A stretch of DNA of 64,000 bases from an uncultured Pseudomonadota bacterium (lineage in GTDB: Bacteria > Pseudomonadota > Gammaproteobacteria > Natronospirales > REEB76): the NCBI GenBank assembly GCA_963817285.1, contig CAWFOE010000008.1, positions 12,990 through 76,989 of the forward strand, in the 5' to 3' direction. This document shows, in pieces, positions 1-64,000 of this stretch. The notes below the pieces were generated by a model. It ran no database searches. It had not been told where the DNA came from and saw only the letters and a list, made by a program, of their open reading frames with translations. Each line of letters opens with the position of its first letter. Position 1 is the stretch's first letter. Position numbers and translations under genes: made by a program.

Positions 1-627
1 ATGGCCCGCATCCTCCCTGAGATGCCTGAGATGGCGCCAGATCCACCAGACCGCTCCCGCCAGGATGATGGCGACGATCGCTGCATCGAAACGATGGAAA
101 TACACTCCCAGGCTGCCCCACTGCTCGCCCAAGCGCTCACCCACCCAGGCGAGGGCCCAGCACCAGATGAGAGAACCGATGAAACTGTAGGCGATGAACT
201 TGCCCATGCTCATGCGCGCGACACCCGCAGGGAAGGCGATGAAGGTGCGCACTACAGGCAGGAGACGACCTATCAGGATGATGATGTCGCCGTGCCGCGC
301 GAACCAGCGGTCTGCGAGATCGAGATCGCGATGGGAGATGAGGAGATACCGACCATACTTCTGCACGAGAGGGCGCCCGCCCCAGACGCCCACCGCATAG
401 GCCACCAGAGAACCCAGTACGCATCCGATGGCGCCAGCGAGGGCCACGCCCCAGAGAGAGAGTTCTCCGCGCGATACCAGATACCCGGCGAACGGCATGG
501 TGACTTCAGAAGGCAGCGGGATGCAGGCGCTCTCGATGGCCATGAGCAAGACGATGCCGCCGTAGCCCAGGGATGAGATCACGCCGATGATGAAAGTAGC
601 GAGACCCGCCAGCAGTTTACCGAGCAT
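1..627 (-). CDS. dedA: DedA family membrane protein (3' end runs off window)
   Basis: Not in ORF track; manual translation from ATG 627: MLGKLLAGLATFIIGVISSLGYGGIVLLMAIESACIPLPSEVTMPFAGYL...IGRLLPVVRTFIAFPAGVARM, with the DedA motifs ESxxxPLPSE and GRxxPxxR. Confidence 0.9.
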   Translation of the reverse strand, partial: MLGKLLAGLATFIIGVISSLGYGGIVLLMAIESACIPLPSEVTMPFAGYLVSRGELSLWGVALAGAIGCVLGSLVAYAVGVWGGRPLVQKYGRYLLISHRDLDLADRWFARHGDIIILIGRLLPVVRTFIAFPAGVARMSMGKFIAYSFIGSLIWCWALAWVGERLGEQWGSLGVYFHRFDAAIVAIILAGAVWWIWRHLRHLREDAGH

Positions 628-630
628 GGG

Positions 631-2631
631 TCAGTGCCGGTCTTCGCCGCGGGAAAGTCGGCGGACGCGCAGGTCATTGAGTTGCAGGCGGATACCGAGC
701 TCCATGGTCCGGTCCGGCGGTATCTGGTAGAAGTCCGTGGCCCGCAGGGCATTGCGCGAGAGGAAGGCGAAGAGTTTCTCGCGCCAAGCCCACATGGAGC
801 GGGCGTTCTTGAGACCCGACACCAGGGTCTCGCGGCCGATGTAATAGGTCGCCTTCTCTGGGTCCATGTTCAGGCCGAAGTTCTTCACCTTTGACAAGGC
901 CTTCGGGATGTTCGGTATCTGCATGAAGCCATAGTGCACGTAGATCCGGTAGAAGCCCTGGTCCATCTTCTGGAACTCCAGTCGTTGGGCAGGATGCACC
1001 AAAGGCACGTCATCCGTGAGCACCGATAGGAGTATCACCTGCTCATGCAACACCTGGTTCAGTTCCAGGTGGCGTTGCAACATGGGTGGTGTGCCCAGGT
1101 TCGGCGCGGCCATGAAGATAGCCGTGCCCGGCACCCGTACCGGTTTGATGCGCTTGATGTGCTCCAGGAACACATCCAGGGGTTCGGTGCTCTCGCGCAG
1201 GCGCTCGATGAGGTTGCTGCGACCGGTACTCCACGTGGACATGATGGTGAAGCCGATGAGGCCCACTAGAAGCGGCAACCAGCCGCCATCCCAGATCTTG
1301 TAGATGTTGGCGAAGAAGAACATCAGGTCCACGACCAGGAGGCCTGCGGTGATGGGATACACCGCGAGCGGGCTCCATTTCCACTGATCACGCATGGCGA
1401 AGAAGATCAGCACCGTGGTGATGACCATGGTGGAGCTGACCGCTACGCCGTAGGCCGTGGCCAGATTATCCGAGGTGCGGAAGCCCAGCACGATGCCGAT
1501 GGTCGCCACCATAAGTACCCAGTTGAGGGCGGGTACGTAGAGCTGTCCCTTCTCGTCCATGGAAGTGCGCACGATGGTGAGGCGCGGGCTCTGGCCGAAT
1601 TGGATGGCCTGACCCATTAGAGAGAAGGCACCGGAGATGACCGCCTGGGAAGCGATCACCGTGGCGATGGTTGCGAGCGCCACCAGGGGATACAGGAACC
1701 AGGCGGGCGAGAGGCTGTAGAAGAGCTGTTGCGCACCGTGCTCCGGATGGGCGAGCAACGCCGCACCCTGACCGAGATAGTTCAGCACCAGAGCTGGCAT
1801 CACATACCAGAACCAGGCGAGGCGGATAGGACCACGGCCGAAATGACCGATGTCCGCGTACAAGGCTTCCGCCCCGGTGACGCACAGGAACACGGCACCT
1901 AGCACCAGGATATCCGCGAAGCCGTGATGGAAGATGAATCCCACGGCATAGGCCGGATTGAGAGCCATGATCACCATGGGGTAATGCAGGATCGCGTTCA
2001 CGCCCAAGACCGAGATCACGATGAACCAGACAGTCATGACCGGGCCGAACACTGCGCCCACCCGGCTGGTACCGTTGCGCTGGATGGCGAATAGGATCAC
2101 CAGCACCACCACCGTGATGAGGATGATGTGCGTGCGAGACAGGGCGACGGAGCCGAGCTGCAGGCCCTCCACCGCGCTCAACACCGAGATAGCCGGCGTC
2201 AGCATGCCGTCGCCGTACAGGAGCGCGGCGCCGAAGATGCCGAGAGCGATGAGCAGGCGCGCGCGGCGCTTATGTCTCCGGCCCCATGGATCCAAGAGAG
2301 CCAGGAGCGCCAGGATGCCGCCCTCGCCTTTGTTGTCAGCGCGTAGTACCAACGATTGGTATTTAAGGCAGACGATGATGACGAGCGACCAGAACACCAA
2401 AGACAACACGCCGAGGACGTTCTCGGGGGTGATGGCGAGGCCGTTGGCGGAGGAGAAACAGCTGCTCAGGGTATAGAGGGGGCTCGTTCCGATGTCGCCG
2501 AACACCACGCCCAAGGCACCCAAGCCCAGAGCAAAGAAGCGCTTGCGGTCCATGTGGCCGTCACCATTCCCGTTGCCGTAGCCATTGCGGCGGCTGGTGG
2601 TTTCGGAGGTCTGTTCGTTGTTGTGCGACAT
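631..2631 (-). CDS. kup: Kup/HAK/KT potassium transporter
   Basis: GVVFGDIGTSPLY, RADNKGEGG, LLYGDGMLTPAISVLSAVEGL signatures; likely start ATG 2631. Confidence 0.97.
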   Translation of the reverse strand: MSHNNEQTSETTSRRNGYGNGNGDGHMDRKRFFALGLGALGVVFGDIGTSPLYTLSSCFSSANGLAITPENVLGVLSLVFWSLVIIVCLKYQSLVLRADNKGEGGILALLALLDPWGRRHKRRARLLIALGIFGAALLYGDGMLTPAISVLSAVEGLQLGSVALSRTHIILITVVVLVILFAIQRNGTSRVGAVFGPVMTVWFIVISVLGVNAILHYPMVIMALNPAYAVGFIFHHGFADILVLGAVFLCVTGAEALYADIGHFGRGPIRLAWFWYVMPALVLNYLGQGAALLAHPEHGAQQLFYSLSPAWFLYPLVALATIATVIASQAVISGAFSLMGQAIQFGQSPRLTIVRTSMDEKGQLYVPALNWVLMVATIGIVLGFRTSDNLATAYGVAVSSTMVITTVLIFFAMRDQWKWSPLAVYPITAGLLVVDLMFFFANIYKIWDGGWLPLLVGLIGFTIMSTWSTGRSNLIERLRESTEPLDVFLEHIKRIKPVRVPGTAIFMAAPNLGTPPMLQRHLELNQVLHEQVILLSVLTDDVPLVHPAQRLEFQKMDQGFYRIYVHYGFMQIPNIPKALSKVKNFGLNMDPEKATYYIGRETLVSGLKNARSMWAWREKLFAFLSRNALRATDFYQIPPDRTMELGIRLQLNDLRVRRLSRGEDRH

Positions 2632-2652
2632 GTTCAGGCTGCCCGCATCCCC

Positions 2653-2691
2653 AAAAAGCAACCGGCTGGTCTCGAAGCGAGGACCAGCCGG
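2653..2691 (-). terminator. Intrinsic-terminator-like hairpin in kup 5' leader (possible attenuator)
   Basis: 10-bp stem CCGGCTGGTC (2662-2671) / GACCAGCCGG (2682-2691), followed on the minus strand by TTGCTTTTT. Confidence 0.65.
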
Positions 2692-2762
2692 CGGATCAAT
2701 TCGGTTGATTTAATTCAATAGAATCAATAAGTTCGCTAGAAACCCCATGTCAGGGGCGCGAA

Positions 2763-2768
2763 ATTATA
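2763..2768 (-). promoter_or_regulatory. Putative sigma70 -10 element for kup-dedA
   Basis: Perfect TATAAT on the minus strand between the lexA stop and the kup leader. Confidence 0.5.
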
Positions 2769-2808
2769 CTCCAAAGGCTGTGACGTGCCAGTGGTGGCCG
2801 AAAAAGCC

Positions 2809-3411
2809 CTATTGGACCTTGGCATCCCGCATCACCCCCACCACCACCCCCTCGATCAGGAGTTCCTGGCTGCGGACATCCACCACGATGGGGTTGAAAG
2901 AGGGGTTTTCGGGCAGGAGGTGCACTTCAGGGCCTTGCAGGCGGTAACGCTTCACCGTCACCTCGTCCCCCAGGCGGGCCACCACGATCTGGCCATTGCG
3001 TACGTCCGCAGAGCGGCTGACGGCGACCAAGTCACCGTCCATGATGCCGGCGTCGCGCATGCTCATGCCGCGCACGCGCAGCAGGAAGTCGGGCTTGGGG
3101 TGGAACATATGCGGATCCATGCGTACCCGGCCTTCCAGGTGCTGTTCCGCCAAAATAGGACTGCCCGCCGCTACCCGGCCGACTACCGGGAGACCGGGAG
3201 GATCGGTAATGCGGATTCCCCGGGCAGCGCCGGGCAGTAAGGTAATCATACCCTTTCGGGCGAGGGCACGGAGGTGTTCCTCGGCTGCATTGGGAGATTT
3301 AAACCCCAGGGTGTCGGCGATCTCGGCGCGGGTAGGCGGCATGCCGGTTTCTTCTATAACCCGCTGAATAAGTTCGAATATTTCCTGCTGACGTGCAGTG
3401 GTACCGGCCAT
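2809..3411 (-). CDS. lexA: SOS repressor LexA
   Basis: [17 protein letters not shown] cleavage site, GMSM catalytic Ser, VTVK catalytic Lys. Confidence 0.98.
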
Positions 3412-3431
3412 GATGGGGGACCTACCTATAC

Positions 3432-3466
3432 CTGATTAAAATTACAGCTTCTGTGATTATATACAG
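3432..3466. promoter_or_regulatory. Two tandem LexA (SOS) boxes
   Basis: CTGATTAAAATTACAG (3432-3447) and CTGTGATTATATACAG (3451-3466), both CTG-N10-CAG, immediately upstream of lexA. Confidence 0.9.
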
Positions 3467-3496
3467 GTATGGATGGATTGCAAGCCATTGATGGCC

Positions 3497-4011
3497 TTAT
3501 GGCCTTTCCCCCTCCTCTCGAGCCGCCTCCCAAGCATCGATTGCCCGGGTCATGGCAAAAGCAGCCTGTTTGAGGCTCTGGCTACCCGTTGGGCGCTCTC
3601 CCCGGCTGAGCTCTCCATAAGCCTTCTCCACATAGGCATCCTGGGGACCCAGGATGCCTTGGCGCAGCAACTGGAGATAGGCTGCGGTGAGGGCCTTGAG
3701 ACAGGCATCCACCTCAGGGACCTCGAGACCCGATTCAGTAAAGATCAGCGCGCAGACCGCGAGGGGTGCCGCTTCCAGCGCGGCCGCGGTGAAGCATCCC
3801 CAGGCTTGGCTGTGGTCTTCCAGGTAAGCATGCACCAGGGCGCTCACCATGCCGAGGAGCGCCAACATGGACGGCATGTCGTTGTAGAGGTGAGGATCGC
3901 CCCGTTGGGCCGCCATCTCCGCCGCCACCTGGAGCGCCGGTGCTGCCAGGAGCTGGTATTCACGTCGGCGTCAGCAGTGCCAGGCGCGCTATCCGCGAGT
4001 GTCGCGCTCAC
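3497..4011 (-). CDS. Hypothetical protein (probable frameshift near 5' end)
   Basis: ORF 3497-3928 extends in frame upstream (REYQLLAAPALQV) to about 3965; a GTG at 4011 overlaps the GST stop. Confidence 0.55.
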
Positions 4012-4666
4012 CGGCCCACTTCACTGGATTCCATGACTTCCTTCTCCTGCCGCGCATCATCTATCCATTCCTGCACCTGCGGATGGGCTTTGGCCTGCTC
4101 TATATAGTCCTGAGCCTCGCCCCGGAGTTGCACACCATAGGTGACGAAGCGCAAGGCCACGGGGATATACATGGCATCCGCGATGGTGAAACGGCCGAAG
4201 AGCCAGGGACCTCCACCTTTGTGTTGGGCACGGCAATGGTTCCAGATGGCTTCCACCCGTGCGATCTCCCCATCCACCTCCGGTCCCGGATGACTCGTCG
4301 GCCATCGGCGCGGCAGTTGAACGGCATGAGGCTACGGATGAGGTTGAAGCCCGAATGCATCTCAGCGCTCACGCTGCGGGCTTCGGCGCGATCTGCCAGG
4401 AAGTCGGGCCAGAGCCGCGCCGTGGGGAACTTCTCCGCCAGGTATTCGCAGATGGCGAGGGAATCCCAGATGGTGAGGTTACCGTGCTTCAACACCGGTA
4501 CCCTACCGGCACCACTGTAACGCATGATCTCCTTCTTGAATCCTGGTACGTACAGCACCACCCGGGTCTCCGTGAAGGCGGTACCCACATGCTTCAGCAC
4601 GAGCCAGGGACGCAGAGACCAAGAAGAGTAAGTCTTGTTGCCGATGATGAGTTCGAGCTTGTCCAC
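4008..4666 (-). CDS. Glutathione S-transferase family protein (frameshift near 4280)
   Basis: GNKTYSSWSLRPW, GRVPVL, DSLAICEYLAE, SAEMHSGF in 4100-4666; C-terminus WLFGRFTIADAMYIPVALRF in 4008-4277. Confidence 0.9.
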
Positions 4667-4688
4667 ATATCTCTCCGCAGGATGGGTA

Positions 4689-5684
4689 TCAGCGATTGAC
4701 CGTACTCATGTCCGCATAACGATTACCTGAAGCTATGCCCTTGGGAAAAGCCGCGTCGATGCGCTGCAGCTCATCCTGGCTGAAAGTGATGGACACGGCA
4801 GCGCCATTCTCTTCGAGGTATTTACGGCGTTTGGTGCCGGGGATGGGCACGATGTCCTGCCCTCGGCTCAACACCCAGGCGAGCGCGACCTGCGAAGGCT
4901 TGACCCCATGTTCGGCCGCCACCTTCTCCACTTGAGCCACCAGGTCCAGGTTCTTCTGGAAATTATCGTCCTTGAAACGGGGCACGTTGCGCCGCCAATC
5001 GTCCGGCGCGAGATCCTCGTATCTCTTGATGGCTCCTGTGAGGAACCCACGACCGAGAGGGCTGTAAGCCACGAAACCTATGCCCAGTTCCCGCACAGTG
5101 GCGAGCACGTCGTCTTCAGGATCGCGAGTCCAGAGGGAGTATTCGGTCTGCAGGGCGCTGATAGGGTGGATCTTATGGGCACGTCGGATGGTGGCAGACG
5201 AAGCCTCCGAGAGCCCGAGGTAACGCACCTTGCCCTGCTTCACCAGGTCGGCCATGGCGCCTACCGTATCCTCGATGGGGGTGCTGAGATCCACCCGATG
5301 CTGGTAATAGAGGTCTATGTAATCCACACCGAGACGCTTCAGGGATGCATCGCAGCAGGTGCGCACGTACTCGGGTCGGCCGTTGACGCCTAAGTACTTG
5401 CCGTCGGCGGTGCGCTGGTTGCCAAACTTGGTAGCAATGATATAGCGGTCGCGTTTGCCCTTGATGGCTCTACCCACCAGTTCTTCGTTGGTGAAGGGGC
5501 CGTACATGTCGGCCGTGTCCAGGAACTCCATGCCGAGGTCCAGGGACCGATGGATGGTGGCGATGGATTCCTGCTCGCCTTCCCCGCCCTTGTAGAAATC
5601 CGACATGCCCATGCAGCCCAAGCCGAGCGCCGAGACGGTGAGGCCCTGTCTGCCGAGTTTGCGTCGCGGGAATGCAGTGTTCAT
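4689..5684 (-). CDS. Aldo/keto reductase
   Basis: [44 protein letters not shown]. Confidence 0.95.
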
Positions 5685-5698
5685 GGGAGTCTCCTCCA

Positions 5699-6958
5699 TC
5701 AATCGAGTTTCAAGCGGAGGAACAGCATATAGGAACGAGGGCTGTCATAGGCAGTCTCGACCTGGCCCGGCAGCGCGTAGACGCTCACGAGACCACCCGC
5801 CCCAAACTTGAGATGCGCTGTCATGAGCCAATCACGTATGTAACCGACACTCAGCTTGCCTACGCCGAACACCTCCCCCGCCAGGGGTGAACCGGTGGTG
5901 ACCAATTCACCTTCCTGCACCCGTTCGGCCCGGGCGAAGAAGGTATCGCGGGCATCGGGCATGAGTTCGCTCTCGGCGAGCCAGGCATCCAGGGTGTGCC
6001 CCGGCTTGTCCCGGTCCTGCCCCCAGGCCACGGTGTTCGCCCAACTGCCTCCGGCATAGAGCGGCTGGGCGTACATGACAGATGCTGTGCTACGGTCCTG
6101 ATCCACTTCCGGCTGTAACTGCTCCGGGCTATGGATGTAGCCGCGGCTCACCTGCAGGGACCAATGCTCATCCGGATTCCAGGACAGACGCAGGGATGCG
6201 GAATCCAGGCGGCCGGTCTCGATGTTCCAGCGGAATTGATCAGGCTCGCGGCCATGGAAGGCGGAGGCTTCCAGCTTCACGCTGCCGATCACATAGCCTA
6301 GGGTGACGACGCCATCGCTCACGTGGGTGGAATCGAGCCAGTGATGAGAGATGGGTGCTTCTGGATCATCCATGCCCGACTCCCGGTGCATGAAAGCGGG
6401 GGCACCTAAGGCCGGCTCACCGGGCAGCCCTGCATAAGCATAGAACGATTGAGCATCCCCGAGATCATGGCTCCAGGTGGCAGCCAGTTCCATGAAGAAG
6501 TCATGGGGATGCTGCCGATCTATGAGGGGATGCACTCCATCAGCGGTCTCACCGCTCTGCAGCAGCAAGGGATACCCGTCTTTGCCCATGAGAGGATCCA
6601 GGGACAGCATGGAGCGGAAGCCCACGGTATCGGCGCCCCACTGCCGCTCTGCCATGGCCATGGCCATACTCTCGGAGAAATTCTCGTCTGCGCCCCGGGG
6701 CCCGCCCTGGTGGTCATACACCTGGTCCACGTAGCCATGCAGCATGGTCATCCAACCGCTCTGCATGGACATGATGCCGTCCATGGACGAGTCATCCGGC
6801 TGCCAGCTGGTGCCGGACGCTTCGCGAGTCATGGGATAGCTGCCGAGGGCCCCGGGCATGGCTTGGACATCCCCATCGTCGGCCTGTGCGCTTTGCGCGG
6901 TGAGGCAGAGGCTCAAAGCCAAGGCTGCCCACCCGGCCAGGTTGCGATACATCGTCAT
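5699..6958 (-). CDS. Secreted, probable outer-membrane beta-barrel protein, His/Met-rich
   Basis: Signal peptide (AQSAQA), amphipathic beta strands, C-terminal [10 protein letters not shown]; motifs [25 protein letters not shown]. Confidence 0.6.
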
Positions 6959-6973
6959 ACACTCGCAGGAGAT

Positions 6974-9722
6974 CTAGAACCCGAGCCGGTAATCGCTGCG
7001 CAGGAGCGCAGCGAAGGCTTCTGCAGTCAGAGGTTTGCTGAAGTAGAAACCCTGCATGGCGTCGCAGCCGTGGCTGCGCAGGAACTCGCCCTGCTCGCGG
7101 GTCTCGACACCTTCCGCCACCACCGCCACCTTGAGGTTCTGCGCCATGCCGATGATGGCGACGGTGATGGCCGCGTCGTCCGGATCGAGGCTCATAGTCG
7201 CGTACGAAGGACTGGTCTATCTTGATCTTGTCCAGGTGGAAACGTCGCAGGTAGCTCAAACTCGAATAACCCGTACCGAAATCGTCCAGCGCGAGCCGCA
7301 CGCCCAGTTCGCCCAAGCGGCGGATGGTATTGCCTATATCACGTGTATCGCGCATCACGGCGCTCTCGGTGAACTCAAGTTCCAGATAGGGAGCATCGAG
7401 ACCGGTCTCGTTCAGTATCTCGGCGATCATGTCCGCCATGTTGCGCCGGTTGAACTGGATGGCCGAGAGGTTCACCGCCATGGGCATCTTGGGCAGTCCC
7501 TCCTGCTGCCAGGCACGGTTCTGCCGGCAAGCTTCCCGCAGCACCCACTCGCCCACTTCACCGATCATGCCGCTGCTCTCCAGCACCGGCACGAACACCG
7601 TGGGCGGGACGGGCTCCTTACCCGGGCTGTGCCAGCGCAAGAGCGCTTCCACGCCCACGATGCGTCCAGACTGCAGGTCTATCTGCGGCTGGTAGTGCAG
7701 GACGAACTCGCTGCGTTGCATGGCGAGCCTCAAGCTGCTTTCCAGAGAGAGGCGCTCGTAAGCCCTGCTGTTCATCTCCTGGGTGAAGAACTGGTAGCTG
7801 GAGCGGCCATTCTCCTTGGCCTGGTACATGGCGGCATCGGCGTTGCGCACCAGACCGTCTATATCCGTCGCATCATCCGGGAACAGACTGATGCCGATGC
7901 TGGGGCTGATGTGTAACTCGTACTCGCCGACGCTGAAGGCCACTGCGAATACTTCCAGCAGCTTCTCGGCGAAATGCGCCACGGCATGGGCATCGGTCAC
8001 ATCGCGCAGGATGAGCAGGAACTCATCGCCGCCCTGGCGGCTGATGGTGTCGCTGTCGCGCATGTTGTCCCGCAGGCGGCCGGCCACGGCCTGAAGCAGT
8101 TTGTCACCGGCCTCGTGTCCCAAGGAATCGTTCACAGTCTTGAAGCTGTCGAGGTCCAGGAAAAGCACTGCGAGCCTGGCATCGCGCCTACGCGCGTCAT
8201 GGATGGCTTGGCCCAAGCGATCCCGCAGGAGCGCGCGATTAGGCAAGCCCGTAAGGCTATCGTAATGAGCAAGCTGATAGACCTGTTGCTCGGCACGTTT
8301 GCGATCGGTGATGTCCGCGATCACGCCGTCGAAATACAGAGGTACCCCATCGGCGCCCTTGACGGTGATGGCACTGTTGGCACCGAAGAAACGACTGCCA
8401 TCCTTGCGCTGATATTCCACTTCCTCATTGTGGTACTGGCCCTTGTCGTCCAAGAGCCGCTCAAGTTCCTGCCGGCGACGTGGATTAGCGTAGAGGATCG
8501 GACCAGCCACGGTCATGAGCTCTGCAGCGGTCGCGTAGCCGAACATGCGTGCCAGTGCATCGTTAGCGTAGATCATTCCCTTATCGGGAGTGCTGCGGTA
8601 GATGCCGTCGGAGATATTGCCGGTGATGGAGGACAACAACTGCTGCTGCTCACGCAGAGAGACCGTCATCCGGGCGGCGAGCCGCAAGGCGCGGCTGCGA
8701 GTGAGGCCAAGGTTGAGCACCAGGAGTGCCAGAGGGATGCTGACCATGATGCCGGCCAGCACCGTGAAGAGGGAGGCAAGTGCGATGCTCGAGTGTTCAG
8801 TGAAATCCAGCGTCCACTGGCGTCCACCCAGGTCGATGGTGGTGGTGTAGGTGGAGTTGACCGTGGCCAGCATCCACCAATGATCAGGTTCCTGCTGCAT
8901 GTCGCCGCGGCTGAAGACGAAACCGTCCGCGCCCGGCACGCCGGCGTCGCGGATGTCCAGGTTCATCACCAGGCTGGCCGGCAAGAGATCCTGCACCATG
9001 GTGTCCACCGGCAGAGTCTCGGCTACCCAGCCAGAGAGGGCCGCACGCCGCCCACTGACCGTGGATATGTCCATGTGCGGTCGATAGAGAGTACGCACAG
9101 CCACCACACCCCGGTGCACCGTCTTCTGTTCGTCGGTGAGCTTAAGCGGTGCGCTCAACAGGGTGCTGTCTCCACTATCCCGCGCCAGCATCAGCACCTG
9201 TGCGCCGGCATGGGATACCTGGCAAGGGTCGAAACCCTGGGTGAAGTCGCCTGGCTCAGGAGGCGCGACGTAGACGATGGGGCAATAGAACTCGCGGGTG
9301 CCGGCCGGACGGATGTTGAACCCCGGCGCGCCGTCAGCCCGGGTGGCCGCCAGGAAGGACTGCAGTCGGGCATTGGGCACGTAGGCGAGATATTGCAGGC
9401 TGGAGATGCCCGGATACTTGCTGGGGAGCGAGAGGGCATCGGAGAAGGTGCGCCAGTCCGCTCGCTTCACGTCACCGGCCACCACGAACAAGCCGGTGCT
9501 GCTATCCAACAAGGCTAGATACTGGGTGAAACGCGCGTTGATGGTGTTCACCACCTGCGTCGCATACAGGGTGAAGCGCGCTTGGCGCGCTACTGCCTCA
9601 TTGCCACGGGTGATGCGATAGCTGATGGCAGTGAACGTGAGGCCGGCGGCCAGCACCGCCAGTGCTACCAAATAACTGCCACGCACGCTGCCGAGCGCCT
9701 TACCGGCGCGCACGAATCCCAT
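6974..9722 (-). CDS. CHASE-PAS-GGDEF-EAL diguanylate cyclase/phosphodiesterase (frameshift near 7195)
   Basis: TM-CHASE-TM, PAS, RQGGDEF, VEALLRW, DDFGTGYSSLSYL; C-terminal VAEGVET..QGFYFSKP in 6974-7195. Confidence 0.92.
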
Positions 9723-9825
9723 CCCGGGGCTCCCTAAATGTCAGCGAGACAACCCCGTTTTTAACATATACGCAGGGGGCGGGACTACTGTCCCAATATT
9801 GAGCGAAATTTACCCAGGCTTGGCT

Positions 9826-11193
9826 TCAGCACTCGGGGACGTTTACCGCAAGCCCACCGAGGGAAGTCTCCTTATAAATGCTGCGCATGTCGAGTCCGGT
9901 CTGGCGCATGGTGGAGATCACCTGATCCAGGGAGACTCGGTGCTGGCCGTCACCGTGCATGGCTAGCCGCGCGGCATTGATGGCTTTCACGGAGCCCATG
10001 GCGTTGCGTTCGATGCAGGGGATCTGTACCAGCCCGCCCACTGGATCGCATGTGAGGCCCAGGTTGTGCTCCATGCCGATCTCCGCAGCGTTCTCGATCT
10101 GGGCATCGCTGCCCTGCATGGCGGATACGAGACCGCCCGCGGCCATGGAGCAGGCGACACCCACCTCCCCCTGGCAACCCATCTCGGCGCCCGAGATGGA
10201 TGCATTGCGCTTGTAGAGTATGCCGATGGCAGCAGCCGTGAGCAGGAAGCGCAGGATGCCCTCCTCGTCCGCCTCTTCCACGAAACGGACGTAGTAATGC
10301 ATCACTGACGGGATGATGCCTGCGGCCCCGTTGGTGGGGGCTGTGACCACCCGTCCACCGGCCGCGTTCTCTTCGTTCACCGCCAGCGCCCAGAGGTTCA
10401 CCCAGTCCATGGCATCCAGCGCGGTGCTCTTCTTCTGTTGGCTCATGCGTGCATGCAGCACGGGAGCGCGACGCTGCACGTGCAGACCGCCTGGAAGCTC
10501 ACCGGTCTCACGGGTACCGCGGGCCACGCAGGCTTGCATCACCTGCCAGATCTTGAGCAGGCGCTTGCGGGTCTCAGCTTCAGGACGCCAGCTCTTCTCG
10601 TTCGCCAACATGAGCTCGGGGATGCTGAGCTCGTGCTTCGCGCACTGGGCCAGGAGTTCGTCGCCGGAGGTGAAAGGATAAGGCAGGGTCACATCCGCGG
10701 CCGCACCGCCTTGGCCCTCGTCACCGCGGATGATGAAACCACCGCCAATGGAGTAGAAATCTTCGGAGTGCAGGGACTGCTTCCCCGCATCCAAGGCGGT
10801 GAAGCGCATACCGTTGGAATGCTTCGGCAATACCTGGTCCCGGTGCATGAGGAGGTCGAGGGCCTCGTCGAAGGCGATCTCGCGCTTGCCCAGGAGCTTG
10901 ATACGATGCGTCGTACGGATATGCTGCAGACGCGCTTCGATGGTGTCGGGGTCTATGCCATCGGGAGTATCACCCTCTAAGCCTAAGAGTACTGCTCTAT
11001 CAGTCCCATGACCTTTGCCCGTGAGAGCGAGGGAACCATATAGCTGCACCGCCACCTGGCTCGTGCGCTCGAATAGCCCTTTCTGCTCCAGATCGAGCAG
11101 GAACTGGCGCGCCGCACGCATGGGCCCCACGGTATGAGAACTGGAAGGCCCGACGCCGATCTTGAAGATGTCGAAGACGCTGACGGCGGTCAT
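9826..11193 (-). CDS. sdaA: L-serine ammonia-lyase (Fe-S)
   Basis: [48 protein letters not shown]. Confidence 0.97.
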
Positions 11194-11200
11194 GGGATGC

Positions 11201-14200
11201 TCAATCTTCCTTCAGCGACAGGAGGCTGGCGTTGCCCCCCACTGCCGCCGTGTTGATGGTGACTGTGCGCTCTGTGGCGAAGCGATGCATATAGTGGGGG
11301 CCACCCGCCTTGGGGCCGGTGCCCGATAAGCCCTGGCCCCCGAAAGGCTGCACGCCCACTACTGCACCGATCATGTTGCGGTTGATGTAGACGTTGCCCA
11401 CACGGATACGGCGCTGGATGTACTGGGCCTGGCTATCGATGCGGGTATGCACGCCCAGGGTGAGCCCGAAGCCCGTGCGGTTGATGCTATCGATGGCCGC
11501 ATCCAATTCAGAAGCCTTGAAGCGGATCACATGCAGCACAGGACCGAAGACTTCCTGCTTGAGGATATCGAGGCTCGGGAGTTCGATGGCCATGGGCGCG
11601 ACGTAAGTGCCGTTGGCGAGACCGTCGGGGATCGTGAGTTCGCGGATCACTTTGCCCTGGGTCTTGATCCAGGTCTTATGGTCGTCCAGCACCTTCTTGG
11701 CGGCCTTGTCGATGACCGGACCCACGTCGGTGGATAGCCAGGCGGGGTCATCGATCTTGAGTTCATCCATATAGCCGGCCAGCATTTCGACGACCCGGTC
11801 GGCGATCTCTTCCTGCACGAACAGCACCCGCAAGGCAGAGCAACGCTGGCCGGCACTATTGAAGGAACTCGCCACGACATCCAGCACCACCTGTTCCGGT
11901 AACGCTGAGGAATCCACCAGCATGCAGTTCTGGCCGCCGGTCTCGGCGATGAGAGCCGGGATGATGCCATCGCGATTGGCGAGGGTCTGGTGGATAGTCT
12001 TGGCGGTCTCAGTGGAACCGGTGAAAGCCACGCCCGCGATGCGCGGATCCGCCACCGCGTGCTGGCCAACCACGGAGCCCTTACCGGGGATGAAGTTCAA
12101 GACCGCACCGGGGATACCAGCCTCGTGCATGAGGCGCACGGCTTGCGCACCGATGAGGGATGTCTGCTCCGCGGGCTTGGTAAGCACCGCGTTGCCTGCA
12201 GCCAAGGCCGCGGCGATCTGGCCGGTGAAGATGGCCAGCGGGAAATTCCACGGCGAGATGCATACGAACACGCCGCGACCCTGCAGCCACAGTTCGTTGG
12301 ATTCACCCGTGGGACCTGGCATGCGCAAGGGCTTGCCGAAATCTTCCACGGCCCGCTCGGCGTAATAACGCAGGTAAGTCCACCGCTTCGCGCACTTCCG
12401 AGATGGCGTCGGGGATGGACTTGCCGGCTTCTCGCACGCAGAGTGCCATGAGTTCCGCAGTGTGGGATTCGAAGAGGTCGGCTGCCTTGCAGAGGATTCG
12501 TGCCCGCTCCGCAGCGGGCGTCATGTCCCAGGCAGGCTGGGCCGCCACGGCCATGTCCACCGCCTGACGGATGGTGTCGGCGTCCGCCACGTGGATCATG
12601 CCTACTGCCTCGCGGTTGTCCACCGGATTCAGGGAAGGCTTCTCGGCACCCGTGAGCACCTTGCCACCCACGATGGGCGCCGCAGTCCATTCGCGCTTGA
12701 AGGATTGCTGCATGTCTTTCGCCAACTCGGCGAGCCAGGCTTCGTCCGCCAGATTGATGCCGCGGGAATTCTTGCGTGTGGTCCCGTAGATATCCGCCGG
12801 CAGCGGTATGCGCGGATGAGGTTTGACCGTGAGGGCCTCCACTTCCGCTACGGGGTCCGCCACGATGGCTGAGACCGGTACTTTCTCGTCGATGATGCGG
12901 TTGACGAAGGAAGTGTTGGCGCCATTCTCCAGGAGCCGGCGCACGAGGTAAGGCAGCAGGTCCTCATGGCTGCCCACAGGCGCATACACCCGGCAGTTGA
13001 GCTTGAGCTTGTCAGGACCCACCACTTCGCCATACAACTCCTCACCCATGCCGTGCAGGCGTTGGAACTCGAAGCTGAGATCCCCGCCAGCCATCTCCAT
13101 GACGCTCGCGAGAGTCTGGGCATTGTGGGTGGCGAACATGGGATAGAGGGCGTCGCGGTTAGCCAGCATCTTGCGGGCACAGGCGAGATAGGAGACATCG
13201 GTGTTGATCTTACGGGTGAACACCGGATAACCCGGCAGGCCCCGCTCCTGGGCACGCTTCACTTCGTTGTCCCAGTAGGCGCCCTTCACGAGGCGCACGG
13301 GGATACGGCGCGTGCCCTCTTTAGCTAAAGCGATGAGCCAATCGATGACCCGTGCTGCGCGCTTCTGGTAAGCCTGCACCGCGAGACCGAAACCTTCCCA
13401 ACCGGCGAGGGCCGGAGAGCGATAGACCGCTTCGATCACGTCGAGGGAGAGATCGAGACGCTCGCTCTCCTCCGCATCCACCGTGAGGCCCATGCCATAT
13501 TTCTTGGCACGTTCCGCCAGGGCGATGAGCTTAGGCGTGAGTTCGCGCATGACCCGCTCATGCTGGGCGAGCTCATAGCGGGGATGCAGCGCCGAGAGTT
13601 TCACGGAGATGCTGGGGGCGGAGAATACGCTGCGCCCTTCTCTACTGTAGCGCCGATGGCGTCGATGGCAGTGCTGTAAGCCTGGAAATACCGCTCCGCA
13701 TCCTTGGCGGTCAAAGCCGCTTCACCCAGCATGTCGTAGGAGTGGCGGAACTTCGTGTGTTCGCTGCTCTTGGCTCGCTTCAGTGCTTCTTCGATGCTGC
13801 GACCCATGACGAACTGGTGACCCATGATGCGCATGGCCTGGCGGAAGGCGGTGCGGATCACAGGCTCACCCACCCGCGTCGCGAGCTTGGCCATGTAGAT
13901 CGAGAGGTTCTTCTCGGCGGTCTGATCGAGCTCGATGAGCTTGCCGGTGAGCATCAACCCCCAGGTTGAAGCATTGACGAAGAGCGAGGGGCTGGCACCC
14001 AGATGCTCTTCCCAATTGCCGGTGACGATCTTGTCGCGGATGAGCTTGTCGGCGGTCTCGGCATCGGGGATGCGCAGCAGCGCCTCGGCGAGACACATGA
14101 GTACCATGCCTTCCTGGGAGGACAGATCGTACTGGCGCAGGAATTCCTCGATGCCACCCTTGGTGCTACGGTTCTTGCGCACGGTCTCCACGAGACCTGT

Positions 14201-14392
14201 GGCGCGGGCCTGGATGCTCCGGCGGGCAGCTTCGTCCAGGCGCGCTTCACCGAGCAGCGTCTCCACGCAGCGGGTCTCGTCCGCCAGGAAGAGTTCGTTG
14301 ATGGCCGCGCGCAGCGGCTTGAGAGCCGGGGCTATGCCGGGGAAGACGAATTTCGGGTTGGAGACGGTCACCGATTCAGCAGGCTGATACAT
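11201..14392 (-). CDS. putA: Bifunctional proline dehydrogenase / P5C dehydrogenase PutA (two frameshifts, near 13630 and 12377)
   Basis: Three consecutive ORFs: [13 protein letters not shown] and YDMLGEAA; [25 protein letters not shown]; [26 protein letters not shown]; no N-terminal RHH domain seen. Confidence 0.95.
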
Positions 14393-14501
14393 GCACACTC
14401 CGGGGGAAGAGGCGGCCGCGGGGACCCGCGGAAAAGCCCCTTATTTTACTGAATCGGCCCGGGAAATGCCCCTGCCCTCTGTTAGCAGCGGCGGAAGGCC
14501 G

Positions 14502-15263
14502 TCAGGGCGCCTTGAGACGATGGGCGACGAGTCGTTCGTAATAGGGCTGGCAGTGTTCCGCCAAGCGCGCCTGGAAGGGGTCGAGCCGGGGTTCCTGAGC
14601 TCGGTAGGGCTCGAAACCGGTGGAACGCACCACGGCGTGGTACCAGTGCGGCGCCCAGACACCGTCGCTGGCGCGTGGCCCCGCGGGCCAGTGCAACATG
14701 CGCTCGCTGAAGCCTATGCCAAGACGCGAGCACAACAGCGACAGCATGGCCTTAGGATCCTTGAGCACGTCTTCCGCATCCAATACCGGTGGGACAGCAC
14801 CCTGCCGCTCACGGAGGTGATCGAAGATACGCGCCTGCTGCTCGAAACCCAGTTCCCAGGGAGCGGCATCGGGCCGCTGCACGGTGAAGGACGCGACCAC
14901 TTGTTGAGGGCTACGGATGAGGAAACAGTTCACGAGACCATCCAGCCAATCGAGTGGCATGTCGGCCAGCACATGCTGGGTCATATGCTTCTGGTACCAG
15001 ACGGGCTTGCCACCTGGGATGGGTCCTGTGAGCGTCTTCGCCACTACGTGCCAATCGCTCGCTTGCGAAGCCATGACCTCCTCACGGCCGGGGTGATCCA
15101 CGCCGGTCTTCAGCAGGTAATGGGCATAGAGAGGCTCATCCACCACCACCGTGTCTTCCCGGTTCTCCCAGGCGCGCATCATGGCGGTGGAGATGTTGCG
15201 CGGGCCGGACCACATGGCGACCCGCAGGCCGGATGTCATACCTTCGGGCGCTTGATTAGACAC
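14502..15263 (-). CDS. Sulfotransferase-like P-loop protein (family paired with class IV aminotransferases)
   Basis: AMWSGPRNISTAMMRAW, VVDEPLYAHYL, YQKHMTQH, FLIRSP, DGVWAPHWY. Confidence 0.8.
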   Translation of the reverse strand: MSNQAPEGMTSGLRVAMWSGPRNISTAMMRAWENREDTVVVDEPLYAHYLLKTGVDHPGREEVMASQASDWHVVAKTLTGPIPGGKPVWYQKHMTQHVLADMPLDWLDGLVNCFLIRSPQQVVASFTVQRPDAAPWELGFEQQARIFDHLRERQGAVPPVLDAEDVLKDPKAMLSLLCSRLGIGFSERMLHWPAGPRASDGVWAPHWYHAVVRSTGFEPYRAQEPRLDPFQARLAEHCQPYYERLVAHRLKAP

Positions 15264-16176
15264 GCGGGCTTTGGGCGCTCTCGCGCTTCACGATATCCAT
15301 GTAGAGACCCTGGAGGCGCTGCACCACGGGGCCACGCGGCCCGATGGCCCGCCCATCCACTTCCGTGACGGGTACTAAACCCGCGAAGGTGCCGGTGACG
15401 AAGGCTTCCTCGGCGCCGTATACGTCCGTGAGACTGAAGTCCTTCTCGAACACAGGTATGCCCTGCTCATTGCAGATGCGTAGCACGTTGGCACGTGTGA
15501 TCCCGCCCAGACAGTACTTGCCGGAAGAGGTCCACACCTCGCCCTTGCGCACGATGAAGAAATGAGTGGAGTTGCAGGTGGCCACGAAGCCATGGGGATC
15601 CAGCATCAGGGCTTCATCGCAGCCGGCCTTGGCTGCCTGGATACAGGCCATGATGTCGTTGAGTTTAGAATGGCTGTTGAGTTTTGGATCCAGGGTGTCA
15701 GGCGCGGCACGACGCACATGTACCGTGAAGAGACGTATGCCCTGCTCCACGGTCTTGGGAAGGGGCTGCTTGTACTCGGGGATGATGACCACCGTGGCCG
15801 GACCCACGGTGACGCGCGGATCCTGATAGGGCGTGGCCTTGAGCCCGCGGGTGACCATGAGACGGATGTGCACGCCCTCGCGCATCTTGTTCGCGCGCAG
15901 CACCGCGAGGATCTGCGCAGTGAGCGTCTCCCGCGTGAGACCGATATCCATGTCGATGGTCTTCGCGCCTTCGTAGAGCCGGTCGAGATGCAGGCCCAGG
16001 AACGGCAGGCCACCGTCGTGGACTCGCAAGCCTTCCCAGACGCCATCACCCAGGATGAAGCCGCTGTCGAACACCGAGACCTTGGCCTCGGCACGCGGGT
16101 AGAGCTTGCCGTTGATGCTTATCAGGATGGCGGCGTTGCGCGGGTCGTCGACGTAATCGTGGGTGCCCTTGGCCAT
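15256..16176 (-). CDS. PLP-dependent aminotransferase class IV
   Basis: SVFDSGFILGDGVWEGLR, LGGITR, EAFVTGTFAG. Confidence 0.92.
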   Translation of the reverse strand: MAKGTHDYVDDPRNAAILISINGKLYPRAEAKVSVFDSGFILGDGVWEGLRVHDGGLPFLGLHLDRLYEGAKTIDMDIGLTRETLTAQILAVLRANKMREGVHIRLMVTRGLKATPYQDPRVTVGPATVVIIPEYKQPLPKTVEQGIRLFTVHVRRAAPDTLDPKLNSHSKLNDIMACIQAAKAGCDEALMLDPHGFVATCNSTHFFIVRKGEVWTSSGKYCLGGITRANVLRICNEQGIPVFEKDFSLTDVYGAEEAFVTGTFAGLVPVTEVDGRAIGPRGPVVQRLQGLYMDIVKRESAQSPRV

Positions 16177-16231
16177 GCGCGTACTCCGTAGATCAGGCTC
16201 GGCGGCTGCCGCGCCATTCTACTGAATAGCG

Positions 16232-17290
16232 TCAGGGCGCGCCTCCGGCGCAGGTATGCGGCGCCGCCTCGCCCGTGGCACAGGCAGAGAGCGTGCTGAA
16301 TTCCGGTTCGGCCATGGGGCCGTACACCATCTCCAGGTCCCGGAGCGCGTCCTTGGCCTTATCCCGGTCATCCGCCGCGAGCGACGCGCGCACGCCAGCG
16401 ACCGCATCCGCCTTCCGCCCCAGCAGCTTGTCGTCGCAGGCTGCCTGGACATCGGACTTCACCTCGGGAGGGGAATCCAGGTAATTCAGCGAGCTCGCCA
16501 GGTAACGGGCATCCACGTCACGATGGCCTTCGTTCAGCATGCTGAGCTTGCGTACCCTGAGCATGCAGTGGTCCACGTAGGCCGAGGAGGCGCGGTTGGT
16601 GACGGCCTCGTTTATTGAGTCTTCGGTACCCACCAGGAACACGTAGCGGCCGCGATCCTGCATGAGCTTGAACCGGTCCAGGGGCGGTACCGGCTCGTCC
16701 TCGGTGCCGAGACCGTAGCTGGTGCTCACGAACATGCCGCCGGTGAAGACATCCGAGTAGGCGGCGGCCATGACGCTGGCGACGACGCCACCCCCTGAGA
16801 ACCCGGCGATGTAGAGCCGTGCCGGGTCGGTCTTGTAACGCGCTTCGATGTTGACGAGGCCAGTGAGCGCCAGGGGCACACGGCGCATGGGCACGCTCTG
16901 GTCGTTGCCTGAGTTCCCGGCGCCGACGAAGATGAGGTGGTGCGCCTTCAGGATGCTCTGCCAGCCCGGAGGGATACCGAGCACGTCCCAGGGCGCCACC
17001 CACACCAGCACGCCGTAAGGCGTGCTGCCGTCGTAGTCCTCCGGCACGTACACCTGCCAATGCTCTTGGGCGGGGTCGATGACCTGGCCTATCGGCGGGT
17101 GGTATCTCGCCGTCTCCCGCTCGTAAGCCATGGGGTGCAGCATGCGCTTGAAGATCTCCACTCCGCCGGCGAGCGGTGTGGTCTGGTCGAACGTGGTCTG
17201 GTAGGCACCGGTGCGCGGGGTATCGGCTGATGCAGGCATGGACGCCAGCAGCAGGCAAGCCATCAGACAGGTACGGCAGATGTATCGCAT
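16232..17290 (-). CDS. Secreted alpha/beta-hydrolase (esterase/PHB-depolymerase-like)
   Basis: Signal peptide; DPARLYIAGFSGGG nucleophile elbow, candidate Asp (GTED) and His (EGH). Confidence 0.7.
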   Translation of the reverse strand: MRYICRTCLMACLLLASMPASADTPRTGAYQTTFDQTTPLAGGVEIFKRMLHPMAYERETARYHPPIGQVIDPAQEHWQVYVPEDYDGSTPYGVLVWVAPWDVLGIPPGWQSILKAHHLIFVGAGNSGNDQSVPMRRVPLALTGLVNIEARYKTDPARLYIAGFSGGGVVASVMAAAYSDVFTGGMFVSTSYGLGTEDEPVPPLDRFKLMQDRGRYVFLVGTEDSINEAVTNRASSAYVDHCMLRVRKLSMLNEGHRDVDARYLASSLNYLDSPPEVKSDVQAACDDKLLGRKADAVAGVRASLAADDRDKAKDALRDLEMVYGPMAEPEFSTLSACATGEAAPHTCAGGAP

Positions 17291-17369
17291 GGGGTAGTTA
17301 TAGACACATCGGCGCGGCCACGCCTGTGCTTTTACTGAAATATGCCTGATTCATTTCTGGGGCAGAAAA

Positions 17370-17397
17370 GGTAACGGCGGCCGAGGCCGCCGTTACC
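17370..17397 (-). terminator. Intrinsic terminator after icd
   Basis: GGTAACGGCGGCC-GA-GGCCGCCGTTACC inverted repeat followed by TTTT on the minus strand. Confidence 0.8.
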
Positions 17398-17422
17398 ATG
17401 CATAGCAGACTTGTAGCCGCAA

Positions 17423-18664
<1,242 letters not shown>

Positions 18665-18705
18665 GGCATTCCTCTGGGCAAAAGTGGAGGGTCGAAAGCG
18701 CGAAA

Positions 18706-19629
18706 TTATACCGTACGAGGTACGCAGGCTGTGGCTTGCAACGCCAGCGTGCCTGAGCGACCGGGCAGCTCGCCCATGATGACGGTGTGCATGGGCAAGG
18801 TCTTGCGGTCCAGCCCTGCGGCAATGGTCTCGGTGGCCACCAGCTCATAGCCCTGGGCACGCCAACCGGAGAGCAGCTTGTCGAACACGGGGCTCAAAGC
18901 CATGCCTTCCAGCTCTGCGTGCAAGGTATACACATGGCCGTGTTGCGGCGGATCCTTCTCGGTGAGCTTCAACAGGTGCTCCGCCACGTTATCCACGGTG
19001 ATGCCGTTGACGCCCACGAACTCATCGAGGGTCGGCAAGGTGGTGGGGATCTGGGGCACGCTGAACACCCGACCACGCATCTCAGGCAGGAAAGGATCGG
19101 TACCGCGGGTGTCGCTGGCATACTGCATGTGGAACTCATGCTCCAGCTCGAAAGCATCGAAGTTCATCTGCCAGCCAGCGGCACCGAAGGTCTTAGGGTC
19201 AGTGCCGAACACCTCCCGGAACCGCTCCACCGCTTGCACGAACTCATGACGGGTCCAGGCAGCATCGCGGCGCGCCACGAAATCCTGCCAGCGTATGTGG
19301 TCCCAAGTGTGGATGCCCACTTCGTAGCCCGCATCACGCACAGCACGCATGGCAGCGGCGCCTTTCTTGCCTATATCCGGCCCCGGGATGAGCACGCCGT
19401 ACATCAGGGTCTTGAGACCGTAGTTGCCCGCCACGTTGGTGCGGAAGACTTTCTTGAGGAAGCCCGGACGGAACACCCGACGCAAAGCCCGACCGGTGTT
19501 ATCCGGCCCCAGGCTGAACAAGAAAGTGGCTCGGGCCTGATGCTTCTTGAGCATGGCCACCAGCGGCGGCACGCCTTCGAGGGTACCGCGCAGGGTGTCG
19601 ACATCTATCTTGAGGGCGAGTCTCGGCAT
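18706..19629 (-). CDS. arnD: ArnD-like polysaccharide deacetylase (Ara4FN deformylase)
   Basis: [39 protein letters not shown]; last gene of arn operon. Confidence 0.88.
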
Positions 19630-19638
19630 GATGCAGGC

Positions 19639-20169
19639 TCAGGGGTTGGTGACGCAGAAATTCGATATGGCCGGCCCCAGGACATTCGCCACGTCGGTCT
19701 TGTAGTCGTAAGTCTTGCCGGCAGCATCCTGCACCCGCACCTCAGTGATGAGCAGGTGGTTGACCTGGTTCCACGGTAGCAAGGCTTCCACACTCTCGCC
19801 GATTGGCACCGGCACGACCTTACTGCCCTTGCCCGCAGCGAACGGCCCTTGCAGCATCAACCAGCTGCCAAAGTATTTGCTGGCCTTGGCACCGCAGCGT
19901 GCCACATACACCATGACAGTGGTGATCTCTTGCGGCTGGGTATCCATGAGTTCCACGAAGAACTGGCCCGGAGGCACCGGCCCACCCATACGGTTACCCC
20001 AGCCACCGCGAGGATTGTTCCAGGAGGTGTCATAGATCAGCAAAGGCACCTGCCGCGCGGTGCCTTCCGTCTGCAGCGACGTGTAATCAGGCTCCGTGGC
20101 GCAGCCAGCGAGCAGCACGGCTGATGACAGATATAGGTAGCCCAGTATCCGCGTGAAGCTCCCGGACAT
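19639..20169 (-). CDS. Hypothetical lipoprotein
   Basis: Lipobox LLAG-C; tightly packed between arnA2 and arnD. Confidence 0.7.
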   Translation of the reverse strand: MSGSFTRILGYLYLSSAVLLAGCATEPDYTSLQTEGTARQVPLLIYDTSWNNPRGGWGNRMGGPVPPGQFFVELMDTQPQEITTVMVYVARCGAKASKYFGSWLMLQGPFAAGKGSKVVPVPIGESVEALLPWNQVNHLLITEVRVQDAAGKTYDYKTDVANVLGPAISNFCVTNP

Positions 20170-20171
20170 GC

Positions 20172-21239
20172 TCAACCTCCGGTGTTGCCCTCTTCCGCCA
20201 GCTCCCGTGCCTTGCCCACATCACCCCGATAGAACTCGAAGAGCTTCTGCAAAGCCGTCTGCATGGTGACCGTGGGTTCCCAATCGAGCTCCTTGCGAGT
20301 GTGCTCGATGCTGGGCAGACGGTTCTCCACGTCCTGATAACCCTTACCGTAGTAGTCGTCGGCGCTCACGTCCAGGAGCTTCACCTTCTCGGCGTTCACC
20401 TTGTACTCGGGCATGGAGCGAGCGATCTTCAACATCATGTCTGCCAACTCCTTCACGGAATGGCTGTTCTTGGGGTTGCCGATGTTGTAGATACGCTTGT
20501 CGGCCACGCCGCCCTTGTTCTCGATGATCTTCATGAGCGCGTCGATGCCATCGTCCACATAGGTATAGGCGCGTTTGCGGGCACCGCCGTCCACCAGCTT
20601 GATGGTCTCGCCGCGCACGATCTGGCCCAGGAACTGGGTGACCACGCGGGAGCTGCCCTCCTTCGGCGTGTAGATGGAGTCGAGCCCTGGCCCGATCCAG
20701 TTGAACGGACGGAACAGGGTGTAGGCCAGGCCTTCGCGGTCGCCGTACGCGGCGATGACACGGTCCATGAGCTGCTTGCTGCAGCTATAGATCCAGCGCG
20801 GCTTGTTGATGGGCCCGAGGATGAGTTCAGAGGTATAAGGATCGAAACCCGGATCCCGGCACATGCCGTAGACCTCGGAGGTGGACGGGAACAGCACGCG
20901 CTTCTTGTACTTCACGCACTGACGCACGATGGGCAGGTTCGCCTCGAAGTCGAGCTCGAACACCCGCAGCGGATCCTTCACGTAAGTGGCAGGCGTGGCG
21001 ATGGCCACCAGCGGCAGCACCACGTCGCACTTACGCACGTGGTATTCGACCCATTCCCGATTGATGGTGATGTCACCCTCGAAGAAATTAAAACGCGGAT
21101 TGGCCATGAGATCGGACACCTTGTCCGAGAGCATGTCCATGCCATGCACTTCCCAGTCGGTGGTCTCGAGGATGCGCTTGCTCAGATGGTGACCGATGAA
21201 ACCGTTCACGCCCAGGATCAATATCTTCTTCACGTTCAC
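20172..21239 (-). CDS. arnA: UDP-glucuronate dehydrogenase/decarboxylase (ArnA C-terminal half)
   Basis: ILILGVNGFIGHHL, PLVAIATP, PSTSEVYG, WIYSCSK, FRPFNWIGP; GTG start overlaps upstream stop. Confidence 0.93.
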   Translation of the reverse strand: MNVKKILILGVNGFIGHHLSKRILETTDWEVHGMDMLSDKVSDLMANPRFNFFEGDITINREWVEYHVRKCDVVLPLVAIATPATYVKDPLRVFELDFEANLPIVRQCVKYKKRVLFPSTSEVYGMCRDPGFDPYTSELILGPINKPRWIYSCSKQLMDRVIAAYGDREGLAYTLFRPFNWIGPGLDSIYTPKEGSSRVVTQFLGQIVRGETIKLVDGGARKRAYTYVDDGIDALMKIIENKGGVADKRIYNIGNPKNSHSVKELADMMLKIARSMPEYKVNAEKVKLLDVSADDYYGKGYQDVENRLPSIEHTRKELDWEPTVTMQTALQKLFEFYRGDVGKARELAEEGNTGG

Positions 21240-22159
21240 TCTCCCAGTGGGGACGGGTTGGCGGCATGGCGCTGCACGAACTCGGCAGCTTCCATGACCC
21301 GGCCGTCCCATTCCAGTTGCAGTATCTCGATGCGTTTTCGATCGCCGCAGTCGGCATAGCAACGGCCGGCATCAGCATACATAGTGGGCTTGCCATGCTT
21401 GGCAGGCTGATCCGGATAATGGCTGCGCAACACCTTGAGGGGTTTGCCGGCCACTGCACTGAACGCGCCAGGATAAGGCGGCGCCACGGCGCGGATCAGG
21501 TTATGCACGGTCCAGGCCGGCAGGTTCCAGTCTATACGCCCATCCTCGGGGCGGCGACGGCCATAATAGCTGCCGGACTTGAGGTCCAGCTTGTGGCGCG
21601 GCGCACTACCGAGCAGGAGCCCTGGCAGGCTGCGGTCCAGTACGCATTCGGCGGCCACGGTGACCTTGGCGAAGACCTGGCTAGCGGTATCGTCGGGCAG
21701 GATAGGCACTGCCTGCTGATCCACCAGATCGCCGGCGTCCGGCTTCTTCTCCATGTAATGCAGACTGGCGCCGGTCTGGCGCTCGCCGTGGATGACGGCC
21801 CAGTTCACCGGCACACGGCCGCGGAATTTGGGTAGCAGAGATCCGTGCATATTGAGGGCGCCATGCTTAGGCGCCGCGAGGAAGCGCTCTCCCAACATGA
21901 AGCGGTAGTAGAAAGAGAACAGGAAGTCGGGCTTCAGGGCTTCGACTCGCGCAGCCAAGTCGTCCTTGTTCGGGTCTTCCGGCATCACTACGGGGATGTT
22001 GTTCAGCTCAGCCAAGCGCTTCACGCTGCCGAACCAGATGTTCTCACCGGGGTCATCCTCGTGGGTGACCACCAGCGAGACGCGTACACCGTGGGCAAGC
22101 AGCACCGACAAGCAGCGCACGCCTACGTCGTGGTATGCGAAGACGACGACGGATTTCAC
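21236..22159 (-). CDS. arnA: UDP-L-Ara4N formyltransferase (ArnA N-terminal half)
   Basis: VVFAYHDVG, FSFYYR, NMHGSLLPKFRGRVPVNW, AVAPPYPGA. Confidence 0.93.
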   Translation of the reverse strand: MKSVVVFAYHDVGVRCLSVLLAHGVRVSLVVTHEDDPGENIWFGSVKRLAELNNIPVVMPEDPNKDDLAARVEALKPDFLFSFYYRFMLGERFLAAPKHGALNMHGSLLPKFRGRVPVNWAVIHGERQTGASLHYMEKKPDAGDLVDQQAVPILPDDTASQVFAKVTVAAECVLDRSLPGLLLGSAPRHKLDLKSGSYYGRRRPEDGRIDWNLPAWTVHNLIRAVAPPYPGAFSAVAGKPLKVLRSHYPDQPAKHGKPTMYADAGRCYADCGDRKRIEILQLEWDGRVMEAAEFVQRHAANPSPLGE

Positions 22160-23133
22160 TTCTTACCTTTCTCCAGCACTGCGCGGACGAGGAAGCGCGG
22201 GCGGCGCTGCACTTCCTGGTAGATGCGACCGATATATTCGCCCAACAGCCCGATACCGAACAGGATGATACCGATGAGGAAGAACACGGCGGCGAACAAG
22301 GTGAACACGCCCTGCACGGTGCCTTCCGGATAGAAGATGCGATAACCGATCAGCAACAGGAACAACAGCAACGAACCGCCGGCGATGAGCACCCCGATGA
22401 AGGAGAACAACTGCAACGGCGCCACGGAGAAGCCGGTGACGAGATCGAAGTTCAGGCGGATGAGACTGTAGAGCGAATACTTGGACTCACCCGCAATCCG
22501 CTCGTCGTGCTCGACAATCACTTCTACCGGTTTAAGCGAGTACAGATAGGCCAAGGCCGGGATGAAAGTGTTGATCTCGCTGGTGCTGTTGATGGCATCG
22601 ATGATGCCGCGGGAGTAGGCGCGCAACATGCAGCCCTGGTCGGTCATCTTGATCTTGGTGATGCGCTCACGCAGGCGATTCATCATGCGGGAGGCATACT
22701 TCCTCCACCACACGTCGCGCCGGCTTCGGCGGATGGTACCCACGTAGTCGTAGCCTTCATCCATCTTGGCCAAGAGCTTGCCGATCTCTTCCGGCGGGTT
22801 CTGCAGGTCTGCATCCAGGGTGACTACCTTGTCGCCGCGCGAGGCGTGGAAGCCCGCGAGGATGGCCGCGTGTTGGCCGAAGTTGCTCTGCAGGAGCACG
22901 ACACGGGTGACGTCTTGGCGCTTGCCGAACTGGTCGCGCAACATAGCCGCAGAGCGGTCCGCGCTGCCGTCGTCTACGAAGATGAGCTCGTACTTGCGCT
23001 TCAGGGCATCGAGGGCCGGATAGATGCGCTTGAACAGGGTGTTGAGGGATTCCTGCTCGTTGTAGACGGGGATCACCACGGACAGCTCCGGGGTACCGGC
23101 AGTTTTCTTCTTGTTGTTGGTCTTCTCGCTCAT
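22156..23133 (-). CDS. arnC: Undecaprenyl-phosphate Ara4FN transferase (GT2)
   Basis: SVVIPVYNE, VDDGS, NFGQHAAI, LDADLQNPPEEI, two C-terminal TM helices. Confidence 0.92.
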   Translation of the reverse strand: MSEKTNNKKKTAGTPELSVVIPVYNEQESLNTLFKRIYPALDALKRKYELIFVDDGSADRSAAMLRDQFGKRQDVTRVVLLQSNFGQHAAILAGFHASRGDKVVTLDADLQNPPEEIGKLLAKMDEGYDYVGTIRRSRRDVWWRKYASRMMNRLRERITKIKMTDQGCMLRAYSRGIIDAINSTSEINTFIPALAYLYSLKPVEVIVEHDERIAGESKYSLYSLIRLNFDLVTGFSVAPLQLFSFIGVLIAGGSLLLFLLLIGYRIFYPEGTVQGVFTLFAAVFFLIGIILFGIGLLGEYIGRIYQEVQRRPRFLVRAVLEKGKK

Positions 23134-23146
23134 GGTGTCCACTCCC

Positions 23147-24274
23147 TCAGGAACCTTTGAGACATGCTTTAAGGGCCGTACACACCCTGTCCACGTCGGA
23201 CATCTGCATGGTCGGGAACAAGGGCAGCGTCAGGGTCTCGCTGCCGATGCGTTCGGCGTTGGGGAACTGACCCTCACGATACCCCATATTGCGATAGAAG
23301 CTGAACTGGTTCAGGGCCTGGTAATGGATGCCGAGGCCTATGCCCTGCTCATGCATGCGTTGCTTCAAGCCGGTGCGATCCAAGCTGTACTTCTTGTAAT
23401 GGGGGAGCAATGTGAACATATGCCAGCTGTGGCCCGCATCTCCCTTGGCCGGCACCACGCCGAGCTCTTCGTCGCCTAGCAGTTCCAGGTAACGGTACGC
23501 CAGGGCCTGGCGCTTCTCGTTGAACTCATCCAGGTGCGCGAGCTGGCCTATACCTACCCGGGCGGCCACGTCGGTCATGTTGTGCTTGCTGGCGGCTTCG
23601 CTCACGTCCATGGTGCCGTCGGGGTGCTTGGTGATGCCGTGGAAGCGCAATATCTCGAGACGCCTCGCCTCCTCCGGCGTGGCGACGGAGACCGCAGAAC
23701 CCTCGATGGTGGTGAGGTTCTTATTGGCATGGAAGCTGAAGACCACGATGTCACCGAAGGAGCCGATCTTGCGCCCCTTGTAGGCGGTACCGATGGCCTG
23801 GGCCGCGTCTTCGATGACCCTGAGCTTATGCTTGGCCGCCAGCGCATAGACCGCATCCACATCCACGGCGAGACCGTTGAGATGCACGGGCATGATGGCG
23901 CGGGTCTTGGACGTCACCGCCGCCGCCGCCTGGTCCATGAGGATGGAACGGCTCTTCAGGTCCACATCCACCAGCACGGGTTTTGCACCGACGCGCACCA
24001 CCACGTTGGCAGTGGCAGCGAAAGTCATCGCAGGCACAATCACTTCGTCGCCGGGACCGATGCCGGCCATCACCAAGGCTTCTTCCATCGCACCGGTGGC
24101 ATGCAGGTAGGTGCGCAGGAAGCGTTTGCCGCCGAGATAGTCGGTGAGGCCCTTCTCGAACTTCTCCACCATGGGGCCGCTGGTGATCCAGCCGGAACGC
24201 AGCACCTCGACTACGCCAGCGATGGTCTCGTCATCCAGGGTGGGCCGGGTGAACGGCAGGTAATTACTGTTCAT
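23147..24274 (-). CDS. arnB: UDP-4-amino-4-deoxy-L-arabinose aminotransferase (DegT family)
   Basis: LRSGWITSGP, IEDAAQA, SFHANKNLTTIEG. Confidence 0.9.
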   Translation of the reverse strand: MNSNYLPFTRPTLDDETIAGVVEVLRSGWITSGPMVEKFEKGLTDYLGGKRFLRTYLHATGAMEEALVMAGIGPGDEVIVPAMTFAATANVVVRVGAKPVLVDVDLKSRSILMDQAAAAVTSKTRAIMPVHLNGLAVDVDAVYALAAKHKLRVIEDAAQAIGTAYKGRKIGSFGDIVVFSFHANKNLTTIEGSAVSVATPEEARRLEILRFHGITKHPDGTMDVSEAASKHNMTDVAARVGIGQLAHLDEFNEKRQALAYRYLELLGDEELGVVPAKGDAGHSWHMFTLLPHYKKYSLDRTGLKQRMHEQGIGLGIHYQALNQFSFYRNMGYREGQFPNAERIGSETLTLPLFPTMQMSDVDRVCTALKACLKGS

Positions 24275-24290
24275 CTCTACTACCTTGAAT

Positions 24291-24662
24291 TTAGCTACGT
24301 GCCACGAGGAATACGCCGACGATGATGATGCCGATGCCGGACATGCGCATGGCGTTCACTGATTCGCCCATGAAAGCCCAGGCGATGAAAGCGGTCACCA
24401 CATAACCCAGGGATAACATCGGATAAGCGATGCTCACCTGCACCCGTGAGAGTGCGAGGATCCATATCCCCACGCTGATGACGTAGCAGGTGAGTCCGCC
24501 CAAGATATGGGGCTCCAGGGCGAGCTTCATACCGGCGGAGAAGATATTGGATGCATCCAACTTGATGATGCCGATATCTTTGACGCCAGCCTTGAGTAAT
24601 AGCTGCGCTGCCGCGTTCAGCAACACGCCGGTGAGCACTAGGGTGAAACTGATGAGGTTCAT
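24291..24662 (-). CDS. EamA/SMR-type undecaprenyl-P-Ara4N flippase (ArnE/F/G-like)
   Basis: Four TM helices, QLLLKAG, LSRVQVSIAYPMLSLGY; ATG overlaps arnT stop. Confidence 0.85.
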   Translation of the reverse strand: MNLISFTLVLTGVLLNAAAQLLLKAGVKDIGIIKLDASNIFSAGMKLALEPHILGGLTCYVISVGIWILALSRVQVSIAYPMLSLGYVVTAFIAWAFMGESVNAMRMSGIGIIIVGVFLVARS

Positions 24663-26359
24663 GGTTTTCTCACTGCGATGTGATCGGGGTCGCGGGCGAT
24701 GACGCTCATGGGCAGGGCCTCGGCCGCGAGTTGGGTGTAGGTCTCGGGTGGCATCACTGCCAAAGCATCGCCCTGCTTGCGCCATTCTGCGGCAAAACGA
24801 TCCAGGTCAGGGATCCATTTCGTGGGCTCGCGGCCGATGCCGAACTCCAATTCGCCCTGGTAGGCCACGATGGTCATGGTACGCCCCAGGTAGAAAGGTA
24901 GGGATTGGGGGTAATCGTTGAGACTATATATAGGTACGCCGGGTTTACTGTAGGGCGCCATCTGCAAGGCCAGGGCGTGCTGAGAGTACACCGGTGCCAG
25001 CACCTGGGCCCCCGCTGCCACCGTCTGGGTCGCGAGGAACATGCCTGCCGCAAGCAATACCAGCGCCGTGGTCACTCGCGAGAAATAGGCGAGCAGGAAA
25101 CTTACGATGGCTGCGAGCAGCAGCAAGCCAGAGCCTGCCATGAGCCAGGGCAGGAAAGCCTGATACAGCTCCACCGGCACCCTGCCGCCGTGCTGCTGCA
25201 ACTCAGGGGCTTGCCAGAGGGCGGCGATGGCCAGTGCGATGCCGAGTAGCGCGCTCAGCATCGCATCACGACGCCCGAGCCGTGCAAGCTCGCGACCGAG
25301 GAGCAAGGCCAGGGCCGGGAACATGGGCAGGATATAGCTGCCGAGCTTGGAATCCGACAGGGAGAAGAACAGGAAGATGAACCCGCACCACAACCACAGG
25401 AAGAGCCCATGGTCGAAACGCCCTGTCGCCGGCATTGTCTCGGGCTCGCTTCCGATCGTCGCATCCGACCCTCGGCGCAGATAGCCCGTGACGAGCTCGT
25501 AGTTCACGAACCGCACCAGTGCGCGGATGAACTGAGGCAGGAAGCACCAGAGGCCGAATAGCAGGATGGGTATGAAGAACCACCAGGGCTCGACGCGGTG
25601 ATGTACGGTGGTGAGGAAGCGTTCGAAATGCTCATGGATGAAGAAGAACTGCGGGAACTCCGGGTTGCGCAGGCTCACCAGCAGGAACCAGGGAGCGGCG
25701 ATGAGGAGATAGATCAGCAGACCGCCGACGAAATGCAGTCGCTTGAAACGTGCCCAGTCGCGTTTGATGAGCACGTAGAGCAGGAACACGGCGCCCGGCA
25801 ACACCACCGCCTCCAAACCCTTGCTCAAGGTGGCGAGAGCCGCGAAGCCCCAGGCTGCGTACATCCACCCGCGCTGCGGCCGAGATGTCTCCGCATCCAT
25901 GGACAGCAGGAATGCGAACAAGCTGCTGCACATGAAGAACGTCACCCCCATGTCGAGGGTGTTGAAGTGCCCCATGATGGTGAAGTACAGGCTGCCGAGG
26001 AGCGTGAGCGAGCCTAGCCAGGCGGCGCGCCGGCCGAAGAGCCGCTCGCCGGTGAATACCGTCATGAGTATGCAGAGGAAGCCTGTGAGTACGGTCCACA
26101 GGCGGGAGCTGCCGTTGCTGGCGCCGAAGACTTCGTAGGCCACGGCAGTAGCCCAATACTGGAGCGGTGGTTTCTCGAAATACTTGAGGCCGTCCAGACG
26201 CGGGGTGACCCAGTCGCCTGTGACCAGCATCTCCCGGGGGATCTCGGCGTATCGGCCTTCATCGGTCTGGAACAGGTCGCGCTGTCCCAGGCCCGTGAAC
26301 CAAGCCGCGGTCAGGAGGGCGACGGCCAGGATGACTCGCGCGCGCAGGGTCATGACCAT
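24659..26359 (-). CDS. arnT: 4-amino-4-deoxy-L-arabinose transferase (GT83)
   Basis: DEGRYAEIPREM, GDWVTPRLDGLKYFEKPPLQYW, HEHFERF, SKLGSYILP. Confidence 0.93.
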   Translation of the reverse strand: MVMTLRARVILAVALLTAAWFTGLGQRDLFQTDEGRYAEIPREMLVTGDWVTPRLDGLKYFEKPPLQYWATAVAYEVFGASNGSSRLWTVLTGFLCILMTVFTGERLFGRRAAWLGSLTLLGSLYFTIMGHFNTLDMGVTFFMCSSLFAFLLSMDAETSRPQRGWMYAAWGFAALATLSKGLEAVVLPGAVFLLYVLIKRDWARFKRLHFVGGLLIYLLIAAPWFLLVSLRNPEFPQFFFIHEHFERFLTTVHHRVEPWWFFIPILLFGLWCFLPQFIRALVRFVNYELVTGYLRRGSDATIGSEPETMPATGRFDHGLFLWLWCGFIFLFFSLSDSKLGSYILPMFPALALLLGRELARLGRRDAMLSALLGIALAIAALWQAPELQQHGGRVPVELYQAFLPWLMAGSGLLLLAAIVSFLLAYFSRVTTALVLLAAGMFLATQTVAAGAQVLAPVYSQHALALQMAPYSKPGVPIYSLNDYPQSLPFYLGRTMTIVAYQGELEFGIGREPTKWIPDLDRFAAEWRKQGDALAVMPPETYTQLAAEALPMSVIARDPDHIAVRKP

Positions 26360-26448
26360 AGTAAGGGCTACGCCGCGTGGGGGAAGCTGCGAATTATATA
26401 GTAGGTACCCGGGTTTTTCGCGGTGGGCCCGGGACTTAGCCGCGGAAC

Positions 26449-26760
26449 TCAGTCATGGGTCCGGGCCGCCATCTGCGCCCACTCCAGAAGCAGGTCGGCA
26501 TCTTCGAGCACTTCTGCCGGAACTTCGTAATAGCGGTGCAACTCCTTCACACCCCTGGGGTTGAAGGGATGGCTGCCCTTCTTGAGATAAGCCGGACGGC
26601 TCGCCTCGTCGGTGCGGAAGTAGAGCGTGCCCTTGTGGGCGATGCCGAAGAAGCTGGAGCCGAGATATAGGCCATGGCCGCCGAACATGGCGCGCGTCTT
26701 TAGTGCTTTGGCCTCCGCCAGTTGCTCAAGCACGTAGTCGAGGAAGGAGGTATCAGCCAT
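26449..26760 (-). CDS. TfoX/Sxy N-terminal domain protein
   Basis: RAMFGGHGLY, LYFRTDE, YYEVPAEVLED..LLEWA. Confidence 0.88.
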   Translation of the reverse strand: MADTSFLDYVLEQLAEAKALKTRAMFGGHGLYLGSSFFGIAHKGTLYFRTDEASRPAYLKKGSHPFNPRGVKELHRYYEVPAEVLEDADLLLEWAQMAARTHD

Positions 26761-26929
26761 ATAGGTCGAGTCTCAGCCCCCAAGAGTCAAGATACTGGGT
26801 GGCTGCGCCACCTGCCCGGCTCCGCATCCTGCTCCGCCGGCAGCATGGCCCGTGCTCTCCTGCACGGGCGTTCGCAGCGGTGCTGCTCACTTGCTCCAGT
26901 ACATATTCCAGGAATGAGGTGTCGCTCAT
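26753..26929 (-). pseudogene. Relic 5' end of a TfoX paralog fused to a structured repeat
   Basis: ATG 26929 encodes MSDTSFLEYVLEQ (11/13 identical to MADTSFLDYVLEQ of the downstream gene), then runs into repeat copy A. Confidence 0.7.
26789..26890. repeat. Structured intergenic repeat, copy A (partial)
   Basis: 26866-26890 matches 48934-48958 at 23/25; colinear similarity continues to the terminal hairpin GGTGGC-tgc-GCCACC. Confidence 0.8.
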
Positions 26930-27364
26930 TTAAGGTCGCAGTGGGGTGAGCTGGCCCAATTCACGGTAGCGTCGATAGTCCGCCAGCACCAAGGCATGAT
27001 CGAAGACGAGTGTTGGGGGACGCAGGGGGTCGAAAGCCTGGGCCTTGGCCGCATCGTCCCCGGCTTTGGGATTGCCGTGGGCCTCACCTATATAGACCGC
27101 CGTGACGGTATGACCGCGTGGATCCCGGGCCGGATCGGAGTACATGCCCAGTAAGGTCTTGAGACGCACCTTGAGGCCGGTCTCCTCCTCGGCCTCCCGC
27201 ATCGCGGCCCGCTCCAGGCTCTCGCCCACTTCCACGAAGCCACCGGGCAAGGCCCAGCCAAGGGGTGGATTGCGCCGCTCGATGAGCACCACGGGCCTGC
27301 CCGGCTCGTCCAGGAGTTCGATGATCACGTCAGCGGCGAGGAGCGGCGTGACGAGGCGGGTCAT
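26930..27364 (-). CDS. NUDIX hydrolase
   Basis: Nudix box GGFVEVGESLERAAMREAEEETG. Confidence 0.95.
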   Translation of the reverse strand: MTRLVTPLLAADVIIELLDEPGRPVVLIERRNPPLGWALPGGFVEVGESLERAAMREAEEETGLKVRLKTLLGMYSDPARDPRGHTVTAVYIGEAHGNPKAGDDAAKAQAFDPLRPPTLVFDHALVLADYRRYRELGQLTPLRP

Positions 27365-27765
27365 CCGGCACTCCTGCGGGTGAAGCGGATGATCTGGCGC
27401 CTACTCTTCTTGTCCGGCCGTTTGGTTGGAGCCGGGTTGGTGAGCGCTCGGGCGCGTCCCAGTTCCCGACGCAGTTCACGGGCGGCGCGGCTCGCGACTG
27501 TCTCTTCGTAGAGCGCCTGGGCTTCGGCAGCAGGACCACGGCGCTCTGCCAGTGCACGCACCATGATCTCGAGATGCTCAGGACCGCGGGTGATGGAAAG
27601 ACTGTCGCCGGCTTTGAGCTCCCGCGCCGCTTTCGCCCGCACGCCGTTCACATGCACCTTGCCGCCATTCACGGCTGCAGCGGCGAGACTCCGGGTCTTA
27701 AACAGGCGGGCACACCAGAGCCATTTATCCAATCTGGCAGTCAGGGTGCCTGCCACGGCTCTCAC
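27361..27765 (-). CDS. hslR: Ribosome-associated heat shock protein Hsp15 (S4 domain)
   Basis: RLDKWLWCARLFKTRSLA, RRGPAAEAQALYEET, RPDKKSRR. Confidence 0.93.
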   Translation of the reverse strand: MRAVAGTLTARLDKWLWCARLFKTRSLAAAAVNGGKVHVNGVRAKAARELKAGDSLSITRGPEHLEIMVRALAERRGPAAEAQALYEETVASRAARELRRELGRARALTNPAPTKRPDKKSRRQIIRFTRRSAG

Positions 27766-29054
27766 AAAGCAGTGACCCTCAAGGCTACTTGCTTCGCCAT
27801 GAGAGTGAAACCGATGTACTCGTATTTGATCTTGTGCTGCTCTGCGAACTCATGCCAGGCGCGGTACTCGTGCTGCTCGAAACCATCGAAGCCGAGGTAT
27901 TCGTCGAACAAGAACACGGTGCCGGGCTGCAGCAGAGAGCGCAAGCCTTCCAGCACAGTCTTGGTGGAGCTGTAGAGGTCGCAGTCCACGTGCACGAAAC
28001 GCAGCTTCTCTTTCTCGGTGGCCACGAACTTGGGCAGGGTGTCTTGGAACCACCCGCGATGCAGTTTCACGTGGGCTGGCATCGCTGGGATGCGGCCGGC
28101 GGTGCTATAGCTGCCGCGAGGCTCCCCGGGTTTCCAATCCTCTGGCAAACCTTCGAAGCTGTCGAAACCGTGGACCGGGCCGCCCACATGCCGCGCGATC
28201 TTGCGGAGGGACAAGCCGTGATAGACGCCGAATTCCAGCACCGCGCCGGTGGCAGGCGCCGCCTGCAGGGATCGGGTGAGCAGGGACGATTCCTCACCGC
28301 AGAAAAGCTTATCGCCACGCTGTTTGCGGGCAAACAAGAAACCACGCCAGCGCGGCTCTATGGATTCGTCGTCCAATACCGCCGCAACGGCGCGCTTCGC
28401 TTTCGCAGCATCACCAGCCAAAGTGAGCAAGGCGGCGTTCAGATAAGTCAGGTAAGGGTGGCGGGCACCACGGGCGAGACCATCGGTGACGATGTGCAAG
28501 GCGGTATCGAGGCCCGCCAAGTCATAGCGCAGGAGCGCCAGCAAGGCGAACATGTCGCCGTTGGCTTCGCCGCTCTGCCAGCGTTCGAGGAGGGTGAGCG
28601 CCTCGGGTATGTGATCGAGGCTCACGAGGGACTTGACCAAGGGCATGGCGAAGCGTCTTTCCAGCGGGTTCTTATCCACCGCCTTACGGAAAGCATCCAG
28701 GGCTTTCTCGTAATCCCCTTCCATCCACAGGAGACGAGCCTGGGAGAATATGTACTCCGCCTTCTCCGCATCGACGCGCAGGAGCCGCTCCATCAGGGGG
28801 CGAGCCGCGGTGGTATCCCGGCGCAACAGATGCAGGTTGAGGATATCCGCTGCCAGCACGTCCTGTTCCGGATTGTATTCCAGGCCCTGGACGAGCAGCT
28901 TGATCGCGTCTGCATCCCGTTTCTGCTCCAGGGCGATCCTGGAACGCATGCGCCAGGCATCCACCAGGGAAGGGTCGTTCTGCAGGGAACGCGCGTACTC
29001 AGCGTCTGCCAGATCCAGATCGGGGTTACGGCGGAGATCGGTCATTGAAGGCAT
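27762..29054 (-). CDS. TPR-repeat protein fused to class I SAM-dependent methyltransferase (TylF/MycF-like)
   Basis: N-terminal TPR-like helices; C-terminal LEFGVYHG, GFDSFEGLPE, HVDCDLY, FDEY. Confidence 0.8.
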   Translation of the reverse strand: MPSMTDLRRNPDLDLADAEYARSLQNDPSLVDAWRMRSRIALEQKRDADAIKLLVQGLEYNPEQDVLAADILNLHLLRRDTTAARPLMERLLRVDAEKAEYIFSQARLLWMEGDYEKALDAFRKAVDKNPLERRFAMPLVKSLVSLDHIPEALTLLERWQSGEANGDMFALLALLRYDLAGLDTALHIVTDGLARGARHPYLTYLNAALLTLAGDAAKAKRAVAAVLDDESIEPRWRGFLFARKQRGDKLFCGEESSLLTRSLQAAPATGAVLEFGVYHGLSLRKIARHVGGPVHGFDSFEGLPEDWKPGEPRGSYSTAGRIPAMPAHVKLHRGWFQDTLPKFVATEKEKLRFVHVDCDLYSSTKTVLEGLRSLLQPGTVFLFDEYLGFDGFEQHEYRAWHEFAEQHKIKYEYIGFTLMAKQVALRVTAL

Positions 29055-29233
29055 CGGGTTATCGTCGCGGGTGGCTGTTTATCAAGGGTGACGGCCGGGG
29101 CGACTCAAGGACCCCCTCTTCGAGAGGGAGCCGGTGCGCATCCAGCCGCCGTCGCTGGTCTGCATCATAACATTCGCCACCAAAAGCCCCGCTGGTATAA
29201 TCCGCTCCGCATCGCACGCCCCGGAGCCCGCCC

Positions 29234-30430
29234 TTGAACCAGGCCTTCCTCAAGCACATCGGACAGCAGACCGCCGCCCTGCACGAAGCAGGCCTCTACA
29301 AGGCAGAGCGCGTGATCAGCACGCCCCAACAGGCGACGATACGGGTGGCCGGTGGCTCTGAGGTGCTGAACTTTTGCGCCAACAACTATCTTGGGCTCTC
29401 GGACCACCCTACCCTGGTGAAGGCTGCCCAGGAATCCCTGCCTAAATACGGTTTCGGCATGTCTTCGGTGCGCTTCATCTGCGGCACCCAGACAGTGCAC
29501 AAGGAACTGGAGGCGCGCCTCTCGAGGTTCCTCGGCATGGAAGACACCATCCTCTACGGTTCCTGCTTCGACGCCAACGGCGGCCTCTTCGAGACGATCC
29601 TGGACGAACAGGATGCGGTGATCAGCGATGCACTGAACCACGCCTCCATCATCGACGGCGTGCGCCTGTGCAAGGCCAAGCGCTTCCGCTACAACAACAA
29701 CGACATGGCGGACCTGGAAGCGCGACTCAAAGAAGCCGACGCCGCCGGCGCCCGCTATAAACTCATCGCCACCGACGGCGTGTTCTCCATGGACGGCATC
29801 ATCGCCAACCTCAAGGGTGTGTGCGACTTGGCGGACAAGTACCATGCCCTGGTGATGGTGGACGATTCTCACGCGGTGGGCTTCATGGGCGAAGGCGGCC
29901 GTGGCAGCCACGAGTTCCGCGGCGTGATGGGCCGGGTGGACATACTGACCGGCACTCTTGGCAAAGCTCTCGGCGGCGCTTCCGGTGGCTACACTTCTGC
30001 CCGCAAGGAGATCGTGGAGTGGCTGCGGCAGCGTTCGCGTCCCTACCTCTTCTCCAACACTCTCGCCCCCACTATCGCGGCCACGTCCATCCAGGTGCTG
30101 GACCTCCTGGAGAAGGACGACAGCCTGCGCAAGAAGGTGCATGAGAACAGCCGCCGCTTCCGCGCGGGCATGCAGAAACTCGGTTTCACCCTGGCCGGCG
30201 CTGACCACCCCATCATCCCGGTGATGCTGGGGGACGCTAAGCTCGCCAAGAGCATGGCGGATGAACTTCTGAAGGAAGGCATCTACGTCATCGGTTTCTC
30301 CTTCCCCGTGGTACCTAAGGACCAGGCGCGTATCCGCACCCAGATGTCGGCAGCCCACGAACCCGAACATATAGATAAAGCGATCGCCGCTTTCGGAAAG
30401 ATCGGCCGCAAGCTCGGCGTCATCAAATAA
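29234..30430 (+). CDS. kbl: Glycine C-acetyltransferase (2-amino-3-ketobutyrate CoA ligase)
   Basis: [36 protein letters not shown]; TATAAT at about 29196. Confidence 0.97.
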
Positions 30431-30449
30431 TCTTCAGAGGTCTTAAGCA

Positions 30450-31475
30450 ATGCGCGCACTCGTAAAAGCGAAAGCTCAAGAAGGGATCTGGCTGCAGGAC
30501 ATGCCGAAGCCCAAGATCGGCCACAACGACCTGCTCATCAAGGTCGCCAAGACCGCCATCTGCGGCACCGACATCCACATCTACAACTGGGATGAATGGG
30601 CACAGAAGACCATCCCGGTGCCTATGACCGTGGGACACGAGTTCGTAGGCGTGGTGGCGGAGATCGGCAGCGAGGTACAGGGCTTCAAAGTAGGCGACCG
30701 GGTCTCCGGCGAAGGCCACATCACCTGCGGCCATTGCCGCAACTGCCGCGCGGGCCGCCGTCATCTCTGCCGCAACACCGTGGGCGTGGGCGTCAATCGT
30801 CCTGGCTGCTTCGCCGAGTATCTTGCCATCCCCGCCGTCAATGCCTTCCCGTTGCCGGACGACATCTCCGACGACGTGGCCGCCTTCCTGGATCCGCTCG
30901 GCAACGCCACTCATACCGCCCTCTCTTTCGATCTCGTGGGCGAAGACGTGCTCATCACCGGTGCCGGCCCCATCGGCTGCATGGCGGTGGCCATCGCCAA
31001 GCACGTGGGCGCACGCCATGTGGTGATCACCGACGTGAACGACTACCGCCTGGAACTGGCCCGTAAGCTCGGCGCCACCCGTACCGTGAACGTCACCAAC
31101 CAGAAACTGCAAGGCGTAATGGAAGAACTGAACATGAAGGAAGGTTTCGACGTGGGTCTGGAGATGTCCGGCAACGCCCAAGCCTTCCGCCAGATGATCG
31201 ACGTCATGAACCACGGCGGCAAGATCGCGCTGCTCGGCATCCTGCCGCCGGATGCAGCCATCGAGTGGAACAAGGTGATCTTCAAGGGCCTGTTCCTGAA
31301 GGGTATCTACGGCCGTGAGATGTTCGAGACCTGGTACAAGATGGTGAGCATGCTGCAGAGCGGCCTGGACATCACCCCTGTGCTGACGCACCACTACAAG
31401 GTGAACGACTTCCAGGCAGGCTTCGACGTGATGCGTTCGGGGAAATCCGGGAAAGTGGTATTGGATTGGAACTGA
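30450..31475 (+). CDS. tdh: L-threonine 3-dehydrogenase
   Basis: [30 protein letters not shown]. Confidence 0.97.
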
Positions 31476-31491
31476 GCCCTGCGCCGACCTG

Positions 31492-31521
31492 AAAAGCGAG
31501 GGCAGGCAGCCCTGCCCTCGC
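31492..31521 (-). terminator. Terminator between convergent tdh and HAF-repeat gene
   Basis: GCGAGGGCAGG / CCTGCCCTCGC stem with an adjacent A/T run. Confidence 0.7.
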
Positions 31522-31535
31522 CAGAGACGCTTCCA

Positions 31536-32769
31536 TCATTTCCCGGTCGCGACCGGGATCGCCATGAACGCCTTAATCACGCCGCTGGACGGGTCGTAGG
31601 CCTGTCCGGTGATCACGCCTTCATCGTTGATATCCTGAGCATCGGTTAGCATCAACGTCGTTCCCGGCAGCATTAGGCTGTTCAGGTTCACCATTTTGCC
31701 CCCCTGATAGATGAAAGCCTGTCCGTAGGGTGTCGAGCCCAGGGATATCCCCACCACCTGTCCGTGGTTGTTGACACCCAGACCTTCGCTCACGACATCT
31801 CCATCGAGCACACCCAGATCGCAGGTCGCGGTGGTGATCGCGCCATCGCACATGAAGGGCTTGGGCGACCAGAAGAAGGCGTGGAAATTGGGCGCGCCGA
31901 CTCCATCGCCGGCGAGGTCAGAAAAGCCCGTCACTTCGCCCTGGTCGTTTATATCCATGGGTGTGTTCCAATAGGCGCCGCCGAGTGTGGGGATGGTGCC
32001 TGTCACTCTGCCGCCCTGCCAGATAACCATGTGCTCGGCGGTATCGGCGCCGACGGCGCCGCCACAGACGCCCGAGATACCTACTACCTGGCCTTTCTGG
32101 TTGATAGCTGTCGCGGCTCCGTCCTGATCCCCGGTGTAAGGGGGTAGCTCTTCAGCGACATAATTGCCCCCCTTCTGCACCCACATGACAGCTTCGAACT
32201 GCAGCACCTGATTGTTACGCGTGCAGGTAGGATCGTGGATGGTGTCCTCAGCCCAACCCACGATCTCGCGCGCGTCGTTGATGCCCGTGGTGAAACCATT
32301 GTCCCCACCGAGAGTCGGGAGTCGCATCATATGCCCGTCGTGCCAGACGAAACCACGACACACATGCCCATCGGCGGGAGCAGAATAGAATATGGCGAGT
32401 GCACAGCTCCATTGCTCACCCAGAGGCTGCATATCTGCTGTCTCTGAGATGCCCGCGACCACACCATCATCGTTGCGGTTCGGCCAAGCCACTGCACTAT
32501 TCGGTCCACCGAGGGTGCCTAAATCGACGGGGACACCGTAGATCCATAATTCGGCGTGGATGTTCGTGCTTCCTGGTAGGTCTGCTTCGCCGGCTATCAG
32601 CCCAAAATCGTTGATGCTGTTACCCACATTGCCGATGCCGAACGGCACACCGGTGCCACCTAGCGGTGCACCAAGATCCACGATGCGATATCTGACTGCA
32701 TCGGCATATGCAGTGCTGACCAACAGCATCGCGATGATCATGGCAAAGCTTGTGATGAGAATTTTTCAT
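31536..32769 (-). CDS. Secreted HAF-repeat (beta-propeller-like) protein
   Basis: Repeats DLGTLGG..INxxGxVVG and HAF-like motifs; true start probably ATG 32769 (MKILITSFAMIIAMLL) if one A is removed from a homopolymer. Confidence 0.8.
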
Positions 32770-33235
32770 GGTGTACTCCTTTTTTTCGGGCAATGCGCCA
32801 CCAGACTGAGTGGCTTGCATCACACGAACAGCAGAAATGGTTTCACGATCCAAATATATGCGGCAGGCAGGTGTTTGCTAGCAGCTTTCGGACGCAGCCC
32901 TATCCCACGTATGCGACTTGGAAATCAGGAAACTAGTGAGGCCCCATCTCGAGTCGTATCGCGTTGCCGCACGCGTCAAGTCCTGGGCGAGGTGCTGGCA
33001 TTCGCCGGTCAGGATCATGGGTTCGGCGATAAGACGCACCACCTGCATCACGCGATGCCGGCATGGGCCTGTACATCCCAATCAACGGCGAGAGATGGTC
33101 GTTTCTGCATTTAGTCAAATGGCCCGCAGGAGGCGTGGCATACTGCGCCGGTGAATTCGCCCGATTGCGCAAACGGGAATAAACTCCTGTCTCGCGGGGT
33201 CTATAACCACCAGCTCTCAATCCGAGGAGTCCAGC

Positions 33236-33778
33236 ATGAAGCGCCAAGTCATCTATCTCTCTGCGTTGCTCGCTCTCATCACCCTGCCCGCCTTCGCGGC
33301 CATCGGCGTCGGCGACACGGCTCCTGACTTCACGGCCCAGGCCTCCCTGGCCGGCAAAGAATTCACTTTCAACCTGGCGGATGCCCTCAAGAAAGGTCCG
33401 GTGGTGGTGTATTTCTATCCGGAAGCCTTCACCAAAGGCTGCACCATCGAAGCCCATGAATTCGCTGAGGCCACGGACAAATACGCGGCCCTCGGCGCCA
33501 CAGTGATCGGCGTGTCCCATGACAAGATCGACAAACTGGACAAGTTCTCCGTGAGCGAATGCCGCAACAAGTTCGCGGTCGCCGCAGATCCGGACTTGAA
33601 AGTCATCCATGCCTACGGCGCGGCGCTGCCGGGCCACGAAGCCTATGCCAACCGTACGTCTTATGTGATCACGCCGGATGGCAAGGTCATCTACACCTAC
33701 ACCGCCATGGACCCCGACCAACACGTGGCCAACACGTTGAAGGCCATCCAGGACTGGAAGAGCAAACAACCCAAATAG
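33236..33778 (+). CDS. Periplasmic peroxiredoxin (BCP/PrxQ family)
   Basis: Signal peptide, GDTAPDF, YFYPEAFTKGCTIEA. Confidence 0.92.
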   Translation: MKRQVIYLSALLALITLPAFAAIGVGDTAPDFTAQASLAGKEFTFNLADALKKGPVVVYFYPEAFTKGCTIEAHEFAEATDKYAALGATVIGVSHDKIDKLDKFSVSECRNKFAVAADPDLKVIHAYGAALPGHEAYANRTSYVITPDGKVIYTYTAMDPDQHVANTLKAIQDWKSKQPK

Positions 33779-33796
33779 GCATGGTGATATGCACGG

Positions 33797-33832
33797 GCGG
33801 CGGAGGGGCTCCCCTTCCGCCGCTCTTTTTTT
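33797..33832 (+). terminator. Intrinsic terminator after peroxiredoxin
   Basis: GCGGCGGAGGGG / CCCCTTCCGCCGC stem followed by a T run. Confidence 0.8.
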
Positions 33833-33952
33833 GAGCTGCCCCAAGACCTTATTTAACCCACATGTCATGTCACCCGGGTCAACGGCCCCGGAGCCGGACC
33901 GTTGCTGCTTGGGAAGCCTCCCTCCCAAGGTCAGCACATGCAGGAAGTCACC

Positions 33953-35429
33953 ATGAGATACCGGCACGGGCTGCTGACAGCGGCCTTACTGGTGATGTCG
34001 GCGGGCGTATCCGCTTCCGACGACACCCAGGCGCTGCACGTGCTGAACCGCATGGCCTTCGGCCCGCGCCCAGACGACGTGCAGCGGGTGGATGCCATGG
34101 GTGTGGATGCTTATATCACCCAGCAACTGCATCCTGATTCGATGCCCCTACCGGAAGACCTGCAGCAACAACTGGACGCGCTGGATACCCTGAAGCTCTC
34201 TCCTACTGAACTCTTCGAGAAATACGGCCCGCCTGAGCGCAAGCAAGGCGGCGACCTCACCCCTGAGCAGCTCAAAGCCCTGAAGCAGCGGGACCGCATG
34301 GTGGCGGAACAGGCCATGGACTCTCATCTGCTGCTGGCCATCGAGAGCCCGCGCCAGCTGCAGGAAGTGATGGTGAATTTCTGGTTCAACCACTTCAACG
34401 TGTTCGACCAGAAGGGTCTCGTGTCCATCTGGGTCGGGAGCATACGAACGCGACGCCATCAGGCCGCATGCTCTCGGCCATTTCCGCGACCTCCTGTACG
34501 CGACCGCCAGGAGCCCCGCGATGCTCTTCTATCTCGACAACTGGCTCAATAGCCAACCCGGCGCGCCCCACTCCCGCAAGCGCTTCTCAGGCATCAACGA
34601 GAACTACGCCCGGGAAGTGATGGAGCTGCACACCTTGGGAGTGGACGGCGGCTATACGCAGCAGGATGTCACCATCCTCGCGCACATCCTCACCGGCTGG
34701 GGCCTCTGCCCGCGCAAAGGCCGTCACGCAGACCCCGGCGCGTTCTGTTTCGATGACAAGCGTCACGACTACTCAGACCAGGTATTCCTGGGACACAACA
34801 TCCCAGGCGGTGATGAACGGGAAGCGGAGCAAGCCCTCAATATCCTGGCCGCGAGCCCCGCGACCGCAAGACATGTGAGCTATGAGCTCGCCCAGTATTT
34901 CGTGGCCGACACGCCGCCCCCTGCCCTGGTGGACCGGATGGTGCAGAAGTGGGTCGCTACTGATGGCGACATGGCTGCAGTGCTGGGCGAGGTATTCCAA
35001 AGCCCGGAGTTCTGGTCGGCGAACAACAGCGGCAACAAGTTCAAGACGCCCTATGAATACGTGGTATCAGCGGTGCGCGCGGATGGCGTCTCCGTGAGCG
35101 ACCCGCGTCCCCTGCTCGGCAGCCTGCGACAGCTCGGCATGCCGCTCTTCGGCTGCGTCACGCCGGACGGCTACAAGAACACCCAGGATGCCTGGTTGAA
35201 CCCTGAGGCCATGACCCAGCGCCTGAGTTTCGCCACCTCCCTGGGCCACGGCAACCTGCCCCTGGACCCGAACGCCATGGACACGGAGAAGCCGGAACAG
35301 CACGCCGCTGATCTCTATACGACCCTGCGAGGGCTCTTCAGCGCGGAGGAGATCGCCACCATCGATTCACAGACCAAGGAACTGCGGCCCGCGCTGATAC
35401 TGGGCAGCCCGCAGTTCATGTATCGCTGA
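33953..35429 (+). CDS. DUF1800 family protein (frameshift near 34440)
   Basis: LNRMAFGPRP, LQEVMVNFWFNHFNV, MLFYLDN, NENYAREVMELHTLG, KFKTPYE. Confidence 0.88.
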
Positions 35430-35442
35430 TAGGAGATCACTC

Positions 35443-36681
35443 ATGGACCGTCGCGCATTCCTCCGTCATCTGATGTTCGCTTCGGGCGGCCTTCTACTCT
35501 CGGTAGGCAGCCGCGGTTGGGCAGCCCAACTCGCCGACTCGGCCGGGAACGGCAAACGCCTGGTGGTGGTATTCCTGCGAGGCGCGGTGGATGGTCTCAA
35601 TGTGGTGGTGCCTTGGGCGGATGGGCGCTACTACGAGGCACGTCCCACCATCGCCGTGCCGAAGCCGGGCCAGACTGGCGGCGTCACGGACCTGGATGGT
35701 TACTTTGGTCTGCATCCATCTCTGGCTGCCATGCTGCCCTACTGGCAGGGGAAGACCCTGGCCTTCGTGCAGGCCAGCGGTTCACCGGATCCAAGCCGCT
35801 CCCACTTCGAAGCCCAAGCGTTCATGGAGAGCGGCACGCCTGGAGTGAACACGACACCCGATGGCTGGATGAACCGTCTCCTGGGCGCGTTACCTGGACC
35901 GCGCTCGCCCACCGAGGCCTTGAACCTCGGCCCCACCCTGCCGCGCATCCTCACCGGATCCAACAGCGTCTCCAGCCTGCCGCTCGGCCGCAACGCCGAT
36001 CACCCCATCGCGTTGGACAAACCCAAAGTGGCGGATGCCTTCAGTGCGCTCTACCAAGGCGACACGCCCTTGGCCAAGGCTTTCCAACAGGGGCAGCAGG
36101 CGCGCGGCGAACTCATGAGCGATCTCGCCAAGGACATGTCGGACTCTTATAACGGCGCGCCCTCGGTGGATGGCTTCAGCCAGGACAGTGGGCGACTGGC
36201 AGAACTCATGACCCGCGATTCCAGCATCCGTCTCGCGTTCCTCGCAGTGGGCGGTTGGGACACCCACGTAGGTGAAGGTTCTTCGAGCGGACAGCTGGCA
36301 CGGCATCTGCAGTCCTTGGGGAGCGGCCTCGCTACCCTGGCCCAGGGACTCGGCCCGACCTATGACGATACCGTGATCCTGGTGATGTCGGAGTTCGGGC
36401 GAACTTTCCGGGAGAACGGCAACGCTGGCACGGATCATGGTCACGGCAACAGCATGTGGCTCATGGGCGGGAGAGTGAAAGGCGGCAAGGTCTACGGTGA
36501 ATGGCCGGGTCTCGGCGATGATCAGCTCTATCAGAACCGGGATCTCGCGGTCACCACGGATTTCCGTCAGGTGATCAGCATTGTGCTCACCCGGCATCTG
36601 GGCTTAAGCGATACGGCCATGAGCCGCGTGTTCCCCGACGGCATCGGCACCAGCGCGAAGCTCGGGGGGCTCCTCGGCTAA
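35443..36681 (+). CDS. DUF1501 family protein, Tat-exported
   Basis: DRRAFL twin-arginine signal, FLRGAVDGL, RSHFEAQ, GWDTH, SEFGRT..ENG..GTDHGHG. Confidence 0.9.
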   Translation: MDRRAFLRHLMFASGGLLLSVGSRGWAAQLADSAGNGKRLVVVFLRGAVDGLNVVVPWADGRYYEARPTIAVPKPGQTGGVTDLDGYFGLHPSLAAMLPYWQGKTLAFVQASGSPDPSRSHFEAQAFMESGTPGVNTTPDGWMNRLLGALPGPRSPTEALNLGPTLPRILTGSNSVSSLPLGRNADHPIALDKPKVADAFSALYQGDTPLAKAFQQGQQARGELMSDLAKDMSDSYNGAPSVDGFSQDSGRLAELMTRDSSIRLAFLAVGGWDTHVGEGSSSGQLARHLQSLGSGLATLAQGLGPTYDDTVILVMSEFGRTFRENGNAGTDHGHGNSMWLMGGRVKGGKVYGEWPGLGDDQLYQNRDLAVTTDFRQVISIVLTRHLGLSDTAMSRVFPDGIGTSAKLGGLLG

Positions 36682-36938
36682 TCGATCAGCGGATGCCCCT
36701 TGGGCAACTTGTGGGAATACCAGATGGCCAACCTGTGCCGCATGGATTGCTGGGACACCTGCTCTTCCGGCATCGGTTGGATCAGCTTGTCGTGCACCAG
36801 CAGGCGGTAGATGTAGAGGATCTTGTCGGCAGCCGAATCCGTCGGCTCGAACACGGCGGCACCCCGGTCTTCGGCGTATTTCACGCCGGCCAGGATCGCC
36901 TCCTTCACCAGCTCCGCTTCGTGTCTGAGTTTCTTCAT
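36678..36938 (-). CDS. Small conserved protein (DUF5062-like)
   Basis: MKKLRHEAELVKEAI..YAEDRG..FEPTDS..YRLLVHDKLIQP. Confidence 0.7.
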   Translation of the reverse strand: MKKLRHEAELVKEAILAGVKYAEDRGAAVFEPTDSAADKILYIYRLLVHDKLIQPMPEEQVSQQSMRHRLAIWYSHKLPKGHPLID

Positions 36939-36958
36939 GGCGACTCAACCATAACAGA

Positions 36959-36992
36959 ATGGCCCTGGGGCGCATCTGCGTCCCAGGGCCAT
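36959..36992. terminator. Stable hairpin after the Pro-rich gene
   Basis: ATGGCCCTGGG / CCCAGGGCCAT inverted repeat. Confidence 0.5.
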
Positions 36993-37003
36993 AGCGCTTA
37001 AGT

Positions 37004-37591
37004 TCACCAGGTGCTGTCAGCGTCGGTCGGCGGGGGTGTGGTAGCCGGTGCCGAACCAGCAGGCGGCGGAGCCGGGGGATTACCCGGCGGCGGAGGCGGC
37101 GGGGCGGCCTGCACCGGAGCCGCGGGGGTCGCCGCCACCTGCTCCCAACCCACCGGGCACTGGGTCACGTAGGGGTAATAGTTCTGGGCCGAAGCGCAGT
37201 AATACCAGAAGGCGGGGGCCGGCGCGCCATCAGGCGGCGCATCGGTGGGAGCAGCCTGCTGCACGATCACCGTGGAAGGCACATAGGGGTCGGGATAAGG
37301 ATAGACGGGCACGCTGTAGAACACCCAGGCACCGCCCACTATCCACCACCAGCCGAAGTGATTGTTGTGCCAGTCATGTCGCCAATAACCGCCACGCCAA
37401 GCACCATAATCGAAATCATGGAAGTGGTGGATATCGCCATGCCCCCACACCACCCCACGTGAATCCACGGGATGTCCTACAGAATGCACGACTACCGGGA
37501 AGTGCCGATGCTCGTCGGCCAGGGCACCGGAAGCGAGCGCCATGGTCACGGCGAAGGCGAGTAACTTGGGGACCTGATTCCGGAATTGCAT
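37004..37591 (-). CDS. Secreted His/Trp- and Pro-rich hypothetical protein
   Basis: Signal peptide, WRGGYWRH..GWWW, WYYC..YYPYVTQCPVGW, Pro-rich tail. Confidence 0.75.
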   Translation of the reverse strand: MQFRNQVPKLLAFAVTMALASGALADEHRHFPVVVHSVGHPVDSRGVVWGHGDIHHFHDFDYGAWRGGYWRHDWHNNHFGWWWIVGGAWVFYSVPVYPYPDPYVPSTVIVQQAAPTDAPPDGAPAPAFWYYCASAQNYYPYVTQCPVGWEQVAATPAAPVQAAPPPPPPGNPPAPPPAGSAPATTPPPTDADSTW

Positions 37592-37723
37592 GGGCCTACC
37601 TCCAGCGGATACGGGGTTCATATGTATGACACTGTATATAACGGCCGGTCACTACGCGAGTTGACGGAATATTTCCGGCAGACCTGATTGCAACGAAGTG
37701 TTGCAGACCCTGCCTCTTCGCCT

Positions 37724-39121
37724 TCACCCTGCTGCGATGGCACTGACATCCGGAGGCAGTTCAGCGCCTTCCCGTGGCAGGATGATACGGGCCCGTAGAC
37801 CCGGCGCAGCATCTTGCAGCTGTAGCGTCCCACGATGCAGATGGGCGATGGCCGTGACGATGGAAAGACCGAGGCCGCTGCCTGGCACCCGGGTCTCGAG
37901 ACGGTAGAACCGCTCCGTGACCTTGGCCATGGCATCTGCCGGCACACCGGGCCCGCGGTCTTCGACTTCGATGATGATGTGCGCCGGCTCCTCCAGGACC
38001 CTGACCTGGATGGTGGTCGAAGCGTCCGCATACTTGATGGCGTTCTCCACAAGGTTGGCCACTGCAGCAGAGAGGAGATGCCTGTCCCCCAGGATCGCAG
38101 CATGGTCCCTCACTTCAGCGGAAAGCACCATGTCGCGGGTCTCGGCCACGGCGTCATAGAGTTCCACCACGTCGGTGACGACTGTTTGCAGATCCACAGG
38201 CTCAAAGGGCTGCCGGCGAGCACCGGATTCCGCTTCGGCCATCTGCAAGAGCCGCTCGAACACCACGATCAACGCGTCGATATCCTGGATAGCGGCGACG
38301 GCAGCCTCGGAGACCGGTGTGGTATCACGGTGATGCCTGAGGGCTTCCTCCAGACGGGCGCGAGTACGTCCGAGGGGTGTGCGCAGGTTGTGGGCGATGG
38401 TGTTGGAGACATGCCTGACCCCTTCCATCAGCTGCTCGATGCGATCCAGCATGTGGTTGATGTCGCGGCTGAGTCGGGTGAACTCGTCTTCAGCGGAAGT
38501 GACGGGGATGCGTTGACTCAAGTTGCCCGACTGGATCTCGAGGGCCGTGCGGCGGATAGCAGAGATGCTCCTGGCGAACTGGCGCCGGAACAGCAAAGCA
38601 CCGGCGAAGACGAGCAACAGGGCGGTACCGCCACCCAGCACCAGGGAACGCCATACCAGTTCCTTGATGCGCTCCTTGTCGCGCATGTCCCGGCCCACCA
38701 ACAAAGCAGCCCCGTCGGGCAAGCGATGCCAGAGGAGTCGGCTTACGGAAGGCCGTGCCATACCGGGTGACCGAACCGGTCACTAGGTATCGAACGCCGC
38801 ATCATCCATCTGCCAGCCGTTCAGGTTACCGGTGAGCCTTTGCCCGTGAGGATCCAGCAACAGATAGACTTCCGTGTCCTGGTTCATGCCATCGTTCAGG
38901 AGCTGATCTATCTCCTTCTTCAACCCGCCGAGGCCTTCGTTCTGATAGCTGTCGGTCAGACCCTGGGAGCTGGCTTCGAGCCGGCTATCGATATCACGTG
39001 CCTGCACCACCACGGTGCCGTAATAGAACGTCGCGGATATCACCCCCAGGGAGACCGATCATCAACGCTGCGTACAGACGAGCGCGATACGGAAGGTGAC
39101 CGAATCCCATAGCCTAGTCAT
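37724..39121 (-). CDS. HAMP sensor histidine kinase (several frameshifts in the 5' third)
   Basis: IAHNLRTPL H-box, NLVENAIKY, EDRGPG, GSGLGL; ATG overlaps the response-regulator stop. Confidence 0.85.
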
Positions 39122-39799
39122 CGGACCTGGATCGTGTAACCCACACCACGCAAGGTGTGCAACAAGGGCGGAGAGAAGCCTCTGTCTATCTTGTTGCGGA
39201 GACGACTTATCTGCACGTCGATGATGTTGGTGCCCGGATCGAAGTGGCAGTCCCACACCGACTTCCAGGAGCATGGTGCGGGTGATCACCTGGCCCTGGT
39301 GGCGCACCATGAACTCCAGCAGACGGAACTCACGCGGCCTGAGCGCGATCGGCTTGCCGGCACGCTCGACCTTCCGTTTGACGAGATCCATGCGCAGGTC
39401 GGCGATCCGGAGTTCGGGCCTTGCTCGTTGTGCTGCAGCGTACGGCGCGTGAGAGCCTCGACGCGCGCCATCAATTCCGAGAACGCGAAAGGCTTGGTGA
39501 GGTAGTCGTCACCGCCGTCGCGCAGACCCCGCACCCGCTCGTCGAGGCTGGCGAGGGCACTCAGGATCAGCACCGGGGTGGCCTTACCTGCATCACGCAC
39601 GGACTTGAGTATCGACAGGCCGTCCACGTCGCCCGGCAACATGCGGTCCAGGATGATGACGTCCCATTGTCCACCGACGCCGAGACGCAGGCCTTCGCCG
39701 CCGTCACCGCATAACACGACGCTGTGACCTTCCTCCTCCAGTCCTTTACGGATGTAATCGGCGGTCGTCGTCTTCATCTTCTATGACTAGGCAGCGCAC
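39118..39799 (-). CDS. OmpR-family response regulator (three frameshifts)
   Basis: LVIED, ILDRMLP, DDYLTKPF, REFRLLEF, TNIIDVQISRLR, LHTLRGVGY found across frames. Confidence 0.85.
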
Positions 39800-39835
39800 G
39801 TGTTCACTCCTTGTTCCGCGATGATGGCGGATGCG

Positions 39836-41680
39836 TCAATGTACATCACAGAAACAATAAGCATAGATCCCGCGTGGGTCGTCGAATATCGAAAGCGAAC
39901 CTGCGAGCCGCATGAGCCTGGCATACCAAGGGGCCGTAGTGGCGGCACCCGGCAGGCTGAAGCCGCCGAGGGCGGTATCCGAATCGTCCGCCATGCTAGT
40001 GATCACCCGTTCAAAGAAGCTGGGTTGCTTCTCGATGTAATCCACCGAATAACGGCTGCCTATGTCTGCGAGCTTGGCGGCTTCCGCCACCGCATCGTCC
40101 ATGTCTCCGTAAGCATCCACGAGACCGAGGTGCTTAGCCTCGCTACCTGCCCACACCCGGCCTTGGGCGATGGCATCCACATCATCCACTTTCATATGCC
40201 GGTTCTTCGCCACCTTGGTGATGAACTCCCGGTAACCATGATCGATGCTGAGTTGGAACGCCTGCTGCATCTCCGGCGCCATAGGTCGGGTGATGTCGAA
40301 GGCATCGCTGAGCTTGGTGGTGCCGACGCCGTCTGTGTGCACACCGATCTTGCTCAGGGAATCCTGGAAGGTAGGCAGCATGCCGAAGATGCCGATGGAT
40401 CCAGTGATAGTAGAAGGACTAGCGTAGATCTTGTCGCCAGCCATGGATATCCAGTAACCGCCGGAAGCGGCCACATCGCCCATGGAGACCACCACGGGCT
40501 TGCCTGCCTCCTTGGTGAGTTCGATCTCGCGCAGGATGAGATCGGAAGCGAAGGAGCTGCCTCCTGGGCTGTCGACCCGGAGCACGACAGCCTTGATGGA
40601 ATCGTCGTAGCGCGCTTCGCGGATCAATTCTGAAGTGGAGTCGCCGCCGATGCTGCCTGGGGGTTGGTCGCCGTTCATGATGTCGCCTTCCGCCACCACC
40701 ACGCCCACTCTGTTGCCGCCCATGGTCTGGCCGCGTCCGTCGCCGTCCACCGCATCCAGATACTGTCGGTACTCGACGCCACGGAAGCTGTGGTTTGCGC
40801 GGCCCACGACCTTGGCCACCGCGTCTTCCATCTGATCATGGTCGGCGATCTTGTCTACCAGTTTGGCATCCAGAGCGAGCTTGGCCCCGTCACCGTCCAC
40901 CGCAGCCAGATTGGCTGGCACCCCATCTATATAGTCCTTGATGGCGTCACCAGGGAGCTTGCGCGCCCGCGTGACATCCATCTGATAACCAGCCCACAGC
41001 GTGCCCAGCAGATCGCTGTAATCCTCCCGTGCTTCGGGGGACATATCGTTGCGGATGAAAGGTTCCACTGCCGACTTGTACTTACCCACCCGGAACACGT
41101 TCCAATCCACCCCTAGCTTGTCCAGGGCGTCCTTGAAATACGGTTGGTAGATGCCGAAGCCGTGCAAGAACACCTCCCCCTGGGGATGGATGAAGATCAC
41201 ATCGGCGTTTGACGCCAAGTAGTACTGGGCCTGGTCATAGGAATCGCCGAGGGCGAACACCGTCTTGCCCGCCTTCTCGAAATCGCGCACCGCATGGGCG
41301 ATGTACTGGAGCTGCTCCATACCGGCGCCTTCCATCTCGTCGGTCTCAAGCACCAAGGCCTTGATGCGATTGTCATCCCTGCCCATGTCTATAGCTTCCA
41401 CCACGTCCCGCAGGCGGGTCTGAGGCTGTTGCTTCTGGCCCAGGAGCCGGTTCATGGCACGTTGTGTGGGATCGCCGGAGAACTGTTCCACCAGATCGCC
41501 TTGCAGATCTACCACCAAGGCCGCCGTGGACGGTATGACCACATGCCGGGCGCCGAAGGCACCCAGCACGATCAGCAAGACGATGACGGTGATGACCACA
41601 TTGATCACGACGCGGCAGAGGAAATCCCATAGCCGCCACATGCCACCGAAGATATGCACGAAGAAGTTCTTTTCACTCAT
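39836..41680 (-). CDS. sppA: Signal peptide peptidase SppA (67K type)
   Basis: GKYKSAVEP, LRVDSPGGS, SMGDVAASGGYWI, TGSIG. Confidence 0.95.
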   Translation of the reverse strand: MSEKNFFVHIFGGMWRLWDFLCRVVINVVITVIVLLIVLGAFGARHVVIPSTAALVVDLQGDLVEQFSGDPTQRAMNRLLGQKQQPQTRLRDVVEAIDMGRDDNRIKALVLETDEMEGAGMEQLQYIAHAVRDFEKAGKTVFALGDSYDQAQYYLASNADVIFIHPQGEVFLHGFGIYQPYFKDALDKLGVDWNVFRVGKYKSAVEPFIRNDMSPEAREDYSDLLGTLWAGYQMDVTRARKLPGDAIKDYIDGVPANLAAVDGDGAKLALDAKLVDKIADHDQMEDAVAKVVGRANHSFRGVEYRQYLDAVDGDGRGQTMGGNRVGVVVAEGDIMNGDQPPGSIGGDSTSELIREARYDDSIKAVVLRVDSPGGSSFASDLILREIELTKEAGKPVVVSMGDVAASGGYWISMAGDKIYASPSTITGSIGIFGMLPTFQDSLSKIGVHTDGVGTTKLSDAFDITRPMAPEMQQAFQLSIDHGYREFITKVAKNRHMKVDDVDAIAQGRVWAGSEAKHLGLVDAYGDMDDAVAEAAKLADIGSRYSVDYIEKQPSFFERVITSMADDSDTALGGFSLPGAATTAPWYARLMRLAGSLSIFDDPRGIYAYCFCDVH

Positions 41681-41734
41681 GGTGATCGTGGGCCCTTTAG
41701 CTGGATATCGACCCGGATTCGTCTCCGGACAGGT

Positions 41735-43102
<1,368 letters not shown>

Positions 43103-43111
43103 TTAGATACT

Positions 43112-43249
43112 AAGAGTTCTGGTTGGCGGTGGACGCCAACTCCCCCGCTTCGCTTCCTGCTACACGGGCAGGCCCGTGCAGGCTATCCCTGCCTGCCCGT
43201 TCGACGCTCACAACATGCCTTCGGCATGTGCATGTTAGAGCAGTCTCAC
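43112..43249. repeat. Structured intergenic repeat, copy B
   Basis: Colinear with 48868-49020; hairpins GTTGGCG/CGCCAAC, ACGGGCAGGC/GCCTGCCCGT, ACATGCC/GGCATGT. Confidence 0.9.
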
Positions 43250-43278
43250 CCATCTCGTTCCAGCATCGCTTTGCCTCG

Positions 43279-45228
43279 TCAGTGATGCGTGCCGCTCGCC
43301 GGCATGAGCATGAGTTGCTGCAGGTCGTGCTGTAACACCGCCTGCTGGGATGGATCCCGGGTGGCGTTCAGCAACCCCTTGTAGAGATTACGTGCGTCAT
43401 CGATGTAGCCGGCCTTGGCCAGCATCTGCGCTGCCTGATAACGGGCGGTCTGGGCCCACTGATCCATGGCATAGGGATCCAGCAGCAGGGCGGAACGCAG
43501 ATATAGCTCCGACGCCTTGAGGTAATCCCCAAGAGCCTTATGGGAATCTGCAGTCCAGTAGAGCATCTGTCGTCGCTGTTCCGGTTGCAGAGGCATCTCG
43601 AGCAGTGCCTCGAAGAATGGGATGGCGTCCTTGTCTCGGTGCAGGGTCTGGAGATCAAAGAGCACTTGCAATACATCGTCAGCATCCACGGGGGTCGCGG
43701 CCGGCGTGGCAGCCTTGGCTCCTGCAGCGGTGACGGGTGCTGGCGCCGCGTCTTTCTTCGCGAGCAATTCCTTGAGAGCTGCCACCCCTGCATCCGGGTT
43801 GCCACCCAGGATGAACACGTGGGCTCGCTTCAACTGCCAGGCGCTGTCGGCAGTATCGGGGGGCGGCGTATCCAGGCCCTGCATGAGTTCGGAAGCGAGG
43901 GCGATATCAGGTATCTCCAGCACATCGTCCACCAGGAGATAGCGCACGTCCGCGGGAATCTCCGCGACGCCCTTGAAACGAGAGGAATCGAGATACAAAC
44001 GTCGCAGCAGCACATCCCCCAGTCGCTGCTTCTGGATGAGGGCGGCGAACTGCCATTGGGCCACGCTCACCTGCTGGGGATCGCTGGCCTGATACGCCAC
44101 CACGCTGAACAACGAGGCGGCGCGTATGGGATCGGTATCGAAGCGGTTGGAAGCCGCCAGGAACCAAGCTTGATCGTCGCCCACCACCAACTGGAGTTCG
44201 TTGCCGAGCTCTTCGCCGTAGGCCACGTAAGCATCCCACAGCATGTCGGGCGTGAGCCTGAAGATGTCGTCCTGATCCAAAACGCCGGCCTGGAGACCGA
44301 GGCCATCCTGCAACGCGCTGATGCGCGCCGCTGGATTCTTGAGATCATCCGCTGCTTCTGCCGCGATCACCCAGGCGTGCACCCGTTCGCTCTCGCTGGC
44401 GTCGCTGTCGCTGCCGATCTTGACCGCTTGGGCGAGCGCATCGGGCGGGGTCATCTCGCCGGAACGCAGCGATGCCAGCAGGGCCAGCATGTCCGCTTCG
44501 GGCCCGTTCACATCCTGCAGCACATCGAGAGCAGATTCCGGTTGCTGGGTCTTGAGGAACAGGCGTGCTTCCAAGAGCGGCCAATCCCCCGTGTCCTTGG
44601 GATAGTCCTGGCGATACCGGATGACGGCGGTACTGGCATCGTCCAACCGGCCTGCAGCGATGTAACTGCGGATGAGCAGACGGCGCAACTCTGCGAGCTC
44701 ACGGTCATCCGGCGGAGCGCCCGCATCCCACACCAGGGGCAGGAGCAGATCCCGAGCTTTGGCGGCATCGTTGAGGTGCAGCCAGGCGTCGGCCGCCTGC
44801 ATCTCCTCCCAGGCCCGGAAGTCTGCACCCGCATCACCAGGCAGGTGCTTGGCCCGGCCTATCACCGCCTGCCAGTCCCCACCGGACTGATATATATAGA
44901 TGCGCTCCCGCTCCCACGCCATCCAGCCTACCGCGTCTGCGGTGAAATCCGGCTGGTGTTCGTCCATGAGCTTGAGAGCAAGCTTAGGTGCCCCCGCAGA
45001 GGCCATCCCGCTCACGGTAGCGAGAGTGATGAGGTTCGGGTCCACGGGTGCCGCGCTTGCAGCAGCGGGTGCAGCGACGGTGGCTGCCACGGGTACCGCC
45101 TTGGTCGCAGCGGCCGGCGTCTTGGTCTTGTGCTTCTTCGCCGGTGCAGCCCATGCGCCCGCGCCCGCGCCCGCCGACAGCAGGAGGGCGAGCGACAGGA
45201 TGAGAGTTATACGCGCGCGGTGTTGCAT
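43279..45228 (-). CDS. Large exported helical-repeat (TPR-like) hypothetical protein
   Basis: Signal peptide, Ala/Pro linker, TPR-like helical repeats (YLKASELYLRSA, ARNLYKGLL). Confidence 0.7.
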   Translation of the reverse strand: MQHRARITLILSLALLLSAGAGAGAWAAPAKKHKTKTPAAATKAVPVAATVAAPAAASAAPVDPNLITLATVSGMASAGAPKLALKLMDEHQPDFTADAVGWMAWERERIYIYQSGGDWQAVIGRAKHLPGDAGADFRAWEEMQAADAWLHLNDAAKARDLLLPLVWDAGAPPDDRELAELRRLLIRSYIAAGRLDDASTAVIRYRQDYPKDTGDWPLLEARLFLKTQQPESALDVLQDVNGPEADMLALLASLRSGEMTPPDALAQAVKIGSDSDASESERVHAWVIAAEAADDLKNPAARISALQDGLGLQAGVLDQDDIFRLTPDMLWDAYVAYGEELGNELQLVVGDDQAWFLAASNRFDTDPIRAASLFSVVAYQASDPQQVSVAQWQFAALIQKQRLGDVLLRRLYLDSSRFKGVAEIPADVRYLLVDDVLEIPDIALASELMQGLDTPPPDTADSAWQLKRAHVFILGGNPDAGVAALKELLAKKDAAPAPVTAAGAKAATPAATPVDADDVLQVLFDLQTLHRDKDAIPFFEALLEMPLQPEQRRQMLYWTADSHKALGDYLKASELYLRSALLLDPYAMDQWAQTARYQAAQMLAKAGYIDDARNLYKGLLNATRDPSQQAVLQHDLQQLMLMPASGTHH

Positions 45229-45241
45229 CGGTTCACTGATG

Positions 45242-45268
45242 AAAAAACGGGCGCCTGGGCGCCCGTTT
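45242..45268 (-). terminator. Terminator of the rpsP-rplS operon
   Basis: AAACGGGCGCC-TG-GGCGCCCGTTT plus a T run on the minus strand. Confidence 0.8.
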
Positions 45269-45296
45269 CCTTAAAACGAATTCCGACCCTTGAGGT

Positions 45297-45638
45297 TTAC
45301 ACCTTCTCGCGGATTCGTGCGGCCTTGCCGGCCAGGTCACGCAGGTAATAGAGCTTGGCGCGGCGCACGTCGCCCTTGCGCTTCACTTCGATACCGCCGA
45401 TGCCGGGGCTGTGGGTCTGGAAGGTGCGCTCGACACCTTCGCCGTGGGACATCTTGCGCACGGTGAAGGAGGAGTTGAGGCCGCGGTGCTTCATGGCGAT
45501 GACCAGGCCTTCGAAGGCCTGCAGGCGCTCGCGCTCACCGTCCTTCACCTTGACCTGCACCACCACGGTGTCACCCGGCTCGAACGCCGGGATGTCTTTC
45601 AGCTGGGCCTGTTCCACTGCCTGGATGATCTTGTTCAT
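45297..45638 (-). CDS. rplS: 50S ribosomal protein L19
   Basis: [27 protein letters not shown]. Confidence 0.98.
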
Positions 45639-45665
45639 GACTGCATACCTTATGTGCAAAGACCG

Positions 45666-46412
45666 TTATTCACTTACACCCTGCGCACGGATGAAATCCG
45701 CGAGCAACTGTTCCTGTTCCTCGCTCAGCGCGAGACCCTGCAAGAGATCCGGGCGCCGCTGCCAGGTCCGCCCCAGCATCTGCTGCATGCGCCAGCGGCG
45801 TATGGCCGCATGGTCGCCGGAGAGCAGCACGTCCGGCACACGCTGGCCGTCGATCTCCTCGGGCCGCGTGTAGTGCGGACAATCCAGCAACCCGTTCATG
45901 AACGAGTCCTGGGCCGCCGACTCCTCGTCGTTCAAAGCCCCGGGGATGAGACGCGCCATGGCATCTATCATCACCAGCGCCGCCAGCTCACCGCCGGACA
46001 GCACGTAATCTCCGATGGACCATTCCTCGTCCACCTCAGCCTCGATCAGGCGCTCATCCACGCCTTCGTAGCGCCCTGCCACCAGCACCATCCCGGCACG
46101 CTGCGACAGTTCGCGCACGCCGTCCTGGTCAAGGGCCCGACCCTGCGGGCTGAGGTAGATCACCTTGGCCCCGTCGCCGGCTCGAGCCTTCGCCGCGTGT
46201 ATCGCCGCGCGCAAGGTCTCGACCTTCATCACCATCCCCGGGCCGCCGCCGTAAGGCCGATCGTCCACGCTCTTGTGCTTGTCGGTGGCGTGGTCCCGCG
46301 GATTGCTGGTACCCACCTCGAGCAGGCCGCGCTCCACAGCGCGCCCCGTCACGCCGAACTGGAGCAGGTTCTGCACCATCTCCGGGAAAAGCGTGACGAC
46401 TTCTATATGCAC
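45666..46412 (-). CDS. trmD: tRNA (m1G37) methyltransferase
   Basis: [32 protein letters not shown]. Confidence 0.98.
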
Positions 46413-46422
46413 ACTAGCCTCT

Positions 46423-46930
46423 TCAAAAATCGGGGTCCCAATCCACCTGGATCACGCGCTTGTCGAGATCCACGTGCTTGATGACCTGGCCATGGATGAA
46501 CGGGATGAGGCGTTCCCGTTCCCCTTTCACCACCAGCACGTCGTTCGAACCGGTGGCCATCAAACCTTCGACTGCACCGAGGGAACGTCCCCCATCAAGC
46601 TGCACATCCAATCCCACCAAGTCCATCCAGTAGTACTGGCCGGGCCGGGTCTTACTGAGTTGCTGCGCAAGACGGCGATGTCGGCGCCGAACACCGGGCT
46701 GCCTGATCCGGGTCGGTGATGCCTTCGAAACGGGCGATCACTCCCTTGCCGTGGGCATGGCCCTCGGCCACCTTCCACTCACGCCACCCGTCGCTGAGCT
46801 TCAGTTGCCAGGTACGGTAGTCGACGATCTTGTCGCGCGGTTCGGTGAAGGACAGGAGCTTGACCCAGCCCTTGATGCCGAACAGCCCCCCGATCTTGCC
46901 GATGACGATGCGCTGGGGCTCACCGCTCAT
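46423..46930 (-). CDS. rimM: Ribosome maturation factor RimM (frameshifted)
   Basis: [15 protein letters not shown]; [28 protein letters not shown] split across frames. Confidence 0.93.
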
Positions 46931-46936
46931 GCAGGC

Positions 46937-47185
46937 TTACAGAGCGACCTTGTGCTCCTTGAGCAGATACTGCACACGGTCCGAAGGCTGCGCGCCCTTC
47001 GAGAGCCAGTGCTTCATGCGCTCCGCGTCCACGCGCAGCGTCTCCTCGTGGCTCGCGGCCAGAGGATTGTAGAAACCGAGACGCTCGATGTAACGGCCGT
47101 CACGCGCGTTGCGCTTGTCGGTCGCCACCAGATGATAGAAGGGGCGCTTCTTGGCGCCGCCGCGGCTCAAACGTATGGTCACCAT
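46937..47185 (-). CDS. rpsP: 30S ribosomal protein S16
   Basis: [31 protein letters not shown]. Confidence 0.98.
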
Positions 47186-47340
47186 GGAATATCAGGTCCT
47201 CTAAAAAACTTGGGGCCGCCTTAGGGGCTGCCCACCGGAAAAACAGCAGGGTATTTTACGGGAATTTTAAGAAAAGTGAAGGGCTTACGTGGCTTTCGGG
47301 AGCGGGAAATGGGACTTTAAGGGGCATAAATGCGCGAAAT

Positions 47341-47452
47341 TAGCCATCCATGGCCTGCTTCCGGCCCGGACATCCTGTCCGGTCGCTCGAAACTGTGTTT
47401 CGAGCCCTGCCCGCCCCCGGGACGGGACCGACATGCCCCGGCATGTCGGCTA
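47341..47452. repeat. Multi-hairpin element right after the ffh stop; probable diverged member (copy C) of the repeat family
   Basis: Hairpins CCGGACA/TGTCCGG, GCTCGAAAC/GTTTCGAGC, CCGACATGCC/GGCATGTCGG; shares CCCTGCCyGCCC..CGACATGCCnnGGCATGT with copy D. Confidence 0.55.
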
Positions 47453-48817
47453 AAAGGGTCTTCCACGCCCAGGCGGCAGCTGTCCTTTCATATTGCGCAG
47501 CATTTTTGCGATTCCTCCCGCCCCGGCCATCTGTTTCATCACGGCTGCCATCTGGTCGTACTGCTTCAGGAGGCGGTTCACCTCTTGGACCTGGGTGCCA
47601 GACCCCTGGGCGATGCGTCGCCGACGGGAGCCATTGATGACATCCGGCTTAGTCCGCTCCCCGGGGGTCATGGAGTTGATGATGGCGATCTGGCGCTTCA
47701 GCTCCTTCTGGCCGAACTGACCCTCGGCTTTGCCGGCCATGGCAGCCCCGCCCGGCAGCTTGTCCAACATGGCCCCTACCCCGCCCATGGCCAGCACCTG
47801 CTCGAGTTGGGCGCGCAGATCCATGAGGTCGAAGCGCTTGCCGGATTTGAGTTTGTTGACGAGCTCAGCGCCCTTCTCCCGGTCCAGCTTCTGTTCCGCC
47901 TGTTCCACCAGGGCGAGCACGTCACCCATGCCGAGGATGCGGGAGACCACACGCTCCGGCTGAAAGACTTCGAGGGCAGAACTATCTTCTCCCACGCCCA
48001 TGAACTTGATGGGCACGCCGGTGACTTGACGCACCGAGAGGGCCGCGCCACCCCGAGCATCGCCATCGGCTTTGGTGAGGATAGCGCCCGTGAGAGGCAA
48101 AGCTTGGCCGAACTCGGTGGCCGCTTTGGCGGCATCCTGACCTGCCATGGCATCCATGACGAAGAGAGTCTCTTTCGGCGCGACAGCCGCATGGATGCGA
48201 CGCGCTTCGTCCATGAGCTCCGCGTCCACATGCTGGCGGCCAGCGGTATCTACGATGAGCACGTCATAGAGTCGCGCTCGCGCTTCAGTGAGAGCTGCAG
48301 TAGCGATGGCTACCGGATCTTTACTATCGAAAGGGAAATAGGTAGCGCCCACGGGACCCGCGAGTCGCTCAAGCTGTTCCCGTGCTGCCGGACGATAGAT
48401 GTCAGTGCTGACCAGGAGCACTTTCTTGCGCTCGCGATCCACGAGATGTTTCGCGAGTTTGGCGGCGGTAGTGGTCTTGCCCGCGCCCTGCAGGCCCGCC
48501 AGCAGGATGACAACGGGTGGCGTCGCATTTAGATCGAGAGGTGCTGCCGCACCGATGGCGCGCAGCAATTCTTCATGCACTACTTTGATGAAGGCCTGGC
48601 CGGGGGTGAGGCTCTTCAGTACATCCGCGCCGAGAGCGCGGGTGCGGGCGGATTCGGTGAAAGCCTGCACTACCAGCAAGGCCACGTCCGCTTCCAGCAA
48701 AGCCAAGCGTACATCGCGCAAGGCATCGCGGATGTTCTGCTCGGTCATGCGCCCGGAACCGCGCAGGGCATCCAAGGTCTTGGATAGGCGTTCGCTTAAG
48801 GCTTTGAACATAGACAT
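47450..48817 (-). CDS. ffh: Signal recognition particle protein
   Basis: LLEADV, GLQGAGKTT, DTAGR, TKADGDARGG, IINSMT, SRRRRIAQGSG. Confidence 0.98.
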   Translation of the reverse strand: MSMFKALSERLSKTLDALRGSGRMTEQNIRDALRDVRLALLEADVALLVVQAFTESARTRALGADVLKSLTPGQAFIKVVHEELLRAIGAAAPLDLNATPPVVILLAGLQGAGKTTTAAKLAKHLVDRERKKVLLVSTDIYRPAAREQLERLAGPVGATYFPFDSKDPVAIATAALTEARARLYDVLIVDTAGRQHVDAELMDEARRIHAAVAPKETLFVMDAMAGQDAAKAATEFGQALPLTGAILTKADGDARGGAALSVRQVTGVPIKFMGVGEDSSALEVFQPERVVSRILGMGDVLALVEQAEQKLDREKGAELVNKLKSGKRFDLMDLRAQLEQVLAMGGVGAMLDKLPGGAAMAGKAEGQFGQKELKRQIAIINSMTPGERTKPDVINGSRRRRIAQGSGTQVQEVNRLLKQYDQMAAVMKQMAGAGGIAKMLRNMKGQLPPGRGRPF

Positions 48818-48867
48818 AGATTATCGCCCAAGAATCGGATGAAGCGACATGATCATAAAAGCTGGAT

Positions 48868-49020
48868 TAGAGATTCTGGCTGGCGGTGGCCGCCAGCTTC
48901 CCCGCTTCGCTTCCCGGCTGCGCGGGCAGCTATGGGCGTTCGCAGCAGTGCTACTCACCCTGCCTGCCCGTTCGACCGCTCACGACATGCCTATGGCATG
49001 TGCGTGTTACGCAGTCTCAC
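48868..49020. repeat. Structured intergenic repeat, copy D (longest)
   Basis: Starts immediately after the stop codon at 49021; matches copy B at both ends and copy A internally. Confidence 0.9.
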
Positions 49021-49785
49021 TTATAGGTCAAAGACCTCGCCACCCATGAGGCGATGCAAGCGGCGCTTGGGAAGAGCGGCCACGATCTCGGCGAAGATCG
49101 AGTCTTCAGCGCCGGGCTTGAGATGGGTGATATGGATGTCGGGATCATGCTTGAGCTTCGTGATGTCAGCCGCCAGTGTCTTGGGGCAGTAATGCTTGGC
49201 GAGATCGGCGAGCTTCTCGTTGCTGTTGGCGAAGGCGGTCTCCACCATGAGCGCATCCACTCGCGGATAAGCGTTGAGCGCGGTCCAGAACGTGTCGTTG
49301 GTGAAGGTGTCGCCACTGAAGGCGAAGACCTTGCCACCTTTCTCGATGATGTAGCCCGCACCCGGCACAGTGTGGTTCACCTCCACGAGGTGCATGCTGC
49401 GGCCGTCCACGTCCTGTCGCTGGCCGAGCTTCAGGGGATGGTACTTGAGCACCGGCGACTGCTTGTCGGGTAGCTCGGCGAAATCCGGCCACATGATCCA
49501 GTTGAAGATGTACTTCTTGACTGCGTCGAGGGTCTCAGGGCGACCGTACACCGTGAGCGGCGTCTTCAAGTGATCGAAGATGGTGTCGATGAGGAGCGGC
49601 AGACCCGCAGTGTGATCCAGATGGGAATGGGTCAGGAACACATGACGGATGTGACGCATCTCATCGAGCGTGAGATCGCCGATGCCGGTGCCGGCATCGA
49701 TGAGGATGTCTTTGTCCACGAGCAAGGAGGTGGTGCGCAGTTCCGCACCGATGCCGCCGCTGCAACCCAGGATCTTGATGCGCAT
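49021..49785 (-). CDS. Metallo-beta-lactamase-fold 3',5'-cyclic-nucleotide phosphodiesterase (class II-like)
   Basis: LGCSGGIG, IDAGTG, THSHLDH, IFNWIMWPDF, HTVP, SGDT, THLKP. Confidence 0.8.
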   Translation of the reverse strand: MRIKILGCSGGIGAELRTTSLLVDKDILIDAGTGIGDLTLDEMRHIRHVFLTHSHLDHTAGLPLLIDTIFDHLKTPLTVYGRPETLDAVKKYIFNWIMWPDFAELPDKQSPVLKYHPLKLGQRQDVDGRSMHLVEVNHTVPGAGYIIEKGGKVFAFSGDTFTNDTFWTALNAYPRVDALMVETAFANSNEKLADLAKHYCPKTLAADITKLKHDPDIHITHLKPGAEDSIFAEIVAALPKRRLHRLMGGEVFDL

Positions 49786-49916
49786 GGAAATGAACCCTGC
49801 CGCCGCTGGCGACTCCCTTGCAGAAAGCTTATCACAGGCTGTTTTCACGGTCCTTCACCGGGGACTGCGGCTATGCGATGATGAAAGCGCCCAAAGAACC
49901 CGGCTGAAACCATCCT

Positions 49917-50750
49917 ATGCATCTCTTGACCGGAGCCGCCGCCCTCGCACTCGCGCTCTACCTCCTGGCGGCACTGGGGTTGCTCGCGCGGCTGTTCGGC
50001 AAGGGTCCGGACTTCCTCCGGGAGCGTCGCGGTTTCGCCTTGAGCGCAGCGCTCGCCGCAGTGCTGCTGCACGGCATCGCCGTCTATGCCCTGATCTTCG
50101 GCACACAGGGCATGGACCTCGGTTTCTTCAACGCGCTCGCCTTGGTGGGGCTCTTGGTAGCCCTAATCGCCCTGGCCGCCTTCGTGAAACCCTCCTTCGA
50201 GAACTTGGGGCTGGTGCTCTTCCCCCTGGCAGGTGTGAGTATCGTCCTCGGTGACACCCTGACCAGCGACGTGCTCTTGCTGCATGGCGGCAATTGGCCC
50301 CTAGACACCCACATCCTCTTCTCGCTGCTGGCCTACAGCTTGCTAGCCGTGGCGGCGCTGCAAGCGGTCGTACTGGCTCTGCAGGAATGGCGTCTGCGGC
50401 GCGGCAATGCCGGCGGCGTACTGAGCCGCTTGCCACCGATGCAGGAGATGGAGCGTTTCCTGTTCCAGCTCATCGCCGCCGGTTTCATCCTGCTCACGCT
50501 CTCGCTGTTCACCGGCCTCATCTTCGTGCAGAACTTCATGGTGCAACACCTGGCACACAAGGCGATCCTCTCGGGGCTCGCCTGGCTCGTGTTCGCGGTG
50601 CTGCTGTGGGGGCGCTGGAAGTTCGGCTGGCGGGGACGCACCGCCATCCGCTGGACGCTCATCGGTTTCGCCACGCTGATGCTCGCCTACTTCGGCAGCA
50701 AACTGGTGTTGGAGCTGATCCTCGGTCGCCATTGGGGGCTCATGCCTTGA
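49917..50750 (+). CDS. ypjD: Cytochrome c assembly family inner membrane protein (YpjD/CcsA-like)
   Basis: HILFSLLAY, LPPMQEME, HKAILS, GWRG, LAYFGSK. Confidence 0.88.
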   Translation: MHLLTGAAALALALYLLAALGLLARLFGKGPDFLRERRGFALSAALAAVLLHGIAVYALIFGTQGMDLGFFNALALVGLLVALIALAAFVKPSFENLGLVLFPLAGVSIVLGDTLTSDVLLLHGGNWPLDTHILFSLLAYSLLAVAALQAVVLALQEWRLRRGNAGGVLSRLPPMQEMERFLFQLIAAGFILLTLSLFTGLIFVQNFMVQHLAHKAILSGLAWLVFAVLLWGRWKFGWRGRTAIRWTLIGFATLMLAYFGSKLVLELILGRHWGLMP

Positions 50751-50793
50751 AACCTCCGCCGGGAAGGCGTCCGCTGCGTAAGGGCTTACGCCC

Positions 50794-52113
50794 GTGAACC
50801 ATATCCCCTTGCTGTATCTCTTCGGCGTGGTGGCGCTCTGCCTCCTGTGCTCGGCATTCTTCGCCGGCTCCGAGACGGCGCTCATGGGCCTCAACCGTTA
50901 CCGGCTGCGTCATCTGGCGCGGGCGGGCCATCGCGGCGCCGTGGTGGCGGAAAAGCTGTTGCGCCGGCCCGACCGGCTCATCGGTCTCATGCGTCTCGGC
51001 GACACCTTGTGCAACGTGGTGGCCACCTCCATCACGACGCTCATCGCCCTGCGCATCGGCGGCGACAGCGCCGTGGCCATCGCCGGCGGCGTGCTGATCC
51101 TATGCATCCTCGTCTTCTCGGAGATCACACCCAAGACCCTGGCGGCGCTCTACCCCGAGCGTTTCGGCTTCCCCGCCGCGTTCATCTACGTGCCGCTGCT
51201 CAGGATGTTCTCGCCGGTGATCTGGGCGGTGAACGTATTCACCAATGGCCTCCTGCGCGCCATGGGCTTGCGCAGTAGTGCCATGCCGCTGCACTCCATG
51301 AGCAGCGAAGAACTACGCAGCGTGGTGACCGAAGCCGGCGGGCTCATACCCAAACGCCATCAGCGCATGCTGCTCAGCATCCTTGATCTTGAGAAGATCG
51401 CGGTGGAGGACATAATGGTGCCGCGCAACGAGATCACCGGCATCGACATCGAGCAGGAATGGGACGACATCCGTATGCAGCTCTACAGCAGCCAGCACAC
51501 GCGGCTGCCGGTGTACGAAGGCGAAATCGATAACATCCTGGGCTTCGTGCATGCCCGCCAGGTGCTGCACCTGCTCTCCCAGGAGGACCCCGGCAAGGAA
51601 GAGTTGCGAGAGATCCTCCGGGAGGCGTATTTCGTGCCGGCAGGCACTTCGCTGCAACGGCAGCTGTTGAACTTCCAGACGGCGCAGCGCCGCATCGGTC
51701 TGGTGGTGGATGAATACGGCGACATCCGCGGGCTCGTGACCCTGGAGGACATCCTCGAGGAGATCGTGGGCGAGTTCACTACCGACCCCGCGGCACAAAA
51801 CCGTGACATATATAAGGAGAGCGAGACGAGCTACCTGGTGAACGGCAGCGCGACGGTGCGGGAGCTGAACCGAGCCATGCAGCTGAAATTCCCAACCGAC
51901 GGCCCCAAGACCCTGAACGGACTGATCCTGGAGTATCTGGAGACCATCCCTCATACCGGCACTGCCTTCAAACTCGCCGGTTATTCCCTCGAGATCGTGC
52001 AGACCACCGGCAACACAGTGAAGACAGTGCGTCTGCTCTTGCCGGCGCCGATACAGGCCGCAGAGTCTGCCACCAAGAAACTCAAAAAGAAGAAGAAAAA
52101 GACCGCGAACTAG
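50794..52113 (+). CDS. yfjD: CNNM/CorB (HlyC/CorC) transporter: DUF21-CBS-CorC
   Basis: SAFFAGSETAL, EITPKT, IMVPRNEI, VVDEYG, LEDILEEIVGE. Confidence 0.9.
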   Translation: MNHIPLLYLFGVVALCLLCSAFFAGSETALMGLNRYRLRHLARAGHRGAVVAEKLLRRPDRLIGLMRLGDTLCNVVATSITTLIALRIGGDSAVAIAGGVLILCILVFSEITPKTLAALYPERFGFPAAFIYVPLLRMFSPVIWAVNVFTNGLLRAMGLRSSAMPLHSMSSEELRSVVTEAGGLIPKRHQRMLLSILDLEKIAVEDIMVPRNEITGIDIEQEWDDIRMQLYSSQHTRLPVYEGEIDNILGFVHARQVLHLLSQEDPGKEELREILREAYFVPAGTSLQRQLLNFQTAQRRIGLVVDEYGDIRGLVTLEDILEEIVGEFTTDPAAQNRDIYKESETSYLVNGSATVRELNRAMQLKFPTDGPKTLNGLILEYLETIPHTGTAFKLAGYSLEIVQTTGNTVKTVRLLLPAPIQAAESATKKLKKKKKKTAN

Positions 52114-53465
52114 AGAGAAGCGATAGCTTCGGCCAGACGCTGGACGCCGATGACTTCTATCCCTTCGGGATTCTTCTTAGGCATGTTCGCCCGGGGTACG
52201 ATGGCCCGCTTGAAGCCATGCTTGGCCGCTTCGCGCAGGCGATCCTCACCGTTATAGACCGGGCGTATCTCCCCCGCTAAACCCACTTCGCCGAACACGA
52301 TGAGATCCTGGGGCAATGCCTTGTCCCGGAAGCTGGAGAGCACTGCCAGCACCACCGCGAGATCCGCCGCGGTCTCACTCACCCGCAGGCCTCCCACCAC
52401 GTTCAAGAACACGTCATGCCCAAACATGGCGATGCCGCCATGGCGGTGCAGCACGGCGAGCAGCATGGAGAGGCGATTCGCATCCATGCCCACGGCCACA
52501 CGCCGCGGGTTATTGATATGACTCTCGTCCACCAGGGCCTGCACTTCGATGAGCATGGGACGGCTGCCTTCCCGGATGACCGTCACAGCACTACCGGACA
52601 CAGGCTCGCTGTGGCGCGAGAGGAAGATGGCCGAGGGGTTCTTGACCTCCTTCAGCCCGGTCTCGGTCATGGCGAACACGCCCAGTTCGTTGGCAGCACC
52701 GAAACGGTTCTTGATGGCGCGGATCACCCGGTAGCGGCTGCCGGCGTCATTCTCGAAATACAGTACCGTATCCACCATGTGCTCCAGCACCCGGGGACCG
52801 GCGATCACGCCTTCCTTGGTGACATGCCCCACCAGAAACACGGCGGTACCGCTCTGCTTGGCATAGCGAGTGAAGAGCGCGGTGCTCTCCCGCAACTGGG
52901 CCACGGCACCGGGAGCGGATTGCAGGAGGGCCGTGAACACGGTCTGGATGGAGTCCACCACCAGGACCCCAGGCTTGGCCTTGTGAGCCGCCTCCAGGAT
53001 CCGTTCCACACAGGTCTCGGCGGCAAGCGTCACAGGAGCATCGGCCACTTCCAGGCGCCGGGCCCGGAGCCCCACTTGTGCGGGGGATTCCTCGCCGCTC
53101 ACATAGAGGACCGGCCGGCCCCGGGCGAGGCTGGCGGCAGCTTGTAACAATAAGGTGGACTTGCCGATGCCCGGGTCACCGCCGATGAGGGTCACGGAGC
53201 CGGGGACCAGCCCTCCGCCCAGGACTCGGTCCAACTCGTCCAGACCCGTAGGGAACCGGGGTGTCTCCCGCTCGCCGGCCCGCTCCAGGCCTTCCAGGAC
53301 CGTATCCCCCCCGGCGACGGCCTCGGCCGCCCGGGCAGGATTGGACCCCAGGCTTTGGGACTCAGTGAGGGTGTTCCAGGCGCCGCAGTCGGGACATTGA
53401 CCGGCCCAACGCAGGCTCTTCCCGCCGCAGGCATCACAGACGTAGATGGTCTTGGCTTTTTTCAT
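52110..53465 (-). CDS. radA: DNA repair protein RadA/Sms
   Basis: CxxC..CxxC Zn finger, GDPGIGKST, KNRFG. Confidence 0.97.
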   Translation of the reverse strand: MKKAKTIYVCDACGGKSLRWAGQCPDCGAWNTLTESQSLGSNPARAAEAVAGGDTVLEGLERAGERETPRFPTGLDELDRVLGGGLVPGSVTLIGGDPGIGKSTLLLQAAASLARGRPVLYVSGEESPAQVGLRARRLEVADAPVTLAAETCVERILEAAHKAKPGVLVVDSIQTVFTALLQSAPGAVAQLRESTALFTRYAKQSGTAVFLVGHVTKEGVIAGPRVLEHMVDTVLYFENDAGSRYRVIRAIKNRFGAANELGVFAMTETGLKEVKNPSAIFLSRHSEPVSGSAVTVIREGSRPMLIEVQALVDESHINNPRRVAVGMDANRLSMLLAVLHRHGGIAMFGHDVFLNVVGGLRVSETAADLAVVLAVLSSFRDKALPQDLIVFGEVGLAGEIRPVYNGEDRLREAAKHGFKRAIVPRANMPKKNPEGIEVIGVQRLAEAIASL

Positions 53466-53601
53466 GGGTGCAGAGGGGCTTGGGGTCGGCCGGATGGTAG
53501 CACGCTGCTCAAGGGGCTTCCGGCGGGTTTTTCCTTCCATTTCCATGAAAATTCAAGGTAGTATGGAGCACGCTTAATAATTCATCTAGGCGGGGGTTTG
53601 G

Positions 53602-56205
<2,604 letters not shown>

Positions 56206-56221
56206 TAACAAAGGCTGCCGC

Positions 56222-57043
56222 ATGAGCTACAAAGGCAAGCTGAACTTCGTCGGCAACAGCGACAAGGGCATGGTGCGTCCGAATAACGAGGATTGCATCG
56301 GCACCGATCTCGAGACCGGCCTCGTGGTGGTCGCCGACGGCATGGGCGGCTACAAGGCCGGTGAAGTCGCGAGCGGCATCGCTGTGCAGACCCTGACGGA
56401 GTTCGTCACGAACGGCATCAAGGATGCGCACAAACACGCGGCCGGCGCCGAGAGCTACAGCGCCGAGAGCGTGCTGTTGCGCAACGCGATCCTCAAAGCC
56501 AACGACATCATCCACCAGACCGCCAAGAGCCAGCCCCAGTGTGAGGGCATGGGCACCACCATCGTGGCTTGCCTGTTCTATGACAACCGCATCTCGATCG
56601 CCCACGTGGGCGACTCCCGGCTCTACCGCATCCGCCACGGCCAGTTCGAGCAGGTGACCACCGATCATTCCCTGCTCCAGGAACTGGTGGCCCGGGGCTT
56701 CTATACCCCGGAAGAGGCCCGTAAGTCCCTCAACAAGAACCTAGTCACCCGGGCCTTGGGGATCGAGCCGACCGTGGAGGTGGACGTCCAGGAGGACGTG
56801 GTCCTGCAGGACGATATCTACCTGCTCTGCTCCGACGGCCTGAACGACATGGTCGAGGACGCGGATATTTACTTAACCCTTAAGACGTTTAGTGCTAACC
56901 TTGAGATGGCAGGCCAACAGCTGGTCAAGCTGGCCAACGACAATGGTGGCCGGGACAACGTATCGGTGGTCCTGGTGAAGCCGTTGAAATCGTTCGAGAA
57001 CCAGAAAGGGTTCTTTGACCGGCTGACGGACTGGTTCTCTTGA
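56222..57043 (+). CDS. PP2C-family Ser/Thr phosphatase (Stp1/IreP-like)
   Basis: RPNNED, VADGMGG, AHVGDSRLY, LCSDGL, GGRDN. Confidence 0.95.
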   Translation: MSYKGKLNFVGNSDKGMVRPNNEDCIGTDLETGLVVVADGMGGYKAGEVASGIAVQTLTEFVTNGIKDAHKHAAGAESYSAESVLLRNAILKANDIIHQTAKSQPQCEGMGTTIVACLFYDNRISIAHVGDSRLYRIRHGQFEQVTTDHSLLQELVARGFYTPEEARKSLNKNLVTRALGIEPTVEVDVQEDVVLQDDIYLLCSDGLNDMVEDADIYLTLKTFSANLEMAGQQLVKLANDNGGRDNVSVVLVKPLKSFENQKGFFDRLTDWFS

Positions 57044-57099
57044 GCCACGTATGGGGCACGTCGGGCTAAACGAGAAATGAATTACCAAGAGGCAGACCC

Positions 57100-57822
57100 A
57101 TGGGCAAGCTGATACTCACACTCGATGGCCAGGAACTGGCGCAATACGAACTCGAAAAAGAGCGCTATACCATCGGCCGCCTGGCTGATAACGATATCCA
57201 CATCGACAACATGGCGGTGAGCGGACACCACGCGCTCATCATCAACATCCTCAAGGACTCCTTCCTCGAGGACCTGAACAGCACCAACGGCACCTACGTC
57301 AACGGCAAGCTGATCAAGAAACACGCCCTCCAGGAAGGCGATGTGATCACCATCGGCCGCCATGCCCTCAAGTACATGAGCGGCAAACCCGCCGCAGCCG
57401 CCGGCGATGCCGACGACTTCGAGAAGACCATGATCATCCGGCCCGGCACCAAGAGCCAGACCGGGGTGCCCAGCATGGACAGCGTGAACAAGGCCATCTC
57501 CGATGCGGGCGGCGCCCCCATCGCCGATGGCGCCAAGGCCGCGGCGCTGCCGCGCGCCAAGCTGCAGGTGCTGTCCGGCAGCTTCGCGGGCAAGGAACTG
57601 GAACTCAACAAGGCCCTCACCACCCTGGGACGCCCGGGCGTGCAGGTGGCGGCCGTCACCCGTCGCGCCGACGGCTTCTTCGTAGTGCACGTGGAGAGTG
57701 GCCAGGGCCAGGGCTTCCCCACGGTCAACGGCGGCGACATCGGCGCCCAGGCGCTGAAGCTCAAGGACAACGACGTCATCGAGCTGGCCGGCGTGAAGAT
57801 GGGCTTCTACGAGATGAAGTAA
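57100..57822 (+). CDS. Tandem-FHA domain protein
   Basis: FHA1 with IGR, VSGHHA, DLNSTNGTYVNG; second FHA-like domain LGRPG..VNG..DVIELAG lacking SxxH. Confidence 0.9.
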   Translation: MGKLILTLDGQELAQYELEKERYTIGRLADNDIHIDNMAVSGHHALIINILKDSFLEDLNSTNGTYVNGKLIKKHALQEGDVITIGRHALKYMSGKPAAAAGDADDFEKTMIIRPGTKSQTGVPSMDSVNKAISDAGGAPIADGAKAAALPRAKLQVLSGSFAGKELELNKALTTLGRPGVQVAAVTRRADGFFVVHVESGQGQGFPTVNGGDIGAQALKLKDNDVIELAGVKMGFYEMK

Positions 57823-57847
57823 GCCCGAGAGAAGATTTCGAAGACTG

Positions 57848-57874
57848 AAAGGCCCGTCTGACGACGGGCCTTTT
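57848..57874. terminator. Bidirectional terminator between FHA gene and alr
   Basis: AAAGGCCCGTC-TGAC-GACGGGCCTTT. Confidence 0.8.
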
Positions 57875-58958
57875 ATTTTGCATCGACTACATTGAACTTG
57901 ACGCGTTGCGTCACGCCGCAGAGCAGCTCCAGTGGGATGGTACCGGCTGCCCGGGCGATCTCCTCCACCGGCAATTCCGCTCCCCAGGCCACCACCCGAT
58001 CTCCCACCGCGGGCGAACGTATACCGCGCAGGTCCAGGGCGATCATATCCATGGCGACGCGGCCCACCAGAGGCACGCGTTGCCCTCGCACCAGCATGGG
58101 CGTGCCGCTGGGGGCGTGGCGTGGGTAGCCGTCACCGTAACCGATGGCGGCGATTCCCAGGGGCATGTCTTCGGAGGCCACGAAAGCGCCGCCGTAGCCC
58201 ACGCTCTCGCCTTTCTTGAGAGCCTTCACGGCGATGAGTGCTGTCTCCATGGTCATGACAGGTCTCAGGCCATCGTCCTTCCCTGACTTCATGGAGAAAG
58301 GCGAAGCGCCGTAGAGCATGGAGCCGGGGCGCACCCAGTCCGCGTGACTCTGAGGCCAGGCCAGGATGCCGGCAGAATTGGCGATGCTGCGCTCAGCCTT
58401 AAGACCCTCGGTGGATTTGGCGAAGGCCTCGAGTTGGGCCTGGGTCTTGGGGTCGGAGACCTCGTCGGCGGAGGCGAAGTGGGTCATGAGCCGCACCGGC
58501 TGCTTCACGGCCGCAGCCTTGTTGAGGCGCTTCCAGGCATCTTGCACCGCTGCGGGGGTGAACCCCAGTCGGTTCATGCCGGTGTCCACCTTGAGCCAGA
58601 CGCTGAGCTCATCCTTGAGGAGCGATCTCTCTATCAGTTCCAATTGGTAGGCATCGTGCACCACGATCTCACAGCTCCAGCGGGCCGCCTCCTCCAGCTC
58701 AGCGTCGCTGAATACACCTTCCAGCAGCACGATGGGGTTGGAGAGCCCGGCGCGGCGCACGGTCTGGGCTTCCTCGAGACTTGCCACCGCGAAAGCGTCC
58801 GCGCCAGCTAGTGCCTGGGCCGTCAATGCCAAGCCGTGGCCGTATGCGTTGGCTTTCACCACCGCCATGACGCGGGAACGGGGAGCGAGTTCACGGACAC
58901 GCTGCAGGTTGTGACGCAGCGCGGCGAGGTCTATGACCGCGCCGGTAGCACGGCTCAT
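57873..58958 (-). CDS. alr: Alanine racemase
   Basis: AVVKANAYGHG, KVDTGMNRLG, GYGDG, GRVAMD. Confidence 0.97.
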   Translation of the reverse strand: MSRATGAVIDLAALRHNLQRVRELAPRSRVMAVVKANAYGHGLALTAQALAGADAFAVASLEEAQTVRRAGLSNPIVLLEGVFSDAELEEAARWSCEIVVHDAYQLELIERSLLKDELSVWLKVDTGMNRLGFTPAAVQDAWKRLNKAAAVKQPVRLMTHFASADEVSDPKTQAQLEAFAKSTEGLKAERSIANSAGILAWPQSHADWVRPGSMLYGASPFSMKSGKDDGLRPVMTMETALIAVKALKKGESVGYGGAFVASEDMPLGIAAIGYGDGYPRHAPSGTPMLVRGQRVPLVGRVAMDMIALDLRGIRSPAVGDRVVAWGAELPVEEIARAAGTIPLELLCGVTQRVKFNVVDAK

Positions 58959-60346
58959 GGGTAAGCGCCGTCCTCGGACGTGTAATTCTCGAAGCGAGTG
59001 TAGGCACCCAGGAAGGTGGTACGCACCATGCCGATGGGGCCGTTACGCTGCTTGCCGATGATGATCTCGGCGGTGCCCTTGTCGGGGCTGTCCTTGTCGT
59101 ACACCTCGTCACGATAGATGAACACGATCACGTCAGCATCCTGCTCGATAGAACCGGATTCGCGCAGGTCAGACATGATGGGACGTTTATCGGGCCGCTG
59201 CTCCAAGCTGCGGTTGAGCTGGGACAGGGCGATGACCGGGATCTTGAGCTCTTTCGCCAGGGATTTCAGGCTGCGGCAGATCTCGGAGATCTCCGTGGCC
59301 CGGTTCTCGCGTGTGCCCGGCACCTGCATGAGCTGCAGGTAGTCCACCACCAGGAGACCCAGATTGTGGTCACGCTTGAGCCGGCGGGCCCGGGCTCTCA
59401 GCTCGGTGGGGGTGAGCGCGCCGGTGTCGTCGATGAACATGGGCGCCTTGGACATGATCGAGATGGCGGAGCTGACGCGCTTCCAATCGGTGTCGTCCAG
59501 CTTGCCGGTGCGCACCTTGAGCTGGTCGATGCGGCCCAGGGATGAGATCAGGCGCATGGCCAGCTGCTCGCCCGACATCTCCATGCTGAAGATGGCGGTG
59601 GGCAGGTTGCCACTGATGGCCGCGTACTCCGCCACGTTCATGGCGAAGGTGGTCTTGCCCATGGAGGGACGGCCGGCGACGATCACGAGGTCGCCGGGTT
59701 GCAAGCCAGCAGTCATCTCGTCGAAGCGTGTGAGGCCCGTGGCCACGCCAGTCACATGGCTGTCGGCATGCACCAGGGTGTCGAGCCGATCCACGGCCTT
59801 GGCCATGAGCTCGTTGATGCGCACGTAGTTCTTGCCGGCCCGATCACCACGTTCAGCGATCTCGAACACGGCGCGCTCAGCTTCGTCCACGAGCTCGGCT
59901 ACGGCACGCCCTTCGGGGCGGTAGGCAGATTCGGCCAGCTCGCCGCCCACGCGGATGAGCTGACGCAGCACCGAGCGCTCACGCACGATGTCGGCATAGG
60001 CGCGGACGTTGGCAGCAGTCGGGGTGTCACGGGCAAGGGTCGCGAGATAGGCGAGCCCCCCGCCCTGTTCCAGCTTGCCGCGAGCTTGCAACCATTCGGC
60101 CAGGGTCACCGCGTCGAAGGGCTGGTCCTGGTCCGAGAGCTCGCTCATGGCCCGGAACAGCAGGCGATGGTCCTGGCGGTAGAAATCTTCTTCGGTGATG
60201 CGGTCCGCCACCCGTTCCCAGGCAGAGTTGTCCAACATCAGTCCACCCAGCACCGCCTGCTCCGCCTCGATGGAGTGCGGGGGCGTGCGCATAGCTTCCA
60301 TGACGGAGGCGGTGGCCTGATCCAGGGTTTTGAAGGCGGTAGGCAA
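58955..60346 (-). CDS. dnaB: Replicative DNA helicase
   Basis: PPHSIEAEQ, GRPSMGKT, DYLQL, ALSQLNR, DLRESG, KQRNGP; likely TTG start at 60346 with GGAG upstream. Confidence 0.97.
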   Translation of the reverse strand: MPTAFKTLDQATASVMEAMRTPPHSIEAEQAVLGGLMLDNSAWERVADRITEEDFYRQDHRLLFRAMSELSDQDQPFDAVTLAEWLQARGKLEQGGGLAYLATLARDTPTAANVRAYADIVRERSVLRQLIRVGGELAESAYRPEGRAVAELVDEAERAVFEIAERGDRAGKNYVRINELMAKAVDRLDTLVHADSHVTGVATGLTRFDEMTAGLQPGDLVIVAGRPSMGKTTFAMNVAEYAAISGNLPTAIFSMEMSGEQLAMRLISSLGRIDQLKVRTGKLDDTDWKRVSSAISIMSKAPMFIDDTGALTPTELRARARRLKRDHNLGLLVVDYLQLMQVPGTRENRATEISEICRSLKSLAKELKIPVIALSQLNRSLEQRPDKRPIMSDLRESGSIEQDADVIVFIYRDEVYDKDSPDKGTAEIIIGKQRNGPIGMVRTTFLGAYTRFENYTSEDGAYP

Positions 60347-60546
60347 AGACTGATTCTCCCTGAAAGCAATGTAGAGCAAGGCCCGGGCGGCGGGCAAGAA
60401 AATTGTTTCGGAACGCGGACAGCAAGGGGCCTGTCGGTCCGTGGCCACAGGCCTGCGCGGCCCATGGGGAAAGCACGTTCTTTTCAGGTACTTGCGGCGG
60501 GCGCCCAATCGTACAAAAAATAGCCAGCCGCCCTGACCCTGAAATG

Positions 60547-60571
60547 AAAACGGAGGCTTTCGCCTCCGTTT
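60547..60571 (-). terminator. Terminator after rplI
   Basis: AAACGGAGGC-TTTC-GCCTCCGTTT. Confidence 0.75.
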
Positions 60572-60597
60572 CCCAGCTTAGCCCTGGGGGCCGAAGC

Positions 60598-61047
60598 TTA
60601 TTCCTCTGCCACCACGTTGACCGTGATGAACACGTTCACGTCGCTATGCAGGTGGACCTCCACCTTATGCTCGCCAGCCACGCGGATCGGACCCTGGGGC
60701 ATACGCACTTCCTTGCGCTCCAGCTTGATGCCGCTGGCGGTCACAGCCTCGGCGATGTCCACCGTGCCGACGGAGCCGAACAGCTTGCCTTCCTGGCCGG
60801 CTTTCGCGTTGATGGTGACTACCTTGCCTTCGAGCTCGGTCTTGCGCTGCTGCGCCCCCGAGAGTATCTCCGCGGCGTGCTTCTCGAGCTCGGCACGGGT
60901 CTTCTCGAACTCGACGATGTTGGCGGCGGTGGCAGGCTTGGCCTTGCCGTGGGGGATCAGGAAGTTGCGGCCATAACCGGCACGCACTTTGACCTTATCG
61001 CCCAGGTTGCCCAGGTTCTCGACCTTCTGCAGGAGAATGACTTCCAT
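60598..61047 (-). CDS. rplI: 50S ribosomal protein L9
   Basis: [16 protein letters not shown]. Confidence 0.98.
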
Positions 61048-61058
61048 GGTTTATCTCC

Positions 61059-61289
61059 TCAATGCTGGTCGGTGTAGGGGAGGAGCGCCAGGAAGCGCGC
61101 GCGCTTGACGGCGAGCGAGAGCTGACGCTGGTAGTTCGAGCGCGTGCCGGTGATGCGGCTCGGCACGATCTTGCCGGTCTCGGTGACGTAGCCCTTCAGG
61201 GTGGCGATGTCCTTGTAGTCGATCTCGACCACGCCTTCCGCCGTGAAGCGGCAGAACTTACGTTTACGGAAAAAACGCTGCTGTGCCAT
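61059..61289 (-). CDS. rpsR: 30S ribosomal protein S18
   Basis: [24 protein letters not shown]. Confidence 0.98.
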
Positions 61290-61318
61290 GTGCTTATCCT
61301 CTCAGATCTTGTGGTGAC

Positions 61319-61723
61319 TCAACCGCGGTCTGCGCGGGAGTCGTCATCATCGCCGTCACGGTCGTCGCTATCGAACCGTTCCAGGCGGCCTTCCTTCTCC
61401 TCGTCCTTCGGCTTGACCAGCGCGGAGGGCTCGGTGACGGCCTCATCGCGACGCACCACGAGGTGGCGCAACACGGCGTCGTTGAAGCGGAACATGCCCA
61501 CGAGTTCAGTCAGGGTGGCCTGGCCGCACTCGATGTTGATGAGCACGTAATGGGCCTTGTGGACCTTGGCGATGGGATAGGCGAGCTGGCGGCGGCCCCA
61601 ATCCTCGAGACGGTGTACACGACCGCCTTCGGACTCGATCATCGAGCGATAACGCTCGACCATCGCGGGGACCTGTTCACTCTGGTCAGGGTGGACCAGA
61701 AACACGATCTCATAGTGTCTCAA
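61319..61723 (-). CDS. rpsF: 30S ribosomal protein S6 (TTG start)
   Basis: [29 protein letters not shown]. Confidence 0.98.
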
Positions 61724-61728
61724 TCGAA

Positions 61729-61776
61729 ACTCCTTATGGACTGACCGGCTCCCCGAACTAAGCGGTGGAGCAAGGG
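61729..61776 (-). promoter_or_regulatory. Putative S6:S18-binding rpsF leader
   Basis: Minus strand CCTTGCTCC...GGAGC...TCCATAAGGAG: a stem sequestering the SD with a CCR internal-loop motif, as in gammaproteobacterial rpsF leaders. Confidence 0.65.
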
Positions 61777-61967
61777 CTTCCGGCGGGTCACGACGGAAGG
61801 GCGCGCATTATGCCGCATGGCTTGGCCGCTTGCAAATCATGGGCTTACGGCCGTTTGAGGGACTCTGGCCGGCAGGTGCCAGGGCCCGAAATCAGCTGGT
61901 AGCAACCCAACGACCGTGCTATCCCTATGGGCCTTATGCCACCCCTAAACCACCTCCGGAGCCCCCC

Positions 61968-62468
61968 ATGCACAGATGGCTGCTGTCCCTCCCCCTTCTG
62001 GCCTTGAGCCTGGGTGCCTTTGCCGCCCCTGCCTCCTGCACCGCACCCGAGTACCACCAGCTGGATTTCTGGCTGGGGGACTGGGACACCTTCAATCCGG
62101 ACGGCAGTGGCCCCTCCCAGGCCCGCAACCGGGTGACCTCCCTCCTGGGCGGCTGCGTGATCCTGGAAAACTATCAACAGAACAACGGCCATATGGGCGA
62201 GAGCTTCAACATCTACGACGCCACCCGCAAAGTCTGGCACCAGACCTGGGTTACGAACCGGGGAGAGCTCTGGGTGCTGGAAGGCACGTTCAAGGACGGG
62301 GTGCTGACCATGACGGCTACCACCCTCGACGGCGATGGCAAACCGGTGCGTCACCGGGCCACCTGGCAAGCCCAGGGTAAGGGTGTGCGAGAGATCGCCT
62401 GGTCCTCAAAAGACGACGGCAAGACCTGGGGCCAGGATTTCGACATCCTGTTCCTACCCCATCACTGA
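61968..62468 (+). CDS. Secreted hypothetical beta-rich protein (LDFWLGDW family)
   Basis: Signal peptide, C..PEYHQLDFWLGDW, GGCVILE, WHQTWV, SKDDGKTW. Confidence 0.75.
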   Translation: MHRWLLSLPLLALSLGAFAAPASCTAPEYHQLDFWLGDWDTFNPDGSGPSQARNRVTSLLGGCVILENYQQNNGHMGESFNIYDATRKVWHQTWVTNRGELWVLEGTFKDGVLTMTATTLDGDGKPVRHRATWQAQGKGVREIAWSSKDDGKTWGQDFDILFLPHH

Positions 62469-62524
62469 AAACTCTGCGAGCCTTCGGGTAGGCTATCGGA
62501 CCTCACGATCAGGAGTGTCCCGGC

Positions 62525-63502
62525 ATGTCCCGTCTCAAATCACCTTTGGCGGCCCTCGCGCTCACGATTGGCTTACAGACGGGCGCGCTTTGCGCTGATC
62601 AGCCGCCGCCCATCGCGACCTCTTTCGAGACGTTCTGGACTGCGGCTCAAGGCCAGCCCTTCGAGAAGCAGATGGCGCTCTGGGATTCGCTCATCGAGCA
62701 GCCGAGACAGCAGTTGTATGACTGGGTGGTCTGGGAGAAACGGGGCAACCCGGGCTGGCAGAAAGAGAAAACCGCTGCGCTGAAAGCGCGCTTCGGCGCC
62801 TACACACGCATCGGCAGCCAGATCCCGGCGGCCGCGCGTGCGCTGGAAGCGGATATCCCGGCCGAGGTGGCCAAGTTCCGCGGTCTGTTCCCGGATGCCT
62901 CGGCTAACCCGTCGGTGGCGGTGGTGTTGGCGCCAGACTTCGATTCCAAGAGCGGAGTCCTGACAGATGGAACGCCCATGCTGGCGCTGTCGATTGACAC
63001 CCTCATCCTCGAGAAAGCCGACCTCACTATCCTCTTACCCCACGAACTCTTCCATCTCTACGATGCGGTCCATGCGGGCATCACCAACGACGGAGTGATG
63101 CCCGGCGCCAAGCTCACCCTGCCCTTGTTCGAGGAAGGCTTCGCCACCTACGTGAGCTCTCTTGTTTCCCCGGGCCATACGGATGGCGAATACCTGCTGC
63201 AGAAGAGCTTAGGCGCGCTGCCGGACAGTCGGCTCCCTGAAGTGGCCGGACGCTTCCTGGGCGATGGGGATCAGCTGGCCATCAATACGGCGGACAATTC
63301 GGAAGCCAATTACCGCTGGTTCGCCGGTAACGATACGAACTATCAAGCTGATCTGCCAAATCGCAGCGGCTACTGGCTCGGACTGCATCTGATCCGGCAG
63401 ATGGCGAAGACCCACACGCTGCAGGAGATGGCGGCCTGGTCACCTACCAAGGCCCAAGAAGAGACGCGCGCGGCACTGATGACTATGGCCGCGGGCAAAT
63501 AG
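62525..63502 (+). CDS. Secreted putative Zn-metalloprotease (DUF2268-like)
   Basis: Signal peptide, HELFH, downstream EEGFA, RSGYWLG. Confidence 0.7.
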   Translation: MSRLKSPLAALALTIGLQTGALCADQPPPIATSFETFWTAAQGQPFEKQMALWDSLIEQPRQQLYDWVVWEKRGNPGWQKEKTAALKARFGAYTRIGSQIPAAARALEADIPAEVAKFRGLFPDASANPSVAVVLAPDFDSKSGVLTDGTPMLALSIDTLILEKADLTILLPHELFHLYDAVHAGITNDGVMPGAKLTLPLFEEGFATYVSSLVSPGHTDGEYLLQKSLGALPDSRLPEVAGRFLGDGDQLAINTADNSEANYRWFAGNDTNYQADLPNRSGYWLGLHLIRQMAKTHTLQEMAAWSPTKAQEETRAALMTMAAGK

Positions 63503-63600
63503 CGGCGCCTGAACCTAAGAAGTCCGAAACCAGCCAGCGTGATTGCGGGCGGGGTGGGTATCCTCGAGGCATTAGCACGACGCTACCTTAGGAGTCCGCC

Positions 63601-64000
63601 ATGCTTCGAGTCTCATGCCTGTTCATCTTGCTCGTGATCAGTGGCGCCACGACGGCGGCCGACATGCCGGCTTGCAGCGCTCCGGGGTACCGGCAACTGG
63701 ATTTCTGGCTGGGCGACTGGGACAGCTATGACGATGCCGGCAAGGGCCCGATCGATGCCCGGGATCGGGTGACTGCCATGCTAGGCGGCTGCGTGGTGCA
63801 TGAGGTCTACGACCAGAACGACGGTCTCAAAGGCGAGAGCTTTAGCATCTACGACCAGGGCCGCGGGGTCTGGCATCAGACCTGGATGAGCAGCGTCGGC
63901 GGATTGATCGTGGTGGAAGGTAGCTTCAAGGAGGGCGTGCTGACCCTGGAAGGCACCGCTATGGGTAAGGACGGCAAGCGGAACCTTATCAAGGTGATGC
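63601..64000 (+). CDS. Paralog of 61968-62468 (truncated by window edge)
   Basis: Manual translation MLRVSCLFILL..ACSAPGYRQLDFWLGDWD..GGCVVHE..GESFSIYD..WHQTW. Confidence 0.8.
   Translation, partial: MLRVSCLFILLVISGATTAADMPACSAPGYRQLDFWLGDWDSYDDAGKGPIDARDRVTAMLGGCVVHEVYDQNDGLKGESFSIYDQGRGVWHQTWMSSVGGLIVVEGSFKEGVLTLEGTAMGKDGKRNLIKVM

Follow-up and report, generated by a model that had tools for sequence, protein, structure and literature searches.

The window analysed here, a 64,000-nt stretch of one contig from an uncultured gammaproteobacterium, carries four copies (A–D) of an intergenic repeat (Table 1). Copy B, 138 bases long, occupies the gap between the genes for a TPR protein and a PLP-dependent decarboxylase. 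Copy D adjoins the stop codon of an MBL-fold protein gene and lies about 50 nt upstream of ffh, and copy C is found directly downstream of the ffh stop codon (47450-47452). Copy A belongs to a region (26449-27765) of tightly packed small minus-strand genes (103, 144 and 134 aa), where the stop codon of the 144-aa gene directly adjoins the start codon of a gene remnant. The TPR gene itself shows an in-frame length variant in the population, as contigs of two public runs are without 6 nt at window position 45155. No T run follows any hairpin of copies B or D on either strand, and the two copies do not have the features of an intrinsic terminator (a G+C-rich hairpin with a U run).

Table 1. Repeat copies, gene remnants and neighbouring genes in the window, with related loci elsewhere in the genomes.
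Feature	Position	Strand	Parts, basis or remarks
Copy A	26789..26890	-	W, X, Y, Z; ends in CTCAC variant of Z; 71.5 bits
Remnant beside copy A	26891..26929	-	First 13 codons of the gene downstream of copy A, from flank alignment and sequence; intact counterpart starts at 26760
PLP-dependent decarboxylase gene	41735-43102	-	Intact start at 43102
Copy B, full element	43112..43249	-	From sequence, model match and folds; strand suggested by G·A mismatches; model match spans 43134-43238, 58.1 bits
Copy B, hairpin W	43123-43139		From folds
Copy B, hairpin X	43144-43168		From folds
Copy B, hairpin Y	43175-43199		From folds
Copy B, extended hairpin Z	43200-43249		From folds
Copy B, inner hairpin within extended Z	43213-43229		
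Remnant of decarboxylase 5' end (17 nt)	43250..43266	-	From comparison with G012, G001 and G013 (empty) and with G004 and G007
TPR protein gene	43279-45228	-	
Copy C	47331..47449	-	Mini-hairpin, Y, Z and one further hairpin; 40.5 bits
ffh	47450-48817	-	
Copy D	48868..49020	-	W, X, Z-like module, Y 3' arm, extended Z; 41.0 bits
MBL-fold protein gene	49021-49848	-	
Stand-alone Y-type hairpins	G000:C12:68198, C4:21719, C8:114784, C29:17549, C14:4552		
Tandem arrays beside tRNA-Phe, tRNA-Val or at contig end	G000:C13:47400-47900, C17:27450-28350, C18:42800-43375		
Array downstream of csrA	L001 1860-2180 (G000:C29)		About 3 tandem units of about 110 nt, then the real tRNA-Ser

Structure and covariation of the repeat family

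The preliminary description of this DNA had regarded B and D as colinear, with a partial copy at A and a diverged one at C (placed there at 47341-47452). Alignment bears this out, with B and D identical at 79% of 153 nt (blastn E 8e-26) and A and C related to them less closely; a covariance model constructed from copies in the genome finds all four. The TTC and TAT loops, and the T-A, C-G and G-C variants of the first stem, are also present in the sequence as described. Iterated nhmmer searches from B and D returned 39 matches in the genome, 37 of which were aligned, leaving out D (because of its insertion) and one truncated copy. The 37 rows on which the model was trained included A and B but not C or D.

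The core of the family consists of three adjacent hairpins (X, Y and Z), the stems of which differ in nearly every copy yet stay complementary, while the loops and junctions are fixed. Hairpin X has a variable outer stem and, inside it, a conserved GC/GC box, a 3x3 internal loop and an apical loop of the TTCCT type. Hairpin Y takes the form GGG-NNNN-CA / TCC(N) / TG-NNNN-CCC and hairpin Z the form YTCG-NNGC / loop / GCNN-CGAR-CCC. Copy B carries two extras, a 5' hairpin (W) and a hairpin within Z; in copy D the 5' arm of Y is replaced by a Z-like module, and copy C is without X. The CGGGCAG and CTGCCCG segments that had been proposed as a conserved stem around a variable centre are both there, but they do not form the enclosing stem of the family. 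CTGCCCG belongs to Y and CGGGCAG to X, in each case as the 3' arm, so that their pairing is an alternative one, particular to this subfamily. Modules W, X, Y and Z are combined differently in A–D and elsewhere, and modules nest within each other; the repeat is a mosaic of the BIME kind, in which a few types of hairpin and linker module are variously combined. Its ends are defined, the folded strand beginning with GUGAG or GUUCG and finishing with a CCAG-rich tail. Outside the full elements, nearly identical Y-type hairpins (8-bp stem, GGGA or TGGA loop) stand alone at at least five loci.

Pairing is maintained across the family. Among the 37 aligned copies, 79.8% of cells are paired, compared with 63.1% in shuffled alignments (none of 500 as high) and 30-43% when the partners are slid; double-change cells number 211 (76 in shuffles), and 26 of the 29 pairs are changed on both sides. 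An alignment of 66 distinct copies from other taxa, which was fitted to the model and so leans towards structure, gave 84.5% paired cells (68.1% when shuffled) and 349 double changes (116 when shuffled). Single copies are also constrained. Copy D of the window's own genome is 88-91% identical to its orthologues in three other species (91-94% in the 3' part), while the flanking coding DNA is 81-84% identical and its third codon positions 61-71%. As the D copies are more alike than third codon positions, individual copies appear to be constrained, unlike pure junk, and inserted copies are presumably kept by purifying selection. Both lines of evidence agree with the early suggestion that the structure is under selection.

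The strand that folds was assessed from the mismatches. Transition-type mismatches showed no asymmetry between G:T and A:C (39 vs 46 and 78 vs 50 in two alignments); near-equal numbers are unlike a typical one-strand RNA and count against the preferred reading set out below. The internal loop of X and two positions of Z have T·C and C·T mismatches on the strand first described, and tandem G·A on its complement, the two Z positions being unpaired in 36-39 of the 66 sequences. These conserved tandem G·A mismatches point to the complement as the structured strand, and the minus strand would then be the one that folds at copy B. The complement is the mRNA strand at all four window copies, and on it the loops read ACA(N)GGAUGU (Y) and CAGGAAG (X); it is referred to below as the GGA strand.

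Filled and empty sites, genomic context and the tRNA link

The loci of B and D were matched in 13 of the 14 other genomes of the genus. The D site is filled in G008, G002, G012 and G010 and empty in G007, G009, G011, G014, G006, G004 and G001, where the genes are 31-45 nt apart; it is probably empty in G005, and G013 gave no call. The B site is filled in G006, G008, G004 and G007, empty in G012, G001 and G013, and holds other DNA in G011, G010 and G014, with no call for three genomes. Copy C is missing from the orthologous site in G007. Presence does not track similarity, as G007 is the closest relative in ffh (84%) yet is empty at D. In G002 and G012 the W loop of the D-site copy contains a nested module of about 50 nt, which recurs in the W loop of the B-site copy in G008. 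Filled and empty sites in sister species, nested modules and the target duplications described next uphold the mobile-element alternative of the preliminary description; by comparison of sequences, the repeat appears mobile on an evolutionary timescale, with copies gained and lost at orthologous sites. Presence and absence could partly reflect deletion between flanking repeats.

Where the B site is filled, a remnant of the 5' end of the decarboxylase gene comes next after the element; it is 17 nt long in the window's own genome, 37 nt in G004 and about 75 nt in G007. In the window it reads M-L-E-R-D-G, after which an in-frame stop is supplied by the first bases of copy B. This remnant differs from the gene start of G012 and G013 at 1 of 17 bases, while the functional copy (43074-43090) differs from that start at 4 of 17, which would be odd if the duplication had arisen in place, although 17 bases are too short to test this. 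The 13-codon remnant beside copy A belongs to a target duplication of about 46-53 nt that flanks the copy; at the D site the stop codon alone is repeated. Direct repeats exceeding the 95th percentile of controls flank 23 of 61 copies in the own genome, about half of which lie in tandem arrays where neighbouring units add to the score, and 10 of 46 copies in relatives, one unpublished genome (G020) included. Copy B scored below this threshold (19), and its remnant is visible solely by comparison with orthologues. Duplications are between 3 and about 98 nt long, a spread that matches no known transposase, and the junctions are polar, with the Z end always adjoining the breakpoint within the target. 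A MITE, with its terminal inverted repeats and target-site duplication of constant length, was considered and rejected, as the ends of B and D, when read, share at most about 4-5 complementary bases and the duplication length is not fixed.

In G007, G010, G011 and G014 the gap between the TPR and decarboxylase genes contains 700-1100 nt of unrelated DNA with open reading frames, and in G007, G010 and G011 a motif resembling an element end lies beside the TPR stop codon. The gap looks like an insertion hot spot. Contigs from four public DNA runs, of low depth and short length, bridge B, and none of their joints skips B or D. Copies at different loci are mostly 75-85% alike, the best pair reaching 91% over 231 nt; as none are near-identical across loci, recent transposition is not visible.

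The genomic context was counted for 62 copies in the own genome and 50 in loci of relatives (one of them from G020), using a crude codon-usage gene caller of our own. Copies lie between convergent genes (18 own, 13 relatives), between co-directional genes in sense (19, 11) or antisense (6, 8) to the GGA strand, between divergent genes (7, 7), at contig edges (8, 9) or inside a called ORF (4, 2). The four window copies do share the single orientation first reported, but genome-wide this amounts to a mild bias, as the co-directional contexts comprise 30 sense and 14 antisense copies and the former count is inflated by tandem arrays. Adjacent copies are mostly on the same strand (direct), not inverted. 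No significant bias with respect to replication appeared, the GGA strand being the G-rich one at 29 of 48 loci (p = 0.19).

A strong association with tRNA genes was found. Twenty-three of the 62 copies (13 of 46 loci) are 300 nt or less from one of 38 tRNA genes, compared with 4.8% of random intergenic points. Tandem arrays lie beside tRNA-Phe, tRNA-Val and tRNA-Ser, with a fourth where contig C18 ends; each of their units combines a tRNA-end fragment with Z and Y. In the C13, C17 and C18 arrays the fragment is either the 5' part of the tRNA as far as the D-loop or its 3' part starting at the T-loop, with about 25 nt of adjacent spacer. Units of the array downstream of csrA carry the first ~18 nt of tRNA-Ser together with Z and Y hairpins in the GGA sense, and a weak match (15 bits) to the CsrB model extends across this array.

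Abundance, spread and comparison with known repeats

The covariance model (E up to 0.01) detects 62 copies in the own genome (2.14 Mb, 69% complete), the four in the window among them. All 24 other genomes of the same family carry the repeat, with 6-91 matches each, where at most 97 candidates were scored per genome and one genome (G020) is unpublished. Across eight other families of the order it is sporadic (5 of 16 genomes). An exact-pattern scan of named genomes gave at least 118 stretches and, among the matches listed, the model confirmed 60 of 80 loci. These 60 carry the labels Gammaproteobacteria, Proteobacteria or Pseudomonadota, with one 'Alphaproteobacteria' MAG as the exception, and the carriers among these listed matches include Steroidobacter, Peristeroidobacter soli, Alkalilimnicola ehrlichii, Sulfurifustis, Acidiferrobacterales, Ca. 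Muproteobacteria and Competibacteraceae. The 20 listed loci that the model did not confirm look like chance matches; they come from other phyla (Streptomyces, Acidobacteriota etc.), apart from one Steroidobacteraceae MAG. An even sample of the class (149 genomes of other families, the unpublished G077 among them) contained 9 with matches at E up to 1e-5, two of which have 22-23 matches each from at most 26 scored candidates. The distribution elsewhere in the class is patchy.

Rfam models give no match at the gathering threshold in the window and, at E up to 1, only chance-level matches for 20 copies and for window 42900-49300, so the novelty anticipated for the family stands as far as Rfam is concerned. 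No description of the repeat was found in the literature searched. It appears to represent a large and undescribed repeat family of soil Gammaproteobacteria.

Intergenic repeats of bacteria are usually either fixed palindromes tied to RAYT or MITEs derived from transposons. The REP and BIME elements of E. coli and the REPINs of Pseudomonas are short, G+C-rich extragenic palindromes, present in tens of copies, mosaic and clustered; REP stems are fixed and their loops variable, units alternate or are inverted, and they are commoner between convergent than divergent genes. The present repeat is likewise short, G+C-rich, extragenic, clustered, mosaic and more frequent between convergent than divergent genes. 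It differs in that its stems are hypervariable and its loops conserved, clustered units are direct, long target duplications flank it, the link to tRNA genes is strong and there is no correlated RAYT. On this last point the REP/REPIN-RAYT mechanism offered in the preliminary description is not supported. The Y1_Tnp domain (PF01797) has no match in the 69%-complete own genome or in the 100%-complete G011 and occurs in 2 of 14 genomes of the genus, while the repeat is present in all 14, which indicates that this is not a RAYT-driven REP; the domain is also found in families without the repeat.

Integron attC sites are element-wide imperfect inverted repeats with conserved core sites, arranged as a cassette array next to intI. 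They resemble the repeat in having a conserved structure with free stem sequence and informative mismatches on one strand. The small co-directional genes around the copies had brought an attC array to mind, an idea ruled out when the translated neighbours proved to be housekeeping genes (ffh, PLP decarboxylase, TPR protein, MBL-fold protein). The hairpins are local, without an inverted repeat spanning the element and without a cassette array, and core motifs are absent as judged by reading. Another parallel is RtT (Rfam RF00391), the 178-bp units at tyrT of E. coli, which also combine, in tandem, a fragment of the neighbouring tRNA gene with hairpin-rich sequence. The arrays at C13, C17, C18 and C29 have this architecture and copy B does not; unlike RtT, the modules are also dispersed at the ends of protein genes (B, D, A), and the RtT model, searched at E up to 1, matches neither the tRNA-Ser locus nor window 42900-49300.

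The regulatory RNAs CsrB, RsmY and RsmZ are specified by one to three genes, each under a promoter and terminator of its own. They share with the repeat loops of the type CAGGA(U/A)G or ACA(N)GGAUGU on the folded strand, but the repeat has 60 or more dispersed copies, and about one-third of those in co-directional contexts are antisense. The corresponding models (RF00018, RF00166, RF00195) find nothing above the gathering score in the window or in five genomes of the genus, the best being the 15-bit CsrB match beside csrA. In kind, the family is a mosaic repeat like REP/BIME, with the sequence logic of attC, tRNA-linked insertion with target duplication, and CsrA-like loops.

Possible mode of spread and function

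The reading preferred here, to which a probability of about 0.6 is given, is that of a non-autonomous mobile repeat, modular and conserved in structure, that is independent of RAYT and probably retained as transcribed protein-binding hairpins. The elements would be non-autonomous mobile DNA that appears and disappears at orthologous sites, inserting at gene ends and into the loops of hairpins, whether those of other copies or the D-loop and T-loop positions of tRNA genes. Insertion would leave a target duplication of variable length, so that the gene that was hit survives beside a truncated remnant. The mobiliser may be an enzyme acting in trans, or else template switching during host replication and repair; variable duplications and loop-targeted breakpoints would be compatible with a structure-specific enzyme as well as with template switching. 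Retention may be due to the protein-binding hairpins that a transcribed copy would offer in untranslated regions, with CsrA as the leading candidate partner. The other alternative of the preliminary description, a multi-copy cis-acting RNA, may apply as well, with the motifs and the strand asymmetry in its favour. The features that set the family apart are the attC-like combination of free stems and fixed loops, independence from RAYT, targeting of tRNA genes and gene ends with long duplications, and copies that change more slowly than synonymous sites. It also links dispersed repeats with the little-studied tRNA-linked arrays of the RtT type, and it provides a concrete candidate for the CsrA antagonists that seem to be missing from Steroidobacterales, Acidiferrobacterales and similar lineages. 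As several carriers have been cultured, this idea is testable.

CsrA binding is the leading, though unproven, function predicted from the motifs, and a stronger version makes it the primary role. The copies would then be CsrA-binding RNAs above all, either soaking up the protein as a dispersed sponge or bringing genes into the Csr regulon, with two GGA loops per unit to suit one CsrA dimer and spread being secondary; as the whole explanation we consider this rather unlikely, though it fares best among the alternatives. In PMC7652899, the SELEX consensus for CsrA is RUACARGGAUGU and the CsrB repeat is CAGGA(U/A/C)G, matched by the Y and X loops respectively, but most of the SELEX hairpins reported there have four or fewer contiguous pairs and the stems of the repeat have 9 bp. 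Loops of the GGA type are the three commonest loop types of intergenic perfect hairpins (48 of 613), and ACARGGATGT occurs 17 times against 5.1 expected, 13 of these being intergenic. The genome has its own csrA, and the RsmZ, RsmY and CsrB models all fall below cut-off in the five genus genomes. csrA is, however, present in all 23 high-quality genomes of the order, also in families that lack the repeat, and its co-occurrence with the repeat is therefore uninformative. Sense arrays follow csrA in the own genome and same-side model matches follow it in G007, but the csrA-adjacent array is at the same time just a tRNA-Ser-linked array. The excess of sense copies favours the role in RNA; set against it, 14 of the 44 co-directional copies would show UCC loops instead of GGA.

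A less probable alternative, one we think decidedly doubtful, dispenses with dedicated mobility. Copies would be by-products of template switching at stable hairpins, kept as stabilisers of mRNA ends or as DNA-binding sites like the REP/BIME of E. coli. The variable and often long duplications, the breakpoints in hairpin loops of tRNA genes and the preference for convergent over divergent genes fit such an origin, as do the lack of any transposase found to correlate with the repeat and the absence of recent identical copies, which were looked for. The conservation of loop and junction sequences across orders of Gammaproteobacteria, with stems left free, speaks against it, as it calls for a sequence-specific partner and not simply any hairpin. 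The defined element ends also weigh against it, and the distribution, patchy across the class with many copies in those genomes that have the repeat, looks like horizontal spread. A classical REP/REPIN moved by a RAYT (a Y1 HUH transposase), or else an array of integron attC sites, would account for high-copy extragenic palindromes and for conserved structure with free sequence, but is very improbable given the distribution of Y1_Tnp, the unfixed stems, the direct copies and the housekeeping neighbours set out above.

As a bolder and distinctly unlikely extension, the repeat may be a mobile CsrA-binding module. It would be a selfish element with two high-affinity GGA hairpins, moving via tRNA genes and gene ends, possibly by way of an RNA or a single-strand intermediate, in basal Gammaproteobacteria without a recognisable CsrB/Rsm RNA. 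If this were true, the repeats would be both a dispersed CsrA sponge and a route by which ffh and other genes become part of the Csr regulon.
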